Origin: Mytilus californianus
Lineage: Eukaryota
Reading direction: 5' to 3'
Assembly (NCBI RefSeq): GCF_021869535.1
Contig: NW_026262593.1
Coordinates: 50,964,001-51,028,000 of the forward strand
DNA length: 64,000 nt
Position numbers and translations under genes: made by a program. Below, piece after piece: positions 1-64,000 of the stretch. The notes under the pieces are model-generated. The model was not told where the DNA came from and made no database searches. It saw only the letters and a program-made list of their open reading frames with translations. Position 1 is the first letter of the stretch. Each line of letters opens with the position of its first letter.

Positions 1-210
1 CAAACAACATTTTCCAAAAGAGCAAATGAGTGAAAAAGTATATTTTAACAAAACGCATTTGACTAGCAGGTCAAACAACTGATGTTCTTAAACCCTGCTG
101 ACTGCCATTGGCGATTGCCAAATAAACGGATCACAAGATGTAACAAAATAGATCTTATTATTAGTTTATCACCAAACAGAAAACAATAAACTTGCGGAAA
201 AGATGGTATA
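1..210 (-). repeat. Partial inverted copy of the 535-bp hammerhead-bearing repeat unit found at 30005-31321
   Basis: The reverse complement of 1-210 aligns at high identity to the unit junction region (TATACCATCTTTTCCGCAAG...GATCCGTTTATTTGGCAATCGCCA..GGCAGTCAGCAGGGTTTAAGAACATC...GCTAGTCAAATGCGTTTTGTTAAAATATAC). It is cut by the window edge. Confidence 0.9.
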
Positions 211-619
211 TATGTATTTGTGTGGTATGATAGCTCATGAGACAAATAGCCAAAAAAAGGAAGATCATCCTACGGTCTTCCAACAACATCATTTCCATTT
301 GCCGCCATACTTGATGTCAACACGCACACATGACTTCATAATCAACCGATTTCAACTTGTTTTTCTCACAGATAGACTTCAGAAAAAGTTTTTGTTCGGA
401 ACAAAGTCTTCTATTCACCACTATGCTACAGTTCATTGATTTTATAACGGTTAAGCTTTTTTATACTTCCGTAACATCGGTAATTGCATGTCAGATACAA
501 TAGTACGGGTGATATTTAAATGCATTACTGAAATCTTTCACAAAAAAGATATCTAGTATCAGGCTGCTTTGTTGGTCATGACTGAATTTTATCTTCATGA
601 TGTCTTAAATATACAGGTT

Positions 620-832
620 ACCAAGTCAGGAATATGGCAGTTGTTATCAAATAGTCCGTTTCTATGTATGTTGGCTTTTGTTTTATGTTGCAGTTCAGTG
701 TTTCTGTTGTTCCGTTGTTTTCTTCTTATAGTTGATGTGTTTCCCTCGGTTTTGGTTTGTGACCCGTATTTTTTTTTTCGCTTAATCGATTGATGACTAA
801 TGAACAGCAGTATAATACTGTTGCCTTTATTT
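620..832 (+). repeat. Dispersed repeat fragment (ends GAACAGCAGTATAATACTGTTGCCTTTATT)
   Basis: An inverted relative occurs at 20981-21062 (AATAAAGGCAACAGTAGTATAC...AAATCGATTGAGAGAAAACAAATTCGGGTTATAAACTAAAAC). Confidence 0.7.
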
Positions 833-1537
833 AGAACAGGTATCACAAGAATATCAATTATCAATGGAAATGAGATCAAGATCAGTCGATTCGGAATCTT
901 GTGAACCGTAAACACACACCAAACAATCATTTAATATTTACTAAATTTAACGCTACACAATGAATCACGAAAATGAGGGCAATGCCAGATAAACCTATTA
1001 GACGGACATGCACACCTTGTTTAAAGCATTAAATACACTTATTATAACTGACATATCGCTGATGGCATCCGCAAAACAGAATCACAAAAACTTAATGTTG
1101 ACCAATGAATTGACCCACGGATTGTCGAATATGCCAAAATCAATCTACAAGATAGTATTGACTCTATTTTGGTTACTCATGAGGAGGTCTACAACCCAGC
1201 TCATAAAGTAAAAATAACAATAAAATATCAAATACATTTGTTAGTACTGTTAGAAAGACTTTTTTGCAAAATTAATCAAGTTATGACGTCGATAATGTAA
1301 AATTTGATTCTTGGTATTCTTACTACGAAGTGTACATGTCATTTAAAAAGGAAATTTTTTTGATGGAGCAAAACGCAAATACAAATGGGCAAAGAATGTT
1401 CAGAATAAAGCAAAAATAAAACAAGCCAATAAAATGTATTAAAGTGAGCTGGATAGAGTTTTTTCTGATTACCCTATCCGGATAGAGGAAGAGATCACAC
1501 AGCCACATATTTTGCAATCTTAACTTGCTCGAAAATA

Positions 1538-1660
1538 GAATAAGTTTACTTAAAGGATCGATAAGTTTACTTGGATCGTATCTAAATTTCCGTTCTCGGT
1601 AAACAACTTCTCCGTACAAACCAGGATGCGCTATCCCATTTGAAACAAGTTTTCTAGAGG
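1538..1660 (-). mobile_element. Remnant of a second, diverged Naiad-type PLE (RT C-terminal region)
   Basis: The minus frame reads SRKLVSNGIAHPGLYGEVVYRERKFRYDPSKLIDPLSKLI. This aligns by eye to the C-terminus of the element at 24349-28561 (RHLIRSGISHQKFYGNILYKAQKCQYSPQKLTKPLNRLI). Confidence 0.65.
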
Positions 1661-1739
1661 TAATTATCAGAAATCTACACTCTAAACGAATTAAAGTTAA
1701 AAATAAACTAGATCGTTGTATGTCATAAATGAAAAAAAA

Positions 1740-2430
1740 ATCTATCCCAGAAAAATGGATCCAAGTTGTTTAAAAAGAACATTTGGTTTATAGTACAGTT
1801 AAAGTATTTAGAGAAATAAGATTTTATGGAAAAAACATTTTACTGATATTCCATTATTAACAAATAAAATGTTATATATAAGTATAAAAATAGAACCATC
1901 AATAGGGATAAACAGAGGGCTTAGAATCCTAGAAATACAAGAAACTCTAAATATAAATTCATTGTACCAATTTATTTTCGAATATCTGACTGGAAATAAA
2001 ATTAAAAATATCTAGATGGGAAGTTTTACAATATATTGTTCCAATGAAAAAAACATTTATTACAGTTGAAAATAACTAAGACAGATAAATGTAATTTTTT
2101 AACCAAGAAGAAAATTATGCACACTATTTTCTATATTGTTCATATTTGACTAGATGTTTGGCTACTAATTATGACCTCTTTATAATAAGTAAAATAGATT
2201 TTGTTATTAATTTACAACATGTTATATATGGATATAAAATCGCAGATAGTAAATACTGCATTTTGGATTATCTAATAACGATACTTAGTTTTCTATCTCT
2301 AAGTCATATTATGTATCCGAGCAGAGAACAAAAAAACGTTGATGTCAATAGTATTTTGGAAAATGAATTTAATAAGAAAAAGACACAGATAGAAATATAT
2401 CAACATGTTCAAAGTTATTTTCAATTGAAA
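1740..2430 (+). mobile_element. Decayed 3' end of an L1/Tx1-type LINE ORF2
   Basis: A frameshifted C-terminal zinc knuckle DKCNF(x)NQEENYAHYFLYC lies at about 2081-2145. It is followed by NLQHVIYGYKI...LDYLITILSF, typical of L1/Tx1 ORF2 ends. Confidence 0.6.
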
Positions 2431-2963
2431 AGAATTTTAGAACTAATTAGTCTTTGTATAGGTCACTTATTACATTTTAATAAGTTAATAAGTTGAATCA
2501 GCTGTTTGTTTCCTGGATAATCAATGAAGTGTAACAGGGTAAATCAAGAGAAGCTTGGTCTCTCGGTGAGATTTGTAACAAGCAAGATTTGAAAAAATAA
2601 ATATCATAATGTTAAAAAAACAAAAAAAACATTTCTACAGGTACAGCCAAATTTACAAACAAAATATTTGTATCTAAGGAAGAATTAAGTAAAGGTTTTA
2701 AGTAATTTGTGTTAAAGAAATCCTCGATTTAATAATTAACCAGTAATACATAGATTACGTTCATTGAAACCCAAAACGTCACTTCAAACACGGGCATAGC
2801 GAACATGTTGTGATATATAAACACCGTAAGATAGTGCCAAAGGAGCATCCCCATTTTGCAGGTTTTTCATTAAATTTGAGATTTTAACATTCATACTCCA
2901 TTGATTGTCTTTACTTACAGTTTTGTATAATAATATCAACAGTGCAATGAAAATAATCAATAT

Positions 2964-3204
2964 GTTTTGAAATAGTGAGGGAATCTCCTTATATAAACCA
3001 GTAGTTAAACAAATAATTTGAGTAAATCTGTGGACACGTTGAGTTTTTAAGCGTAAATTTGAAGAACAAACATATTGGACAAAAACGTTTCAAATAGTAA
3101 AGCTTCTAAGCGTAAATTTCGAATCCAATATACATTTTGTTTCTATTTTGAAGATATATTTGATCGATCTACGAATAATGAAATCGCGGTAATTGAGTCA
3201 ACTT
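2964..3204 (+). repeat. Direct duplicate of the 6322-6566 segment, containing a kappaB-like site (2979-2988) and TATA box (2990-2997)
   Basis: About 240 bp near-identical to 6322-6566; both copies carry GGGAATCTCCTTATATAAAC. Confidence 0.9.
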
Positions 3205-3374
3205 TTGTAGAAAACAGAAAGTACTAAAGTATGAGTTCAAACCCGATTAGATATAAGATGCTATTCCAAATTGGTTTCATTTATCAGCAATTATCAATCG
3301 AACATCATTTATGAAATTTCTGCCATAATGATTTAAAAAATCTTAATTTACTTATATCATATCATGGAGAATTA

Positions 3375-3483
3375 TTTACTAATGGAAATTGCTCATAAAC
3401 GTACGATTTTTTTTTTATCGCATCCTGTTTTAACGGCACATCGAAGATACAATTTAGAGTTTTATTGCTCACTAAATATATAT
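3375..3483 (+). repeat. Direct repeat of about 110 bp, paired with 4930-5040
   Basis: Both share CTAATGGAAATTGC.CATAAA...CATCCTGTTTTAACGGCACATC.AAG.TACAATT.AGAGTTT.ATTGCT. Confidence 0.85.
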
Positions 3484-6337
3484 GTTTATTGATTAAGATA
3501 TTAACTAAACAATTTGTAGAATTATTTCATTATAAAAAGTATCGTAAGTAAATCGATGAGGATTATTATTTAGAGTTGATGAGAAACTAAATGGATAATT
3601 GCTATTTATACCTGAAGTAAAAAAAAAAAAAAACCCAATATATCTATTATAAATTCCTCGCATATTTTCAATGTTAACAACTGAAATGCCATTATTATAT
3701 GAACTAATATTTAATCAATAATTTACAAATAGTTGATTTAAAGTATGCAACACATTGTATGCATTTTGGAATGTTTTCTTATGGTTAACTTATAACATTG
3801 CGTTTTGTCATTTCGACGTGTTATTCTTTTGTGTACCCTTTATTGGGTCTCTCGGCTGACCACATTTGTTTACAATGAATCATTCTAATTCTTATTTTGA
3901 GCACTTACATTATGTTTTGAATTACAACATTAATTCAATCATGAATATGACTTCTACTGCAGACTCATAATATATTTTGTGTTATCGTTTTATAAAATTA
4001 ATTGTTATTACACGTGTTGGTCATTAATCGGTTGCACTCATTTACTGAATAATGTTTACCAATTTAAGTCCATTATAAGGCATGTAAACTTGTCTACTAG
4101 TAACACTTTGTTTTCTATTTTTATCACGGCACAGACATAACTCGCTAAATATTCTATACGATCAACTTCTTGATATAAAGTTAATTATCGTGAAAAGAAC
4201 ATCTAGTTTTGTAACAAAATAGCTTTCAATCCTGTTTTATATAAACAAAATAATTTATTATAGTCAATCCATGTGAAAACCGTAAATACCGCCTCTATCA
4301 ACCTAGCGGCTACCAACTTACACTATAAAAACATTTCGAAACATATGTAAAATTTATTGGTGTTCATAATTAAAAAAAAAACCACTTACGTTTCCAAAAT
4401 GTTGGCTGATGAGATAAATTGGAATTCATACTAAATACAATTTTGAAAAGAAGAGCATTTATTTCAGACGCACAACAACACATTCTAATCTTTAATTGTC
4501 TCCTAGTATATCAAATACAGACAAATTAAAATATCAGAAAAGATTTTTGTATTGACTTGCAATCTTTTTTTTATCTCGATACTTTCGAGAACAAATACAA
4601 GAAATATTACATTAAAACAATTGATTAGAAACCCATACGTTGAACATTAACATGAATTTAAATAAAAATGATTTTGTACACGACATTCAAAAATGTAGGA
4701 AATGTTTGCTATTTAACAGATAATTGCATTTTAAAAACATGATACTAGTAGAAATCAAAAGAATGTACATGTAACTGCGTAGAAAGTATTAATCACATTT
4801 ATCCCCAGTATAACATAGATAAGCGAAATCATCATGACTAGAAAAAAGAATATCCCATAAGGAATATGATATCCGGCTGTTTTTTTTTAATGATCTTCAT
4901 TAAGGTACTTAGATTAGATCATGACTTTTTTTGCTAATGGAAATTGCCCATAAAATCACTATAATTGTTAACCCCCATCCTGTTTTAACGGCACATCAAA
5001 GTTACAATTAAGAGTTTAATTGCTTTCTTAATATATATATATAAACATTCCGATACAATTTCGTTAAACAGAACACTAGTTTCGTCACTGAATTCATATC
5101 GTATAACAAATTTGAGGAATATTTTCAGTTTGTTGGTGAGTTTCGAAGTTCGCACAATCGTTTCATGTAAACATTTGTATGATATATTTGATAAATTTCC
5201 AAAAATAAATAAGGTATAATTTCTACAAATTCATTTCTCGCAAGAACCATTTTCAAAAAGTTTCTTTAATTTTACAAGAAAACCACAGTATTTTAGTTTC
5301 ACATATATTAATCAAATGCAGCTTTGGAGTACTACCCGAATTTAGATAATCTAGGGTCGCTAGAAAAGTTTATATATTTTCTTTACATCAATATACAAGT
5401 TCAATGAATACGCAAAGGTTCGATATAAACGTACCATTAGCCCGTTCAAAGAGGCAGTATCTTCAAAAAGACATGAAGTTTTAACGCCATGAAAATACAG
5501 TAGCTTTATAGATATCGAAAAAAAATATGTTTCGTGTCATCCTTAGGGTTTTAATGAATATAATTAAGTACAAACACCTTTTTATCATGTTATCTGTTAG
5601 ATCAGAGATCATCAATTATGAAAGAATGTATCTGGCGTCGAGATCGATAACCTAGACCTTTTTGAAACACGTGTTCACAAGTACGAAGAGTATACGTAAT
5701 AATAATTTTTATTTCAATTCAGTATTCGAATTGAATTCTTTCATTTGTCTGATGCACCCTGAAGATTTTAATCCAAAGTATGGCATGTAGATTATTTGCG
5801 CCACTGGAAGATAAGGAAAACGAATGTCAAGGCTAAATTCACAACAAGGAGTGTTTTCTATTTTTCTTTAGAAACTGGTCCAGAAGTGTCAATATGTTGC
5901 CTATTTATTAGCTTACTGCAATTATACCAATTGACTTAAAACAATGTAAAATGTAGTAATTTTTTCGTTTTTTCCCATTTGTACGTGCGGAAAATGAAAA
6001 TTGGGTGATTGTGTGTCCAAATAGTCATACAATCAAATAGTTTTCAAACTATGTCTGATTTTCAGATTGAATCTATGTTCTTTAAATAACCATTGTTTAT
6101 GTTTTGGTTTAAAACATATCCTTCACTTGTACGTAATCAGAATTCACATTAAGTACAATCGTAGTCCAAACAGACAGTAAGTAGATTTTGTTTTTATCTA
6201 TCTATTTGAAGACGTTGCTTTCTAGATTAAGTTTTCCAAAACGATTTAAAAATTGCCTTCATTTGTTCCCTCGTTTTTTGTTTTAAACCTTGATTTGTAT
6301 CTTTTTAACGGATGTATGAGATATGTTGAAATAGTGA

Positions 6338-6356
6338 GGGAATCTCCTTATATAAA
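6338..6356 (+). promoter_or_regulatory. Candidate NF-kappaB site plus TATA box upstream of the lectin gene
   Basis: GGGAATCTCC (6338-6347) fits GGGRNNYYCC and TATATAAA follows at 6349-6356, 290 nt before the proposed ATG at 6646. Function is not demonstrated. Confidence 0.45.
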
Positions 6357-6645
6357 CAAATAGTTTAACAAATAATTTGAGTAAAATCTGTGGACACGTT
6401 GAGTTCTTAAGGGTAAATTTGAAGAACAAACATATTGGACACAAACGTTTCAAATAGTAAAGCTTCTAAGCGTTAATTTCGAATTCCAATATACATTTTG
6501 TTTCTATTGTGAAGATATATTTGATCAATCTACGAATAATGAAATCGCGGTAATTGAGTCAACTTTATCTTACAGACAGAATATCTAATTACTTCACACT
6601 ATTTTTTAGGTTTTTGAAATCTTACAAAGAAGAACAATATTAAGT

Positions 6646-6652
6646 ATGGCAA
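6646..6652 (+). CDS. C-type-lectin-domain gene, first coding exon (ATG GCA A)
   Basis: The ATG is followed by a perfect GTAAGT donor at 6653. The phase-1 junction joins the next exon to give the signal-peptide-like MAIPLLIVLPLLVGVTS. An acceptor TTTTTTAG at 6609 suggests an upstream non-coding exon. Confidence 0.55.
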
Positions 6653-7416
6653 GTAAGTATCAATAACAGATGGAATTTGACTATGTATATGTATTAGATC
6701 TTACGAATGCTAAATTCTTATATTTGTGTTTAGTTTATTTCGTTTAATAAATAAGGAAATTTCTCTTTTATCAAAAAGGATAACAAATAATCCTATAGGA
6801 GAAATGAAAATACTACTGGATTTTTTTTCTCTTGAAAATATTTATATGGTTGATTATAAATCCTAAGGGAAAAATTATATCCTCTGGGATTATAACTATT
6901 ATATGGGATTAAAACATTCCTATTGGAGGAAGAAAAATACTACCGGTTTGTGTTCTTGAAACGTTCCTTTTAGAGACAAAAAAGTCAAAAAATCTTACTG
7001 CATTTAGAATTGGAGAATTTGGGATCCGGGGTTGAAATTCATCACACACAGTAACCGTGGTTTGGGCTCTTTCCTAAAAAGTTTTTTTCTTTCTTAATGT
7101 TATTTTTATAAACATTAACTCTATTGATTTAATGTCGCTGAATTTATCAAATTAAAAAAAAAAAAAAAAAAAAAAAAACAATAAACATATATTTTGTCAA
7201 AGATCCACACAGTCACTCATTGCTGATTACAAAAATCGCGACTGTCTGTTAATTTGATCTTTTTTTGGTGCTGTGACACCCCTGTCTCAAGTAAGGAGAG
7301 AGTTGATGGTTCGTAAACAAGTCAAGACCCTATAATTGAATGATTGTGGTTTGTTACTGTTTGTCATATTTGTTTTCGTGTATTGCATTATCATTATCAG
7401 TCCGTCGGTTTTCTTG

Positions 7417-7515
7417 ATAATTATAGATTATCGTTGGTCATCTCGTCAAGATTGATTTTCTCGCGAAAGTGGGAAAAGTAATCGAGATGAGATGACCAAT
7501 GATAATCTGTTTATC
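7417..7515. repeat. Foldback palindrome of about 100 bp with a central GCGAAAG loop
   Basis: The arms are GATTATCGTTGGTCATCTC and GAGATGACCAATGATAATC, with further paired inner segments. Confidence 0.85.
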
Positions 7516-8429
7516 GCTATTTAACCTATGACGACGTTGTTAATTTCATTGACATAATTTTTCATATCACTTTACTGTGCTGAGAAAAGAAATTATCAGT
7601 CAGCAATATCAAAGGAAAATTTCGTAAAAGTGCGATAATAATATATATTTTTATTCATAGTATGTAACGACGTCGGATGTTGTATCGATGCCACTGTTGA
7701 TGATGTTGTTTAATTTAGATAAATGTTCGGAGGACATGAAATGTTTTGCAATACTATTAAATCGAACGCGTTGTTGTTGCTTCATGATTTTTTAGGGGTT
7801 GCTGCGTTGCACACATTAGTGTATTGAAGTGCTTTCTTTTTTCATTGTTTACTACATTTCAAAACAACATTGGTGGCAGCTTATGTTCCCAGTTTTTTGT
7901 TTGAGACAGAAGAAGTAAATTTTCGACTGCACAAATAACCAAAAGTGTCAAAAATACAATTACTTCCATAAACATATTTTCGCTAATAACTACGTTTTGC
8001 AATCAATATTATTTTTTTATATAGAATGTGATGGTGATGGTGAGCCACAACAAAGTCCTGATTGCCAATCCATCCCCAGTTCACGGCAAGAAGAATGGCA
8101 AAAAAAAATCGTTTTACAATTCGCTTGCAGTCATGTTAGATATGTTCAGTCTTTTTTCAGACTGTTCAGTAGTTGTTATTTACTTGTATACATCAACATC
8201 ATACTGAATTTTGTGAACATTTACTGATCCGTACCGAATTGCCTGCAAGCAAATTGTCTGAACAGTTCTGAATTTACCGTAGTGGATACGGCTGAAAATT
8301 GACTAAATCACTGAACATGACTGAATAATGTTTTTTTTCTGACTTTTCGGATGATGTTACGATCACAATGACCGTTTGAGACTACAATTCGTTGATTGGT
8401 GCTTTACATGGCTCTACAAATTAAAGCAA

Positions 8430-9380
8430 TGTTTACCATAATTCATTTAATCTTCAAACTCAAAATCGAGACATTTTTTTTTACTATGAGTTACTTCAAT
8501 CCAGGGGTTCCTTTGTATCGGACACCATCTTCGAAGATATCATTCCTATCTAAGGTGACGGTTGACTTCCTAATCAGTAAAGCGTTGTTTTCAAACTTCG
8601 ATCTAAACGTGTGGTCTGCAACTAATGTCATAATTAGTCGCTTGAGGACCGATGTTAGTGCCTGTGGTATCTTAAATAGGTTGTGGATCCTAATTTTGTG
8701 TACCGTCGAACTCTGGAAGACGTGGTAAAGCTTGACGCATGGTTGGATCTATTTTGTGATTAGTGAAGCAGCTTTCTATTGTAATCCAACGACACGTTTA
8801 CACACGTTGGTGAAGTCTAGAATTAATCCAATCCTGTTCAGTCGGTATTGGTAGTTGCTTGCTTTGATCTTTTGTTTGAAATAAACGCCCCTAGGCATTA
8901 AAAAAAAAAGGGGGGTAACACGTATGTGTCAGTCGATTTCTTTTGGATGTTACAGCATTTATGACATTTCAACTCGATAGATTTACTATACTCTTCAAAA
9001 AGATAAGATATATGTTGTGTCTTTTACACCATTGTTAATGTAGTTGTTCATTTCTAGTAGATATAATGTGTTCTGCACACAATTCGTCAGTAAGGTCAAT
9101 ATCCGTAAGCAGTTTTAAGTGTCTGAGACATTTGTTTCGATATGGTTTACATGGTTGAGTGCATTGATGTCCCCGAGCTATAAAATGCATTACATTAAGG
9201 CTATATGATTTTTTATAGTTATATTCATGATCATTATCCCATAAATCATTACCATCTCTTAAATATTTTTTTTTGTCGTACAAGAACATGTTTACATTTT
9301 TCCTCAAATTAAAATCAATCACACAGGTGCAGTGGTTTTTTGTCAAACACAACTTAATTATCCGATACATATCTAGTTTG
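8430..9380 (-). mobile_element. Decayed Polinton/Maverick (adintovirus-like) protein-coding remnant
   Basis: The minus frame at about 8470-8620 reads KFENNALLIRKSTVTLDRNDIFEDGVRYKGTPGLK*LIVKKN. This matches the 'DG.RYKGTPGL.ELI.KK' motif I associate with Polinton accessory proteins. The upstream extent is uncertain. Confidence 0.55.
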
Positions 9381-9843
9381 CGATGATTAGACCCATGTTT
9401 GTCTTCTTACAAACATGTGATTCAATTCAATTATGTTGTATGGGAGGCAGTAAACTCTTCACAAAATCCAATAAGGAATGGGGACACCTATCTTTAATAG
9501 AAATTAGATAATAAATATATTTTTAGAGAACCCTTTGCATGAAAAATATTAAGTGTGTTATGTAACAACAAAGTCAATCAAAGCACATGCCAACTGTTAA
9601 GATAAGATATGCGCGGTCTTAATAAATATAAACTAATAAGATGATATTTAAGCAATTTCATTACAGAGTCAACCATCCATAAGATTTCAATTGTCGTTGA
9701 TGTAGGCAAATGTAGGTCACAAGAAAGAAGAACAAACTGTAAAAATCAGTTGGAAATAACTTGACTCATCGGATCGTCAGATTGCAAAAAAAAAACAAAA
9801 AAAAACCAACTAACAAAAAGACATAAAAATATGCATCAGAAAA

Positions 9844-10488
9844 AAACATATTGATTCTAAAACCAGTTGTTGGCATGGTACGAGTTTTTTTCTTTTCATA
9901 TATTTTATGATGGTATGATACTAAACCCCTAACGGCAAGAATTGTAGCTGATTTTCATATGATGAAGACATAATCTTTCCATCAGTTTTAGGTTTGGAGC
10001 TGGCATGTCAGTAACTGCTAGTAGTCCTTTGTTAATTTATGTATCATTGTCATTTTGCTTAGTTTCTTTTGTTACCCATTCTGACATCGGACTTGGACTT
10101 CGTTTAAACTGAGTTTTACTGTGCGTATTGCTATGTGTTTCTTTATTCTACATTGGCTAGAGCTATAGGGGGAGGGTTGAGATCTCACAAAACATGTTTA
10201 ACCCCGCCGCATTTCTGCGCCTGTCCCAAGTCAGGAGCCTCTGGCCTTTGTTAGTCTTGTATGTTTTTTTTTTAATTTTAGTTCCTTTATATGTTTTGAA
10301 GTTTAGTGTGACGTCCATTTTCACTGAACCAGTACACAATTTTATTTAGGGGCCAGCTGAGGACTACCTCCGGGTGCGGGATTTTTTTCGCTGCGTTGAA
10401 GACCCATTAGTGGCCTTCGGCTGTTATCTGCTCTTTGGTCGGGTTGTTGTCTCTTTGACATATTCCCCATTTCCATCCTCAATTTTAT
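9844..10488 (+). mobile_element. Solo 3'UTR/pseudo-LTR copy of the Naiad element, including a slightly degenerate SECIS (about 9884-9973)
   Basis: It is colinear with the reverse complement of 24349-24866, starts exactly after the Naiad stop codon, and ends in CCCCATTTCCATCCTCAATTTTAT. Confidence 0.9.
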
Positions 10489-10638
10489 AAGACACACATA
10501 ACCGATCTAAGAGTAATTGTAGTTATTTAAAGCATGTTTTGTTATGAATGAATTAATGACCAACCGTTTAACTTGACTTCATTCAAGATTATTTTGATAA
10601 CACGACAATCAAGATAATTTATTTAATTTATATTTCAG

Positions 10639-10767
10639 TCCCGCTATTAATTGTCTTGCCTTTGTTGGTTGGAGTTACGTCACTCACAGCTAATACTGCG
10701 ACCTGTGGTGCCACATCGTGCACAAGTTGTACCACTCAAGTACATACAACATGTCCAACAACGCAAG
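10639..10767 (+). CDS. C-type-lectin-domain gene, coding exon 2 (signal peptide plus Thr/Cys-rich segment)
   Basis: TTTCAG acceptor and AG|GTATGT donor, 129 nt, phase 1/1. It encodes PLLIVLPLLVGVTSLTANTATCGATSCTSCTTQVHTTCPTTQ. Confidence 0.8.
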
Positions 10768-13701
10768 GTATGTAAAATTGAAGCATATCATTGAACACAG
10801 TAGACTTTCGATATTTTTGGAGATACAGTTGATTCAGTAAAGTTATCATTGATAACTTACAAACAGATTCAAAACATCCAATTAAACATGAATATTCTAG
10901 GATATATTTGCATTATATAACTTTTTGCCAATACAAAAATCACAGTATCGCTTTTGATGTAGCTACTCTTTTAAAGTATATTACAAATCTGTTCTAGGAA
11001 ATATACATGTTAACGTAGCCTCATTGTTACTAGTATGTACCCATATATCATTTGATTCAGAAATTGTACATTTATTACCTAACTGAACATATCATTTTCC
11101 TATTTTTATTTATTAATGCTACCAACACTTAGAAAAAGCAGATATCAGGATGCACAAGTAATAATTAATTGTTCCTTTTAGTAACAATTTGTTACAATGT
11201 TTTATGTACTAATACGCTTTTTGTGAATTGCATTGTCACACAGATGATGAGTACCGTGTTCCAAAAAAAAAACCTGCAACAGCTCTTTGAGGGGACCGTA
11301 TGTGACCTATTGCAAGTGATAATTTCTGACTTTATCCAACATAGTCTGATTTTCAATTGACAGTTTAATTTTTCAGCACTATGTACCGGTCGATCTACCT
11401 TACAGAACCTTTATTTTGTATCAAGTATTCATTTGTTCTTGTCTCAAATATGCATGAAATATTTAACACTGAACGTAAAGTAAACAAGAACAATCAATTA
11501 TAGATAATGAACTATGAAATCTTTCTTTTGCTCAAACTGTGACAAGATATATTATGAACCGTATAAAAAGACATATCGTTTGTTACTGCATTTCATATTT
11601 GTATTTCGTACATTGTTCTCTTATTGAAATCAGGCCGTTAGTTTTTGCGTTTGACTTGTATTACATTTTTCACTTCGGGGCCTTTTATAGATTACTATAT
11701 TGTATGGGATTTGCCCATTGTTGAAGGCCGTATGGTGAACTATAGATGTTTACTTTTATGTCATTTAATATACTATTGACGTGCCTCGGAACTTATACAT
11801 CCCGTCAATGTGTTATTGTGTTATTGTGCTATTGTCAATTTTGTATTATTGTCTTTCATTTTTGATTATGTACTTTGTCTATAGAGTGTATTTATGCCAA
11901 TTTGTTTTTCTTTATTGAAATAGTTACTTGTTTTTTAGTGATTAAGATTATATTACAATGTTGACTGCTGTGCCCCAATTTTACGACATGTTTACCTATT
12001 ATGTCTGTTTGTTTTCCTCACACATTGTCAATATAATGGAATTCTATGCAACTGTCATACAAGTGAGAGGTTAAGCAAGGTATAAAACCAGGTTTAATCC
12101 ACAATTTTCTACATAAAGAAATGTCTGTACCAAGTCAGGAATATGACAGTGTTTTCCATTCGTTTGATGTGGTTGAGATATTGATTTTGCACTTTTATAA
12201 GGGATTTTTCGTTTTGAATTTTCCTTGGAGTTCGGTATTTAAATTATTTTTTTTCTTTTTGGTCTTTGGTGGAGAGTTTTCTCATTGGCAATTATTACCC
12301 ATCTTCTTATTTTCATACACATAATGTCAATTGCGGAATAGAAGGTACTTCCGGAGAACTCAGATCACCCAGATTTTTATGGGCGAATGTTTCATTCTTT
12401 GGTTTTCTGTCTTGAATTTTTTGTAAGTTTTCGACGTTTTTGTATTTGGTTATTGTATTATGTGTTTTTTTTATATATATTAGATTGCTCCATTTATATG
12501 TTGCTCTCTTTGTTCATAATGCGGAGATATGATTACCTGTTCTACAGGACCACTTAAAGATGGGCAGCATATTGTCTTTTAACACACGTGCAATTTATAC
12601 GTAATGCACTACAGAGGGACCAAGCATTAATGTTCCTATAACATAAATTTTGTTCATATAGGTGGTCTCTTAAGCATGTTTGACTGTATATTTGGCTTTT
12701 GTGGTCTCATACAGAGCAGGAATAAAAACAGACATTAGACGTGAAGTGACGAGAAAAAGCTCACACATATCCCTTGAGTCTTATAAATCGAAATTTGGGA
12801 ATGTATAATAAGACGATCGAATGAATGATGTATTTGTAGAAAATTTTTAAAAAAACCTTATTGTACACTTCAGTTAACTAATGTCTAAGATTTACAGGCT
12901 TTGTGTAGGATAGTAGAACTTTCCAAACATGACCAGATATGGTCAATGCATATGAAATTTAGATATTCCGACATTGCAAAATGAAAAAACAATCATTCCA
13001 AAAACCATAAATCTGAAAAATCATTTAATATAATGTAATGCCTACTAAGAAATCTCACAAACAGGCAAGATCGATTACGGGGAAGGACAGATTAATTCCA
13101 GTTAAATATCAATACAAATTTTGGTAGTGGCAATTAATGTCTTCTTATGTTGGCAAAAATGTATGAGGTTAATATAAAGTATAAATTTGATTTTGTTTCA
13201 TATCAAAACTATTATGTTATATCATATTGTTAATATTTTTAGCAGTTAGCTGTTATATATTATGAAGGAATGGTTTTGATAAAAATAGTTGAAAAATAAT
13301 TCGCCAATTTAGAAAAATAAGAAATTAAACAAATTCAAGAAAAAACAAATTGTTCCTTATTCAAATAGGCTGTTGCCTGGGAAAATAGACGTTTTCAACG
13401 CATCATTTAATGTTTCATTATGATTATTTGTATTAAAACAATCATCCTGTTACCTTTTTACGGTGACACCCTCCTTAAATATTTATTTTAAATATGATCA
13501 AGATTTACTCGGATATCGTTCTGGACAGTGAAGGATTAATTGTGATTGGTGGTGGTGGTTGTGGATGAATATTCGTAAAGAGCGGTTTTATTTTGTTTTT
13601 ATCATTTCATTTGTTTATTTTTCTCTTAAATATTAAACCTGATATACTCAGTATAAGAACATATCTGTTTTAATTCTTGATCAAAACGTTGTTTTATTCA
13701 G

Positions 13702-13829
13702 CACAATGCAGTCCTAAGGCAGCCTGTCCAGCAGGTTTCTCGGTTGTGGAAAATGGTAATCCAAATAAATGCTACTTAGTAGGAGAAACTAATGTTGGAA
13801 ATTTTGCCGCTGCAATTTCGAAATACTTA
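13702..13829 (+). CDS. C-type-lectin-domain gene, coding exon 3
   Basis: TTATTCAG acceptor; it encodes AQCSPKAACPAGFSVVENGNPNKCYLVGETNVGNFAAA (CTLD N-terminal CPxGF...CY). The 3' boundary is uncertain: the frame-compatible GT after this segment (13830) is weak and lies inside the retrozyme repeat. Confidence 0.7.
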
Positions 13830-13946
13830 GTTTTTTCCCCAGGAAAAGATTACCTCAGCTGTATTTTGAAAAACCTATCAGAACTTTGGGTCCACTATGT
13901 TTTTCAATTTTGTACTTTATTTGGCAATATATTTATTTTTATTTGA

Positions 13947-13990
13947 GCGTCTCTGACGAGTCTTTTGTAGACGAAACGAGTGTCTTGGAT
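13947..13990 (+). ncRNA. Minimal type I hammerhead ribozyme motif (core intact, stem I degenerate)
   Basis: The motif is CTGACGA-GTCT[TTTGT]AGAC-GAAA-C[GAGT]G-TC, with stem II and the GUC cleavage triplet intact. The second copy at 14504-14545 keeps stem I (CGTCA/TGGCG) but has core mutations. Confidence 0.75.
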
Positions 13991-14147
13991 ACAATATTTC
14001 ACTCCTGGTATCTATGATAAGTTTATCTACAATCACTGGGTCGACACTACTGCTGGCGGAGGTCCCACCCCTCCCCCCCCCCCCCCCCGAAGTGATAACC
14101 AGTCGAGTAGTCGGCTCTTCGGTGAAGACATGAATAATCATTGATAT

Positions 14148-14327
14148 ACCATGTATAACGTATAGTAATTATTAATGTATTCCATTTTAAAGTTGTTAAG
14201 TTGTTTTAATTCTTTCTGTGATTGTATGTGATTGTATGTGATTGTTTTTTGTATATGTTTACCTCTTGTTTCACATGTGAATGTGACAGATTGTTTTTGA
14301 ATAAAGCATATTGTATTGTATTGATAT
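14148..14327 (+). mobile_element. 180-bp retroposed insert with AATAAA plus (TATTG)n tail and 8-bp target-site duplication
   Basis: ATTGATAT is present at 14140-14147 and 14320-14327. AATAAAGCATATTGTATTGTATTG forms its 3' end. Confidence 0.6.
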
Positions 14328-16329
14328 GGTCATAATTATAAATTAACTGGTTACAAAACTTTGAATTTTTAGAAATAGTATGGATTTTTCACCCCAGAAA
14401 TAGATTACATTATCTGTATTTTAGGAAACTTTTCGCAATTTTGGGTTTTCAAAGCGTTTCAACTTTGTTCTTTATTTAGCCTTTTTAACTTTTTTGATTC
14501 AAACGTCACTGATAAGTCTTCGTAAAAGAAATGTGCGTCTGGCGTACATCATTTAAATCCTGGTATCTTTGATGGGTTTACAGACATACATTTTTTGAAC
14601 ATTCATCTTGTTAAGTAGACTTGCAACGAACTTAATAGTTATTTGCTTCTATATACATATCTACATCATCAGGTTTCACTTTTGCAAATTTGGGGTCAAT
14701 AGAACCCTTTAAAACATAATGTATAACCTCTACCGTTATAGCTTGGTGGAATAGGATTGGGGAGGGTGGTAAATATTACAACGAAGCCGTTAAACCGTAT
14801 TTGTTAGTAGGACGAATTCTGGATCGTCGTGCTTTCTCGAAATTAGCTGGTTTATCCCTGTTTTTTTTTTTTTTATTAAGGCCAGAATCACTTATTAACA
14901 TAAAATGAGTAATAATAATGTTCAAATAATTATTTAAAGACATTAAACACATATCACGTTTTATGCATGCATATCTACTTTTATGTGTTTACTTTTTTAC
15001 TATTATCCTTTCATCGATTCTGTTTACTTTTTAGTCTAGGCAAGATACAGCCCTCTGTACTTATGTTCCAGTGTAGATTTTACCCCTTATGCTTCATTTT
15101 TTTTTATTATCTAAATTAAAATAATATAAATTTTTTAAACACGCTGTCTCTGTGTGTCAGGTAATTATCTTACTGCTGCACCATATCACATACTATTCAA
15201 ATTTTAGCATTAAATTCTACTACCCAAAAAGTGAAAAAATAAGAAGATTATCAAGCTCCTTTTTGAAAATGAAAATGTTCTATTGATAATTTCTTGATTT
15301 GCTGCAAATATAGGTAGATATAATGCCTAAGTATGCGTGAGTTTCATTGAAAGGAAAAAAATCAATGGGAACGACTATATACCTCTGAGATGTTAAGGGG
15401 TTGTGACATTTTCTGAAAAAAATGTTCTGATTTCAACTTTCAAGAAAATAATAGTCTGATCAAGGAGATGGGCAAAAAATATAAGATTGACAGTTTTTGC
15501 CTTTAATTTTAGGTGTATAAAATAATTCACGTAAGCGCGACAAAAAATAATACTTTGATGGTTGCTCAGAACCATCAAAATCATAGTATTGAAGCAAAGG
15601 TATGATATAAAGCATATTATTTTATATTGGAATCGACATACGCTTTGAGTACATTTTTCTGGCTACAAAATTATAATGAACAAACCATGCGTAAAACAAA
15701 CCATTCCAGAATAAGGGATGAAAGGGGGAGGGGGTAATTTCAAGAAACAAACATAAAAGCAAGATTAACGAATGCCTTTTAAAACATTGGGTAAAATCAG
15801 ATGACAAACATTTTGACAGGATACTTTGTGCTTCCACAAAATTAGATGTAAATGTTGGATTTGAAATTTAGTGATCTCGTATTGTAATTTGGACCATAGA
15901 AAGTCTGACGAAACTACGAATTTCATCACATCGTTTATAAATAGAAACTAGCAGATACGAGGGTTCCCCTTCATACCTGATACTTTCTGGGCAGTGTGAC
16001 TTAAGTGAGTTAGAAGATGAAATTCTCTTTCTCCTTTTTTGCGTCAAATATTACAAAGAGTGACAAAATTTGTTTTGAGACTATGTCTCCGTCATGTGAT
16101 AAGTTTGCTAAGATGAGCCTCTCTACCTGAACATTTAGTTTGGTTCATGACCTGTGTGGACATATCAGTATTTACAGATTTATGAAATGGTAGATAGTTT
16201 TAATTATAGAAACAGAAGCTGTTTTTTATAATTGCTTTAACTAGTTGGTTAAATATTGCGGTTATTGATTTTGTATTTACATTGTGTCATAGATCACATT
16301 TATTCGTTCAGTGTATGTTCACTTGTTTG

Positions 16330-16742
16330 TTTTAATATGTCTTTTGAATGAGTTAAGCCATTTTAATTGATATGTTATAGTGTGTCTTTCTATGTTGTGA
16401 TGTTACACTATTGTTTCAGGTAAGGGTGAAGGTTGGTACCTATGAAAATCGCTGCATTTGTTTGCACCTGTCCTAAGTCAGGCACCTGATGTTCAGTGGT
16501 TGTCATTTGTTGATGTGGTTCATAAGTGTTTCTCGTTTTTTTATATAAATTAGACCGTTGGTTTCCTGCTTGAATGGTTTTACACTAGTCATATTTGGGG
16601 CCCTTTATAGCTTGCTGTTTGGTGTGAGCCAAGGCTCCGTGTTGAAGACCGTACTTTGACCTATAATGGTTTACTTTTACAAATTGTGACTTGGATGGAG
16701 AGTTGTCTCATTGGGTCTCATACCACATCTTCTTTTATCTAT
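16330..16742 (+). repeat. Abundant dispersed repeat ending GAGAGTTGTCTCATTGG...CATACCACATCTTCTT
   Basis: Related copies lie at about 11555-11765, 11930-12305, 29705-29862, 37670-37815, 37930-38228 and 48232-48408 (+), and 223-285, 33095-33260, 33410-33600, 33785-34200 and 60612-60745 (-). Confidence 0.85.
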
Positions 16743-17151
16743 TTGATAAACCAGGCGTTTGAAGCATATCCATCAGGGTCAACAGTCCAACAAATGACCA
16801 TTCAGGCTCAGTCTACTGCTTTTCCAGTTGCATACATACTCGCCTTTGCTCTCACTACAGAATATTGTACTTTAAACAGAACCTCGTTACAATGTATTTC
16901 GCTTTGTCAACCATTAATCTGCCTAAACTTGCTGTTTTTGGTATATGATCGAACACAATGTTTTCATGCTGAATATGTGTTGATGGATATAAAAAAAACC
17001 AATAGTATGGCCATTTGTATTTCTTAATAATTTCAGTATGAAAGAAACCACACCAAAGTAAAAGCATGATTTCATAAGGCTAAATGTACTCACGTATATT
17101 GTCAATTTAAAAAAAAAATGTACTTAATACATGTAATTATATAATTTTCAG

Positions 17152-17230
17152 GTGGCTTGTGCTGCGGGAGGATCACTTTTTGAGCCTGTAACGACAGCAG
17201 AATTGAATGCAGTACAAGGTATTATACCCA
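17152..17230 (+). CDS. C-type-lectin-domain gene, coding exon 4
   Basis: TTTTCAG acceptor and A|GTAAGT donor. It encodes VACAAGGSLFEPVTTAELNAVQGIIP (CTLD 'C...GG.L.....E' helix pattern); the other two frames contain stops. Confidence 0.8.
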
Positions 17231-19741
17231 GTAAGTGTTTTTAAAATATGTTGGTGTTTCCATTATTCCAAATACAATTTGGATTCATATAGTACACAAT
17301 TTACTATAATTAAACTGGCAACCACATCTGCTAAACTATAAACATTTTTTACGACACTCATAGATGAAAAGCAAGACCATTATTTTTGTAGTTTCCAATG
17401 TTATATTAACTTAATATGTTAGTTGGCAAGTCAATGACGATGACAAACTACTAAATCAATCGTTCGTCACGTAATTTCACTTAGATTAATCTTCCTTAGC
17501 GTTGTTTTACAAATGTGCTGATCAAAGAATTACTAGTATTGACAACTTAACAGCGTTCAACATTTCTTTTTCCACATTGTTTATAGCAAAACGAAGGTGT
17601 CAATTCTAGAAATGATAATCATATGATGTTTATATTTATTCATCTAGAATAGATTGTTGAAAAATATATTTTAAAATGTATTACCTATTGTTTCTTCAAT
17701 AACTTATATCTCATGTATTATTTCAGAGAATACATTTCTAGGTAAAATGTGGCAATGACAAGCATTAATGGCTACGTTGTCGTAAGTTCAAATAAAATGG
17801 CGGTCATTTCGTGTCTAAACTATACCTGATCCTGATTTGTGCTGAAAAACTCAAGATACCTTCAATTGTATATAGAGCAAACCAAAAGTTTGATAATATA
17901 TGTACAAAAACAAGTACTTCTGATCTGAAATACAGGGCAAACGTGCCTTACTATTGTATTTTCATATATATATTTTTTTTCCAAAGAAACTTTCAACAAG
18001 TATTCTACAGTGACCATAAGATCTAAAGATTTCATTTGGTACCAAAAGAATCCAAATATTTTACGTGTTTGCCAAAGTTAAAGCTATGCGTAGGAACTAT
18101 TTTGTATAAAATATGTACTACATTCTTGTATGTAAATTCTGACTGTGGTCATCCATCATCTATGCGGTTTCTTTGATCACCAAAAAAGAAAATAAAAGAA
18201 TGAATTATTATCAAAGAATGTGAAGAAAAATTTCTAGTGATTTGATTTGACGAGGATTTGTAATATATGAATTAAGGAAAATCACCAATTTTTATGTTCA
18301 ATTGATACATAAACCGTTCCCAATCCGTGTTTTCCAATGTTATAGTGATATTTTATAAATTTTGCAGCTAACTGTATAACCCCTAGCATTATACATGTAA
18401 CATTTAAATTACCTTTCAATTCTATATTTCAGATTTAAAATCCAAATTTTGAGTTATGAAAATCACAGAAATGTAGAGGGTTGTAGAAATCAAATTTTCC
18501 GGTTTAAGCTCAAATTGCGATGTTTTTTCCATCTGTTTTGAGGCCAGAAAAGGTTATTAAGACCTCTAGATAAACTGGTTTGCTGAAAAAAAGACTTTTG
18601 ATATTACGTTCTCTACCCAAAATACCATTTTGGTTGCAATTGCTCTCCATGCTTTAAGAAGGCTGTATAGCATGAAACTGACGCTTTTTCCCTCAACATG
18701 AGACTATTTATTGCTCGGGCTAAACGTTCAGTTTTAGCCCAAATACGAACCTCGTAATTTGAAATCGGATAAAACACAATTTTCTTAAAAGGTAAACTGC
18801 ATAAATGAACGGTTAATTCAGTATATTGTCTCAAAGTTTAAAGCGCATTCTTTATATGTTATAGGTAAACAAAAGCTCTGATTGCTTTTAATTTGAATCA
18901 ATAACACAAAGTTCTAAATTTGAGTACACAGAATCATGCATAAGATCAAAATTGCTCATATTTCTCCACACAATTTCATACAAATATATGTACATTCAAA
19001 TCATTATATCACCAATACATCATCAGTAATGTCGAAGTCATCACATCTAATCGTTTGTGCTGGTTTAGATCATGTATATCCACTTGTAACTAGATGTACC
19101 TAGGAAAGTAGGATAGCTAGGGCTCAACGACATGCTCTGCAGAAACAATTGTTATCCTTAGATGGTGCGGTCCGCGTCTTCATCCACTCCAAAACCATGT
19201 GTTGCTTTGGAAAGTTATGGCTGATGACGTCCATAGGCTCTGTTTCAGTGGGATTAAAGGTTACTTAACAGGCTTCCTGCAGTTATCGACGACTACAATA
19301 TATATTATAAACGACTCATCGTACCTGTTTTCGTCAAAATGGTTAGCCGACTGCTCAGCTGATCGCCTTGTTCCCTAAAAAAGTAGCCGTTGATAAATAG
19401 CCATCATCAACTATAAGTAAAAAGAAACCCCGGCATTCCAACCTGTTAGTTCAACCGACTAAGCTCAATGTCCTCTGTCTGTCATCTATAAAACCATCAA
19501 CAAATACAACTAATATGCCGAACATAAGCGGCAAATTGTAACAAAATAAAGAAAAGGATCGTTCGCATCAGTCTTTGTTTGTGTGTGGGACGTCTAACAC
19601 CCCATTATTATTATAATTAATTCCATCGCCCGCGAATATGCACAAGGAAATGCCGTTTTTACCCTCTCTATAAAGATATGTGCCAAAATGCAAATGCCTT
19701 TTTCTCAAACTTTTGTTATTTTTTCTTTTGTGTTTTTTCAG

Positions 19742-19858
19742 CGACTACTCCGGCTGCATCGTATTACATTGGATATACCGACATTGGCACTATAGCTAGT
19801 CCCCCAACAGGGATTCACACTGGTAACGGTCTTCCAGCTAATGGAGTAGCGCCGACTT
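19742..19858 (+). CDS. C-type-lectin-domain gene, coding exon 5
   Basis: TTTTTTCAG acceptor and GTAAGT donor, 117 nt, phase 1/1. It encodes TTTPAASYYIGYTDIGTIASPPTGIHTGNGLPANGVAPT, where YIGYTD corresponds to the WIGL.D motif. Confidence 0.8.
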
Positions 19859-22625
19859 GTAAGTTCAAATAACTGTTACACATGAATATTGAAAGATTCT
19901 CGATTAATAGTACTGGCCCAAAAAAGTTAAGCATCTGTGCAAAGCGCAAACACATAAATATTCGTCGCTAGCATTCCACTCATATCTTTGATTAAACCCC
20001 TTATTTTTTTAAAAAGTATCAAACATTTAATTTTAGTATGATTTTAATTAACTTTGCAACACTAAATACAGAATTGTCATAGGTTTATTCAAACAAATTT
20101 AAGTGTTGAGAATATTAATTTTTAAAGATGTACATTTTGTCAGGAAAAAACAAAAATACCGAACTCCAATTTGGTGTGTTTTTTAACTACAATAAAATCG
20201 TAAATAATTATCCAGAACGCCTACATGAAGAGAAAACAAAAACAATTGAAAACAAAATTATGAATAGATAAGCTAATAATCTTAAGTAAAGTCGGTGTCT
20301 ATCAACACCTGTTTTTCTGTTGTTTTTTTTTAAATTCAACCATGATTGCTATTGGACATTAAGATATCATAGAAAGATACAGCAGAAGATCAATGTGACG
20401 AATGCTTATGTCCATGAACTGCAGGTGGCGAAATTGAAAGTGCTCAGTTTCGAAGGGTAAATAATGCTTTGCCAATGAAAGAATTTTTGTGAATATTAAC
20501 AAGACGGTTTAAATTCACTCGGTGATGATGAATTGTAATAGGCTTTCAATTCGTCTGCATTTGGTCACGTTTTGTGGCCTGTACTTTTATTTTATAACTT
20601 TTTTAAGAAAATGTTTTGATTGTCAATGAGAACAAAGCTAGCAATAGAAGAATAGTGCGAGAATGCAGTGATTTGCATTTCACTTGAAAAAAAAAGCTTC
20701 CGGAATTTTATAGCTAAACCTGCAAACATATTTCATATTATTTGCTTAGAATTGATTTCTGGGTATTAAAAGTGAGTATTTAATTTGTTACTTTCTATCA
20801 TGTGTTCATGTTTATTACAGACGTTAACTTATTTTTTTTAATATTTTTAGGGAAAGGGGGAGGGGAGGGCGGCGTTGTGGATAGACGCACGAATAATGGT
20901 GTAGGGATAAATTGGATGTAAACGGCAATGCATAGGATCTTTATTTTCTTATTTGATAGACGAAAACCTTTTCTGGTATCAATAAAGGCAACAGTAGTAT
21001 ACAGGTGTTCAAAAGTCATAAATCGATTGAGAGAAAACAAATTCGGGTTATAAACTAAAACTTGCAAGGTTTTTTTGGAAGAAAATACGTTCTTTCGGGT
21101 TAGGATTTTGAAAAAAGCAACCAATAATTTTTTTTTATAAATTCAAACCGAACAGTTCAAACCCTTGCGCACAATTTCGAGTTCGAGATCAGCAAGTCTA
21201 TGTGCAATTGTTATCAAATATGAGTATAATACTTACAAACGATCCTGTATGGTATACTATATTCAAATATGTATTCAACTAACTGTGTATTTAAAGTGAA
21301 CCCTTCAATATTTCATATATGTTTACCCAACAAAATCCACTGATATGCAACATTGTGAAATGAGAGCATTAAAGTAAATTAAAGGATCGGTACCTTTATA
21401 TATTTAATGTGGACAAAGTTACAGAAAATGAATATAATTATATGGTGTTACACCCGAATTTTTATGACACATTATCAAGTTCTTTTAGCCAACAAAACTA
21501 CTTATCATCAATTGCGACCCCAAGGGATGACATGGGTATAGTAATATATAGAAACTCCTGTTCCTTTAATCGACGGTTTATCTCAGTCTTAGGAGAGATG
21601 TCTGTGTGGTCGTTGGGGAATATATAAACGCAGAAACGTCTGAAACGAATAGGGACGTTTAATTCGATGACTCGTGTAAGGAGAAGGCCATACTTGTTCA
21701 ACAAAAATAAACTTTGCAACAACTTTTCTAAGGGTCCATAGATGGCATATTATAAGGCAAAACATTTACCCTTATCGAACATTCCATAATTGAAGGCACC
21801 ATCAAGGGGTACATGTACTGCAGGATTTATTCTTAAATTTCAAATATTCTGAAAAAAATAAGTTGTTTTTGCATTTTGATACATACAACCCATGATCGTT
21901 ATGATTTCAACAGCTGACGATGAACAAATTTTTCAATTTTACCTTAAGCTTCGTCTTGGACAACAACCTCTTGTCAAAAAAAATTCTATTTTCTCAAAAT
22001 TAAAAAATATTCATACTACATATGTTTGGCAACATTTTCGCTAACCTTTTACTAATTTACAAACATTACCATCGATATTATTGATATTTATGCATTTCGT
22101 AAATGCATTACAAAGAAGAGGTTGCCAAATTACAACAAACTCGTTTCAATGTCAAAATGGTACTTGACCTCCATATTGCCCCAAGTAATAACACGAACGC
22201 AAGTAACCAAAAGTAGTGTATTTACTGATACTTCCCGTGAGGGCTTACAAGGCATCTATACAACTGCCTTCTCCAAAAGTATTATCGAATTAAAGATTTA
22301 TTTCCCAGAACCCGGGTATGTGTAATTCCCGATGGTGACATGTTGACTAAGTGGGAATTCGCATGGCGGATGATGCATGCAAAGAAGGAGACGCTTACCC
22401 TGTCAATGCACCCGGTCTGGATCCTCTTGAAGTTCATACGGTGCCATCAGTTTTTGTTTGTGGTACATTTATTTGTTTCTTCTAATTGATAAACTATATT
22501 TAATCATTGGTGAATTTCTGTCGCTTAACATATGTTGATGAAATAATGAGTTTTAAAAGGTATTTGTTTACCTATGAGTTATTAATGCTAATAATTAAAT
22601 ATTAACATGTTAATGAACATTACAG

Positions 22626-22744
22626 TTGCTATTGCTGCTAATGAATGTGTAACTGTTCCGAAAAGCGGACCATTTGTCGTCGTTGCAAATTGTGTTGGTA
22701 CTGCAAGGGTACTCTGTGAAGCGAGATTGGTGAGTAAGACATAA
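22626..22744 (+). CDS. C-type-lectin-domain gene, last recognisable coding exon
   Basis: TTACAG acceptor; it encodes FAIAANECVTVPKSGPFVVVANCVGTARVLCEARL (ECV...C...LCE). It then either splices at GTGAGT (22730) or reads VSKT to TAA at 22742-22744. The six exons total 579 nt, or 192 aa. Confidence 0.75.
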
Positions 22745-24738
22745 AAATATACTTCAGTATTATCAGCCAACAGAGACGAGAAAATTCATCCATCTTACTT
22801 TAATTGCGTTTCAAATTACATATGCAATTTTGTTATATAATTGCAGATTATACGATTGCAGTTTTAATGGCTTGTTTCTAAAGTAAGATGAGAAAGTTCT
22901 TGACTGTACCTAATTGTTTGACATATGTTCTAACGAGTTCGATTTCAATCGAAACGTCAGGAAATTAAGTTGGAGCAAAATGCATTAATAAAATTGCATA
23001 TCACAAACGAAATAAGTGATTTAGATATTTTTCTCCTTTTACCAAGTACCACTTCCTTAGTACTTCCGAGTGGTCGAGTGTACGTCGTATTCTTATATTT
23101 TTAATAATTTTGATCGGAAATCAGATAGTAAATTATCGATTGCATTTTATAAGCAAATGCGTAAAACGCATAAACATGAATTTTAGCCTTTTGAAAGAAT
23201 AGACATTTTCATTCAGATGAAAAATATCAGGATATGAAATGTATCGAACACCACACTGTAAACACACGAAAGTCTATTTACAGTTCCTTATATGATAAAA
23301 GATCGCGAAAATAACGGGAAATACAATCCCAACTTATCTTATATCGGGAATGACGGTCAAGATAATAAAAAAAATCAATTTTCAATTATATTTTAAACAA
23401 TGTGTAACAATATATACATATTACTTTGCAAGTATTTAGAAGAAGAATAGTCCTGTCGACTCTACTCTCTGATATCGTTATATGTTTTCATAATAACAAA
23501 TACAGTTAGATTTTAGTAAGGTCAAGAACAGTAAATGGGCCATGTCACAGATTTTGGTAAAATTTGGAAAACACGTTACGAAATCTAACTAAAAAATCGA
23601 GAAAAAAATCATTCATTTAACTGTTATGTATAAAAAATAGTTCAGAATTTTGTTTTGTTGTCCATTCTTAAAACATCACAATAATCAATGCTCGCAATAT
23701 ATTCTGAATTTACAGTATAATCTGGACCACTTAAGTTTATATTTTCTTTATACGAGACAGCTCGCCCGACTAGGCCAAATTAAGAAACAAACAAAGAAAA
23801 GGTGGAGACTTTATTAATTTCATCATACTGATTTATTCGGATTTGTTTTATATTATAATCATTGCTTTATATTTGCAGGATAAGGTCAAATGTGTGTGTC
23901 CGTAGTCCACCAGAGAAATGTTATTTATTAAATAAATCATCTTGTACATATTTTCTATTTTCTTTAAACATCTCAATGTGTTACCATCGTTACACTCAAT
24001 TTTATCTCTGAGATTACAAAGCCTTTCGTCGAAATCAATATGATTTTGAATCAGTAGGTAACAGTCCCGACAATTTTGCTGTTTAAAAATAATTTTGAAA
24101 AACAATGACAATGTCATCTGCATTTTTCAATTATCGCTGAATTTTGTACAATAGGTAACACAATAGACATCAACGACAGTTTGTAGCAGCTCCATTAATT
24201 AGACTCTTCATCAACGCCAATTAATGAACCTTTGACAAGAGAGACATTGTAGTTAAAACAAGTATTAGTTTTTCCAAAAGCTTGTCTGAATTAAGCATTT
24301 ATTTGAGAAATATGTTACTAAAAGGTATGATAAATCTGGTATAGGTTTAATAAAATTGATAATGGAGGCGTCCTTCAGCTTGCCCCTAAACAAATATGTA
24401 TATTAGTTCAGTGATAATAGACGTCATACTAAACTCCAAATTATACACAAGAAACTAAAATTAAAAATGATCCAAGACTAACAAAGGCCAGAGGTTCCTG
24501 ACTTGGGACAGGCGCTAAAAAAAAGATCTCAACCCTCCCCCTATACCTCTAGCCAATGTAGAAAAAACAAACGTACAACAGTACGCACAGTAAAACTCAG
24601 TTTAAGAGAAGTCCGAGTCCGATGTCAGAATAGGAAACAAAAGAAAATAAACAAAATGACAATAATACATAAATAACAACAGACTACTAGCAGTTACTGA
24701 CATGCCAGCTCCATACCTCAATTACACTGATTGAAAGA

Positions 24739-24827
24739 TTATGTCTTCATCATATGAATATCAGGCACAATCCCTCCTGTTAGGGGTTTAGTATTATACC
24801 GTCATAAAATATATGAGAAGAACATAA
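24739..24827 (-). promoter_or_regulatory. Eukaryotic SECIS element in the Naiad 3'UTR
   Basis: The element has AUGAC (24805-24801), 8-bp helix II GGUAUAAU/AUUGUGCC, apical AAA (24789-24787) with a mini-stem, and UGAU (24763-24760). Helix I is long: UCAUAU/AUAUGA, UCUUC/GAAGA and UUAUG/CAUAA. Confidence 0.88.
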
Positions 24828-24866
24828 CCCGTGTCATGCCAACAACTGGTTTTAGAATAAATATGT

Positions 24867-27866
24867 TTAATTCCGATGCAAAGACCCTATAAGTGAATCA
24901 ATATTAAAGCCAAAATATGCAATCTTTAATGACCTGACAACAGTATCGTAACTATATTCCTTCTTAATAAGTCTGTTTAAAGGTTTTGTTAGCTTTTGAG
25001 GTGAATACTGACATTTTTGTGCTTTGTAAAGAATATTACCATAAAACTTTTGATGTGAAATACCCGAACGTATAAGATGCCTGCATGTTGAGTTATATTT
25101 ACGAATGATGTCCTTTTACCGATGATAAAATTTAGTAAATGTTTTGACTAGTTTATGATATCGAAAACCCTGGTGTAATTATTTTTCAGTAATATATAAA
25201 TTTCTCTCGCTAAAATCTAATACGTTGTTACATACACGAGCGAATCGTACAAGTTGAGATTAAACAGGGGAAGATGGTGACAAGGGAACGTCACCATCTA
25301 AAAATGGATAATTAACGATAGGAAATGAAAAATCATCTCTTTTATCATAAATTTTTGTATTAAGCTTCCCGTTAATGATATAGATATCAAGATTGAGGAA
25401 AGGACAGTGGTCATTGTTAGTATTAGCTTTATTTAAAGTAAGTTCAACAGGATAAATTTCTTTAGTATACATACTGAAGTTGTCATTATTGAGAGCCAAT
25501 ATATCATCCAAATATCTAAAAGTATTGTTAAATTTTTGTATCAGATGTTGTTTCGATGGGTCTTTGCTGATTTTAGTCATAAATTGTAACTCATAACAAT
25601 ACAAAAACAGGTCCGCAATAAGTGGTGCACAGTTAGTCCCCATTGGAATTCCGAAAACTTGACGATATATGGAATCTCCAAAGCGAACAAAAATGTTATC
25701 AAGTAAAAATTCAAGGGCAGATATAGTATCAAATCATGTCTAATTGACATAGCTATTTTGTTTGTTGCTACTAAAAAATGACATAAAAGAGTTTGAACAT
25801 ATGTATTCGCATTCCGACTTTTTAAATGCCCATTTAATTAGGTGTGTGAATTTTTTCTTAATAAGAATATGAGTCAAAGTGGTATATAGGGTAGAAAAAT
25901 CAAAACTTTGAACAGATTCAAAATCACCAATATATGCATGCAATTTATTAAGTACTTCCAACGAGTTTTTGACACTCCAAAAGTAGTTAATTCCACTATT
26001 TTCAAAGGCTTTATTTGAACAATTTATTATCAGGTTTTTGATTGTACCAAGTGTACTAGTAAGTAGAATAGACAATTTAGTAGTGGAACAATGACTTGAA
26101 GACGAAATAAATCTATATTTGTAAGGTGATTTGTGTAGCTTCGGAAGCCAGTACATAGTTGGAACTTTCATTGTATTTGGTTCTGCTTGTAAAGAAGTAG
26201 CTAATAGTTTATGTTTGTTACAGATATCGTTTTCTGAAAATGAAGTCAGTTGGAATGTTGGTGAATTCGTGATTTCCTTTTGCAGAACCTCAATGTAAAA
26301 TTTACGTCAAACTATAATGATATTATTCGCAGCTTTATCAGCCGGGACAAAAACAAATTCCTTGGCTAGTTCTTTTAGTTTATGTTTGATACGAGAGGTA
26401 GGATTTTTATGGTTGTTGTAAAGAGTAAAATGTTCTTTAAAATGTTGTATACGTATATCAACTATCTTCATTACTGAATTAAAAAAAGAGTCCAAAGATT
26501 TTTTGTCAGCTTTTTCCCGTTTTATCCATTTCAAACAGTAAGCACAAAATGAGTCGTGGATGATATTACGACACTCATTCCAATTAAGAATTGACGGGGA
26601 CGATATTTAGGTCCTTTACTGAGGAATGATTTTAACTCTCGGTCGCGAACGATGTTAAGGTCTCCTGTTATAACATGGGAAATGGAGCCATAAGTGTATA
26701 TGGAATTACTACAATTACATGACGGAGGTGTATTTTCACTGATATTTACATCTTTACAGACTTGGCTATAATTAAACACAAATTTTCGGGTAGATTTCTT
26801 GTAAATATAACAAATAAGAGGGAGTTCAGTAATATCAAAATATCCAGGAATTTGTTCTTTAACAGAATGGTCGTTAAAAATATCGGCAATATTTACAAAA
26901 TTAAAACCTTTATTGACATACTTTATTTTAATAAAATGTTTTTTATGATCTTTAGGGCGATCAATTTTGGGAAACAGTTTAGAATAACAATATGCCATTA
27001 TAATTTGAACGATTTCATACTTAGGACTGCAATATGAAATTGTGTTGCAATCCTCTAAAATTTTATTTAATTTATTAATAGGTAAAGAACAGAGCTTGGT
27101 TAATAGATAATGTCTGCCGTTGTTTTTTGAAATAGAAATTAGGTCCGAAATATTTGTATGGTTGGTCCGATATTTTCTTTGATTGCGATTTTTTCTACGC
27201 CCATTACAAACAGTTTTAGAAACTATATTCAAAATGTTAACAGAATCGGTTCTTGATATATTACCAATTCCCATGATATTATCATTAAGACCGAGAGGGT
27301 AGACTGTCTGTAATTTTTTAATCCAATTTAATTCAATTATTTTCCGCGATCGTACAAACTTTGAATGAGATTCACCAGGCTGCTTATTTATTACTTCTAA
27401 AGGTTGAACTGTTAAATATTTAATAGGATGATTGTGCTTTTTAAGATGTTGATAAATGATACTTTTTAATTTATTGGGTCTTTTTTAACACGATACAGGT
27501 GTTCTTGCGTGCGTTTAGATAAATATCGTCCAGTTTCACCTACGTACTGAATACCGCATCCCGGTTTGTTTCATGTGAGTAAATAAATAAATAAATACTG
27601 TTTGTTTTTCAAGTTATATCAGTTTCAAAATTTAAAGAAAATGTGCGACCATTAAACGTAGACCTTACCGTATTGTTGGTGGAAAGACGGGGACATGTAA
27701 GTCATTTTTTGGCATGACACTTATCGATAGAAGGGTAACCACGATTTTTATTGTTAAAAATGTTAGCGATGGTAGTGTTTTTAGATAAGCGATTTTGAAG
27801 ATTGAGACGTGTAGATACCCTTTGAACGAGTTTAGTATTTAATATTTTTCCATTTCTAAGCTTCAT
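24867..27866 (-). pseudogene. Naiad ORF (about 1000 codons, MKLRNGK... to ...SLHRN*), candidate selenoprotein; this copy is disrupted by frameshifts and TAG/TAA stops
   Basis: In-frame TGA codons occur at 27702-27704, 27609-27611, 27571-27573, 26307-26309 and 25734-25736, each in a Cys-type context. Frameshifts lie near 27590, 27480, 26590 and 25270, and a TAG at 25740 replaces a probable Trp. Confidence 0.85.
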
Positions 27867-30393
27867 ATTTGTTTTTTGTTATGTGGATTTTATTACAAAG
27901 GAGCAAAGACTGGCGTCCAGAATATGAACCAGCACACAATAAATTGAATTATGTGAATATGATAAAACTGTTCGGCTAAAGACGTCAAACGCTATCCGTC
28001 ATAAATTACCCGAAAAATAAAACAACAGATAGGGTATATCAGGGAAGCGACTGACGTCTGACTAAATAGAAGAATGGGGCTGAATGTGAAATACTACTTT
28101 TTGATAAATATTCCTAAAGTAATGAACATAGAGAAGTTCTCGCTCGGACACACACTCCATAATCTAGTATATTATAAGAGCATAAACCTGAAGCACGGCG
28201 AGGCACTCTACTGTCTCCACACGGCACTAAAGACAAACTCTGTAAAAAATAAAATTGAGAGAATGGAAATGGGGAATGTGTCAAAGAGACAACAACCCGA
28301 CCATAGAGCAGACAACAGCCGAAGGCCACCAATGGGTCTTCAATGCAGCGAGAAACTCCAGCACCCGGAGGCGTCCTTCAGCTGGCCTCTAAACAAATAT
28401 GTATACTAGTTCAGTGATAATGGACGTCATACTAAACTCCAAATTATACACAACTAAAATTAAAAATGATACAAGACTAACAAAGGCCAGAGGCTCCTGA
28501 CTTGGGACAGGCGCAAAAATGCGGCGGGGTTAAACATGTTTTTTGAGATCTCAACCCTCCCTTCTATCAAGGAGAGCAGCGTTGATCGTATATGAGTTTG
28601 GGACTGTCTCTATTGCTACGAAAATTCAGTACAAGAAATGATGTCATGATAATATCATAAGTACAAAAGATTGTTTTTCTTTAGTTATTTTTCCTTCTTT
28701 TTTGCATAAGTATCTTTTATATTGTGACCATTATTTATGACATTCAAAAGAGAAGAATCGTTGTTTATAAGGTTCAATAATACAAACATGTATGCATGAT
28801 ATTCAAAATGTTATCTCTTCAGTTATTCTCGATGACAAAATATATTCAAAATTAAATTGTAAAATTATTTTTTTATATATTCGACTAATTCATTTATCAA
28901 AAAACAACACTATTCTTCAACATGAAAAGGACTAACACACGTTATTTGCAAAGAAATTAAAGGAAAGTTATTCTAATATCATGTTTTATGCAGACGAAGG
29001 TAACCATTAATTTGTTTCGAAATTAACATTTTCTTAACCCCTTTGGTGAACCCTTGCATTACGATCTTTCAATATTATCAAAAAGTTTTCACGAGTTGAA
29101 ACTTCATTTAATTATTGATTGTAAGTGTCAGTATTTTTAATAAAAAAAGAAATGAAAACAGCAACGTCTTGCACATTTAAAAACTACGTGGCATAACGGG
29201 TTTATAGATGAAGAACAGCAGTTAAAGCACTACACATTTGTTTTTCGTTTTGCCTAGTACTTGTAGGCATTTTGTTTCGTCGATCGTATTCTATTGCAAT
29301 TGGTAATTCTTTTCCAGTAAATATTTTATTTCAAATTTTATCAACAAGATTTAAACGTATGTCCCGTCCCAAGATGTGTCTCCCAATAAACAACATTTGA
29401 ATTAATGCTGACTTTAAAGATACTACCGAAAGTAGATGGTCCGCATCAGTTCTTTTCCTTGCAATTGACACAGATGAACGCCTTTGAACTAATATCTATG
29501 ACTAAGGTGATGGCAAAATTATATCAGTATCTTGATCACACAAAAAAATAGAAGCCTATTTTTTCTTAAATCTCCCAAAAAAATTCAAAACGGAAAGTCC
29601 TTTATCAAATGGCTAAACAGTGATGAAGCAAAAATAATGTTCTTTTTCACTCAAGTGAACCGTACAGGTGAAAAAATATAAATGTTAACGTGAAATGAGT
29701 TTAACATTTGTCTTTCGGGGCCTATAATAGCTGATTATGCGGTATAGGTTTTCCTCATTGTTGAAGGTTGCACGGTGACCTATAGTTGATAATGTCTGTG
29801 TCATTTGGTCTCTTGTGGAGAGTTGTCTTATTGGCAATCATACCACATTTTCTTATGTTTATATATAGTTCTGAATTTCAAATGAATTTCATGCACACGA
29901 TTTTTTACATGAAATTCACATGAAAGTAATATGTCTATGTTAGCCTTTTGTAGCGCCATCTTTTAACGAGATCATTGTTTTTTATCTATATATATATTTA
30001 TATCGTGATCCGTTTATTTGGCAATCGCCATGGCAGTCAGCAGGGTTTAAGAACATCCGTTGTTCGACCTGCTAGTCAAATGCGTTTTGTTAAAATATAC
30101 TTTTTCACTTTTTGGTCTTTTGGAAAATGTTGTTTGTGCTGTATTTAGACCCCTCTACCAAGAAATTTGTTTTGCATGCACACGTATAAAAATTGCGGTT
30201 TTTATCCAACGCAATCATAGGTTTGAACGTTGTTTTCAATTTAGACTTGTTTATATTTTTTCGTTTGGGCTTGTATTATTTTTGCCTTCGGGTTTATATG
30301 ATCCGTTCATCCTATTTCGACTCTTCAAAATTCAAGAGTCAATCCCAAATTGAGGTAAATTATATGGCCTTCCAAATACCGTTTCGATTCCTA

Positions 30394-30437
30394 ACATCAC
30401 TGAAGAGACATTCATTGTCGAAATCCGGATATTGTGT
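30394..30437 (+). ncRNA. Minimal hammerhead ribozyme, unit 1 (one stem I mismatch)
   Basis: ACATCA-CTGAAGA-GACA[TTCAT]TGTC-GAAA-T[CCGG]A-TA-TTGTGT. Confidence 0.75.
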
Positions 30438-30928
30438 ACAAATTTTTGCACCTCATGTTTGCGGTATACCATCTTTTCCGCAAGTTTTTTGTTTTCTATT
30501 TGGTATTAGATTAAAATTAAGATCCATTTTGTTACATCTGTGATCCGTTTATTTGGCAATCGCCATGGCAGTCAGCAGGGTTTAAGAACATCCGTTGTTC
30601 GACCTGCTAGTCAAATGCGTTTTGTTAAAATATACTTTTTCACTTTTTGGTCTTTTGGAAAATGTTGTTTGTGCTGTATTTAGACCCCTCTACCAAGAAA
30701 TTTGTTTTGCATGCACACGTATAAAAATTGCGGTTTTTATCCAATGCAATTATAGGTTTGAACGTTGTTTTCAATTTAGACTTGTTTATATTTTTTCGTT
30801 TGGGCTTGTATTATATTTGCCTTCGGGTTTATATGATCCGTTCATCCTATTTCGACTCTTCAAAATTCAAGAGTCAATCCCAAATTGAGGTAAATTATAT
30901 GGCCTTCCAAATACCGTTTCGATTCCTA

Positions 30929-30972
30929 ACATCACTGAAGAGACATTCATTGTCGAAATCCGGATATGGTGT
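30929..30972 (+). ncRNA. Minimal type I hammerhead ribozyme, unit 2 (fully paired)
   Basis: It has stem I ACAUCA/UGGUGU, core CUGAAGA, stem II GACA/UGUC, GAAA, and palindromic stem III AUCCGGAU. The AUA triplet predicts cleavage after 30966. Confidence 0.85.
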
Positions 30973-31343
30973 ACAAGTTTTTGCACCTCATGTTTGCGGT
31001 ATACCATCTTTTCCGCAAGTTTTTTGTTTTCTATTTGGTATTAGATTAAAATTAAGATCCATTTTGTTACATCTGTGATCCGTTTATTTGGCAATCGCCA
31101 TGGCAGTCAGCAGGGTTTAAGAACATCCGTTGTTCGACCTGCTAGTCAAAAGCGTTTTGTTAAAATATACTTTTTCACTTTTTGTTCTTTTGAAAAATGT
31201 TGTTTGTGCTGTATTTAGACCCCTCTACCAAGAAATTTGTTTTGCATGCACACGTATAAAAATTGTGGTTTTTATCCAACGCAATCATAGATTTGAACGT
31301 TGTTTTCAATTTAGACTTGTATATATTTATATATATATATATA

Positions 31344-33028
31344 TCTTTCTTAGACACTACTACATCTATTGAGGACGGTGTCATATCAACAGATCTCTAC
31401 TGTAAACCTACAGTAAAACATCAGTACCTTTCTCCCCAAAGCTGTCACCCCAAACACTGTACAAAAAGTATCCCGTACAGTCAAGCTCCTCTGAGGAGGC
31501 TGTCACTAAACGGTTACAGGAACTTCGCGGTTTTTTTACCAAACGAGCTTATAAGAAATTGGACATAGATAAGGGATTTGCGCGTGCTAATAACAACAGC
31601 CGCAATGACCTATTACAGTACAAACAGAAGAGGTGCAGCAAAATAGTTCCGTTTGTTTTAACATACAATCCCGCCTTTACTAACCTTTCACGTTTGATCC
31701 GTGCCAATTGGCAAACTATTGCCTAGCACCCAAAATTGTCCAAATTCTTTCCCAATCCTCCTGTCTTAGCTTTTCGGAGACCAGCAAGTCTGAAAGACTT
31801 ATTTGTGAGAGCTGACGTCTCCTCTAATAAAAGCTGTTCAACTGCAGGATGGTGCAAGACGTGTGGTAACAGACGATGTCTGACTTGCCAACAAATACTG
31901 AATACTCCAACATTTACGTGCCACTCCACTGGGTCTGTGTAAACTATATTTTGTAATGTAACTTGCAAAACACAGAATGTTGTATACCTTCTTCAGTGTC
32001 GATGTGGCATGCAGTATATTGGCGAGACAGAACAGCCATGCAACAAACGCATGAATAGTCATCGAAGTGACTACACCTGCAAGCCCGACCTCCCCGTTAG
32101 TCGTCATTTGAGATCACCTGGGCACGCCCAAGCTGATCTCAAAAACCTTATAATCACGATCATAGATCACAACGAGGGTTGGTCAAGGGCCGAAAGACTT
32201 GCTCGGGAAAGGTTTTGGATAAGAAAGCTAAGGACAGTTTCCCCAGAGGGCATAAATGAAAAAACATAGAATGAGTCACTCATTTTCCCTACCATCACTC
32301 ATTTTCCTGACATCATTTGTTTACAGTTACTCCGGCTTCCTTACTTGACTCTTACAGTTTTAAGGATTCTTTTGGAATTCTTTGAATTTTACTAGTTTAA
32401 ATACCAGGGTTCTTTTCATTTGGTAGGGATGTACAAGTACGCATCCACGTCCAATTATTTAACCTTACTAGCCTAAATTTACTATTATTTTTTCTTTTCA
32501 TTATAAAACTGCTATTTATTTGGGATGATAAATACGCAACTTCTGTTTGACATATTTTACCAGCTTATATCGATCAGTGCTGTTTTTTTGGGAATGTATT
32601 TACACGCAGTTGTTGTAACATCTTAACTGACGTCATTTTGGAATTTTAGAGTTGTGCCAGTTCATATCTCTAATTACTATTTTCATTTTAGGCATGTCTT
32701 TGAGTCGTTTTTTGGAAATTTAAAAAAATTATTAGCGTCTCTACATATGATGTTCGGGTGAAACTGTTTCACTTTTTTATTGTATAGAATTGAAGATTGC
32801 TATAGTTTAATAATCAGAATAGATTGATCTGATTCATTTTACATCGTGCTCATACTGATGAAGGATATCTGTTATCCGAAATATTTACAGCTACATTTGT
32901 TCGTTTATTGTAATTTTTTGGTGATGTTGTACCCTTTTAGACTGGTTATATATTATATTTTGTAGTGTACTGTATCATATTTATATGATCCATCGGCCCG
33001 TAAGATTTATCGTTGGCTATTATTCAGT

Positions 33029-33033
<5 letters not shown>
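31344..33033 (+). mobile_element. 5'-truncated canonical Penelope-like element (RT end plus C-terminal GIY-YIG endonuclease and 3' tail)
   Basis: Broken frames read FLDTTTSIEDGVISTDLYCKPT..HQYL...SCHP.H..KSIPYSQA, then CGNRRCLTC, then NVVYLLQCRCGMQYIGET...RMNSHR...RERFWIRKLRTVSPEGINE, with a stop at 32269. Confidence 0.9.
32848..32891 (+). ncRNA. Hammerhead-like motif in the PLE 3' tail
   Basis: CTGATGA-A-GGATA[TCTGT]TATCC-GAAA-TAT-T, with an interrupted stem I (GCT.CA.TA / TA.C.AGC). The copy at about 41005-41040 is mutated in GAAA. Confidence 0.5.

Positions 33034-33080
<47 letters not shown>
33034..33080. repeat. (TA)n microsatellite
   Basis: About 23 TA units directly visible. Confidence 0.98.
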
Positions 33081-33085
<5 letters not shown>

Positions 33086-34350
33086 CATAGGGTATACATA
33101 GGGGATGATAGCCAATGACACAACTAGCCATCAATTGCCGAAGCAAGAAGATCATCGTACAGTCTTCCAAAAATGAGCAAAACCCATATCGTATAGTGAG
33201 CTATGAAAAATCCAAGTATGACAATATTTGAAACAATTCAAAGGAGAAACTGATGATTTAAATAATAAACAAGAAAGAGATATATGAAGTGTTAGTTTGT
33301 GAATATCAAAAGTACTTTTTTCACCCCGGTTTTTTTTATTGAATTCCTCTTATCTTTATGTTAAGGTTTCTAAAAAGTGCTTTGTTGAATATTGTTTTTT
33401 GTCGGTAAAATAAAAAAATATGGTATGATTGCAAATGAGACGACTGTTTATTCACCAGATACCAAATGACGTGGATGTAAGCAACAAATGTTCAGATGGC
33501 CTTCGACAATAAGCTTTTCATATAACGTTTGAAACAAGCCATAAGGGGTACTGTCAGTTCAAAATGTAAAGCAATTCAAACGAGAGAAAAAGCCAAACAA
33601 AGACAAAATAACACAACACAACGCACATTACTAAATCAATGTGAGAGGGTTGACCGTTACTGAATATAAGTTTAAATACCAATTACAACTAATAAGAATC
33701 TTGCTTCTCCGAACTAAAATAAAAATCAATATACACCAAACAGATTCGTGTACACAGTTTAAAAAAAAGGCATGTACAAAGCAAAATATGAATAAGATGA
33801 TGTGGTATGAGTGCCAATGAGACAATTATCCATCCAAGTCACAATGTGTAAAAAGTAAACAATTATAGGTCAAAGTACAGCCTTCAACACGGAGCATTGG
33901 CAACAGCGAACAGAAAGCTATAAAGGGCTCCAAAATGACTAGTGTAAAACAATTCAAACAGGAAAACCAACGGTATAATCTATATAAAAAAAAACAAGAA
34001 ACGAGAAACACTTATGTACCACACCAACAAACGACAACCACTGAGCAACAGGCTCCCGACTTAGGACAAGTGCATACAAATGCATACAAATACAAACGGG
34101 TTTAATCGTTTTAACAGGCGCCAACCTTCATCCTAACATGAAACAGTAGTGTAACATTACAACATAAAAAGACAAACAATAAAATAGCAATTGAAATGGG
34201 TTAACTCGATCAAAAAGACATATAAACAAAAACAAGTAAATACACACTGAAAGAATGAGTTTGATTTATGACACAAAAATATAAAAAAGATGTGACAATG
34301 TCAAAAAGACAACTTTAACCTAGGACAAAATAAATGCATAGCAATACAAA

Positions 34351-34570
34351 CTGTAAACCAAGTATTTTCGCGAGCGATTCATTTTCGCGGCTTTAGAGAG
34401 TAGAAAAATAACGCGAATATAAATCGTCGCGTATATGTAAAACTTGGATCTTTCCTCATTTAACTACATCAATCAAATTTGAAAATCGCGAAATTAAATT
34501 GCTGCGAAGTGGGCTAGTATTAAGGGCTATCCGCGAAATAAAGTATCAGAGAAAATAAGTTGGTTTACAG
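34351..34570. mobile_element. MITE, 220 bp
   Basis: TIRs are CTGTAAACCAA.TATTTTC and GAAAATAAGTTGGTTTACAG, with internal TTTCGCG/CGCGAAA repeats. Confidence 0.8.
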
Positions 34571-35039
34571 TATTCAGGTATGTTTTATTTTGGATAACAA
34601 AATCAATCGTTGTAACGAAGAAATTCCAAGGCAATATTCACATATCTTACTAGAATGTTTAATTAATAAGTTTGTTTTGATAATCGTTCAGTTTACTTTG
34701 AACGGACTTAGATTCGAGCTCTATAAACAAACCTACAGTAAAAATTAATGTATAATATTCCTCTGTAATAAGGTGTCTACAAGGTACAGCTGATTTTAGA
34801 ACCAAATCCTTAATCTTTTAATGAATTTAATAAATCAATTTGTGGTAACGAATGCTCTAGGTACATAATTTACCAGACTGTTATACATAAATGATAATCA
34901 TTTCATACACCAAAACCAGATACATTTGTTTATCTTTCTTCATTCACTCTTGTGGTTGTCTTTCTTATAGGTTTTGAATATCTTATTGTTATCCTCTAAC
35001 ATTTATAGTATACACCCCTTTCATCGTGTTTCAAATAAA

Positions 35040-35255
35040 AACTCATACAAAATATCAGGCTTTATAATGTTGTACGTCAGATACGCGTTTCGTCGTCATA
35101 AAACTCATCAGTGGCACCTGAATTAAAACAATTGGGAAGCCAAATCAAAGACGAAATTGTTAAGGTTTTTCTTCCAGAAAATTCCCACAATCTATACCTG
35201 GGGTTAGAAACGTCTAAATGTTCCGAAAAATTCGATGTTTTATATACGACTGTAT
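35040..35255 (-). mobile_element. Inverted partial copy of the about 376-nt retrozyme family with a decayed hammerhead (35075-35117)
   Basis: The minus strand reads GTGCCA-CTGATGA-GTTT[TATGA]CGAC-GAAA-CGCGTA-TC-TGACGT. The flank resembles 14340-14580. Confidence 0.65.
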
Positions 35256-36196
35256 AGATAGGTTTCCACTTACTTTTTTGTTAGAGTTATTTCCATTGGC
35301 TGCCATATTGTGAGAGATTGAAGTTATTTGACAAAGTACAAGCAAGTCTGATAAAAGTTCCTGACTAGATCGCAGTTATGAAGTATATAATACGAAAGCC
35401 GAGAAGGATCTCCTTAGAATAAAGAAATGGACCTTATTTTGACGCAAAATTGGCTGTAACTTTACCTTTTTACACATTTTTTTATTTTTTTATTGGCGGA
35501 AAGGGGGGGGGGGACGCCAGGTGCATCCCGCGTGAATCCGCAGCTGCTGGTAAATGGACGTGGCTTACTGCATATTTCATTTAAAAACAGAATGTTTTCA
35601 GATATTATGAAGCTTAACTTTGGTACCTATTCCAAATGCCCATTCAAAAAAGGAGGTTCGACGAATTCTCTTCAGAAGAAGAGTGCACACTCAACTTGAA
35701 CAAAATTGTCTCATCCACTCATAAAAATGACATCTATTAAAATTGTTTTCCTCGATTTAGATTGAATTAGAATCTTTTTGTAGCAAATTGTGCAGATCTT
35801 CATTTATACAACACAAAAATATATTTTTATATCGTCCGCTTTTCGGTGTAGTGAATGAGAATTGCTGTCCGGTGTAAAATTAGAGAATATGCAAGAATGC
35901 ATTGCCTTCACTGAGGTGACCAATCGATGGAGACCGTAGCGATGTTTATTTTATTCACACAGGTAACACATTGTAATTGAGAATTTCATGCTGTAAGGAA
36001 ATCAAGCATTTCGCATTGTGTCAGAAAAGACAAATTTTCTTACATTGTAGAGGACGTGTTTACATAATTTTGACATGATATATTTGATAGTATTAAATTT
36101 TAACTATTTTTGTAAATGATTATTTATTAATTAATTCCTGTTATTTATTTTACCCGAAATCGCCTTTGTAAAGCGCGAAAATGTGTTGTAATATTC

Positions 36197-36398
36197 GAGG
36201 GTGGTAAAGGGTTATTTTCGTGCAACGTGTTTTGTCATTTTTATTTCACGTGCAGCCGTGAAAAAGGCTCGTTATTCACCGTGTTTCGTGGAATCGGTAA
36301 AAAGATCAACGTGCAAGAAATTTTTAATTGTTCGTTCATCGTGAAATGGCAATTTTATTTCGCGTTCTTCCGTGCAGATACCCCCCTTTACGCCCCTC
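36197..36398. mobile_element. MITE with imperfect GAGGG.. TIRs
   Basis: GAGGGTGGTAAAGGG pairs with CCCTTTACGCCCCTC. ATATTC is present on both flanks (36191-36196 and 36399-36404). Confidence 0.6.
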
Positions 36399-38313
36399 AT
36401 ATTCCTGGATATCAATTTTACCCCTTCCGGAATTTGTCATTGCGTCTTCATACTGTCAGTGGGAAATCTAGTGACAAAATATTACCTCCCCTGTGAACAC
36501 TGAAAACATGATCTTTTCAATATTGGTTCTGTTTTAGCAAAGACGCTAATACTTATAAATTCACAAGAAAAACGTTCTGGTAAAAAGTAACAATAACAAT
36601 GAATTTAAATAAAAACAAAATGTCCGTATAATGCTATCATTTCCATCCTAACATAGCAAACGACGAGTATAACAGGCTATAGGAGCTTTGTGTAAAATTG
36701 CGTTAAATAATGTTATGCGAAAAAATTCCTAGAGTACCAACTTCAATTTATTTTTCTACTCAGTCTGGCTGTATTTCTCCCTGGAACATGACAATTATTC
36801 GCCTATGTATGCAGCTAGATCAGAGAAGATCGGGAAAACATTTCAAGGGAATCGATTGATATGCAGCAAAGATTAACACTGTTGAAATTAAGTGATCAAG
36901 CAAATTCAAACAGACCTTATCCCGATGCAAACATTGAGTGTGAGTTTACCGAGAAGACGCAAATACATGTACAGAAATTGAAAATATCTTAAAATTGTAC
37001 CAAAATATAGTAAAAATCTTTTAACGGATAACCTACTTTGGAAAAATCTTTATCTTTAATTTTTGAACATGCACAAACAAAACTTTTATAAGACAATATT
37101 TCTTTATTGAAAGTTCACGTGACAAGAGCAAACCGGTGTACTCGAAAACTTAGATATGAAAAATATGTATATTTTTGGAAATTGTGGAACACTTCGAAAA
37201 TTAGTTATCTGTAAAATATTTAGATTTTGTATGTACATGATTTTTTCCCATTTTTTTTTATCAATATGTAGCAAAGGTTAACCTTTTTTTAAATTTCATT
37301 TTCATAAGCTTGTAATGCAAATATCTCGATATATTAACTAATGGACACAGAACATCGTGTATTTGCATGTATATTTCTAATAACACGGATTAGCAAACAA
37401 TTTTTTTTCAATACGGTGAACACTTCGAATGAATTTGGTCTTTGTAGTTTTCTGTAGCTTCCTTATCAATCTTCAACGACTAACACCCACTTGCTAAAAT
37501 TGGTATTATGATACGTCTGTTGTGTATTCTTACCACGAATTATAGACCTCAGTGCTTCTATAAGGATGATAATAAACAAAAGGATCTTCCCCCAATAAAT
37601 TTTTAGAGGATCTCTACATGTATGTTTTTGTTCAGGAGTACTGATGGCATTTGAAGCAGCCTTCTTTTTCATATATTGACATCGGGTCTTTTATGCCTTG
37701 CTATGCGATATGGGGTTTGCTCATTGTTGAAGGCCTTATATGTGCTTACTCCTACGTCATTGTGTCTCTGTTTGAAAGTTGTCTCATTGAATCATACCAC
37801 ATCTTCTTATTTTTATATGAACATAAAATCCAATGCATATATTTTTGCATACATGCATGTGTTCGTTCATTCATATATAATTAACCATGTTTTTAACATC
37901 CTTCATTATATACCAGATTTACATGTTTAACCACGCCACAGTCTTTATGTGCCCTAAGTCTGCAGCCTGTAGTTCAGTGGTTGTCGTTGGTTCATATCTG
38001 TCATATTTGTTTTTCGTAAACCGTTTTGTTATAAATTAGGCCGTTAGTTTTCTCAATTGAATGGTTTCATATTTTTCATGTCGGGGCCTTTTATAGCCGA
38101 CCATACGGTATTGGTTTTTCTCATTGTTGAAGGCCGTACAGTTGCCTATAATTGCTTATACCCACTTCATTTGAACTTTTGTGGATAGTTGTCTCATTGG
38201 CAATCATACCACATCTCCTTATTTTTATATTAACCTTTAAATTGTTTACCCATTGAAATATTGATCGATGTATTGAAATAAAAAATAACAACCAAAAAAT
38301 ATAATGAAATAAA

Positions 38314-38635
38314 CGAAGAATGTTTCCATGGGACACAGATGGCTCCGCTTGTAAATGTAAGGCAAATTCTGCATTTTTTCAATTTACAAAGAGACATAAC
38401 TCAAGAACGGCTAAAGTGACGACACCTAAATTAGAACTTGATCTGTGTTTCGTGGTAATAAGCATTGTGAATAAGTTTCATAACATTTGGTTCTGGGAAA
38501 CAAATCAAAGTCAAAGTGCAGAAACGGCAAACTTAATAATTTTCCATTTATAAACGGACATAACTCGAAAACGGTGAAAGTGACGCCAGTCAAATTCAAA
38601 CTTGATCTTACTTTGGTGATAATAAGCATTTTCAG
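38314..38635 (+). repeat. Truncated pearl/HINE-like element with two tandem core units of about 164 bp
   Basis: GACATAACTC....ACGG..AAAGTGACG...AAATT..AACTTGATCT recurs at 38393 and 38557. The head AAGAATGTTTCCATGGGACAC resembles bivalve pearl-type elements. Confidence 0.6.
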
Positions 38636-38775
38636 TTTTTAGTTTCAATTTTTTGCTTAAAACTGGAGGGGACATGGTTTTCTCCCCCATGACCCTGGCT
38701 CCTACGCCAGCAGAAAACTTTACATAGAAAATAGGATACAAAGATCATTAGCGACCTAAGCCCATTATATTGGAG

Positions 38776-39002
38776 TCACAATCGCTTAGGGAATGCCCCC
38801 TTTTTTATTTTTTTCATTTTAAGTAAAATTTCCTAATTTCTTCAATATTTTAACTTATTTTCCCCCTATTTAACGTATTCTTGCTATTATCATTCGATTT
38901 AACAATAAAAGTATTGTATGACTGATGCCCCTGTATTCCAATTTAAAATGAATTCCAAAAGTTAAATTTAAAAGGGGGTCCATTCCCTATAAGCGATTGT
39001 GA
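38776..39002. mobile_element. MITE-like element, 227 bp
   Basis: Inverted ends TCACAATCGCTTAGGGAATG.CCCCCTTT and AAAGGGGGTCCATTCCCTATAAGCGATTGTGA. Confidence 0.7.
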
Positions 39003-39431
39003 TTGGAGATCTTTTAGAATTCGGGAATTATGAGGAAACACCTCAAAGAAGAGAATCACATTTGATTAGAATTTTATTATTTTTTAAATTTGGAAACATT
39101 ATTAATTTTCATGAAACATTCTCAAATACATTTCTTACTGGTATATTACAAGCTGTTCTGGTAATTTTTAACATTTGACATATTTTTCATTTTAACAGTT
39201 TTATGCGTAAAAAAGATTATAACGACATTCAACTTTTTATGTTAACGATAAAATTTGCGTTACAGTAATCATGGTAATCTTGGTGACTGTTTAAAAACAG
39301 GAGAACGATTTACAACAGTTACTTTCGTTTGTTCAAAATTACCTTTATATCCTATATAGCTTAACTATCGTAAATAAAATTCATAATCAAGTATTTTGAG
39401 ACGCGCAAGGTTATTAAATTGTTATATATGT

Positions 39432-40024
39432 GTATTTAGACAATATACGTATAGTGTCTTGAAATATGAAATTTATTTGTATGAGGCTAAGAAACGGGGG
39501 GAAATGCGAGGTTTACCGAGCATTTCCCCCTGTTTCGTGCCGAATACAAATAAATTTCATATTTCAAGACACTATACGTATATTGTCTTTATACTGCAAT
39601 CGATAAAAAACATAAAAAATAAAATAAAATACGTAACAAATTTATTGTTAAAAAAAAGTGTTTGGAATTTCCCTCTTGGGGTACCATTGTTGGGTATTTC
39701 CCTATAAGCGTAGTAACTCATAAAGTCCAGGCGATAAGACATTGACATTTTTAGGAATTAGAAAGAGAAAATAAACTAATTTAATAGTATTTAATAAATA
39801 TGGTATGTAAATTACGAATTTCAAGACATAACAAGTTTAAATTTACAAAAGTTTGACAATTGTTACTACACGTTGTCATGGTTGTGACGTGACGTTGTTG
39901 ATGAAATACAGTAGTTCCGGTAAGTAGGCGTGGCTAATAGGTTAGTTGAGGTCATTGACGTATAAAGCTAACGTTTATACGTATAGCTTTATCTGTATAG
40001 TAAAATAGCTGATTGCAGTATAAA
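39432..40024. mobile_element. Non-autonomous element: 160-bp foldback hairpin plus 14-bp inverted repeat
   Basis: Perfect 45-bp arms lie at 39438-39482 and 39544-39588. TTTATACTGCAATC (39588-39601) is inverted at 40011-40024. Confidence 0.8.
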
Positions 40025-40374
40025 CATGTTTATTTGATATTTAATTGTGTGGTAGCCCTTTTCTTCGCCCCTTAGCTGTTTTTTCGTTTATATACTAGTA
40101 TATCATATCGATGCACCGCACTAGCCATCTTATTGTGAACCTACTGATCTGCATTCTCAAATCAATTGAGGTCAATAACTGAGTGTCTTGGCTGGTCGAG
40201 TTCAACTGTAGAACGTGTATATTTACTGTGTTAATGGTTTATATTTATTTTAAGAACAGTTTGTATTTGTGACTATTGGTGGGGTTCGTGTTGCTCAGTC
40301 TTTAGTTTTCTATGTACTATTGTTTGTCTGTTTTTTTTTTTTTGTTTTTTTTTTTCTTTTTATGCTCTCTGGGG

Positions 40375-41100
40375 AAATGAAAAAACATAGAATGAGTCAC
40401 TCATTTTCCCTACTATCAATCATTTTCCTACCATCACTTGTTTCCAGTAACTCAGGCTTCCGTACTGGACTCTTACAGTTTTAAGGAATTTTTTAATTAT
40501 ACCAGTTTAAATTACAGGGTTCTATTCATTTGGGAGGGATGTATAAGTACGCAGTCACGTTCAATTATTTAACCTTAGTCAAAATTTATTATTATTTTTT
40601 TAATCATTATCAAACTGCTATCTATTTGGGATGTTTAAATACGAAGCATATGTTTTTAATTACTCTACCGTTGTCAAACTTGAAATATTAATATTATAGC
40701 TCGGATCGGTCAGTACTGTTTATTGGGAATGTATTTCCATGCAATCGTTGTTGTAACATCTTAACTGTCGTCACCTTTGAAATTTTAGAGTTGTACCAGT
40801 TAATATCGCACATTACTATTTTTATTTGAAGCATATCTTTGCACTCTGTTGTAAATAGCTACATAACCTACGTCATGTTTAATTTTTTTAGAATTGTACA
40901 AGCGTCTCTATGATGTTCAGTTTTGACTGTTTTATTGTATAAATTTAAAGATTGTTATAGTTTTATAGACTAGATTCATATGATTCATTTTACATCGTGA
41001 TCATACTGATGAAAGATATCTGTTATCCATAATATTTAACATTTGTTCATTTTATTATTATTTTTTGGTGATGTTGTACCCTTTTAGACTTGTTATATAT
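40375..41100 (+). mobile_element. Solo copy of the PLE 3' tail/pseudo-LTR seen at 32254-32950
   Basis: It is colinear from AAATGAAAAAACATAGAATGAGTCACTCATTTTCCCTAC to GTTGTACCCTTTTAGACT. Confidence 0.9.
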
Positions 41101-41868
41101 ATATTATAAATCTATATTATGAATAAAAGCTGTTGCCAGATATCGTCAATCCATATATTTATTTTGTTTTAATAGCACCATCTGAAATAATGGAATTTAA
41201 GTTAATGGACTTAAATTCAGTTATCACTGGTGCCTCGTTCGGATAGTGTTTCATGTTTTAGCTTTACCCAACATGAGTGACGTTTAATTCTGTGACGTAA
41301 TTTAGTCCTTTTTAGCATTTCTAAGCAAGCAAGCTGTTAAAATTTCGTTAGCGGTAAAATTAAAAACTCGCCCTCCCACTCCGTTTTTGTATGAGATACT
41401 GCTCTTTTGTATTTATCTTTTAGGTTTCTGTCCGTGGCAGTTGTAATCCAGAGATGACTGTGATGATGTTAACTTGTTTGCCGTTTAGACTAGTGACTTT
41501 TATTTGAACTTTAAGCATCATAAATACATTCCCTGTAAATGGCAGAATTCGCTGCATATAATCTTAATTTTAACTATGACATTTTAGGTTTTTGGATATT
41601 TACACCTGTGTATCCCACGGTGCATTCTAAATTTAAAGCACCCGTGTATCCTACAGTGCATCTTTACATTTTCATATACCTAGAATCTACCTGCAGATAT
41701 CATATTATATTCAGGTAACCAACCATTCATCTATCTACATATACATCTATCTATCTATCTATATATATATATATATATATTATATGAATCTTTATTATGA
41801 ATAAAAGCTGTGGCAAGATATCGCTAATCCATATATGTATTTTGTTTTAATGGCACCATCTGAGATAA
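41100..41868 (+). repeat. Direct repeat of about 100 bp (41100-41212 and 41778-41868) with an (ATCT)n(AT)n tract at 41728-41782
   Basis: Both share TATTATGAATAAAAGCTGT.GC.AGATATCG..AATCCATATAT.TATTTTGTTTTAAT.GCACCATCTGA. Confidence 0.85.
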
Positions 41869-41948
41869 CAGGAGTGTGCACCTGACTCAAAAGAAATTAT
41901 CCAAGAGAGGCGGAACATAATAAAAGTGTAGTCAATACAATAAAGTAA

Positions 41949-42559
41949 GGGCATACGATACAGTTTTGATCCCATAATAAAATTTTGATGAAAATTTGCA
42001 AATAGGCTATTTTTTACCAGCTTAAATCAAATATGTAATAAAAAATGTACCTTCATGTGCTACTTTTTGAGTAAAATGAGGTAGAAATTTCAGATATTTA
42101 CTAAAAAATTCGGATTTGTGAACGTATTTTTCCTTCCGACAGAAATGCATAACTTTTTTGTTTTAAAAGATAAACACAACTGTTTTTTGTTTAATTTCTC
42201 TTTTTTTTAAAAGTATTTCATAAATTTATGAAATTTTTTGTTTAGAATTACTAAAATTTATCAAATGTTCATGAATGTAGAAAAAAACGTCATTTTTTGC
42301 TGTATAATTATCAAATTTTAAAAAATTGCATTATTGACTTTTTCAAGAAAATTGGTACAAATAATTTTCATGCGTAATCAAACCGAATGTCATTTTAAAA
42401 TAGAGGTGTCCATGCACTCGTTTAAAAGTTAAATCAGTTTGAATGATAAAAATCAGTCGAAAAATGCATCTTTTCCCGATATGTCACAGTTTGACGTCGC
42501 GAAAATAACATTTTACGTTAGCAACGTCATTACCTCCCCTTTAACTGTATCGTATGCCC
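41949..42559. mobile_element. Kolobok-like non-autonomous DNA transposon, 611 bp
   Basis: Perfect TIRs GGGCATACGATACAGTT and AACTGTATCGTATGCCC are flanked by GTAA and TTAA. A TTAA target with purine-purine termini fits Kolobok. Confidence 0.75.
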
Positions 42560-43402
42560 TTAAAAACAATGCCATGGCGAAAAACTAAAAACGACCACAA
42601 AATAAGGAAGTCTATAAAACACAACAAACTGAGCAGCACAAACCCCACCAAAAACTGGGGGGAGGGGGGATACTATTATATGAAATGCAATCTGTTTTGA
42701 TCTAAAATTCAATTATAAAAATGCATATGTGTCTTTTAAAATGTCATATGATGATCGCCGAATATGTTCGAGGTGGCAGACCATATCTGAAAAGGGAAAG
42801 ATCAAGATATTAACCCTGGAAATCAGAGGCTAATGCTATAATACGATTTAAATAAGTCTGTAAACTGCAAATATGTTATCTAAGCGCAGCGAAATCTACT
42901 ATAAATCAAGCGACTAACCCTGGATATTAGAAGTTAGTGCTACTAACGATAAAAAATGTAACAAATTATATATGTTTGTATGTTATAAAATCCCTTATTA
43001 AATCACTTCCAAGTTATTCATTCAATATTTGTATATGTCCACTCCTTGTCCAGGTTTCAGCTATTTTTCCTTGAATGACAGTCTTGACATTTGAAATTTT
43101 GTACAGCTTTCAACATGGAATAATGATTTAATCTATGTAGACAATGCAAATCTGAAATAAACAAACAAAACCAAACAGCAGTATCGTCCGTAGAAATTGC
43201 ATTCTAAAGAGAACTAAGTGAGGGTGGGCGTGTTTGATGTAGATATTTTCTATTTATAAAACAGCCTGAATAACGCTAATGTTTCATTCAAAAGTATTCA
43301 CCAAGATCATAACATGAGCAGTTATTACTGACGAGTCAACTATAAAAATTCAAAGTGTAGAATAGTCGTCTGGAAAAGTAACGCCACGCGTCTTACTAGA
43401 AA

Positions 43403-46156
43403 TAGTATACACCTATTGACTGGGTGTAAGGGTAATAGCAAGTTTGTTGTCCCTGAGATACCAACTATTGCTCGAGGCGAAGCCGAGGGCAATAGTTGGT
43501 ATGCGAAGGGACAACAAACTTGCTATTACCCGCACAACCAGTCATTAGGTGTTTTATTATACTGAACAACACAACTTTCAAAGAAATCTTCAAACACCTT
43601 CTGACACATCTAAATTAGCAGAGCTATACCATACTTTTGTACATTGTACAAGTGCATGCTCAGTAGTATTGACACATTTCACCATTTTAGTTTCCTGATG
43701 CATATGGTATCTTAAAAAAATAGTAAACAACATTGTATGGTTTAATGACTGTATTTTCAACAAAATATAACAAGAAACATATAGAATAATAACTGACTCA
43801 CTAAAGTTACTGACTGACTGAATTTACTCACTTCTCGAAATAAAAATGTATATTGGAATTGTTAATGTTTTGTATTGAAAATCCAGACAATGGAAAACGA
43901 AAGTTATTATTTACACCAACTGTTGAACTACATGAGGTGGGAAAAATATTTTGAATGTTTGTCTGATTTGACTCATAGCTTGAAATGTCCTGTAATATTT
44001 GATCAAATTCAACATCATTAGAAAGTAGGCCAAAGCCATTATCACATATTGATGTTGTTGTATCCTGAGTTGTAACTCTTTTTTCTGATAATTCACCATT
44101 CGAACTTGTTGCACTCTGAATAGTTTCACTCAGAATGTTTGACATTTCATGTTTTTAGTACTACTGAGACGCTTGCAATAGGACTTAACTGCTGATTCAG
44201 ATTTCTGGCCGCTATGTCCCATAATGTGTCGAGTTTCAATACCCCCCTCATCCAAGACAGTTATGCATGTAGTGCGTATGCAATGATTTGTGTATCGTCG
44301 AGACAAACCACACTCTTCACTTATTTTAGCCATTAGATTTCCAAGAGTATTTTTTCCAACTGGACTATTGTCATACCATACATCCGCTGATTCTGTAGTT
44401 TAAAATGCATGCTTTGGCCGCTGCCAAAAATCTGTTCTATCTGGATGCAGCTTACTAAAATACTTGGTAAAAGATCTAACAGGGCAATTGGCACTCCCAG
44501 GAAAAAAAGGATAGACACTTTTAATAGATAATTTAAGTTTTACAGATAATTGTTTTTTGGTGTGTTTTATAAGATTTTTATACATTGTTCCTGCAATTTT
44601 TGAGAGAGTTTTGAATTTACTTAATTTCAGTTAAAAGAAATAAACAACTTACACTTTCCCGTAATTTCCTATGTCACATTGCTGATGTTACAGTATTATT
44701 CACAGTAAAAACCAATGTTTGATGATGTCAGTTAAGTTATGTTGATTGACCTCTTGTCAACTGGTGTAACTCATTGAAAAAGATACATGTACATTTCTTA
44801 TATATAATGCTGTCTCATCAGTGAGTCAAGTACAATGTAATTTAAATTTACGATGTATATTCACAGCTACAAATGTACTTTTTTGTAATGATTGTTTTTT
44901 TTTTCTTTTGGTGTAATAAATTTTAAGTTGAAACTTTTAGTTAAAATGTGCATTCATGTACGCACTTATATTGTATATATTACAATGTAAACACTGAACA
45001 TGCATAATGCCATTTAACAAACCAAGAGAGCAGTTTCATTATGACTGGTACCTTAACTTGTTGAACAGTAACTTCAAATGTGAAAGACTCATTATAGTAT
45101 GGATTCAACGTGAACTTCTTTATCATGGTTTAAGCAGCATGTATTTAATCTATTAATCTAAATATTACCAATAAATAATTTACCTGGAATTTCATACATC
45201 CTGCCATCTTGATCATCAACATCTGTAAAGTCGTCCCTTCTATGATTTTTGGTCTGCCGTACCACCTTAACTCTGACATACCGCAGTCCTTTTGCGTCTC
45301 TTTTCAACTCGAAATCATCCCTTTGAACATCCCGGATATTCTCTCTGCCTCTATTACAGAAGTAATACAAATACTAAAAAAACACTCTCTTCTGTAATGC
45401 CTCAGGTGTGTTAAGGGAAAAATGTTCATGTTTATATAATTTCTGTAAGTCTTCAGGACAAATTGGCTCCTTGTGATTAACAGTGGCCTTTCCTTCTTTC
45501 TTCATCGCCACCATCATGGCTTTAAACATATCATATGCAGCATTATAATGTTCACTGTTGATAATGTCTTCTTTTCTTGTTTCGATGAAATGTTTTTGTA
45601 AGCCAAATCTTAGAGTGATAAGTGATTTTTTAGCATATAAAGTACCATCCGTTTTTCTGACCTCCCCATAAAACTGTCGGAGTGTTTTAACAACGTCCTC
45701 TGTACAGGCCTGGTCCAAGTCTTGGATAGTTTTAAATGAACCGTCTTTTTCAAGTAAATAATCTCCGATTATCCGTTTTGCTACTCCAATTACATTTTTT
45801 GTATTTTTCGAATCTCTGTCATAAAGTATTTTAGTAAGATCTACAGGTTGTAATGACGCAAATCTGCTTGCCTCTGCCATACTATGTTTATGTTTTGATC
45901 GTCTGATGTTGTCTTCATGTTTTCGATATTTCAGTGTTTTACCTGACCATGCGAAAAGGTCAGAGAAATACGAATGATAAATGACGTCATTTTTGACCAA
46001 TGAAAAGTAAGTTGGAAGAGTTCGGGAAATCTACTTACGAAACTATTCACCGGGTAAATAGTCTTTGAAACTATTAATTGGCAAATTGTCTTTAGAATGA
46101 AATAGCACAACAATTTCATTTATTTTATATAGAAAAAAACTCTTGAAGTATAATAA
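43403..46156 (-). mobile_element. Crypton-type tyrosine-recombinase DNA transposon (DUF3504/KCTD1-ZMYM-like YR), defective, with a terminal hairpin of about 160 bp
   Basis: The spliced and frameshifted coding region runs 45880 to 43828: MAEASRF...YYFCNRGRENIR...TKNHR...MYEIPG|SANCPV...WYDNSPVGKNTLGNLM...YTNHCIRTT...SGQKSESAVKSY. The intron donor is at 45183 and the hairpin at 43403-43563. Confidence 0.85.
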
Positions 46157-49100
46157 TTGTCTCTATGGCTCCTTGGATTATGTTCAGAAAAATTTCATTA
46201 TCTATCTTTGTTAAATGCACCCCGTCTTTTGCTAGAAACTCATTTGTAGCTTTTTGTCAGGATATCGAATGTAACAGCCTCCATGCTTTGTCATGTGGAC
46301 AGCAATGGAGCTGTTTAACCGACGCCTGCACTTGTCCATGCAGTTCTTATTGATTGAATACCGCCACTGCAATCTTGTCAATACTTGAGTTAAAGTCGTT
46401 TCAGGCAATTTATTAAATAACCATCAGATAAATTTGACAAGCTGGTAATGTAAATAACCTAGTTTCATATTACCTGTATCTTTTCCCCCAATGTGCACTA
46501 TAGTATGGATGCGAGGATCTTCATTATCAGCATTATTCAAATGCGATTCTTCATCTTAGAGAGAGTTAATCTACCGTGCTCTGCCACCAAATTTTCACTC
46601 CCAACCTATTCAAAGCCAAATTAGATCCTCCCGGGCGTTGCCTTGCTTCCACAAATACATTCTTGATAATTGACGACCCAATAATCCAATCACTTATAGG
46701 AGAATCTGAAACTAACAGCAATATATATAACCAATTAAACAGGAATTCGTATGTAACGCAAATATGCACCCGATTTCCAACGACCTAAACTTTTAATCTT
46801 TTCATCAGATAATCCTTCAATGGCACAAGCTGTCGCCATACCTATTCTGAATGAGGTAGACGACCAACGAGAATGTTCAATACCTAAAGCATGTAGTGAC
46901 TTTTGGAGTATTGCAGAAAATTGGTATTTAGTAAAGGCTTACCGTCAAAATGACAAAATAGCGGTCCACCTACTACAGGTCTATCTCGCAAATAGCAAGT
47001 TAATAAAACCTCTGGACAAATACATTTGTCTGCTTGCTCCGGAATGTGTATAGTTACCCCTCTATAAAACTGATCGGTCTTAGATGAAATCAAATGAATT
47101 TCCAAATATTTTTTTAAATTTTGACATCATTCTTGCTTAAAGCATTATTTGCAGAACATGTATTGCTAATATTTTGAACTGTCAACTCCCCAACCCTAAA
47201 CAGACCATAAAAGGCTAAGGAAAAAACCGCCTTGAATAGCCTAGCTTCGTATGCAGAACTGCAGATACAGGATAATATTGACAAAATACGACGCAATAAC
47301 TACATTGAAATAGGTAGCCAAGTGTCCATCTGAGGCGACCATGAACGCTTAACACCATCGAGCATTTTCCTGACGATAAACTTTGGAGTATAGTCTTCAT
47401 AATCATTTAGTTTATTGTAGAAACTAAAGCCTGATGTGTACGAATGAATTGTTGAATGAGCGAATCCCAATTTATACATATATGCAATAAAAGCAATAAT
47501 GTCATGCAAAGGCACAGGCCATACTTTTGCAAGACCGATATCTTTCCTAAAACTGTTAAACAAATTTAAAGCCCTGGTATACAACTTTGCCGTACTAGGA
47601 GCCACCGAATTGTTTATTAGAAAGTCTACTTCAGATTCGAAATGATCATATGAAACTCCACAGGAATGTCTGATGGAGTTTGATCTGCTTCCGGGGCCAA
47701 TGTACGGAAACGGATCACCTGAAAAAGAGACAAAGAAGCTGCAATTGCATTACTTGCGCCTGGAATATGCAACGCTCGTACCTGAATATTTTTTCTCATT
47801 AATAAAATTACTTAAGGACGAATTAACTTCATTACGTACTTCGATTTTGATGTTCTCAAAACTAGTGCTTGGTTATCTATTCTTAATAAAAATTTCTTGT
47901 TGATAAATTGAGGGGACCATATTAACATGGCCAATAATATAGGCACGAGCTCTAAAAAGGATATATCGGACATGAAATCCTTATCTCTCCACTCGACAGG
48001 CCATCGAAACGGAGACTAATGCCCCGCAAAATAAGCCCCACAACCAAGAGAAGCATTTCCAGAACTATCAGTAAACAGCTAAAGCATATCACTTGACAAC
48101 CAGAGACTTTCTAAGAGGTACAAAAAATGTAACATTCGCCGTTACAATTTTCCAAAAATTCTAACCAAACTAAAGCATCCGATCTCAACTCTTGATTATT
48201 TTTTACATATTAATACGATTTTCCGTGCTTAAGTTTGAATGGTTTTACACTAGTAATTTTTGGGGCCCTTTATAGCTTGCTATTCGGTGTGAGCCAAGGC
48301 TCCGTGTTGAAGACCATACTTTGATCTATAATGGTTTACTTTGAAAAATTTTGACTTGGATGGAGAGTTGTCTCATTGGCACTCATACCACATCTTCTTA
48401 TATCTATTAAGGTTTGAAATTATATCATAAAATCTTCTTGTATGACGGAATTGCACGTTTGCAAAATGCCAATAGCCCTATTATTGACTCTAGTTCCTCA
48501 ATTTTTATATTTTTTGACCAACCAATGTATTGAATACCAGACTTTAATTTAATAACCTTGTTTTCCGGAAGTTTCACCAACATAAGGAAAGTATCAATGT
48601 CAAGACCAAGAATTGTCAAGGTCGTCGTAGGTCCAAGTGTTATATTGTCTGCCAATGGCACACACAAATCCTTACAAACTTTCATAAAAGTCTCAATTAA
48701 CACCTCACAATTATAATTTGACTCGGGTCTAGCAAATATAGAATCATCTAAATATGATCTAATGTGTCCAGGCCAGACTTTGACTGTACAGCCCAATGTA
48801 AAAAGGTTGAAAATCGTTCAAAAATCTGAAATGATCTACTTAATCCTAAGGGTAAGATTTCTTAATGTAAAAAATATCCAGAAATTTGATACCCATAAGA
48901 TCAAAATCTGTAGGATTTACGATTAAAAGTCTGAATGCATGGCGAATATCGATTTTTCCGATTTTCGCACGCTTACTGAGAGCCGAAATCATGTTCAAAA
49001 CATTGTCGAATGAAGAGTATTTCGCACTACAAAAATCTTCGGGTATAAAATCATCAATAATGCCACCATCAGGATAAGACAAATGGGATATGAGACACCA

Positions 49101-50700
49101 ACCATTATCTGGTTTTTGAACAAGCCCAATTGGAGAAATTCGCAGTGTCTGTATAGGTTTGTTTGAAAATAGACCCAAAATCCTACCAAGTTTGACCTCG
49201 TCCTGTTACTTTGCTAATGTTTCGGACTTGTAAATTTCTGCAGAGAATCTTTAATGCCTCTATTGAACTGGACACTTCAAAACAACACTATGAGAAGGCA
49301 GATCCTTACAAGATATTGGTTTTGTTGTTGTTAGACTTACATCATTTATGCCATACTAGTAAAAATTTATTACGGTAGTTGAAATACGTGGACCTCCATA
49401 TTGTAACCTTAAGCCAAAAATAAACCCCTCAAGCAGGAGTTAGGCATCTACACTATTTGTATAATCCCCAAGATACTTTTTTAATTCTATTGTGTTTATA
49501 TCAATCTAAATTCTATACAAAATTAACAACACGAACAAGGTCATAAAAATATAACATAATATCTCTTAAAGATACAAATAGAAACTTTTGTCACAACTGT
49601 ATTGCATTCTGTTAAAGAATCACTTCATATATTGACCAGTATACGATTTCGTATTCTGATTGTTTGGATACTGCAACGAGTTGCTAACACGTGCCTGCAA
49701 TCTCACTCTAAATCTTGCATTTCCGCCTGCCCTATTAGGAAAACGGTTTGTCTTGAGCACTGAATAAGTGGGTGCTGATCAAAACATCTTAAACAAGAAT
49801 GAGTATAAGCACATGATTGATTGACGTATGTACCGTGGTAATTGAATGCATAACATTTAAAGCGCCCCGTGCTTATTGGTGCATTACTAATAGCAGACGG
49901 AGGATACATGTAGAGGAGCCATAGTTCAGAGTCAACAACAGCCCAAGAACCAGCTGGATCCTGCGACATTCTGAGGCGAAATTGTTCATTGTACGATTTC
50001 TACCCTAGTGCGCATCGCTTAGCGCCTAGCCGTATACTATGCATGTACTTGAGTAATTCTTGACAAACATGCGGGTATGCAGTACAATATATACTTATAT
50101 AGACTAAAAATTCATCTGTCCAGTTATCTATGGTGTCAATTTTGGTTGTATTAAAAGTTCTCCCTGGAAAATAAAGACTTTCTGTTTATCCCAAGAAGAG
50201 GCTTGCGAATTAACTGATAGTAACATGAGTAAGGCCAGGTCAATATATTTTCCTGCAATTATTTTTTTGTCGCAAGTTTACAGTGATAATTTCTTGCCAG
50301 GTCATCACTGGACTTACTGCACGGAGATAGGGTTTGATAAACTGGAATATTAACTGATTGAGTAATGGGTTCAATAGAAGTAGCGGTTTGGTGACCGGAG
50401 CCATAGACACAACCTCTGAACTGAGTGAAGTGGTTATTACTGGAATGTATGTAAATCTGCTTCAAACACCCGTATCTCCACCAATTTTCGGACGCAGAAC
50501 AGTACTCTTAGCAGCAGGAGCCACATTGTCGCTTCTTCTTTTAGGAGCTACTCTCTTCCTACTAGATGCCCTAAGCATTTTAAACTGAAAAAGACCAGAT
50601 ATAATAAATCATGTAAAAATATATGATCATATATGATTTAAAACAATGTAAAAGAAACAAACAAACATCTACTGATTCTGTTGTGGCTGGTCGAGACTCA
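46157..50700 (-). mobile_element. Ngaro/DIRS-type tyrosine-recombinase retrotransposon (gag, RT, RNase H, YR, SGNH hydrolase), decayed
   Basis: Motifs: gag DSELWLLYM and C-rich finger (49703-50580), RT ISPIGLV.K, KIDIRHAFR and YLDD (48425-49200), RNase H LFTDSSG..GCGAY and DISFLELVPI (about 47800-48200), YR FRVGE, SKTD, SFRIG and GRWKS.AY.RY (46760-47605), SGNH WIIGSSII and DGVHL (46157-46700). The 5' boundary is approximate, and it is interrupted by a repeat at 48232-48408. Confidence 0.88.
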
Positions 50701-51589
50701 AAACACGAAAAAAAATAAGATTTGCTATCCACCTTAAACAAACAATATTTTGTATTCTGTATTCAATAATCCAGCTATCTTAAAAAATGTATGCATCGTC
50801 TGTATTTAATATCCAAAATAATGATAAATTTAAATAAAGAATCTTGTGCTCAATATAAACTAATTCAAAATATCAAAAATGCATATTGAAAAGAAATATT
50901 AGGAATAATAAGATTTAGAAATAAACTATTTCTCTCAGTACGACGACAAAACCTGACCATGCCGTCTGCTGAGAATATACAAACTTTGCCTTGACGCTTC
51001 GACAGTTGTAACCATCGAGTCAAAATAAACGATAATTAAATCTTTGATAAAGATTATTTGAAACAGTTTTAAAATTTTAAAGTTTTTAACAACTTATGTG
51101 TCAGATTGATGTAGATTTGATGTAGATATTTTCTATGGCTAAAAATGCTCCTTGCATACATTTAATAACTCCATAGTTTTTCTCCTTTATTTTATGGTTC
51201 TTTGCTTTTCCAATCAGGACAAATAGTTAATATCCAGTATCACTGCACAGAGATTTTTTTATGTACATTAGATATATTGACCCATAAGCCATGACTAGAA
51301 CGGGACAGAGGATATGCTACTGCTGAAAACGAGAAGTGCGCAATACGAACTCTCAAATTATCATGCTTGTCATTGATACCAGTTCTATATCTGTCAATAT
51401 CAATAAAAAATAAAAAATGAAGCACGATCATTGCAATTCCAACAAAAATGTGGGCGAATGAGTGGACTTCAATATATATATCTGTAAGTAAAAATAAAGA
51501 ATTTTGCTAGAGTTTTATTTTTCATGTTGTCTTTCAAAAGATTGTTTTATGATTTCTGATTCATAGGAGTACTTTAACAATTCAGTCAA

Positions 51590-51745
51590 TTGGGGTTTAC
51601 AATAAATTTCTTGGAATACGCTTGAGAATCTGTAATGCCTTTATGGAACTGAACACTTCAAAACAACACTATGAGAAGGCAGATCCATACACGATATTGG
51701 TTTTGTGTGTCAGACTTACATCATTTATGCCATACTAGTAAAAAG
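51590..51745 (-). mobile_element. Second fragment of the DIRS/Ngaro RT N-terminal region
   Basis: It aligns to about 49215-49365 (ACACTTCAAAACAACACTATGAGAAGGCAGATCC...GACTTACATCATTTATGCCATACTAGTAAAAA). Confidence 0.85.
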
Positions 51746-51929
51746 TAAAATAACAAAAACTACAAGGAAAATTCAAAACAAAAATATCCTTTATCAGATG
51801 GCAAAATCAAAAGCTCAAACACATCAAACGAATGGAAAACAACTGTCATTATCCTTACTTGGTACGGGCATTTTCTTATGTAAAAAATGTTGGATTAAAC
51901 CTGGTGTTATAGTAATAGTTTTGTTAGAT

Positions 51930-53290
51930 TAGTATCTGTTATATTTAACTTTCTCAACATATCTATTCATGCTCGACTTTTTGAACTTCTCAATATGAGT
52001 ATTCTACATTTGTGTACATAATGATACTCGAGAATAATTTATGGTAGTGAAGTCTGGGGTTTGGTAATAATTCGGTTATAGAAAGGGTTCATATGAAATT
52101 CTGCAAACTTTTGCTTAAGGTTAAAAATTCTACACCTAATTTTATGATATATGACGAATTGGGCAGATATCCTTTGGACATTGATATAAAACTCCGTATA
52201 ATTAACTACTGGACAAAATTATTGTCTGTAAAACAAGAAAAAACTTCCTACAATTCTATACAAGTACTCATTGTATAAATATAAAAATGATATTACCTGG
52301 TTAAAAAATGTTAAATCCATTCTTGATGAATCTGGTTTGTCATTTGTGTTGGATACCCAATATTTTGTAAGTGTAAGTGAGTAAGTAAGTAAGTAAGTAA
52401 GTAAGTAGATCATTTATTATAGTGACATGTGTACATTAGTATAAATAATATTACATAATAATAAGACAATGATTATTTTAAATTACACCCGGCCCGTTGG
52501 ACCTATAAGTCACTTTAAACTTAATGTTCATATTTTCAATAAGCAAAATAAATGCGAAATTGTTACTTGTAAAGAAGTTCTTTCCTTTTACAGAAAACTA
52601 AATTCAAATATTTGGCTGTTTGTCTTTGATGAAACGTCATCAAAGACGTAAGTGATACATGGCTATATACTATTGTTAAACAAACTCTTGTTGATCAATT
52701 TTAACAGAAATGGCACACTAACGTGCTAGAATCGCCAAAAGCTTTAAAACTATCAAAAGTATAAAGAAAACTGTGAATTTGAATATTATTTTAAAAATTC
52801 AGATGATAGAAATATTATAACATTAAATGTATGTAGATTAAGAACAGGAAATCATAGATTACCTATTGAGACTGGTAGATGGCAAAATGTTGCAAGAGAA
52901 AATAGAAAATGCTTACTTTGTAACTCTGGCGACATCGGAGATGAATTTCATTATATTTTTATATGTTCTGTATTGAATGATGGTCGTAAACAGTTATTAA
53001 GAAAAAGATATACAAATCAACCAAATTCATTGAAATTTAATGAACTGATGAATAATAAAAATCTTTCTGATCTTAACAACTCGCGCAAATTTATAAGACT
53101 AGTCAATATGCATGTAGGCTCTCCTGGGTAACTCATGTACTTGATATCATTTAGTTTAATATGTATACTGTGATTTATAATATTTGCCTCTCTTGTTTTC
53201 GTATAAATTTGTATGTATGCACATATACATATATGTAATATTTATTGTGTGTATCTCTATACCAATGTAATTTGGTTTTTTGAGATATAA
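51930..53290 (+). mobile_element. 3' portion of an L2/CR1-group LINE, decayed
   Basis: Motifs are IYGSEVWG, HMKFCKLLLKVKNSTPNFMIYDELGRYPL and RLRTGNHRLPIETGRW...RKCLLCNSGDIGDEFHYIFIC. Confidence 0.85.
52374..52647 (-). mobile_element. Short retroposed insert with AATAAA plus (ACTT)n tail, nested in the LINE, 7-bp TSD
   Basis: GTAAGTG occurs at 52367-52373 and 52648-52654. Removing the insert restores the host frame YFVS-DTWL. Confidence 0.75.
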
Positions 53291-54267
53291 AGATATGGTA
53301 TTCGTCTTGTTTTACTGGGTTACAAAGCTCTGCTTTAAAAATGTTTCAGTTGTGCCTTGTCCGGTCTGAATGGAAAACACATTGTGACTAACTGTCATTT
53401 TTTTTATAAGTATAATATAATATGCTTATAACATTAAATCCATTAAGACCATTCACGGAAAAGTCATTTATTGATATTTTTCTTGACAATGGATTTTAAC
53501 ATAAACATTTTTTTTAATAAAGAAGATAATTATGCAGGTGTTTAAAGTTTTTTTTTAATTTCGAACATAACAATTCTTTAAAGAAAGAGTTGACTCGGAT
53601 AAAGACATAAGGGCACCTGAACTATCTCCATCCGTATATTAAATCTGTATCAATGAGGACTCTTGCCTAAGCATGTTGTTTAAATACTCAGCTACCTCAT
53701 GATGGAATTAAATATTTTATCCATATGAAATCGATTTGTCAAGTATATTTACACCTCCTTCAGCTAACATACACTAACCTTTTTGCATGTAGTTTTCTGC
53801 TATATTGGCAAGTCCAGGGTACCTTTTTGTATTCCAAAGTCACAACATTAAATGATCATGATGAATAAAACCTTAATTAAATATTTCAAACACAAGGTAA
53901 AACTGAATTCTTTTTTGAAACCTCATTGTAAATGCGATTTTAAATCCAGGTTAAATTCGAAGTTAATGCAAACGAAAGTAGTTAAAATTTATAATCAATC
54001 CGACTCTATCCTTTTAGTTAGATAACGTTATATAAATCAAAAGGTTATTTGTATTTCATACCACTAGATATGTTTTATTTGAATTTTTTTTTTTACATAT
54101 CAAGCTATATTTACTTAGATAAATCTAGTTTGGGAAGGGTTATGGAAAGCCAAAACTGATTATGTTGCACTTTTACATACGTGATGTGGTTTTAATATTA
54201 CTTAATGCTGTTTTGATAGAACTCAATATGGTATCGTGACTTCTTAATGAAATATTGATATTAGTTT

Positions 54268-54790
54268 CATAGTATGCTAGTGACCTAATACGATATATAT
54301 ATATATGGGGTCAGTAAATTCCATATGGGATGAGAGAGATGCCCTTATCCCCACAAGGAATTTCATTACCATATATATATATCGTATCAGGTAACTAGCA
54401 CACTATGTAACGAATTTATCTTACCGACTATCTTAACATGTGTTATTTATACTAGTGGCCGATTTAAGTGATCAAGTCTTTGATACCGTAAGTATTAAGA
54501 ACCTACTTCCATTGGTCTATTCAAAAACAAATGCCGACAATAACAACTTAATAGCTTAAAATGTGTTCTATGAATTTATTTTTAATCGTTTATCATTAAT
54601 TTCTTCGTCTGTTGAAACCTTTCAGATTTTTCCTCAACGCCTTGTCGTTTTTATAAAGGGATGTAACACCACTACTAACCGTGTATTGAAATAAGCTCCG
54701 CCTACTAACCCAATATGGAATATACACGGTTTCTACGCTGTTGCTTTAACCAATCAAATTCCCAGAAATGTAAAGGAGGTAAGATAAATT
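54268..54790. mobile_element. Non-autonomous element: 140-bp foldback hairpin plus 13-bp inverted repeat
   Basis: The hairpin spans 54268-54407 (TGCTAGT.ACCT.ATACGATATATATAT / ATATATATATCGTAT.AGGT.ACTAGCA). AATTTATCTTACC (54413-54425) is inverted at 54778-54790. Confidence 0.75.
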
Positions 54791-55602
54791 ACATTACATG
54801 TTTCCCCATTGTTTTCTTTTGTCATTATATGGTATGGTGTTAACATAACTAAATGATGTTTCAATATAAGTTAATTTGGTTTTAGCTTATTTAATAATGT
54901 TTTGATATTATTCAATATGGTAAAGTCGTTCCTTTATAAAATGTTGATACAAGATGATATGGTTGTGTAATGACTTAATGTTGTTTTATTATTACTTTAT
55001 ATGACTTTAATATTATTTAATATGGTTGTAACATCAGGCAAAAGAGACGAAAGATACCAAAGGGACATTCAAACACACAAGTCGAAAACGTGGTTTAGCA
55101 TTTCATAACGTGTGTGTGGTTTTAGGTAGATGTTCCATTGCATCGTAAGGTTTTTATATTTTGTTATGATGATCTGTCAATTGGTAATACGGCTTCGAGT
55201 ACGATTTGAGTCCAAGATCGGGTTGAACGTCGAGTGAGAATGCGATTTATTTGATTTAAGTTAGTGTTTATATTTCCAATAGTAGATCCAGGACTTTGAC
55301 ATTTTGTTTGCCAAAACGGTAGTTAAAACATGAGAAAATGTACATAAAAGCACCATCTTGCAGACATATTCCCGCTCCTTGGTCTGTCCACTATTTTTTT
55401 CAAAGCTCAAATGGAAGCAGCAATATATTTCAAAACTCAATCGACTTCAAGTTTTTAGTCATCAACTGATATATTTAAATTAAGTCACGTTATAAGTTAC
55501 CATTCGGAGAGGATTAACCGACAGATTAAAATTCAATTGCAATGTAAATTACTTAATGAATGTATGAGTTTCTCTAAACTTATGCTTTGTATATAACAAA
55601 TT

Positions 55603-55850
55603 CGATCGGCCAAGTGTTCTAAGTTGTCCAACTACCGTATCAAAAGTCTGTGAACACTAATGTTGAAAGTTCGAATCCGCACGTGACAGGTGCTTTCGAC
55701 TCCAATCTAAATTGACTAAGATTTCAGCCTTCCTGCCGTAGGTCGATGGTTCTCTTCGGGCACTCTAACGTCCTCAACCAATTAAAACTGATTATCATGA
55801 AATAGCACAATAGTATTGAAAGTGGCGTTAAACACAAATCAATCAATCAA
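55603..55850 (+). mobile_element. tRNA-derived SINE, decayed
   Basis: It has an A-box-like GGCCAAGTG (55608), a B-box GTTCGAATCC (55669-55678), and a 3' end GAAAGTGGCGTTAAACAC followed by an (AATC)n tail. Confidence 0.7.
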
Positions 55851-55854
55851 ACAA

Positions 55855-55935
55855 AATAGCCTTCGGCTGTTTTCTGCTCTATGGTCGGGTTGTTGTCTCT
55901 TTGACATATTCCCTATATCAATTCTCAATTTTAAA
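55855..55935 (+). repeat. Terminal fragment of the Naiad pseudo-LTR
   Basis: It matches 10413-10488 (GCCTTCGGCTGTT.TCTGCTCT.TGGTCGGGTTGTTGTCTCTTTGACATATTCCC). Confidence 0.85.
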
Positions 55936-56282
55936 ATGTATCAATCATTAAGTAATGACAAAACCTTATAAAGTCATCTCACAACCATATAACGTAGCAT
56001 CAAAATCTCATTAAGTAATACCAATATAATATTTAGTAATGCAAAAACAATATTTCGTATCCTCGTAACTATAGCATGTTGTGACAAAATATCATCATGT
56101 AATTATAAAACTTAATCACGTTATCAATTTTAATTTTATGTTAGAGCGCTAAATAGGTCACCTTTGGCGTTCCATAAAAGTCATACATCTATTATCTTCT
56201 TTAAACATCGTGATCATTACAAGGGTCTAAATATAAATATAAGGAAGGTATACATTTTAACTTTCTCTTCATATTTAATACC

Positions 56283-56999
56283 ATGTCGGGTCTTAGTGCT
56301 GGATTATCAACATTCGCCAGCTGCAACAAAGGAGGTTCAATTCCTCATTTTACGCGGCACTTGCAAAGCCATCCAAATAATTTTGAAGCTTTGACGTGGC
56401 GTGGAAGAGCATATAGTATCATTGGTCAAAAGGATGAAGCATTGGCCGACTTCCGACGAGCGGAAATGCATGGTGTTGGTCCACAAAGGTACCTAGCAGC
56501 GTCGCTGAGGTCCTCCGCGGAAGGAAATGGACAAAAATCAATACAGGCATTATTAAATGCAGTGAAAGCATATCCAAAATGCGGTGAAGCTTGGAGTGAA
56601 ATTGGTTCCCTACAGTTTTCTGCCAAGGCACACGACGAGGCATTACCAACGCTAATAAAAGCTATATTTTGGGGAATCAGAACAGTGAGACACAAAGGCC
56701 ATGGTATTATTGGTCAAACCAACATGTCGGCGACATTTATTATACAAAACATCAAGTACCAAACGCAGAACCTTACTACAATACGGCTGTTACTTCATGC
56801 AACACATTTACCATTGCTCATCTTGGAATAAGCAGATGCAATATTATCAACAAGAATATACCCGAGGCAAAGATGCGCTTTCAGACAGCAAAAGAGTTAA
56901 ACCCAATACTTGTTCAATGGGGAAACTTTGCTGAATTTGAAAAATGTGTTGTTTCAGATTTTTACAAATCTGATACATCTACTGGTCAACGTAATCATG
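56283..56999 (+). CDS. TPR/toxin-like gene, exon 1 (TPR repeats), with a 1-nt frameshift at about 56667-56674
   Basis: The start context is ACCATG. TPR-like helices are FEALTWRGRAYSIIGQKDEALADFRRA, EAWSEIGSLQFSAKAHDEALPTLIKA and, after the shift, HVGDIYYTKHQVPNAEPYYNTA and AHLGISRCNIINKNIPEAKMRFQTAKELNP. The donor G|GTAAGT is at 57000. Confidence 0.75.
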
Positions 57000-58080
57000 G
57001 TAAGTCTCTCAATTTTGACATTTTTTGCTGTGTTGGTGATTGCAGAAGTGCAAAAAACAAACCGTATAATTCTGTCACTAAAGTTTTGCCTAATCATTAA
57101 TAAGAATTGATTCCCAAACATTTTAATTCTTAGTACCAATTGAAAGTGACAATCCTCAATATATATATACATTTATATTTCTCTAATTCTTTGGCAATTT
57201 AACCCTTTTTGAACCTATTGTTTAAAAATAAATAATCAAGGTTTAGTTGCTGATTATCTGAGTAGATGATTGGTAAAGATAAAAGGTAATAAATTTTATC
57301 AGCTCGAAGGACCTGTTAGAAAAATTGATCTTTTACTACAGGGAAATTAAAGCGTTTTTTATCATTTTTTTTCTCCATTTGATCTAGATATGCATAAATG
57401 AAGTGTTTCCGCATCAATTTTGTATGACGTAGAAATGAGGAATGTTAAGGAACTCGAATGGGAATTGATTTACCAATTATGAAAATTTATTTGATATGAT
57501 CATTAGAGAAACATATTCTTACATTGTTACTCATGGATTATAGGATTTATCCAATCTTGATGGGTAAATTATCTAATGTTAACGTCACCGACGAGGCTCG
57601 GACTTAAAAATTAGATAATTAAACTATCTCAATTTTATAAATCCAATGTTAGAATCTATATGTATAAAAGTCTGAAGAAAATTACAAAATAAATGAACCA
57701 GTTAAACTGAATCACAGTCGGTCATGACTATAAGATATTCATGGTCATCATTTTACAGCATTATTACTAAAGAAGGAAATTTGCCAGGTTGTCAGAAAAA
57801 GCACGACCCCCAACCTGTAAGATATATAGTTTCATGTATGCAGATTGTTCTCTAAGTAGCATAATTATACATTCTTTTGTACTCGGAATATGTGTGTGGT
57901 GTACACACGGACAAATTTGTCAATACCATACGATGCACCTTAATTGTATTATATTTTTATTCTAGTTATCTATCATTTATTGTTATTTTGAGATCATTAT
58001 GATATAAATGTTTTTAATTTTTTTTGTTTTCTCTTCTATTCGGGATCTAATGTAAATAAAAGTTATTGCTAATTTTTAAG

Positions 58081-58254
58081 GTGAAGCGACTTCTTCCGTA
58101 GAATCACAGTTTTCCAAAGTCACCATTTCTGAAAAAAATGCCGCTAGTGGATACTCATCATCCAACAGGGTTGTCGGTGCTAGGCAAGGTAAAGTTGGTA
58201 GTAATGGTGGTGGAAATAGAGGCGGCGGAGGAGGAAATGGAGGAGGCAATGATG
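58081..58254 (+). CDS. TPR/toxin-like gene, exon 2 (Ser/Gly-rich linker)
   Basis: TTTTTAAG acceptor and G|GTAAAA donor, 174 nt, phase 1/1. It encodes GEATSSVESQFSK...GSNGGGNRGGGGGNGGGND. Confidence 0.75.
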
Positions 58255-59267
58255 GTAAAAACAAAACGGATACATTTAGTTACTTAGTTGTACTTGAATT
58301 GGTATCAGAGACAGCGTCTGTTATCTACTGAGTATTCCTTACCATATAATTGATTTCATGCATCTGAACATCTGAAGTGTATCCTCTACAATTTAATCAG
58401 CACAAAGTATGGCCTTTTAAGCAACCACTGACATGTTAAATTCTGTTACATTATGTATGACAGTTTATGTGTTCTAGCCCTGAATTATGTGGTTGTAGTT
58501 TATTGTTATCTGCCTATTGCTATTAATACAGCTACTTACAGTTTTTGTTGTTGAATTTTCAGCATTAATAAGGCTGCTGGGTTTTTTGCTTGAATTATTT
58601 AAACTTTTACCAAACCGAAGCCTTTTATAGATTATTATACGCTACCGTATTGGGTTAGTTCTTGTAAAATGCTGAATGGACTTAGTTGACTCAAATCACA
58701 AATGGTACCAGTTCAAATAATAGAAAAGAAATGTATGACGGTCCAAGTTGTCATCATAGATTGTCCAAGTTGTTTCTATATGCAGTCCGAGCTGTCGTTG
58801 AATTGATTTGTTACCGGGGTTGTTTTTTTTTTCGTTTGAAAGTTAAGGGAGAGTACATATAGGGCATGCATAGTGGCAAGATACATTTGTTTCCAGATTA
58901 GCTTAAAAATTTGACAGATTATGATGATTTTGCGTTGATTCATGCGCATGGGAAAATAGTCAAATAAATTTTGAAAAGAACTTAGATCAATTTAATATAG
59001 CTGCCGAAAGATTGTATCTGTATAGGTTTCAAAGGTATTTTAGCTATTTGCAAGACGTTCAATTGACTAGCAACGAAAAGGCATTGTAGTAGATGACAAA
59101 ACTTTCAGTAAGTGGTTTATGAATAAGATGCGAAAGAACAAATGTCTAGATTCTATATTCTAAAATTATCAGAAATATGTGGGTGTGGATATGATTAAGA
59201 TCGGTTTTATAAATATCCTTATAATCCTCATTCTTTAAAACTCAACTTCATATCTCTACATTTGTAG

Positions 59268-59620
59268 GAGGTGATGACGACGATTACGTGTGGAATAAAT
59301 TTAGAAAGACATCAAAAATGACCAAAAAGCATGATGATGGAAGGCAATTCAAGAGAATAGGTGACTCTAAGTATTGGCTGTCTAGAGACAAAGCTGGTCA
59401 TGGTGGGTCTTTTTTCAAGGTCTTTATTGAAAAGGGAAACACATTAGATTTTATAGGATCAGTACCGATAAGAATTTTCCACGAAAAGGTCATTACAGAT
59501 GAGTCGTATCTATTACGCATTTTACACGAAGGTTCTAAGCTTGAGGATTTCAATCTACTTCCAAAACAAGAGTCCCACAAAGGCGAACAGATAAAGATGA
59601 AAGATCTACATGGAGTGTAA
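59268..59620 (+). CDS. TPR/toxin-like gene, exon 3 (putative polymorphic-toxin-like RNase domain)
   Basis: TTTGTAG acceptor in matching phase, with an open frame to TAA. It encodes GDDDDYVWNKFRK...KYWLSRDKAGHGGSFFKVFIEKG...ESHKGEQIKMKDLHGV. Confidence 0.8.
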
Positions 59621-61964
59621 TGCAGTGAGAAGCGGATTAATAACTTACACAGACCACTTTTACTTATACCAATTGCACATTTAACTATGTTTTATCTTAT
59701 CAGTGATTCTGTTATCAATTTTATTTGTTTACATGATTTAATCTAATTTGACATACTGATGTATCTTAATGATGATTATATATTTCAAATCATAATTTTC
59801 AGATATGTACTTGTAATTAATTGTAGTTTTTTAATTATTGTGTTGTATGTATTTTCATGTTGAATATTGCAATTTAACAGATTAAGTCTGGGTAGGTTTG
59901 GCAACATTTAGAATCCTTCAAAATGAGGTCAAAATTGAATAAATTAATTTGATTATTGATAAACTGACTAATTTTTTTTATGAATAATTGCGAAAAAAGC
60001 TCCTAACTTATCTTTTAAACCAGAAAAAAAGGTAACACTTTAAAATACAAGTAGATTACAAGGAGTTTAGAGACTTAGATAATGTGATCTACTTTTGCTG
60101 AATTTATGGTTGTACAATTTAGCATTTAAAGGACATTCATAACCAAAGTCAATTTAATTGTATAAGGTAATAGTTACATAGCCGAACTGCCGCTATTACT
60201 GATAAAGGTTCAGAATGTCTGTCTTACATTTTTGTATAAATGCACCCAATTTGAAGAAAAGAGAGATGGGCATTTATAATTAGGATACAGGTTATAATGA
60301 TTATGTATTATAATATCGTATCTATAGAATAACACTTGAAATGCAATATTAAAGATAGAGGGATATACTTTAGTTATTTTTACACTCTAATGTGCCATTA
60401 TCGGAATGATTGAAACATGACATCTTATATGGGACATCCACTAAGGTCAACTAATTTCCGATATATACGATATTATCGTCTACAGACGTTTCAATATTTC
60501 AATACAATGCTGAACAAACAAACTAAAATAAGAAAATTCATTACGAATTTGCATTTAATGTGTTTCTTAAGAAAATAAATGTCGTTCTGATGAGTAAAAT
60601 ACAGTGTATAAAAACTAAGAAGACATGGTATAATTGCCAATGAGAAAACTGTCCACTAGAGACCTAATATCGTAGAACTAATCAACTATAGGTCACCGTA
60701 CGACTTTTAACAATAAAACAAACTCATACCACAAAGCAAGCTATGATATATAGGTCACGACATCAAGCCTTGATAACTCAAAACATAGTGAAAATTCAAT
60801 CTGTAGCCTATAAATGATAGGAGTTTATCTGTGGTAAATTATTGATTAATTACCGACTTCTTACCGCCAAGTGACAAATATAACATGCATATTTAGGATG
60901 AAATGTTAATGCAATAGACAAATGTCCTCCTATGTTGATGCAGGACATATTTATATCACATAAACATGGTAATTGAATATACATAGAATATTTTTCATTA
61001 GACGGTAACATGTCATCATTCAAACAGGTTTCATACACCTTGGTGTAAATTATTAATTGACTTCAAGAAACTACCCTCAGTAGACTACAAAGCTACTGGT
61101 AACACAAGGTTAATCGTAAGGGGATTTTTCGTTATTGTCACCCCCTTTCCACATGCCTCACGACATTGGAAGACATTGTCATTGTCTCCGTTTGTTCAGC
61201 TAATCTTCCGTTCGACGTAGCAAGTTATTCCTCAGCATATGAGATCGTTTCTACGATATACTTGGTCGGTTTGTTTGTAATTATTTACACTTAAGCATAC
61301 TATACCTGCATTTATATTTCACAATTTCTTCATAAGAATGAAATTAAGGCAATTTTTAAACTATTGAAGTCTTTTGAAATCTTCTAAACGCTTCTACTTT
61401 ATGACGACTCCGTCACCAAAACACCTCCACACTTATAAGGATTGCTTTTTTATGATATGTACTTGTAGTTGACCATGTACATAGTACACCCTGTGAAAGC
61501 AAATTATCGCTAATTTCAGTTGATGATTCGGGTGAGAGTTATTATAAAGTTAACGATCTTTTACAATTGTTGCCAAACTGCACGGTAATGTCAGTCCAAG
61601 ACATTTAGAAAAACTTTTACCACCTTAAGGTTTCGTGTCATCACTCAGGGTAGTTTCACATACACTTATAGTATAATACTGTCATTCAATTACCTTAATT
61701 TTTTAGATGTTCATAGAACTTGCTACAGTTAGATCAATCATACAACAGCCAGTAATATTGTAAAGTATTGTGTAGGCAGCCCTTAGTCTTCTTTCGAAAA
61801 TATAACAATGTATTAAATATGGAGGATGACATTTTGGTATGTTGTAACAATATAGTGTTTTCTATTCTGGAGTATTACACAGTACGAAATATCATATGAA
61901 TGTCAACATCATCAACTAGTCAACTTACTCATATAGCAATGTAATAAAGATGAGCGTGATAAAG

Positions 61965-62240
61965 CACTATACACTACTGTAACAACAGCCCATGAAAAGG
62001 CTGTGAAATGTCTGTGAAATATCACAGGGCCGTGAAAACCCCGTGAAAATACCCTGTGACTTTTGTAAAAAAAATATTTCTAAAGGCCGTGAAAAATATT
62101 TGATGTTAGAAAAAGACCGTGAAATTTCAATATCCCGTGAAAAGGCCGTGATAATTTGTCCTTTCATGCTTAATAAAAAATATCACGGCCTTTTCAATGG
62201 TTGTTAAAACCAGTAAAAAGGCCGTGATATTTTTTCATGT
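61965..62240 (+). repeat. Cluster of about 10 (GG)CCGTGAAA-type subterminal repeats behind a CACTA motif; possible CACTA/EnSpm-like transposon end
   Basis: CACTA occurs at 61965 and 61972. GTGAAA/GTGATA motifs repeat in direct orientation with an inverted pair at about 62181-62235. No partner end is seen. Confidence 0.45.
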
Positions 62241-64000
62241 CAATTTTTTCTTATCCTTATTCAGATTTAAAACATCCCATGTGATTATTGTAATATGGTC
62301 TAATTATTTCCACTCACATTTTTCTAAATATCCTATAAACTTTTCATTATAAATATATATGTCTGTTTAAATATTATTATATGCAATACTACTGTACAGG
62401 ACTGACTTTTAAATGGAACCATTCATTGTTATAATTAATGACTTTGTGCCAATAAATATTTTGTATTTAAAGAAAAGTATTTTGCTTCTCGTCTGTACAT
62501 TATTATAAACAATGTAAACATTAATTTTAATATTGGAACCGAAACATGTGAAAACGAGAACTTCCCGGAATATCAGACGCCGAAGGTCGATTAATATTTA
62601 CTTTATAGATGCAAGACGAGTGACAGCAAGTTTGAGGTAAGTTAAGTTATTAATATTTTATTATTTTATGCATCATATCACCAAAATGTTGATGACGTTT
62701 GTGAGCATTTCTATTGAACTGATTTTCACTGAATTTGCAGAAACCGTGCAAACATGCATGTGATATATTCACTTATATTTGAGTCTGTTGCACCTGATTC
62801 CTTTAATCATTTCGGTTAATGTTTTCTAAGACTTACCGGATCCTTTAAATACGATTACGGTTTTGTTTTGTTTATGTATTTGGGGAAAAAAAGGGGGGGG
62901 GGTCCTTTTCCCCCACACTGGCCACGTAAAAAAATTTGACATTTATGTACAGTATACTACGTAGACATAGACATAGATAATTGGAAATGATTATAATAGC
63001 AATAAGTATCTCTGAAATGGAGTTCACTCTGATAATCAGAGGCGTAACCTTTGAATGTGTCGGGAGCTATTTGAGTATTTTCTGACTTGGCCGTCGGGAC
63101 ACAGAGTTCAAAAGGGATTAATCAGAGGCGTAGCAGGGAAAGTATTTAATATTTGTACGGCAAAATGTCCTTTCTAGAAGGGTTTGTGCCATATCATAAG
63201 AATAATTGGTATGGCAATGAGGTGTTTAAAAAATAATTGGTATGGCAAATGTGCCTGCAGTAAAAGTTGCTACGCCCCAGCTGGCCCCCTGTAAAAAAAA
63301 TTAGCTGTGACTCATTACGGCCACTAAGTCTAGACAAGTTTGGCTTTAGCCATACATATTATTACTTCAAAGAAACATTTAAATTTAATAGTCTGTCTTA
63401 AAAGTGTCTTTAGTCTTTAAAAAAATCAAAAAAAAATAATATAAGTTGACAATACAGAACTTCGTTAACTAATGATGCCATATTGGATAGGGGGCAAATT
63501 TTCTGGAAAATGGTATGAAAATATGGGAAACCCTATGCATGTTTCCAAGTGGCTGTTCTGTTTCAATAATGTTTTTTAGTATTTTTCATACCATTTTCAC
63601 CTCCAGTATGAAAATCTGCCCCCTATTCAATATGGGGTCATTAACCGTGAAGTCCTGTATTGCATGGAATAATATTGTAGCTGTTTTAAGTACATGTATG
63701 TACATAAATGCCAAAAATTAATTTGAATATATAAATAGTTTTTTTATATACATGTATAATATATGTAATTTTTCTTTATTTATTCTAGGAATGAAGAGCA
63801 AAAGGATATAGCAGTCTTTATATAAAATAGTTCAGAAATCCAGTTGGAAAGAAGAGCTTTTCAGTTAAAAGTATTTCCTGGGAATTAACAGGAACTTCTA
63901 TAAATGTTTTTCTGGAATAGTTATTCAAAAGGGCAGTGAAGTGAAGGATTACATTAGACAAATATTGCTGAGGTTGTAAAATCAAACCCAAGAGATATAC

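Follow-up and report, generated by a model that had tools for sequence, protein, structure and literature searches.

A bivalve gene joining a TPR-repeat module to a domain related to the tips of bacterial polymorphic toxins

Described systems closest to the mussel gene

The bacterial toxin domains most pertinent to the gene described here are Ntox21 (PF15526), represented by the 16S rRNase CdiA-CT of E. cloacae (PDB 4NTQ), and the colicin E3 domain (PF09000), found at the tips of polymorphic toxins. Ntox21 has the signature '[DS]xDxxxH, K' together with the further motifs RxG[ST] and RxxD, and its immunity partners are Imm-Barstar and Imm41 (PMC3482391); in CdiA-CT(ECL) a helix precedes the beta-strands (PMC9086364). 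On the animal side, the tick dae amidases are domesticated interbacterial effectors (bioRxiv 10.1101/2020.04.10.036376), and arthropods have fused genes that incorporate sequence gained by horizontal transfer (PMC13389597).

The mussel gene resembles the dae amidases and the arthropod fusions in that a bacterial gene appears to have been gained by an animal, bears introns, has long been kept and is fused to host modules. It differs from dae in encoding a putative RNase rather than an amidase, in its pteriomorph bivalve host and in having no evident signal peptide, and from the dae and arthropod cases alike in that its cassette would have been shuffled onto several N-terminal modules. Its C-terminal domain shares with Ntox21 the signature and a small helix-then-strands architecture, together with a faint Pfam and Foldseek resemblance around the motif, but the mussel family falls below the Pfam cut-off, does not conserve the other motifs, has different partner ORFs and gives a non-significant fold match, whilst to the colicin E3 domain, which is likewise small and basic, it has no detectable similarity by hmmscan, PDB, Foldseek or hhalign searches. 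With the tips of polymorphic toxins the homology is clear and the invariant S/D/H/K/K residues are the same. Unlike polymorphic toxins, the mussel gene has introns and lacks an Rhs, filamentous-haemagglutinin or HINT part, a secretion signal and an immunity gene, and beyond what the bacterial tips contain it has a helical insert of ~27 aa and, on the N-terminal side, TPR repeats followed by a Gly linker and poly-Asp.

Gene structure and animal orthologues

The window analysed is a stretch of 64,000 nucleotides of Mytilus californianus DNA. Positions 56283-59620 within it hold a real nuclear, intron-containing gene of bivalves (Table 1), which is not a chance reading since phmmer searches against 1.84 billion representatives returned E values of 2.6e-61 and 9.2e-43. 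The exons and frame pieces were searched individually and the splice model was obtained by tiling them on the NCBI product and the orthologues. The exon pieces are 100% identical to the 217-aa NCBI product of M. californianus (P0016) and tile both this product and P0018 and P0017, the orthologues of 414 aa, a single Gly falling at each junction; the NCBI model LOC127720270 has the same two introns as the three-exon reading, and the position of intron 1 is common to M. coruscus and M. galloprovincialis. An earlier first-pass annotation had proposed three exons with canonical, phase-consistent splice sites, and the sequence agrees, both junctions being phase 1 and the orthologous loci matching. 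The layout it had described (TPR repeats, Gly-rich linker, poly-Asp run and a C-terminal domain of ~110 aa) was likewise recovered in place, and translation of 59372-59425 returns the very peptide it had quoted. No further copies of the exon-3 domain were found in the window. A scan for bacterial promoters and terminators and a count of AATAAA were uninformative, the DNA being AT-rich.

Table 1. Coordinates in the window of the gene, its coding blocks and the features of its C-terminal domain (exon-3 residue numbering).
Feature	Position	Strand	Details
Whole gene, ATG to stop	56283..59620	+	ATG at 56283, TAA at 59618-20; 3 exons, 2 introns, one frameshift within exon 1
Exon 1, TPR-repeat module	56283..56999	+	GT donor at 57000
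Intron 1	57000..58080	+	GT...AG, phase 1
Exon 2, Ser/Gly-rich linker	58081..58254	+	26% Gly; AG at 58079-80, GT at 58255-56
Intron 2	58255..59267	+	GT...AG, phase 1; directly 5' of the poly-Asp run
Exon 3, poly-Asp run and toxin-derived domain	59268..59620	+	AG at 59266-67; one-exon cassette
Coding range of NCBI model LOC127720270, 217 aa	56873..59620	+	starts at internal Met of exon 1; gene range 2748 nt
Motif S38-x-D40-x3-H44 ... K50	59381..59419	+	from alignment
Helical insert, 27-29 residues	59465..59551	+	from alignment A1
Second invariant lysine, K99	59564..59566	+	52/52 sequences

By sequence models the TPR identity of the exon 1 module is certain, because its first frame piece exceeds the Pfam cut-offs for TPR_16 (E = 6.7e-10; 39.7 bits against a cut-off of 32.7), TPR_1 (E = 1.1e-7; 31.8 against 27.8) and TPR_17 (26.3 against 24.4), in keeping with the TPR-like repeats claimed at first pass; the second frame piece gave only weak matches, to TPR-containing NCBIfam models. 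No signal peptide was evident in a simple hydropathy check, again as had been supposed. Derivation of the TPR module from the LRV/HEAT-like partner protein of the bacterial relatives was considered and rejected (hmmsearch E = 0.97, hhalign probability 0.1). The exon-3 domain, about 110 aa long, is basic (pI 9.7). Neither Pfam nor NCBIfam holds a model for it, and exon 3 gave no match in Pfam, NCBIfam, PADLOC or the PDB sequences.

Intact orthologues of 414 aa are present in M. coruscus and M. galloprovincialis (88-97% identity), and their loci (L011 and L012) are colinear with the mussel gene, with which they have the three coding blocks and the splice dinucleotides in common. An oyster orthologue (P0011) has the same order of parts, from TPR through Gly linker and poly-Asp to the domain, and the intron just 5' of the poly-Asp run is common to this orthologue and to a 154-aa Mytilus paralogue. 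Named animal matches were confined to five Mytilus species and Saccostrea cucullata. Taxonomic spread and a tree nested among bacteria were points that the first-pass annotation had raised: the spread comprises few named animals and bacteria of at least nine phyla or classes, and in the tree the animal sequences form a single clade against the bacterial ones in 95/100 NJ bootstraps, the unrooted NJ tree giving a clean animal/bacterial split that does not show nesting. The direction of transfer is read from the distribution alone. Separately, L043 has the look of a relative's spliced transcript.

Bacterial relatives and conserved residues

Bacterial polymorphic toxins of the Rhs, CdiA-like and PT-HINT kinds end in a homologue of the exon-3 domain, placed at their extreme C-terminus (profile match to P0031, E down to 1e-26), and in them the core domain measures ~65 aa. 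A GTDB locus search with a bacterial-only alignment (A5) yielded 28 loci from Myxococcota, Bdellovibrionota, Alpha-, Beta- and Gammaproteobacteria, Cyanobacteria, Actinobacteria, Planctomycetota and Bacillota, and in 27 of these 28 the domain ends 0-12 aa from the stop codon. Rickettsiales and Midichloriaceae are among the carriers. The domain follows DUF637 (CdiA-type) in P0031, PT-HINT in P0033 and L033, and RHS repeats in L017, L021, L028, L030, L037 and L040, with an RHS core match in L017, L028, L030 and L037. The Rhs core of L038 can be aligned with solved Rhs structures as far as the DPLG site, the tip beyond it being without a solved relative, and P0008 belongs to an orphan toxin array in which a colicin-E3-type (PF09000) toxin precedes it. 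One candidate, P0012 (2157 aa, Gammaproteobacteria MAG), was set aside as having weak repeated matches and no toxin-family support.

Every bacterial locus checked (31/31) has an abutting or overlapping downstream ORF of immunity type, the partner belonging in 22/31 to one family of ~135 aa with LRV/HEAT-like repeats, in 4/31 to a family of ~165 aa and in 3/31 to DUF6980; by Pfam scan, the partner ORFs were LRV/HEAT-like, DUF6980, DUF3885 or without a match. No homologue of any bacterial partner ORF was found in the window, in L011 or in L012. The central proposal of the first-pass annotation, a fusion of TPR repeats to a domain of bacterial toxin origin, is borne out by these relatives, which are polymorphic-toxin tips with an immunity-type ORF behind them. 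Literature searches returned no paper on the exon-3 domain or on a bivalve TPR-toxin fusion.

Across 52 sequences, bacterial and animal together with mussel exon 3 included, H44, K50 and K99 occur in 52/52 and S38 and D40 in 51/52; the [DS]xDxxxH plus Lys signature named at first pass is thus present and nearly invariant. The columns conserved at >=85% are W36, S38, D40, G43, H44, G45, S47, K50, L59, K99, G105 and I108. Neither the bacterial forms nor the short animal ones (oyster P0011, Mytilus P0009 and P0030) have the helical insert. An AlphaFold2 model of exon 3 (pLDDT 88.5) has an N-terminal helix followed by a beta-sheet, with the helices of the insert at residues 72-76 and 78-86.

The introns, the host-like composition, the gene order, the oyster orthologue and the single animal clade fit a horizontal acquisition with later domestication, as had been suggested, and at the level of sequence a bacterial-toxin origin of the exon-3 domain is strongly supported, with a capture by bivalves long ago.

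Alternative readings, proposed function and significance

The chance that the toxin-like exon is bacterial contamination or the product of a chimeric assembly is vanishingly small, and this explanation was rejected: the introns are spliceosomal GT-AG introns of matching phase, GC is ~32% throughout the window, like that of the orthologous loci, three Mytilus genomes, each assembled independently, have the gene in the same genomic setting and with the gene order conserved, and there is an oyster orthologue, whereas the bacterial loci are intronless and range from 34-66% in GC. Decay of the sequenced copy is a distinct possibility, though not one towards which we lean; the gene in this genome would then be a decaying or dispensable copy with a real frameshift and little or no function there, and may still work in other mussels. 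M. californianus exon 1 is read in two overlapping frames and, when compared with the two orthologues (M. coruscus and M. galloprovincialis), shows precisely one indel that breaks the frame, and since this indel lies outside any homopolymer run the frameshift may be a genuine defect. The first-pass annotation had given about 414 aa after correction of one frameshift; the single frameshift was confirmed, but the intact orthologues, not the M. californianus copy, have that length. As sequenced, this copy cannot make the full TPR-toxin protein and could yield no more than 217 aa, comprising a TPR remnant, the linker and the domain. Decay is further suggested by the reduction of the NCBI model to 217 aa from an internal Met, by dN/dS values near 1 across the 3' part of exon 1 (0.95-1.27, from small counts), by M. 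edulis models that are short too (317 and 335 aa) and by a neighbouring paralogue in M. galloprovincialis that is missing from the M. californianus window. Against it, the break is single and could instead be an assembly error or a heterozygous allele, and exons 2 and 3 are intact, keep all conserved residues and have dN/dS of 0.16-0.18 against M. coruscus (0.16 for exon 3). Exon 3 against M. galloprovincialis gave 0.70, also from small counts, and constraint on the gene, as judged from dN/dS on such counts, appears weak or uneven.

As to what the domain does, the first-pass annotation had placed it with Ntox21, CdiA-CT and colicin E3, and a genuine descent from that lineage, with cleavage of small-subunit rRNA at the decoding centre, now seems improbable. 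Such descent would account for the exact [DS]xDxxxH plus K signature and the helix-then-strands order, as in ECL (PMC9086364), and Ntox21 is the sole Pfam toxin family matched by the relatives (P0008, P0013, P0022, P0029 and P0032), always on the motif stretch. These alignments are sub-threshold, however, scoring 12.7-15.6 bits (E 0.02-0.17), 9-12 bits under the Pfam cut-off of 25, and the mussel domain itself has no match. The motifs RxG[ST] and RxxD lie outside the conserved columns, there being no conserved Arg column at >=85% in the 52 sequences, and Imm-Barstar and Imm41 were absent among the scanned partner ORFs. Colicin E3 is unmatched by sequence, profile or fold: PF09000 gave no match to the mussel domain by hmmscan, PDB sequence/profile search or Foldseek, and hhalign of alignment A1 against the colicin-E3-type domain from L002 gave a probability of 0.1. 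Profiles A1, A3 and A5 retrieved chance-level matches only from the PDB sequences. The structural comparison by AlphaFold and Foldseek, which the first-pass annotation had proposed, returned nothing at E<=0.001 for the window-domain model (PDB, BFVD) or the short-form model (PDB); in the window-domain list no entry exceeds the Foldseek probability of 4ntq_A (0.25), in favour of the lineage, but as a non-significant match at rank 26 (E 2.2; TM 0.29 on the query and 0.42 on the target, 46 columns, 24% identity), and it is unlisted for the short-form model. Doubtful too, if less so, is a toxin-derived domain that is no RNase, acting on another target (DNA, nucleotide, protein or membrane) or put to a non-toxic regulatory use in bivalves. 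Literature searches returned no reported activity for any family member, there is no significant nuclease fold match, and other toxin domains acquired by animals have lost catalysis or turned into signalling proteins (PMC3482391). Yet every residue invariant in the bacterial toxins is kept in the animal copies, which argues that catalysis is retained, and a small basic domain with a His/Asp/Lys set is as found in metal-independent RNase toxins (PMC3482391).

On balance, we consider it probable that this bivalve gene carries a domesticated bacterial toxin cassette, acquired a single time, which may serve as an effector. In bacteria, the ~65-aa domain would be a C-terminal killing module neutralised by the product of the adjoining downstream ORF. 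The domain would have been gained once, by an ancestor of mussels and oyster, whereupon the cassette of poly-Asp and domain would have become a single exon behind a phase-1 intron and been joined to differing N-terminal modules, here a TPR array via the Gly-rich linker. The Ntox21-like motif, the small basic beta-rich fold and the toxin context suggest a metal-independent endoribonuclease, in which His44, Asp40 and the lysines would do the catalytic work. We infer that the animal protein is an intracellular effector in which, because no immunity gene came along, the TPR module may hold or target the toxin domain, the Gly/poly-Asp linker being a possible release or masking element; the first-pass annotation had likewise put forward a cytosolic role and a TPR module that may act as sensor or autoinhibitor. 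Its role may be in defence, either through translation shutdown in infected cells or through action against bacteria. A broader scheme, which we regard as rather unlikely, is that pteriomorph bivalves possess exon-shuffled innate-immune effectors in which a poly-Asp and RNase-type cassette stands behind varied recognition modules (TPR here, elsewhere short hydrophobic N-termini and perhaps fibrinogen-related domains); lacking an immunity protein, the cassette would depend on the N-terminal module or on the acidic linker for silencing in cis, and infection would release it, so that translation stops.

What would be new here is a widespread bacterial toxin-tip family that has no Pfam or NCBIfam model and has a dominant LRV/HEAT-like partner ORF, together with what appears to be a previously undescribed capture of such a toxin by animals, old enough to be found in mussels and oyster. 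The captured toxin is fused to a TPR array without an immunity gene, all the conserved bacterial residues being kept, and would be a further case among the few interbacterial toxins that animals have domesticated. How a eukaryotic cell controls an unshielded toxin domain is a question that it poses, and the gene is a potential marker for presence/absence variation of Mytilus immune genes.

Gene model and Mytilus orthologues

Exons and frame pieces were searched one by one and the splice model was checked against database proteins. Both exon junctions in the window sequence fall between the first and second bases of a codon, with consistent phases. The exon pieces tile the NCBI product of the locus, P0016 ('uncharacterized protein LOC127720270 [Mytilus californianus]', 217 aa), at 100% identity with one Gly per junction, and the orthologous loci of M. 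coruscus (L011) and M. galloprovincialis (L012) are colinear with the window across exons, introns and 3' flank, share the same three coding blocks and have GT immediately after exon 1. The three-exon model of the first-pass annotation is therefore right, and the peptide it quoted is the translation of window 59372-59425. The NCBI annotation places no further gene within 10 kb either side of LOC127720270. The window has no N, a GC content of ~32% throughout and few long ORFs, as expected for animal DNA.

Coordinates of the toxin-domain gene and of other features in the window and related loci
Feature	Position	Strand	Remarks
Exon 1	window 56283-56999	+	starts with ATG; GT directly 3'
Exon 2	window 58081-58254	+	AG on 5' side, GT on 3' side
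Exon 3	window 59268-59620	+	AG on 5' side; ends in TAA stop
P0016 coding range	window 56873-59620		
Two short 21-bp tandem-repeat arrays	window 55950-56059		220-330 bp 5' of the start codon
ORF of 208 aa	window 45374-46000	-	QRICH1 match (Pfam E 1.2e-7); unrelated to the toxin-domain gene
Three successive ORFs	window 25260-27274	-	127, 143 and 247 aa; no Pfam match for any
Second, diverged toxin-like domain copy	L012:12447-12767	-	47-49% identity; the part read contains one stop
DDE_Tnp_4 transposase gene	L011:12340-15856		near the M. coruscus orthologous locus
Retrotransposon pol gene	L041:8097-11319		RVT, RNase H, integrase; adjoins the oyster gene
Contig of 1067 nt	L043:1-1067		Logan SRR30826389

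In exon 1 the first frame piece scored above the Pfam cut-offs for TPR_16, TPR_1 and TPR_17, which establishes that TPR repeats are present, their number being a putative 5-6 as read earlier from the sequence; the second piece gave weak matches to TPR-containing NCBIfam models, and the best PDB sequence matches to the exon-1 region of an intact orthologue were generic TPR proteins with weak E-values. Exon 2 encodes a Ser/Gly-rich linker (26% Gly). N-termini of the TPR proteins were not signal-like in a simple hydropathy check, in line with the earlier remark that no signal peptide is evident.

The orthologues of M. coruscus (P0018) and M. galloprovincialis (P0017) are intact at 414 aa each, with last exons 97% and 88% identical respectively, whilst the M. 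edulis proteins P0001 and P0019 are shorter models. Nucleotide alignment to each orthologue revealed a single internal gap in window exon 1 with a length that is not a multiple of three, bearing out the one frameshift previously invoked; this gap lies outside any homopolymer run and so falls outside the class of error most frequent in long reads. The break may be real, allelic or artefactual. The dN/dS of exon 3 was 0.16 vs M. coruscus and 0.70 vs M. galloprovincialis, and on these small counts selection on the gene is uneven. Over the 5' part of exon 1 (window 56283-56666) dS was about 0.42 to both orthologues, vs 0.08-0.20 over 56834-59617, and this part is closer to M. edulis P0001, suggesting gene conversion or a mosaic origin from different lineages, whether allelic or paralogous. 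The second domain copy in L012 lies ~2.5 kb downstream in opposite orientation, with colinearity to the window stopping just ahead of it; absent from window 59621-64000 and from the M. coruscus locus, it looks like presence/absence variation.

The exon-3 domain and its bacterial relatives

Exon 3 (116 aa) had no match in Pfam, NCBIfam, PADLOC or PDB sequences, and a HMMER search of 1.84 billion representative proteins returned only 15 clusters, the alignment of which was used as input for AlphaFold2. The resulting confident model (pLDDT 88.5, pTM 0.82) predicts a helix at the N-terminus, five strands, an insert made up of two helices and a pair of short strands, and the domain is basic past the poly-Asp run (pI 9.7). 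Across a set of 52 sequences (36 bacterial-type and 16 animal-type), H44, K50 and K99 (exon-3 numbering) were present in all 52 and S38 and D40 in 51, with W36, G43, G45, S47, L59, G105 and I108 in at least 85%.

The database protein P0031 (629 aa) carries a CdiA/haemagglutinin-type DUF637 region and has the exon-3-type domain at its end, and P0033 has a pretoxin HINT domain and then the exon-3-type domain. A pattern scan that took one genome for each bacterial species yielded 28 loci, in Myxococcota, Bdellovibrionota, Alphaproteobacteria (including Rickettsiales and Midichloriaceae), Cyanobacteria, Planctomycetota, Brevibacillus, Beta- and Gammaproteobacteria (Aquabacterium, Pantoea, Kluyvera, Scandinavium, Yokenella and Pseudomonas) and Actinobacteria (Frankia, Gordonia and Streptomyces). 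The domain ended 0-12 residues before the stop in 27/28 of these and was often terminal in ORFs of >1000 aa, which contained either RHS repeats (RHS core match in 4/6) or ricin-lectin plus PT-HINT. In Yokenella the stretch ahead of the tip matched solved Rhs cores as far as the cleavage motif; no solved relative exists for the tip.

All 31 bacterial loci examined (from L013-L040, L001 and L005-L007) had an abutting or overlapping downstream ORF. The dominant partner, in 22/31, belongs to a ~135-aa family with LRV/HEAT-like repeats; a ~165-aa family with no Pfam match was seen in 4, DUF6980 in 3 and DUF3885 in 1. Derivation of the TPR module from this LRV/HEAT-like partner was considered and rejected, the two being unrelated. 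The gene for P0008 belongs to an array of orphan toxins, where it comes immediately after a toxin with a terminal colicin-E3-type 'Cytotoxic' domain and its neighbouring DUF7683 ORF; in Frankia a gene with a weak T7SS-signal match is followed by the toxin and then the LRV-type ORF, and P0029 (Planctomycetes MAG) joins toxin and LRV partner within one ORF. A toxin tip with an adjoining immunity gene is the standard anatomy of polymorphic toxin/immunity systems (PMC3482391). Given the location of its relatives at toxin tips with adjoining ORFs, the exon-3 domain is, by homology, a bacterial toxin tip, and this position is the decisive evidence on its identity.

Comparison with Ntox21 and colicin E3

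Ntox21 has been described by the signature 'K, [DS]xDxxxH, K, RxG[ST], RxxD' (PMC3482391). Its S-x-D-x3-H and K part is matched exactly, in line with the motif named in the first-pass annotation, and for five relatives Ntox21 was the sole Pfam toxin-family match, over the motif stretch. One main rival reading has the family as a true Ntox21/colicin E3 relative. However, these matches reached 12.7-15.6 bits vs a cut-off of 25, the window's own domain had no Pfam Ntox21 match, the remaining signature motifs are not conserved in the family, and the Imm-Barstar and Imm41 partners reported for Ntox21 are replaced by other families. Colicin E3 was not recovered by sequence, profile, hhalign or fold search. 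Foldseek returned nothing at E<=0.001 for the models of either the window domain or a short-form relative, leaving the fold comparison proposed earlier without a significant match; E. cloacae CdiA-CT (4ntq_A), at rank 26, had the top probability in the list (0.25) and was not significant. A review describes this toxin as a helix plus six strands, with 16S rRNA as its target and D/D/H/K as its active site (PMC9086364); its element order resembles that of the exon-3 model, a likeness that is not diagnostic. The Ntox21/colicin E3 membership first suggested is thus not upheld, and we place the domain outside Ntox21, in a toxin-tip family of its own that has an Ntox21-like motif and is not yet modelled.

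Animal distribution and proposed function

Named animal matches came from five Mytilus species and the oyster Saccostrea cucullata, and further sequences from read-archive/metagenome assemblies clustered with them. Neighbour-joining of the trimmed domain split the 16 animal-type from the 36 bacterial sequences in 95/100 bootstraps, a clean split which fits one acquisition by animals; the tree is unrooted, and the broad bacterial vs narrow animal distribution would indicate transfer from bacteria to animals. Introns, base composition and a gene order common to the Mytilus loci rule out bacterial contamination. Searches of the window, L011 and L012 for homologues of the bacterial partner ORFs were negative.

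Oyster P0011 has the same order of TPR, Gly linker, poly-Asp and domain, without the helical insert. Since the oyster gene (L041) and a TPR-less 154-aa Mytilus paralogue (L042) share with the Mytilus TPR genes an intron just 5' of the poly-Asp run, the poly-Asp run and domain behave as a one-exon cassette. This cassette stands behind a short 60-aa N-terminus in the 154-aa Mytilus proteins P0009 and P0030 (L042), and is joined to a fibrinogen C-terminal domain in M. coruscus P0024 and P0035, which may be merged gene models. Contig L043 contains an uninterrupted ORF with an N-terminal part, Ser/Gly linker, poly-Asp and domain, has UTR-like flanks and lacks an intron at the site where genomic copies carry one; it looks like the spliced transcript of a relative.

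In the mussel gene, then, a toxin-tip domain that keeps every family-invariant residue is tethered to an array of TPRs by a flexible linker, Gly-rich and acidic, with neither an immunity gene nor an evident signal peptide. Through its His, Asp and Lys residues the domain would act as a metal-independent endoribonuclease, as proposed for Ntox21-type toxins (PMC3482391); an activity other than RNase is a main rival to this reading. So too is a defective M. californianus copy, for which the single frame-breaking gap outside a homopolymer run argues; the window copy retains every conserved residue of the 52-sequence set. The mussel protein would act inside cells, where the TPR array or acidic linker may restrain or target the toxin domain, and its use would be defensive.

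Transfer of polymorphic-toxin domains to eukaryotes is already a known theme (PMC3482391), domesticated interbacterial effectors are known from ticks (bioRxiv 10.1101/2020.04.10.036376), and arthropods have fusions built on horizontally acquired sequence (PMC13389597). Our literature search found no paper on the exon-3-type domain, on the LRV/HEAT-like partner or on a TPR-toxin fusion in bivalves, and public records label the proteins uncharacterised.
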